Source of the DNA: Octopus sinensis
Taxonomy: Eukaryota
Length of the DNA: 21,285 bases
Direction: 5' to 3'
Assembly: GCF_006345805.1 (NCBI RefSeq)
Contig: NW_021823756.1
Location: forward strand, 1-21,285
Part shown: one piece after another, positions 1 through 21,285 of the stretch
How the letters are laid out: each line of letters opens with the position of its first letter
How positions within the stretch are numbered: position 1 is the stretch's first letter
The notes under the pieces: model-generated
What the model was told of the DNA's origin: nothing
Database searches by the model: none
Seen by the model: the letters and a program-made list of their open reading frames with translations, nothing else
Translations under genes and position numbers: made by a program

Positions 1-10964: not shown

Positions 10965-13928
10965 TCATGGAGGCTTTCTAGCAACTGATATTGGTGGCAT
11001 GAGAGAGTTCGATGCAGCTGCCCTCATCTGCCCCTCCTGCCGTGAAGTTGGTTCATCTGGGACACCTGACAGGAAGAGATCTAGCTTCATTTTAAAGACA
11101 TCTGTATCCACCCCATGCAGGTCTCTCAGGTTCTTCGGGAGGATATTGAAGAGCTGTGGGCCTCGGAAGCCCAGGCTATCACAGAATCTTGTCCTACATC
11201 TTGATGGCAGGTTTGGAGTCCTAGGCACCACGCAGTGGCGCCCATTTGGCATTTACGTAACTCTCGATGCCAAAGTTCAGGACACTTCCCTCCAGGATCT
11301 TCCAGATGTATATTATGGCATATCTTTCCCGCCTACGCTCCAGGGAATATAATTTTAATCTCTTGAGTCTTTCCCAGTAGCTTACATTCTGCATAGAGGC
11401 TATCTTCTTTGTGTAGCTTCGTTGGATCGCCTCAAGTTCTGTGATCAACTTGACACTGGATGGTGACCATAGCTGAGAGCAATAGTCAAAGCGGCTTAGG
11501 AAAAGTGTCTTCCAGAGGACCATCATGGTTTCTTGTTCTCTTGTTCTAAAGGTTCTATGAATCCATCCAGCCAGCCGTCTACATTTCATTGTCAGTTTAG
11601 CAACATGTACATGAAAGGTCGCGTCATCACTCATGTGAATACCCAGGTCACGCACTGATTGTGCCTCTGGGATTGCAATCCCTCCGGGTCCAGTGTATTC
11701 ATTGGGTATTGCATTCAGTTTTGCATGCTGATAGTATAAAGCTTGAAACTTTCCAGCATTGAACTGCATGCTATTCTTTTCGGCCCACTTGTATATTTCG
11801 TCAGCTCACATTGCAGGTGTTTAGTGTCCTCAGGGTTCTGTATTGCCTGTGAAACTTTTGTATCATCTGCATAACTTGTGATCGTGGCTCTCTGCGTGGC
11901 TGAGGGCATGTCTGAGAGGGCCATTATGAACAGCAGTGGTCCCAGAACAGTGCCCTGCGGAACACCGCTCACTATTTGTGTGTTGATGGAGGTGGCCCCA
12001 TTGGCTACTACCACCTGACTTCTATCCTTCAGAAAGTCATGAAGCCATTCTCCCAGTTTTCCAACTATGTTGAGATCACGCAGTTTGTGACATATTATTC
12101 CATGATCGACTCTATCAAGGGCCTTTGCAAAGTCGAGATATATCACTTCCACATTTGAGTGGTTGAGCAGCCGTTTCAGCACCCAGTCATAGTGTTGTAG
12201 GAGCTGAGTTAAACAGCTTCTCCCTGGTCGGAAACCATGTTGGGTGTCGGGCAGCAAGTCATTCTCTTCAAGGAAGGTGATCAGCTTCCTTCTGACTATT
12301 CGTTCCATGACCTTGCTGATGTGTGAGGTGAGAGAGATAGGTCTATAGTTCTTGGCTTCCGCTCTGCTACCTCCTTTGTGAATGGGGCATATTTTACCTT
12401 CCTTCAGTTTTCTTGGAAGTTTGCCAGCTGCAAGGAAGCTCTGAAAGAGGAACTGCAGTGGTCTTGCTAGGACTCTCTTACATGCTTTTAGGAGGATTGC
12501 CGGGAATCCATCGGGGCCAGTAGCTGAGTCTGTTTTCATTTCATCTATAGCCTTGGTTACATCGTCTTCCTTTATATCGATGTAATCTATCGTCGCCGCC
12601 TCTGATTTTATATCTGCAGTGGTAAAAAAGTCGGTTGGATGGTGATTTGGAGATGCCCAAGGGGTGGAGTGAAAACACTCTTGAATTGCTCATTCAGTAT
12701 TTCACTTACCCATCATTGGTTTTCCTGTAAGTGTGCCATCCTTTTCGAGGAGTGGCCCTATTCTACAGTGCACTGTAGCTGTTTCTTTGGCATACCTGTA
12801 GAAAGCTCTGGGGTTAGATTTTATGTTTCTATAGCCCAGGCTTCTTTGTCTGCTCTTTCCTTTTTCATGGGAGAGTTGCAGACATTTTTCGATTTCCAAC
12901 AGTTTTATTTTTAGGCGGGACTTTTCACTGCTTTCAATCTGTTTGTTTAGGCGATTTGAAAATTTCGTACGCCGTCTCATTAAAATTTTCCTCTCTCTGG
13001 GGATTTTGTTCTTGTGTACAGTGGCCTTTCTCTCTGGGACACATTTGTAGCATATGGCTTGCATTACAGACATGAATTGTTGAAGTTTCACGTCGATGTC
13101 TGGCGAGGAGAGACATTTAGGCCAGTTTTGTTTGAGGATCTCTTTCTCAATTTGTTTCCAGTTTGCCTTATTGTAGTTCAAGCTGGAAAGATTTTGAGGG
13201 TTTCTTGTAGGCTGCATGTCCGTGCTCTCTTTTGGCCCGTACATGGTCAGCTCTATCATGTTGTGATCCGAGAGTAGTGTCGGTGTCACTTTCACATTAT
13301 GGATGAGATCCATGTCATTTGTGAAGCAGAGATCCAGTGTGTTACCTGCCCTGGTTGGTTGGAGTATTACCTGCTCCATGTACAGGGTGTTGATGAGGTT
13401 CAGGAGGGACCTCGCCTGTCCTCGTTCACATCTTGTCATTCCTGGGAGAGAAAGGCCCTCGGGCCATCTGACATTGGGCAGATTGAAGTCTCCCATAAGA
13501 AGCACACCTATGTGTTGTTCTAATGTGGTTAGAATTTCTTCTATTTTTATAAGGCAGTCTTCAAACTTGCCCACATGGCTTGGGGCATCTGGAGGGCGAT
13601 ATGTAGCACACACAACTACATCAAGTTGCCTAATATGTACAATTAGTGTGTCACACACCGAGTTTGAGTATGACAAGAGGACCTGGGGTGTGAGGTCCAC
13701 GGATGTACATAGCAACACACCTCCATGACTCCTTTCTTTCCTCTCGGTCCGTAGTACAGCATACTGTGGTATGTGTAACTCCGCATCTGCTATGTCCGGT
13801 TTCAGGTGCGTTTCTGTAAGTGCTATGCATAAGGCTTGATTGCATGCAACAAAGTCTCTCAGGAACGGGATCTTTGTCCTGTTACTGTGTGTTTGCAGTC
13901 CTCTGATGTTCAGTAGGAGTATCGAGGT
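10965..13928 (-). pseudogene. LINE ORF2 (apurinic-like endonuclease + reverse transcriptase), broken by several frameshifts
   Basis: APE motifs LLLNIRGL, ALTETHL, HGGV, YRPP, MGDFN, LDLCFTN, SDH. RT motifs GPDG, NYRPISLTS, QHGFRPGRSC, YLDFAKALDRVDH, GVPQGTVLGPLLF, YADD, RDLG, YSLERRRERY. Pieces at 12702-13718, 11715-12539, 11221-11769 and 10965-11252. The indels may be sequencing errors. Confidence 0.95.
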
Positions 13929-14820
13929 GAGGTGTACGTGTTGCCGGCGGTGTCCATCCTGTTTCTGTTTGCTGTGGTGGTCTGGTATATAGTGGGTAGT
14001 CCCACCTGCGGGCTTGGGTTTGATGAAGCCAGGTCAGCTGCTGTACAATCTTTTGTGCCATGCACAAAAAAGATTGTTGCTCAGCAGCTGCTCTTTCGAC
14101 AACATCATGTTGGCTGTTTGTGGCGCGCACAACATCTGCGTACCTCCGCTTTGGGGCAGGTGGTGCGTGGTCCATCCCTTTTCTTTGTGTTGATGGTTTG
14201 TCCATCTGCCTCGTGTCTCTGTGGCAGGGTCCCCGATGTGCAAAGCGGCAGCCTGCACCTTCCTTTCCATGCCAGCAGGAACCTCTCAGGTAGAACATAC
14301 ACACCCGTGTGCGCTGTTTGGTTCCATCCTTTGCGGTTCCACTTCTATTCCTGGTTGTTTCACTCTTTGGTCCTGCTTCAGCTTTTTCTGTTCCTTTAGC
14401 TCTTCCAGTCCTTCTTTTAGTTCTTCTTCCTCCCTCTACCTCTTCACCGGGTTCTCCGTCTCCATGGCCCTTGCTGCCGGTTGGAGAACTTGCACCTGGG
14501 TTCACTTCCCGTGCAGGTTTCTCATTCAAAACCTCCTCCCGGGCGTCCACCAGGTGGGGGTGACTTCTTTCATCGTCTCCATTCTTGCCATCTTTGCCCC
14601 GCTCGTTCTCAAAGATGGCATCAAGTGCGCCAATGTGCGACCGTACAAGCGCATATGAGCGCAGGAATTCCCGTCTCTTTTGCTCCATCTGAGCCGCTGT
14701 CCTCTTGTAGCCTCTGCTCTTCAGCGCAGCCGCAATCACCTCGCTAGGGCTATCTCCGCCGGCGCACTCCCATGCTTGTACGAATAAATCCAGCTCGTCA
14801 GGTCTCCATGCTCTGGACAT
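13882..14820 (-). CDS. LINE ORF1 (312 aa): N-terminal trihelix Myb/SANT-like domain, charged disordered linker, CCCH zinc finger
   Basis: Intact ATG-TAA ORF directly upstream of and overlapping the APE start. Motifs WRPDELDLFVQAW...EVIAAALKSRGYKRTAAQMEQKRREFLRSY, CMFYLRGSCWHGKEGAGCRFAH (C-x7-C-x8-C-x3-H) and YADVV. Confidence 0.85.
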   Translation of the reverse strand: MSRAWRPDELDLFVQAWECAGGDSPSEVIAAALKSRGYKRTAAQMEQKRREFLRSYALVRSHIGALDAIFENERGKDGKNGDDERSHPHLVDAREEVLNEKPAREVNPGASSPTGSKGHGDGEPGEEVEGGRRTKRRTGRAKGTEKAEAGPKSETTRNRSGTAKDGTKQRTRVCMFYLRGSCWHGKEGAGCRFAHRGPCHRDTRQMDKPSTQRKGMDHAPPAPKRRYADVVRATNSQHDVVERAAAEQQSFLCMAQKIVQQLTWLHQTQARRWDYPLYTRPPQQTETGWTPPATRTPHLDTPTEHQRTANTQ

Positions 14821-14879
14821 GCTGGATAATCCGTCTATCCGTTTATCTATCTAATTATGTTCGAGAGAAGACAGGAAGA

Positions 14880-16865
14880 TATTAAGGCTAATTAGAAGAT
14901 AGAGTACTTGAAAAAGAAATATTAACAATATTAAAGTTTGTGTAAAAACGTTATTTGGGTAAAAACGTTATTTAATCTTAAGGCTAATTAGGGGATAGAG
15001 TATCTGAAAATGTATTAGCAATATTATATTATATTAGAGTGTGGATAAAAACGTTGTTTAATCTTAAGGCTAATTAGGAGATAGAGTATCTGAAAATATA
15101 TTAGCAATATTAATATTATATTAGAGTGTGGGTAAAAAACGTTATTTAATCTTAAGGCTAATTTGGAGATAGAGTATCTGAAAATATATTAGCAATATTA
15201 ATATTATATTAGAGTGTGGTAATATTAAATGTTATTAATTTAATCTTAAGGCTAATTAGAAGACAGAGTATCTGAAAAATTATATATACAATATTAAGCA
15301 ATATCAACCGTTATTTAATTTAATCTTAAGGCTAATTAGACGTTATTAATATTAAACGTTATTTAATTTAATCTTAAGGCTAATTAGAAGATAGAGTATC
15401 TGAAAATATATTAGCAATATTAATATTTATTAGAGTGTGGGTAAAAACGTTATTTAATCTTAAGGCTAATTAGGAGATAGAGTATCTGAAAATATATTAG
15501 CAATGTTTATTTATTAGAGTGTGGGTAATATTAAACGTTATTTAATTTAATCTTAAGGCTAATTAGAAGATAGAGTATCTGAAGAATTATTAACAATATT
15601 AAACAATATTAAACGTTTTTAATTTAATCTTAAGGCTATTAACAATAATTATTAACAATATTAAACATATTAAACGTTATTTAATTTAATCCTGAGGCTA
15701 ATTAACAATAATTATTAACAATATTAACAATATTAAACGTTATTTAATTTATCTTAAGGCTAATTAACAGTAATATTAACAATATTAAACGTTATTTAAT
15801 TTAATCCTAAGGCTAATTAACAATAATTATTAACAATATTAAACAATATATAAACGTTATTTAATTTAATCCTAAGGCTAATTAGACGTTATTAATATTA
15901 AACGTTATTAATTTAATCTTAAGGCTAATTAGAAGATAGAGTATCTGAAAAATTATTAACAATATTAAACGTTATTAATTTAATCTTAAGGCTAATTAAC
16001 ATAATAATTATTAACATATTAAACAATATTAAACGTTATTTAATTTAATCCAAGGCTAATTAACAATAATATTAACAATATTAAACAATATTAAACGTTA
16101 TTTAATTTAATCTTAAGGCTAATTAACAATAATTATTAACAATATTAAAACAATATTAAACGTTATTTAATTTAATCCTAAGGCTAATTTGACGGTATCA
16201 ATATTAAACGTTATTTAATTTAATCCTGAGGCTAATTAACAATAATTATTAACAATATTAAACAATATTAAACGTTATTTAATTTAATCTTAAGGCTAAT
16301 TAACAGTAATTATTAACAATATTAAACGTTATTTAATTTAATCCTAAGGCTAATTAACAATAATTATTAACAATATTAAACAATATTAAACGTTATTTAA
16401 TTTAATCCTAAGGCTAATTAGACGTTATTAATATTAAACGTTATTTAATTTAATCTTAAGGCTAATTAGAAGATAGAGTATCTGAAAAATTATTAACAAT
16501 ATTAAACGTTATTTAATTTAATCTTAAGGCTAATTAACAATAATTATTAACAATATTAAACAATATTAAACGTTATTTAATTTAATCCTAAGGCTAATTA
16601 ACAATAATTATTAACAATATTAAACAATATTAAACGTTATTTAATTTAATCTTAAGGCTAATTAACAATAATTATTAACAATATTAAAACAATATTAAAC
16701 GTTATTTATTTAATCCTAAGCTAATTAACAATAATATTAACAATATTAAACAATATTAAACGTTATTTAATTTAATCCTAAGGCTAATTTGACGGTATCA
16801 ATATTAAACGTTATTTAATTTAATCTTAAGGCTAATTAGAAGATAGAGTATCTGGAAAATTATTA
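14880..16865. repeat. AT-rich modular tandem array: 30 copies of the core TAATCYTAAGGCTAATT with alternative modules and a ~534-bp higher-order repeat
   Basis: Cores counted by eye. Modules begin GAAGATAGAGTATCTG, ACAATAATT, GACGTTATT or TGACGGTATC. The diagnostic CCTGAGG variant occurs at 15691 and 16225. Confidence 0.92.
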
Positions 16866-17311
16866 TATCGAGAACAGATATTGAAAATGTAAACAAACAA
16901 AATGACGATCGCAACTTTAACTAAGATGTGGGCCTAAGTGAAAGATAAAATAGAATAATAAATAAAATATGAATAGATGAAATTGATACTTAATCCAACA
17001 ATGTGGTCTGGATTATTTTTTTGGTTTACGGGATTTTTTTCAGGAGAGATGCTTCTTTTTTCTTTCTTGCAGGAGATAACTTGATTCAGTTATTTTTGCA
17101 CCATGTGCGTTTCGGCGAAAATGAAAATTACTGTGTATATGTATATATTTATATATATATTTTTTAAAATATTTTAACCAAAGTGTTGTAGTGATCTCTA
17201 TGACTTAGAGTTTTACTTTTGCAACTACAGTGGGTTATTTCGCCGATCTATGCAAACTTTTTCACAGAGAAAAGCAATAACGTCTCTCTCTGTTAAAAAC
17301 GACGGAACCGG

Positions 17312-17345
17312 ATATATATATATATATATATTATGTATATATATA

Positions 17346-17387
<42 letters not shown>

Positions 17388-17560
17388 ATATATTATATGT
17401 ATATATATAGATATGTATATATATATATAATGTATAATATATATTTATATATATATGTATATATATTGTATATATATGTATATATATATATGTATCTTGT
17501 ATTATATATATGTATATATATATTAGTATATATATATATATATATAGTATATATATATAT
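17312..17560. repeat. (TA)n microsatellite
   Basis: Directly visible. Confidence 0.95.
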
Positions 17561-18316
17561 GAGCTAACAATCGTACTGACTTTCATGGGAACATGTATTT
17601 TTGTGTTGAAACCTTTTGGATTAACTGGTGCTAGAGTGAGCCATATAGTGACCACTCTCTTATATATTTTGTAAAAATATTAAAATATATTATAAAATAT
17701 AATTATCCAGGTTCTCGGAGCACTAGGCCACTTGGTGTTGAATAGACATACTATTAAATTAGTATCTAATTCTCTCACCCTTATTAATTAATTATAATTA
17801 TGCTGCATTTATTTCTAAATGCAGTATTTGTTTTTCCGTGAAAGTTGGGCGCGCTGTTAGTTGGGGCATTTGAATTATAACGTCGGATGTAATCAATTGA
17901 ACCACACGTGTATTTATCGTTATGGTAAAATCTGGCGTGTGATTGAGTGGATTTCATCCAGATAGTTTTGGCTGACGAGCTACAAGTGGATTTTTTTGTA
18001 AGTAAAATACATTTATTCATTAATAGCGAAACAATTGTCCCAAAATAATCGTATTTTTGTTATTTTTTATTTGCCCTGTCCGTGTGAGCTAACAATCGTA
18101 CTGACTTTCATGGAAACATGTATTTTTGTGGTTGAACCTTTTGGATTAACTGGTGCTAGAGTGAGCCATATAGTGACCACTCTCTTATTTTATTTGTAAA
18201 AATATTATATATATTTATAAAATATAATTATCCAGGTTCTCGGAGCACTAGGCCACTTGGTGTTGAATAGACATACTATTAAATTAGTATCTAATTCTCT
18301 CACCTATTATTAATTA
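17561..18316 (+). mobile_element. Retrozyme-like / non-autonomous PLE-related element: 525-bp non-coding unit present in ~1.4 tandem copies
   Basis: Near-identical ~230-bp direct repeats at 17561-17790 and 18086-18316 flank a segment with an intact hammerhead. (TA)n on both sides. Confidence 0.75.
17965..18046 (+). ncRNA. Type I hammerhead ribozyme, fully canonical core
   Basis: GTTTTGG-CTGACGA-GCTA...TAGC-GAAA-C-AATT-G-TC-CCAAAAT: stem I 6 bp + GU, stem II 4 bp closed by G-C, palindromic stem III ACAATTGT, GUC triplet (predicted cut after 18039). Confidence 0.88.
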
Positions 18317-18339
18317 TGTATATTAATATATGTTATAGA

Positions 18340-18378
<39 letters not shown>

Positions 18379-18396
18379 TATATGTATATATATATG

Positions 18397-18433
<37 letters not shown>

Positions 18434-18654
18434 GTATTATAGATGTATATATATATATATATATGTTATATATATATATGTATAATATATATATATATAT
18501 ATCTATTTAATATATGTATATATATATATATATATGTATATTATATATATATGTATTATATATATATAATGTATATATATAGTATATTTATATCTATATG
18601 ATATATATATATATGTTATATATATATATATATATGTAAGATATATATATATGA

Positions 18655-18694
<40 letters not shown>

Positions 18695-18700
18695 TATATA

Positions 18701-18746
<46 letters not shown>

Positions 18747-18781
18747 TATCTATATATATGTATATATATATATGTATATAT

Positions 18782-18812
<31 letters not shown>

Positions 18813-18844
18813 GTATATATATATATATATGTATATATATATGT

Positions 18845-18901
<57 letters not shown>

Positions 18902-18956
18902 TATATATATAATATATATATATATTATAATATGTGTGTGTATATATATATACATG

Positions 18957-18990
<34 letters not shown>

Positions 18991-19000
18991 ATATATATCT
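18317..19000. repeat. Degenerate (TA)n microsatellite
   Basis: Directly visible. Confidence 0.97.
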
Positions 19001-19003
19001 CAT

Positions 19004-19222
19004 ATAAGGGACTAAAGCCATCTGAATATGGCAAGGACAGGGCAGGGTGGTGGGGGTGTTACTGTTCCATTTAGCCCAAGCGAGCATCAACGTCGCCAGA
19101 TAGGCTTGACAAACAGTAACACCCCCACCACCCTGCCCTGTCCCTAGCCATATTCAGATGGCTTTAGTCCCTTATGTATGGAGCAGTTACTGTCTATATC
19201 TCATTTAGATAATTATTATTGC
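19004..19222. mobile_element. Fold-back element: 63/64-bp inverted repeats with a 45-bp spacer and a 47-bp right extension
   Basis: 19004-19066 is the reverse complement of 19112-19175 apart from one substitution and one indel. Confidence 0.75.
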
Positions 19223-19345
19223 TATATATATATATATATTATATAATATATATATATAATAATATATCTATATATATATATAATGTATCTATATATATAT
19301 ATGTATAAGTATATATATAATGTATATATATATATATATTATAGG

Positions 19346-19379
<34 letters not shown>

Positions 19380-19763
19380 ATACTATATATATTGTATATA
19401 TATATACTATATAATAATGTATATATATTATATTTTATATATATAATATTATTATGTTATATATATATATATATATATATGTATTATATATATTTTAATA
19501 TATATATATATTGTATATATATATATATAATATATGTAATATATATATATGATGTATATATATATATGTATATATATATATGATATATATATATATATGT
19601 ATAATATATATAATATAAATAGATATATATCTATCTATATATATGTATATATATATAATATAAATAATATTTATACTATATATATATATATACATATATA
19701 CAATATATGTATATATATTTATAAATATATATATATATGATATATATATATAATATATATATA

Positions 19764-19808
<45 letters not shown>
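19223..19808. repeat. Degenerate (TA)n microsatellite
   Basis: Directly visible. Confidence 0.97.
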
Positions 19809-19809
<1 letters not shown>

Positions 19810-21285
19810 TCTTTTACTCTTTTACTTGTTTCAGCCTCCGGCTGAGGCCATGCTGGGGCACCGCCCTAGTTGCTACCCTCTCTAAGTCCAGTTTGCTGTG
19901 GCTGGCCACTGATCTAAGTGAGAGTTTGTAGCTGCTGCCCTTAGTTTACCCTCGTACCTTGCAGTGGGTTCATCTGGGATCCCGGAAAGCAGCTTGTCTA
20001 GATGTTTTTTGAAAATGTCCACATCCGCATCATGTAGATCTCTTAGTTTTCTTGGCAGTTTGTTGAACAGCTGAGGGGCCCTGAACCCCAGGCTATTACA
20101 GTATCTGCTCCTTACCCTGGATGTGGAAGACGGGACCTTTGGCACCACACAGTGACGTCCTGCACGGGGATTGGAACAGCTCTCAATTCCAAAATCTGGT
20201 GCTAGTCCCTCCAGGATTTTCCATATGTATATCACTGCATATCTCTCTCGTCTTCGTTCCAAGGAGTACAAATTGAGTTCCCTAAGCCTCTCCCAATAGT
20301 TCTCTTCTTTCATGGTGGAAATCCTCTTGGTGAAATGTCTTTGGATTGTCTCAAGCTCTGTGGTTAGTTACACTATGCGGTGACCACAGTTGGGAGCAGT
20401 AGTCCAGGCGGCTTAGAACAAATGTCCTCCATAGTGTCAACATGGTCTCGGCAGTCTCTTGTCCGGAATGTCTCTCAGGATCCAGCCAGTGAGTCGTCTG
20501 CACATTGTCGCCACCTTCGCGATTGTGTGAAGAAAAAGATGCATCGTCACTCATGTCTATCCCCAGGTCCCGTATTGATTTCGATACTGGGATTTCGAGC
20601 CCTCCTGGACCAGTATTTTGTGTTGTAATGTATATGTGTTTACAGCTTGATATTGTAAGGCTTGAAATTTACCAGCATTAAATTGCATGTTGTTGTCTTC
20701 ACCCATTTGTATATGGCATCCAGATCTTGTTGTAAAAGGTCAGCATCAGCTGGGTTTTTGATTGCCTGTGCTACCTTTGTGTCATCAGCATAGATAGTGA
20801 GGGATGTGTTTGTGCTACCAAGGGCATGTCAGAGAGCGCTACAAAAACAGCAAGGGCCCAAGACTGTGCCTGTGGCACCCCGCTTGCATTGGTGTCTTTC
20901 CCGAGAGGGCTCCATTGGCTGCAACCATCTGGCTTCTGTCCTTCAGGAAGTCATGTATCCACTCACCTACTTTTCCTGTTATGCCGAGTCTGAGTAATTT
21001 GTGACATATCACTCCATGGTCGACTTTGTCAAAGGCCTTCGCAAAGTCGAGATATACCACATCCACCTGTGAGCGATCCAGTATTGTTTCAGTACCCAGT
21101 CGTAGTGTTTTGTAACAGCTGCGTAAGGCAGCTTCTTCTGGGCGAAAGCCATGCTGTGGTGTCAGTGAGACGGTTAGTTTTCTCGAGGAACGTGATCAGT
21201 TTTTTCTGATGATTCGTTCTATGACCTTACTTATGTGTGACGTCAGGGAGACTGGCCTGTAGTTTTTGGCCTCTGCTCTACTCCC
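19809..21285 (-). mobile_element. 3' portion of a related but distinct LINE family; runs off the window end
   Basis: YLDFAKAFDKVDHG, YADD (gtcatcagcata), LSRLDYCSQLWSP, YWERLRELNLYSLERRRERY and SGIPDEPT. 3' stem-loop at 19828-19865 and + strand tail (ACTCTTTT)2 next to (TA)n. Confidence 0.93.

Follow-up and report, generated by a model that had tools for sequence, protein, structure and literature searches.

Does the first open reading frame (ORF1) of a LINE retrotransposon from Octopus sinensis join a DNA-reading domain to an RNA-binding finger, and could such a protein choose where the element inserts? The role of ORF1 beyond mammalian L1 is a largely open question in the field, and where APE-type LINEs insert is commonly attributed to their endonuclease or to tethering by the host. 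A preliminary description of the locus, made from the DNA alone, proposed an ORF1 that combines a trihelix Myb/SANT-like domain with a CCCH zinc finger and that either guides insertion into (TA)n or binds the element's own upstream array. The window analyzed here is the whole 21-kb contig (21,285 nucleotides) from a 2.7-Gb genome.

Organization of the element

The window contains a full-length CR1 LINE of 6.4 kb on the minus strand that runs from 17311 to 10877 and is flanked at both ends by (TA)n arrays (Table 1). ORF1 adjoins an ORF2 with APE endonuclease and reverse transcriptase (RT), which bears out its designation as a LINE ORF1. The window ORF2 matches Pfam Exo_endo_phos_2 (E = 2e-12) and RVT_1 (E = 7e-25), and other copies have open ORF2 frames of 944 and 957 residues. 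The CR1 hallmarks of short tandem-repeat (AATC)n tails and 5'-truncated copies are present. Short peptides from the window RT led to clusters in the PMC10294476 alignment that, compared by eye, have almost the same RT letters. That study classifies elements by RT and places these octopus RT clusters in Jockey/CR1, as seen for all five matching clusters checked in its Table S7. By sequence, the RT is of the CR1 clade (Jockey superfamily). Close relatives with a named organism all come from Octopus or Argonauta.

Table 1. Coordinates of the element, its parts and related CR1 fragments in the window
Feature	Position	Strand	Remarks
(TA)n target array, 5' side of element	17312-17560	.	
5' UTR of element, 2.5 kb with tandem array	14821-17311	-	5' end identical in other full-length copies
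Tandem array within 5' UTR	14880-16850	-	28 core repeats; subfamily-specific
ORF1	13882-14820	-	312 aa in this copy; most copies 303 aa, stop ~13910
Myb/SANT-like (Myb_DNA-bind_4 type) predicted three-helix domain, aa 1-62	14635-14820	-	helix 3 extends to ~aa 75
CCCH zinc finger C-x7-C-x8-C-x3-H, aa 174-195	14236-14301	-	
Conserved C-terminal helix, aa 237-274	13999-14112	-	from conservation and model
ORF2, APE endonuclease and reverse transcriptase, CR1 clade	10965-13957	-	begins within ORF1 end; frameshifted here
3' tail (AATC)n	10877-10896	-	
(TA)n target array, 3' side of element	10727-10876	.	
Older family A CR1 3' fragment, 92%	4512-6386	-	TA array near 3' end
CR1 3' fragment, ~74% like family A	29-1022	+	TA array near 3' end
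Family C CR1 3' fragment, 97%	19820-21285	-	TA array near 3' end

The open frame of 312 codons is present as described, but its description as an intact 312-residue ORF1 did not hold, since this length stems from a single-nucleotide deletion and most copies are shorter. A protein search of the genome, with 127 of 4752 candidates scored, gave 128 matches. In the best 30 of these loci, the window copy included, ORF1 has 302-304 residues in 24 (303 in 19, 302 in four and 304 in one) and other lengths in six. The window copy lacks one base near 13939 that is present in six of eight compared copies. Because of this loss, its last 17 ORF1 residues are out of the usual frame and the ORF2 start codon at 13957 is uncoupled. 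In the 302-304-residue copies the ORF2 ATG lies ~49 nt before the ORF1 stop, and the ATG is kept in 30 of the 30 best loci. The window ORF2 has several further indels relative to other copies; the indels of the window copy may reflect decay or assembly error, with which they are equally compatible.

The database protein P0002 begins at an internal Met and omits the Myb domain, so annotation can hide this part of ORF1. P0002 was also the sole match in word-index searches of proteins, whether the query was ORF1 or an 11-row alignment, and the ESM Atlas gave no usable match for the ORF1 of family A or family D (see below).

The Myb/SANT-like domain

Residues 1-62 are predicted to form a divergent three-helix Myb/SANT fold with putative DNA-binding function. 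The W-x3-E-x3-F-x3-W start was found where it had been placed, and the W pattern arises in 0.04% of 20,000 protein shuffles. The window ORF1 scores E = 0.008 and 17 bits against Pfam Myb_DNA-bind_4 (PF13837), below the curated cut-off of 27 bits, and the homologous domains of family D score 31-43 bits, above it. An AlphaFold single-sequence model of residues 1-75 has three helices with a pLDDT of 79, and an alignment-based model of the full ORF1 agrees with these helices. The top-ranked structures in both Foldseek and VIA are Myb, GARP, SANT and GT-1 domains. Their scores are intermediate (every Foldseek E at or above 0.001; best Z 7.8), and Foldseek with the full-length ORF1 model returned nothing further. 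An HHalign comparison with five Myb_DNA-bind_4 domains from host proteins of this genome gave 96% and E = 4e-9.

A Myb-domain profile searched against 1.84 billion proteins gave 61 matches, sorted by eye into 26 ORF1-like proteins, 32 host multi-Myb proteins and three unrelated ones. All six host-type matches that were scanned are Myb_DNA-bind_4, and four of the 26 ORF1-like matches also have a complete finger. Ten ORF1-like matches were looked up, and the four with organism names are all Octopus; among records with a named organism, the Myb plus CCCH layout has so far been seen only in octopus. A PDB sequence search with the Myb profile returned only ribosomal S8 and coiled-coil rows, which were rejected as chance. 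The trihelix Myb/SANT assignment of the preliminary description is thus upheld by the model, the fold search, HHalign, the profile search and the family D Pfam scores, and as a matter of sequence comparison it is sound.

The octopus domain has in common with Myb_DNA-bind_4 domains (MSANTD host proteins, trihelix GT factors and PIF/Harbinger accessory proteins) the three-helix fold, W5, E9, W17, I29, L33 and the helix-3 R, Q and K. The helix-3 residues are kept in ORF1 rows as in host domains (R40 in 33/34, Q44 in 29/34 and K48 in 32/34), the first Trp is kept in 29/34 ORF1 rows and the domain is net basic in 13/13 rows. The two substituted aromatic positions reported earlier are seen in the alignment of ORF1 and host domains. 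At the second, families A-C have N, T or S and family D has Y, compared with Y, F or W in 35/37 host rows. Most ORF1 rows have K or R at the third, and families A-C have lost both positions relative to the host domains. In favor of DNA binding is the basic face of helix 3, which is conserved. The two lost aromatic positions count against such binding when set beside Arabidopsis HDP2, in which, according to the text of PMC5339849, W48R abolished DNA binding.

The octopus ORF1 differs from host and Harbinger Myb_DNA-bind_4 proteins in that it belongs to a retrotransposon and is fused to CCCH fingers. The pairing with a DDE transposase seen in PIF/Harbinger was not found; the neighbor is the APE-RT in families A, C and D. 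The element likely acquired its Myb domain by capture from a host gene of the MSANTD or Harbinger type.

The CCCH finger, the C-terminal helix and selection

The C-x7-C-x8-C-x3-H finger was confirmed at its described position, and a CCCH-spaced motif occurs in 0.12% of 20,000 protein shuffles. The window ORF1 matches Pfam zf-CCCH (E = 0.007, 16.7 bits; curated cut-off 20.5) and Torus (E = 4e-5), in both cases below the curated cut-off. The ligands C174, C182, C191 and H195 are invariant in 11/11 rows, and zf-CCCH matches 10 of 11 relatives at E ≤ 0.1. Families A-C have one finger and family D has four CCCH-like fingers. The finger likely binds RNA, a putative function, and the C-terminal helix has a putative oligomerization role. 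Taken together, the Myb plus CCCH architecture is in our judgment practically certain.

Pairwise dN/dS was calculated on 38 natural open copies, with 60 pairs sampled where more existed. The ratio among young copies is 0.82, as expected from decay after insertion. Between subfamilies the Myb ratio is 0.19 (95% CI 0.07-0.39) and 0.39 (0.19-0.78), that of the C-terminal helix is 0.11-0.12 and that of the linker is 0.58-0.68 (0.58-0.91 over all comparisons). The finger ratio is 0.15-0.16 against family B (one B copy) and 1.0-2.3 with wide intervals between family A subfamilies, where constraint is absent. These ratios show purifying selection on the Myb domain (0.19-0.39 in the dN/dS check that had been proposed), on the C-terminal helix and, against family B only, on the finger. 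Conservation of ORF1 among copies is borne out by the copy comparison, by dN/dS and by the alignment of relatives.

Families that carry the layout

The Myb plus CCCH layout occurs in four CR1 families (A-D) of this genome, down to ~47% RT identity: in family A including its older subfamilies, and in families B, C and D. The family C RT is 70% identical to that of family A, and the family D RT is ~47% identical to neighboring groups. In the RT tree, family D lies with weak support at the base of a group that includes relatives beyond families A-D. The layout either dates far back in this CR1 branch or moved from one branch to another. A Myb-domain tree built with a quick method on 77 columns groups families A-C with a support of 96 and leaves the placement of family D unresolved; the domain may have been captured once, which is compatible with this tree, as are several captures. 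Several family D copies have ORF2 frames of more than 1000 codons, and on this evidence family D may be recently active. A metagenome scan with the ORF2 alignment found 80 loci, nearly all distant and none with a Myb or finger match.

Family D, represented by loci L214, L216, L325, L329, L332 and L338, combines the Myb domain with four CCCH-like fingers and a glutamine-rich linker. Another locus, L044, has a tandem of three ORF1 pieces in a 6-kb stretch, and these pieces come from different subfamilies. Loci L319-L321 and L323, on small contigs, belong to another APE-type LINE family with an endonuclease ~25% like that of family A, which we take to be possibly I-group.

Insertion into TA arrays

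Junctions were scored under a strict rule (an 8-nt perfect TA run within 14 nt) and a relaxed rule that was chosen after the strict result was known, with backgrounds of 3.2% and 4.2%, respectively, from 20 arbitrary 10-kb stretches. Under the relaxed rule, the 3' junction lies in a TA array in 20/31 copies of family A (a set in which the copy of the window itself and one false internal anchor were left), 12/21 of family C (one pair with identical flanks retained) and 11/17 of family D, 43/69 in all. A second family A set, partly overlapping the first, gave 20/29. Full 5' ends lie in TA arrays in 9/12 family A and 6/8 family D copies under the same rule. Families A, C and D have three different 3' tails, and roughly one CR1 copy in three is inserted elsewhere than in a TA array. 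The TA bias of these CR1 insertions is real.

RTE elements, which have no Myb match in eight loci, served as control. The relaxed 3' count for RTE is 7/31 (two extra ends retained, one locus without an anchor), and the pooled CR1 count differs from it with p = 0.0004, in a comparison where the control differs from CR1 in both ORF1 and endonuclease and its copies are older (~95% vs ~98% identical). A Myb-less CR1 control was also sought, and none was found among 30 loci, 26 of which are family D and four of another LINE group.

The preferred explanation of the bias gives ORF1 the part of an adaptor. The CCCH finger would hold the element RNA, the particle would be anchored to AT-rich DNA through the Myb domain, and ORF2 would nick and prime from the tail, so that new copies would arise mostly in (TA)n arrays. 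We infer the RNA binding, the DNA binding, the oligomerization and the causal link between the Myb domain and the TA bias. That an ORF1 adaptor with putative Myb-DNA and finger-RNA contacts steers insertions to (TA)n is a tentative proposal with slightly less than an even chance of being right. In its more specific form, a captured, sequence-reading Myb/SANT domain would dock the RNA-protein particle on TA microsatellites; this would be ORF1-encoded targeting in an APE-type LINE and a driver of octopus TA-rich repeats, to which we assign a probability of roughly 0.35.

The bias may instead come from the CR1 endonuclease and tail-target pairing. In that case the Myb-like domain would have been retained for some broader function, for instance touching nucleic acid or chromatin without specificity, or binding a protein partner such as ORF2. 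APE domains determine target choice in many LINEs, and every tail has AT or TA steps able to pair with a nicked TA array. RTE likewise favors TA runs under the strict rule (11/31 vs the 3.2% background), and family A, at 15/31, does not differ from RTE there (p = 0.44). The 5' truncation points lie in TA in 4/11 family A and 5/21 RTE cases. The loss of the two aromatic positions also fits an endonuclease-driven bias. The relaxed counts point the other way: the background after an AT dinucleotide is 13.1%, and such AT microhomology is enough to account for the RTE count (p = 0.10) but is exceeded in every Myb-bearing family (p ≤ 2e-6, 3' ends). Conservation of the basic helix-3 residues is a further point for the Myb domain. 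We regard an endonuclease origin as the main alternative, somewhat less likely than the adaptor. Of the suggestion that ORF1 guides insertion into (TA)n, the insertion itself stands and a Myb role fits the data; the part assigned to ORF1 is where the endonuclease could equally be the cause.

The 5' UTR array

Alternatively, the ORF1 protein could bind its own 5' UTR and regulate the promoter, with the array multiplying the site. The array has 28 core repeats in the window copy and 3-36 in 20 other young copies. Harbinger Myb-type proteins recognize their own element, as the text of PMC5339849 describes, and here the UTR and the Myb domain diverge jointly. The first 200 nt of ORF1 (window 14620-14820) are 74-82% identical to those of four other loci (L031, L040, L043 and L048), compared with mostly 93-98% in ORF2. 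Fourfold sites behave alike, with 5-7 of 19-25 differing in the Myb region and 20/332, 35/270 and 19/188 in ORF2. This greater divergence of the Myb region at silent sites suggests that 5' modules were swapped between subfamilies on a common ORF2, and linkage alone accounts for the joint divergence. The amplified piece of the UTR varies between families and between subfamilies (window 14880-16850 compared with L074, L079, L045 and L031), the family D UTR is ~450 bp, unrelated and without an array, and helix 3 barely changes. An array that is specific to subfamilies and missing in one family makes array binding unlikely, and this half of the original suggestion is weakly supported. A 7-base word, perhaps a chance match, is common to the family A and family B arrays in opposite orientations.

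Very improbable is a domain that no longer binds DNA and forms with the finger an RNA-binding or chaperone module that stands in for the RRM found in other types of ORF1. In its favor, the RNA needs some other coat if no RRM, CCHC, PHD, esterase or Transposase_22 is detected, and families A-C have a single finger. Against it, family D keeps its Myb domain despite several fingers, and the nearest relatives and folds are DNA-binding domains.

Relation to known elements

R2-type elements have an N-terminal Myb domain in a single ORF with a restriction-like endonuclease. TRAS/SART, HeT-A/TART and TRE5-A use ORF1-based targeting through a Gag-like ORF1 and host proteins. The likeness to these systems is a DNA-binding or tethering module, here putative, that aids site choice; in contrast to them, the octopus element has its Myb domain in a separate ORF1 of an APE element. 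Telomeric Gag targeting is listed among the references of PMC4120745. A helix-turn-helix in a LINE ORF1 is described in the main text of PMC5203782 for the Coccomyxa L1/Zepp-like ORF1 with HTH_1, which differs from the octopus ORF1 in being a LysR-type HTH in an algal L1 clade with no CCCH finger reported there.

The octopus element has what CR1-clade LINEs have in common: two ORFs, APE and RT in ORF2, a short tandem-repeat tail and exchangeable ORF1 domains. ORF1 types I-V of CR1 were defined by Khazina and Weichenrieder and extended by Metcalfe and Casane (2014; PMC4120745), whose main text covers RRM, CCHC, PHD, Transposase_22 and esterase ORF1s across 448 Jockey-group elements and does not contain the words Myb, SANT or CCCH. 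None of the domains of types I-IV (RRM/CCHC, Transposase_22, PHD, esterase) was detected in the window ORF1 at Pfam E ≤ 10 or in 11 ORF1 relatives at E ≤ 0.1, and the full ORF1 model has no sheet domain (low confidence outside the helices). By the scheme as given in that main text, the octopus ORF1 would count as type V, unclassified. The main texts of PMC9115989, PMC11203168, PMC13343379 and PMC5203782 contain neither Myb nor CCCH in a term search. Full-text literature searches turned up no account of an ORF1 with Myb plus CCCH, nor of CR1s that target TA. Their scope did not extend to Repbase, Dfam or subscription journals, and an earlier catalogue entry is possible. Within that literature, the view that the combination had not been described is borne out, and this is a real and apparently undescribed type of ORF1 within a LINE clade already known to be modular.

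In this new ORF1 type, a retrotransposon has captured a domain of the kind found in transcription factors. Targeting can be tested directly here, since the Myb domain is small and separable and its CR1 family is abundant and has been spreading recently. Should the domain read (TA)n, it would offer a portable means of steering insertions to low-harm repeats; if it does not, the architecture is still new in a clade known for ORF1 domain shuffling.

Other repeats in the window

Two copies of a decayed element, 95% alike and without a Pfam match, lie at 9067-10720 and 2237-2893; by its translation we presume it to be Penelope-like. A short RTE 3' fragment lies at 7045-7245. A 239-bp direct duplication with 94% identity occupies 17560-17796 and 18085-18322.

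What the first reader, a model, noticed from the sequence alone, without database searches (positions are those of the whole stretch)
14880..16865. 2-kb combinatorial repeat array directly upstream of ORF1: constant core, interchangeable modules, higher-order duplication
Seen: 30 cores (AAACGTTATTTAATT)TAATCYTAAGGCTAATT, each followed by one of a few modules: A GAAGATAGAGTATCTG; A' a longer form with GAGTGTGG; B ACAATAATTATTAACAAT; C GACGTTATT; D TGACGGTATC. Units 11-19 (B,B,B,C,A,B,B,B,D) recur as units 20-29 with one extra B, period ~534 bp. Long, more diverged units lie next to ORF1 and homogeneous ones lie distally, so the array is polarised. It starts only ~60 bp from the ORF1 ATG with no (TA)n in between. 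Known: mouse L1 uses tandem 5' UTR monomers as an additive promoter. Inference: this is an element-encoded, expandable regulatory array. It is dense in TAATCC/TAATTA (homeodomain-like), AACAAT (Sox-like) and AGATAG (GATA-like) words, though AT-richness inflates such matches. It could also be the binding platform for the ORF1 Myb/SANT domain (autoregulation), or a satellite seeded by the LINE.
Basis: partly seen in the sequence, partly recalled or inferred. Interest (0 to 1): 0.72.

Follow-up and report, generated by a model that had tools for sequence, protein, structure and literature searches.

The report
Hypervariable repeat block inside LINE leader
The 2-kb repeat array is a built-in, highly variable part of the untranslated leader of a young jumping gene (a LINE) in a cephalopod genome; it lies behind a unique start segment that likely holds the promoter, so it would act as a booster or spacer rather than as a stack of promoters like those of mouse LINE-1.

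Summary
Observation confirmed: 30 cores, five unit types, a 534-bp higher-order duplication and a long-proximal/short-distal polarity lie at 14876-16865, 55 nt from the minus-strand ORF1 ATG. The array belongs to the element. Of 78 copies chosen by ORF1 or by the ORF1-array junction, every copy that extends past the junction carries it. In 69 complete copies it has 12-38 units (median 16) in 48 different orders; the window's 30 units are the second largest. It is not the element's 5' end. A ~450-nt unique leader lies upstream, and 53 of 71 leader-bearing copies end at one terminus. That terminus carries a match to the insect-LINE downstream promoter element at the expected distance, kept in three subfamilies. 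Sister subfamilies carry unrelated tandem arrays at the same place; one is a grown (TATC)n microsatellite. Truncated copies start at scattered unit phases. So the mouse-L1 "stacked promoter" reading is not supported, while "element-encoded and expandable" is. A regulatory role is inferred, not shown; a tolerated, slippage-prone minisatellite remains a strong rival. No usable RNA data were available. Earlier notes of this scan report LINE 5' arrays in other genomes. New variant of a known kind; moderate interest.

The parts
10727..10876 (.). (TA)n microsatellite flanking the element's 3' end (target or flank, not the element's tail)
   Evidence: TRF. Other copies lack (TA)n here.
10878..10896 (-). 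3' tail of the LINE: (CAAT)n on the sense strand, read as (ATTG)n on the + strand
   Evidence: Present at the 3' end of all 11 other copies inspected; coordinates.
11221..13496 (-). ORF2 remnants (AP-endonuclease and reverse transcriptase), broken by frameshifts in this copy
   Evidence: ORFs. Pfam Exo_endo_phos_2 E 1.8e-7 and RVT_1 E 5.2e-25. The longest ORF2 in other copies is 998 aa.
13882..14820 (-). ORF1 (312 aa here, 303 aa in several copies): N-terminal Myb/SANT-like three-helix domain and a CCCH zinc finger
   Evidence: Pfam hits are below the cut-off. Model pLDDT 77, and the best fold matches are Myb/SANT domains with E >= 0.31.
14821..14875 (-). 55-nt tether between ORF1 ATG and the first core; contains the TATCTATCTAATTA word that is a (TATC)n microsatellite in sister subfamilies
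   Evidence: A 27-mer of it occurs 118 times in the genome, with 0 control hits.
14876..15640 (-). ORF1-proximal part of the array: units 1-9 (A, A', C types, 48-96 bp)
15641..16865 (-). Distal part of the array: units 10-30 (mainly B, with C A ... D A), including the higher-order duplication 15704-16237 / 16238-16837
16866..17311 (-). Unique 5' leader of the element, shared by other copies; one sense ATG (17102-17104, a 4-codon uORF) against 11-12 antisense ATGs
17278..17285 (-). Match to the downstream promoter element near the 5' terminus. It reads AGACGTTA in this copy, with a 3-nt insertion nearby, and AGACGTGA in 17 of 22 copies.
   Evidence: Consensus and position taken from PMC1636488 (passages).
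17312..17560 (.). (AT)n run at the 5' terminus: a short (AT)3-4 belongs to the element end, the rest is flank or target

Best explanation
The array is an integral, hypervariable tandem-repeat block inside the 5' untranslated leader of a young LINE family, lying between a ~450-nt unique leader and ORF1, and it likely acts as a multimerised downstream cis-regulatory block for a promoter predicted to sit at the element's 5' terminus. Shown: the array is part of the element, is copied with it, and changes in unit number and order between copies. Shown: most copies that keep the leader end at one terminus. Shown: sister subfamilies carry different arrays at the same place. Inferred: transcription starts at the terminus, where a downstream-promoter-element match is conserved, so the array is transcribed as an AUG-free, unstructured A/U-rich stretch of the mRNA leader. 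Inferred, with weaker support: the array is kept because repeated factor sites raise or shape transcription. This resembles the internal 5' UTR repeats of Drosophila gypsy, ZAM and Idefix more than the terminal monomers of mouse L1.
For: Integral part of the element. 17 of 20 loci found with array DNA carry the ~4.0-kb body at 96.7-98.5% identity, starting at the same junction. 20 of 20 ORF1-selected copies have the array at that junction. Of 58 tether-selected copies, 55 have at least one unit and 3 are truncated inside the tether. None of these 78 anchor-selected copies joins leader to tether without an array.
Variation. 69 complete 5' regions hold 12-38 units (median 16) over 808-2950 bp, in 48 distinct orders.
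Internal position. Homology runs 446 nt beyond the array. 53 of 71 leader-bearing copies end at the same ...GGAACCGG + (AT)n terminus.
Promoter at the terminus. AGACGTGA lies 24-31 nt after CCGG, which is about 30-39 nt from the terminus, in 17 of 22 copies. AGACGTGT in L067 and ACACGTGT in L059, L141 and L142 sit at the same distance, although the sequence in between differs. This matches the consensus A/G-G-A/T-C-G-T-G/T-C/T found around +29 to +36 of Doc, F, G, I and jockey (PMC1636488, passages; PMC4748587, passages).
Sense-strand transcription. The leader has 1 sense ATG against 11-12 antisense ATGs. Whole 5' UTRs hold 1-4 sense ATGs against 18-30 expected.
Retention. The array makes up a large share of element length and is highly mutable, yet no complete copy has fewer than 12 units. 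Four sister lineages also carry tandem repeats between leader and ORF1: L067; L059/L141/L142; L061=L064; and family 2 (L046, L050).
Precedent. 19 of 49 Drosophila LTR-retrotransposon 5' UTRs are tandemly repeated, with enhancer or insulator activity reported for gypsy, ZAM and Idefix (PMC8872304, passages).
Against: There is no transcript, TSS or reporter evidence of any kind. Arrays of four subfamilies share no recurrent non-trivial 6-8-mer, so no conserved binding word supports a factor-site model. The L067-type array is a grown (TATC)n-type microsatellite, and its look-alikes at 8 of 8 sampled loci are plain microsatellites without a LINE ORF1. This shows that the site simply slips easily. 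Arrays also change in place: the segmental duplicates L061 and L064 are 95% identical but differ by about 100 bp in the array. The S2-type array ranges from 3.6 to 23.6 units, so no fixed dose is needed. ATG depletion within the array holds on both strands and does not hold in family 2 (20 sense ATGs against 22.5 expected). All S0 copies descend recently from masters with about 17 units, so the lower bound of 12 may be history rather than selection. The initiator consensus quoted in PMC1636488 is not seen at the terminus.
Confidence: 0.45

Rival explanations
1. A tolerated minisatellite. The stretch between leader and ORF1 is unconstrained and prone to slippage in a genome full of microsatellites. 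Tandem repeats arise, grow, shrink and are replaced there with no effect on the element.
For: 48 orders in 69 copies. Change in place between segmental duplicates. The sister array in L067 is an expanded (TATC)n-type microsatellite seeded by the tether. No shared word among sister arrays. Units have no RNA structure beyond chance, z -0.53 to +0.60. S2 arrays range from 3.6 to 23.6 units.
Against: A useless 0.8-2.9 kb insert should be lost from a LINE that suffers frequent 5' truncation: 28 of 78 anchor-selected copies lack the leader, 3 of them at assembly gaps. Yet no complete copy has fewer than 12 units. All five lineages examined keep repeats at this place, while the adjacent leader stays unique and conserved at 73-74% between subfamilies.
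Confidence: 0.3
2. Mouse-L1-type stacked promoters. Each unit carries its own start site, and promoter strength adds up with unit number.
For: Tandem units plus a short tether before ORF1, unit number variable, and unit type specific to the subfamily, as in mouse L1 (PMC5381506 passages; PMC9022269 and PMC6454616 abstracts). Weak negative correlation between leader divergence and unit number: rho -0.24, p 0.043, n 69.
Against: The array is not terminal. 53 of 71 leader-bearing copies start at one site upstream of it. The 19 readable truncation points fall at scattered phases of the unit. Units have 19-21% G+C with one CpG, not a CpG island. The sense strand of the units has no match to the downstream promoter element; the nearest match, 7 of 8 positions, lies on the antisense strand of C units (read).
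Confidence: 0.05
3. Binding platform for the element's own ORF1 protein through its Myb/SANT-like domain, giving autoregulation or cis-preference on DNA or RNA.
For: The ORF1 N-terminus gives sub-threshold Myb_DNA-bind_4 hits in two diverged families (17.0 and 15.8 bits against a cut-off of 27). A three-helix model (pLDDT 77) has Myb and SANT domains as its best fold matches: 6j5b TM 0.72 by target, rmsd 2.5 over 57 columns. A CCCH finger follows.
Against: The ORF1 N-terminal domain is 64-76% identical among subfamilies, while their arrays share no recurrent word. All fold matches have E >= 0.31. The PDB sequence search gave nothing below E 0.18. No binding data exist.
Confidence: 0.05
4. Chromatin device: an insulator, anti-silencing boundary or heterochromatin/small-RNA target, as described for repeats in the 5' UTRs of gypsy, ZAM and Idefix.
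For: Same placement (transcribed 5' UTR, downstream of the promoter, upstream of the first ORF) and the same polymorphic repeated organisation (PMC8872304 passages). Subfamily-specific replacement of arrays fits an arms race with host factors.
Against: No chromatin, small-RNA or binding data. No shared motif. Everything that favours the neutral model applies here as well.
Confidence: 0.08
5. RNA-level role: a long, unstructured, AUG-free A/U-rich spacer that tunes scanning and translation of ORF1 or packaging of the RNA.
For: 0-3 sense ATGs in 0.8-2.9 kb of array. Folds no better than shuffles. The only conserved sense ATG of the leader opens a 4-codon uORF.
Against: ATG is equally scarce on the antisense strand of the array, so the lack may be an accident of a few unit types. 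Family 2 has 20 sense ATGs in its leader. Unit number varies threefold.
Confidence: 0.05
6. A satellite that exists on its own and merely lies next to the LINE, or was seeded by it and now spreads independently.
For: 2 of 20 array loci (L011, L015) lack the ORF1 junction.
Against: Both still carry the leader, so they are partial elements. 18 of 20 keep the junction. The longest array among 69 complete copies is 2.95 kb. The genome search lists only LINE-sized clusters.
Confidence: 0.02

Closest known systems
Monomeric 5' UTRs of mouse and rat LINE-1 (A, Tf, Gf monomers plus tether)
   Same: Tandem units in the 5' UTR joined to ORF1 by a short non-repeated tether. Unit number varies between copies. 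Unit type is specific to the subfamily and is replaced over time (PMC5381506 passages; PMC9022269 and PMC6454616 abstracts).
   Different: Here the units are internal, behind a unique ~450-nt leader with one dominant 5' terminus. Units are 48-96 bp, about 80% A+T and not CpG-rich. They come in five types in a semi-fixed order with higher-order duplications. Copies do not begin in the units except by scattered truncation. The element is not an L1: it has a (CAAT)n tail, a Myb/SANT-like plus CCCH ORF1, and cephalopod 'jockey-like' RT relatives.
Tandemly repeated 5' UTRs of Drosophila LTR retrotransposons (gypsy, ZAM, Idefix, Tirant, accord)
   Same: A repeated, polymorphic block in the transcribed leader, downstream of the start site and upstream of the first ORF. 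These are reported as enhancer, silencer or insulator through host-protein binding (PMC8872304 passages).
   Different: Those are LTR elements with identified motifs and binding proteins. Here the element is a LINE, and neither a motif nor a binding protein is known.
Internal initiator/downstream-promoter-element promoters of insect LINEs (jockey, Doc, F, G, I; also TRAS1/SART1 and L1Tc Pr77)
   Same: An octamer matching A/G-G-A/T-C-G-T-G/T-C/T about 30 nt inside the 5' terminus, kept at constant distance in three subfamilies (PMC1636488 and PMC4748587 passages).
   Different: The start site is not mapped. The terminus is an (AT)n run followed by CCGG, not the initiator consensus quoted in PMC1636488. 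The host is a cephalopod.
LINE 5' arrays noted earlier in this scan in other genomes (AI notes e1-9978204, e1-9504400, e1-7812041, e1-9262378, e1-9358462, e1-9843072)
   Same: Tandem units before ORF1 of young LINEs, compared there with mouse L1 as well.
   Different: Those notes describe terminal CpG-rich monomers (shark and skate CR1, L2) or hairpin-forming units. This array is internal, A+T-rich, unstructured and made of several unit types. I did not check those notes.

Membership tests
Mouse/rat L1-type monomeric promoter | Tandem units in the 5' UTR, separated from ORF1 by a short tether | tested here: met
   30 units; 55-nt tether at 14821-14875.
Mouse/rat L1-type monomeric promoter | Units form the 5' end of the element and full-length copies begin within units | tested here: not met
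   A 446-nt unique leader lies upstream. 53 of 71 leader-bearing copies share one terminus. Truncation points are scattered in unit phase.
Mouse/rat L1-type monomeric promoter | Unit number varies between copies, and unit type is subfamily-specific | tested here: met
   12-38 units in 69 copies. Sister subfamilies carry different arrays.
Mouse/rat L1-type monomeric promoter | Units are CpG-rich and each has promoter activity | tested here: not met
   G+C is 0.19-0.21, with one CpG per unit. Promoter activity itself cannot be tested with these tools.
Insect-LINE-type internal promoter with downstream promoter element | Octamer A/G-G-A/T-C-G-T-G/T-C/T at about +29 to +36 | tested here: met
   AGACGTGA (7 of 8 positions) at 30-39 nt from the terminus in 17 of 22 copies. 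8 of 8 positions in L067; 7 of 8 in L059, L141 and L142 at the same distance. The exact offset depends on an unmapped start site.
Insect-LINE-type internal promoter with downstream promoter element | Initiator consensus at +1 and an experimentally mapped start | tested here: inconclusive
   The terminus reads (AT)n-CCGG and shows no initiator consensus. No RNA reads were usable.
Repeated 5' UTR regulatory blocks of gypsy/ZAM/Idefix type | Polymorphic tandem repeats in the transcribed leader between start site and first ORF | tested here: met
   The start site is inferred from the genomic termini.
Repeated 5' UTR regulatory blocks of gypsy/ZAM/Idefix type | Bound by a host protein, with enhancer or insulator activity | not testable with these tools
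   Needs binding and reporter assays.
Free satellite DNA | Long arrays independent of a mobile element | tested here: not met
   18 of 20 other array loci keep the ORF1 junction and the other 2 keep the leader. The largest array seen is 2.95 kb.
Myb/SANT domain (ORF1 N-terminus) | Three-helix bundle recognised by sequence profile or by fold | tested here: inconclusive
   Pfam 17.0 and 15.8 bits against a cut-off of 27. Model pLDDT 77, and the top fold matches are Myb/SANT but with E >= 0.31.

The most novel reading that the evidence does not exclude
A cephalopod LINE lineage keeps a conserved terminal core promoter and repeatedly re-invents a subfamily-specific, expandable tandem array between that promoter and ORF1. 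The array would be a plug-in enhancer or insulator cassette whose turnover tracks an arms race with host silencing. It would be an invertebrate LINE counterpart of both mouse L1 monomer replacement and the gypsy/ZAM leader repeats.
Probability: 0.3. Interest if true: 0.6.

Novelty: new variant of a known kind. Interest (0 to 1): 0.4.

Why it matters
Tandem repeats in LINE leaders are well studied only in rodents, where they are the promoter. This case separates two things that are fused in mouse L1. A unique terminal segment probably fixes the start site, and an internal array expands, contracts and is replaced between subfamilies. Dozens of natural length and order variants (12-38 units) sit in one genome, so the family offers a ready allelic series. 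That series could test whether repeat dose changes transcription, chromatin state or translation of a retrotransposon in a cephalopod, a group whose LINE activity has been linked to the nervous system (PMC9115989, abstract and passages). If the array proves neutral, it is still a clean example of how fast minisatellites evolve inside mobile elements in a microsatellite-rich genome.

Tried and rejected
RNA evidence. The look-up of sequencing runs listed no holder on record as RNA; there were only contigs, with the kind guessed. Laying four 'RNA?' runs on the leader gave contig pieces in 2 of 4 runs, broken at low-complexity sites. One contig ended about at the element terminus. Contigs of a repeat family break there in DNA as well, so this says nothing about expression or start site.

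Rfam. At E <= 1 on 14700-17400 the only hit was a chance mir-297 match in the (TA)n run. No ribozyme or known RNA was found.

RNA folding. Units on both strands gave z -0.53 to +0.60, and the first 142 nt of the leader gave z -1.25. No structure signal.

Shared motifs. No recurrent 6-, 7- or 8-mer is common to all four subfamily arrays, and pairs share only A+T words.

Unit number against age. rho -0.24, p 0.043, n 69. The divergence measure is inflated by interrupted leaders, so I do not rely on it.

ORF1 N-terminus. The PDB sequence search had a best E of 0.18.

Target-site duplications. They could not be defined in general because many copies lie in (TA)n or (ATT)n. One copy (L003) shows a possible 5-6-nt duplication.

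Clade of the LINE. Not resolved. Pfam gives only generic EN and RT domains, one source names an Octopus relative 'jockey-like', and the cuttlefish genome paper has no family names.

Family 2. Its terminus does not show the promoter-element match at about +30; the nearest matches lie near +48 and +62 (my reading).

Scripts.

Literature. Searches for a description of such arrays in cephalopod LINEs found none (PMC9115989 has 0 occurrences of 'tandem').
Full report
WHAT IS THERE

The window is a whole 21,285-base contig (G000:C227) of a 2.72-Gb animal genome. On its minus strand lies a LINE:
- a (CAAT)n tail at 10878-10896;
- ORF2 remnants with AP-endonuclease and reverse-transcriptase domains at 11221-13496, broken by frameshifts;
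- ORF1 at 13882-14820;
- a 55-nt tether;
- the array at 14876-16865.

- There are 30 cores, spaced 46-94 bp. An exact 11-mer of the core occurs 25 times in the array and nowhere else in the window.
- The five unit types lie in the stated order.
- A 534-bp block recurs at 94.3% identity with one extra B unit.
- Long, more diverged units (76-96 bp, mean identity 0.80) lie next to ORF1. Shorter, more uniform B units (53-65 bp, 0.90-0.93) lie away from it.

THE ARRAY BELONGS TO THE ELEMENT

- A 201-base piece of the array finds at least 198 candidate places in the genome.
- Of 20 such loci, 17 carry the ~4.0-kb body at 96.7-98.5% identity, starting at the same junction. One has 250 bp of body and two have none, but both of those keep the leader.
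- In the other direction, the ORF1 start finds at least 534 candidates, and 20 of 20 fetched copies have the array at the same junction.
- A 27-mer of the tether occurs 118 times, against 0 for the reversed control. Of 58 further copies, 55 have at least one unit and 3 are cut inside the tether.
- None of the 78 anchor-selected copies joins leader to tether without an array.

IT VARIES STRONGLY

Sixty-nine complete 5' regions hold 12-38 units (median 16) over 808-2950 bp, in 48 different orders. The commonest order, A A' A' A C A' A' A B B B B C A B D A, is seen 9 times. A backbone order is kept. The differences are gains and losses of A' and B units and higher-order duplications, such as (B C A' A)n in L023 and L029. 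The window's 30 units are the second largest of the 69. The ten copies with the least diverged leaders have 16-18 units, with one at 22. The recent source elements therefore probably had about 17 units, and the window's copy is an expanded derivative.

IT IS NOT THE 5' END

Homology among copies continues beyond the array through 16866-17311. Of 71 copies with this leader, 53 end at the same ...GGAACCGG followed by an AT run. Copies without the leader are ordinary 5' truncations. Among the 22 such copies in the tether-selected set, 3 stop at assembly gaps. The other 19 end at scattered positions of the unit, and 12 of these run straight into at least 20 nt of (TA)-rich microsatellite. A single dominant terminus upstream of the array, with no phasing inside it, speaks against start sites in the units.

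A LIKELY CORE PROMOTER AT THE TERMINUS

About 30-39 nt inside the terminus, 17 of 22 copies read AGACGTGA. The window's copy reads AGACGTTA and has a 3-nt insertion nearby. Sister subfamilies read AGACGTGT (L067) and ACACGTGT (L059, L141, L142) at the same distance, although the bases between the terminus and the word differ. This fits the downstream promoter element A/G-G-A/T-C-G-T-G/T-C/T found around +29 to +36 of the Drosophila LINEs Doc, F, G, I and jockey (PMC1636488, passages). It also fits the CGTG element of L1Tc (PMC4748587, passages). A CCGGAA/T word right at the terminus is also kept in all three subfamilies; its resemblance to ETS-type sites is recalled, not tested.

The leader has one sense ATG, which opens a 4-codon uORF, against 11-12 antisense ATGs. 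This fits sense transcription and scanning. The start site itself is inferred, because no usable RNA data exist.

SISTER LINEAGES

The window also holds fragments of related LINEs: 91% identity at 4512-6386, 74% at 29-1022 and 69% at 19825-21285. I followed two of these into the genome. Copies that reach ORF1 carry other tandem arrays at the same place:
- L067 has 6.8 units of a 75-bp TATC/TAAT-rich repeat.
- The S2 type has a 30-35-bp unit, with 23.6 copies in L059, 6.9 in L141 and 3.6 in L142.
- L061 and L064 have about five 70-bp units. These two are segmental duplicates, 95% identical, yet they differ by about 100 bp in the array.

The 69% family has a ~1.6-kb leader with a 196-bp repeat (2-3 copies) and TC-rich 51-bp repeats. 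The arrays share no recurrent non-trivial word. The ends of the leaders stay alignable at 73-74%, and the ORF1 N-terminal domain stays 64-76% identical among the sister subfamilies, and 33% identical in the 69% family. The L067-type array resembles thousands of plain (TATC)n-like microsatellites. Eight of eight sampled look-alike loci have no LINE ORF1 next to them. The tether of sister copies holds a (TATC)5-7 run. At least that array therefore grew out of a microsatellite.

HOW IT MOST LIKELY WORKS

Shown: the array is copied through the element's RNA, because it is flanked by element sequence on both sides in dozens of dispersed copies. It is therefore part of the transcribed leader.

Inferred: transcription starts at the terminus. 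The array RNA is A/U-rich, nearly free of AUG (0-3 in 0.8-2.9 kb) and no more structured than shuffles.

Two readings remain for why the array is there.

I favour, with modest confidence, a cis-regulatory block of multiplied sites downstream of the promoter. A highly mutable insert of about 1-3 kb should otherwise be lost from an element that is often 5'-truncated. Yet every complete copy keeps at least 12 units, and every lineage examined keeps repeats at this spot. Repeated leaders of Drosophila gypsy, ZAM and Idefix also act as enhancers or insulators (PMC8872304, passages).

The strong rival is a tolerated minisatellite at a site that slips easily. Its support is the microsatellite origin of one sister array, the change in place between L061 and L064, the lack of any shared word, and the wide range of unit numbers.

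The mouse-L1 model of stacked promoters (PMC5381506 passages; PMC9022269 and PMC6454616 abstracts) fails on the defining point that the units form the 5' end.

The ORF1-platform idea has only a weakly supported Myb/SANT-like fold behind it, and conserved protein paired with unrelated arrays speaks against it.

KNOWN OR NEW

RT relatives are cephalopod proteins: Argonauta 73% and Octopus 66%, the latter named 'jockey-like' by its source. The clade was not resolved. The octopus LINE paper I read describes single-ORF RTE and Dong elements and never mentions tandem repeats (PMC9115989, abstract and passages). Two literature searches found no description of such arrays in cephalopod LINEs. Earlier notes of this scan report LINE 5' arrays in other genomes; I did not check them.

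I file this as a new variant of a known kind: LINE leader repeats, but internal to the leader, A+T-rich, built of several unit types and replaced between subfamilies.

The family is young but mostly dead in the sample. None of 18 copies has both a full ORF1 (at least 302 aa) and an ORF2 of about 998 aa.

Noticed in passing
window 10727-10876 and 17312-17560; loci L008, L010, L013, L016; truncated copies: This LINE family seems to prefer microsatellite targets. 12 of 19 readable 5'-truncated copies abut at least 20 nt of (TA)-rich repeat. Several full copies have (TA)n, or (ATT)n in L016, on both sides. The element's own tail is (CAAT)n.
   Followed up: partly
window 4512-6386 (-), 29-1022 (+), 19825-21285 (-): Three further fragments of related LINEs, at 91%, 74% and 69% identity to the 3' part of the main element. 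The 91% and 69% families give at least 3248 and at least 3648 first-look candidates in the genome.
   Followed up: partly
L046:about 2640-4300 (-), and L050: The 69% family has a ~1.6-kb leader with a 196-bp repeat (2-3 copies, the number differing between the two copies) and TC-rich 51-bp repeats next to a homologous ORF1. It has 20 sense ATGs in that leader, unlike the main family.
   Followed up: partly
window 13882-13957 (-); other copies: In copies with open frames, ORF2 starts about 48 nt before the ORF1 stop, in another frame (ORF1 1-912, ORF2 from 864). This suggests overlapping ORFs with reinitiation or frameshifting.
   Followed up: no
window 17255-17300 (-); leaders of L059 and L067: The promoter-element word lies in the loop of a conserved inverted repeat (CAGAG...CTCTG on the sense strand). 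The fold of the first 142 nt is not significant (z -1.25).
   Followed up: partly
window 1159-1761, 3144-3455, 7553-8288, 18315-19808 and others: About 18% of this contig is (TA)n microsatellite according to TRF. A G/A-rich low-complexity block lies at 9120-9437.
   Followed up: no
L061 and L064 (G000:C9, about 167 kb apart): A segmental duplication of over 5 kb, 95% identical, carries a sister-subfamily LINE. The two arrays differ in length, which gives a natural measure of array change in place.
   Followed up: partly
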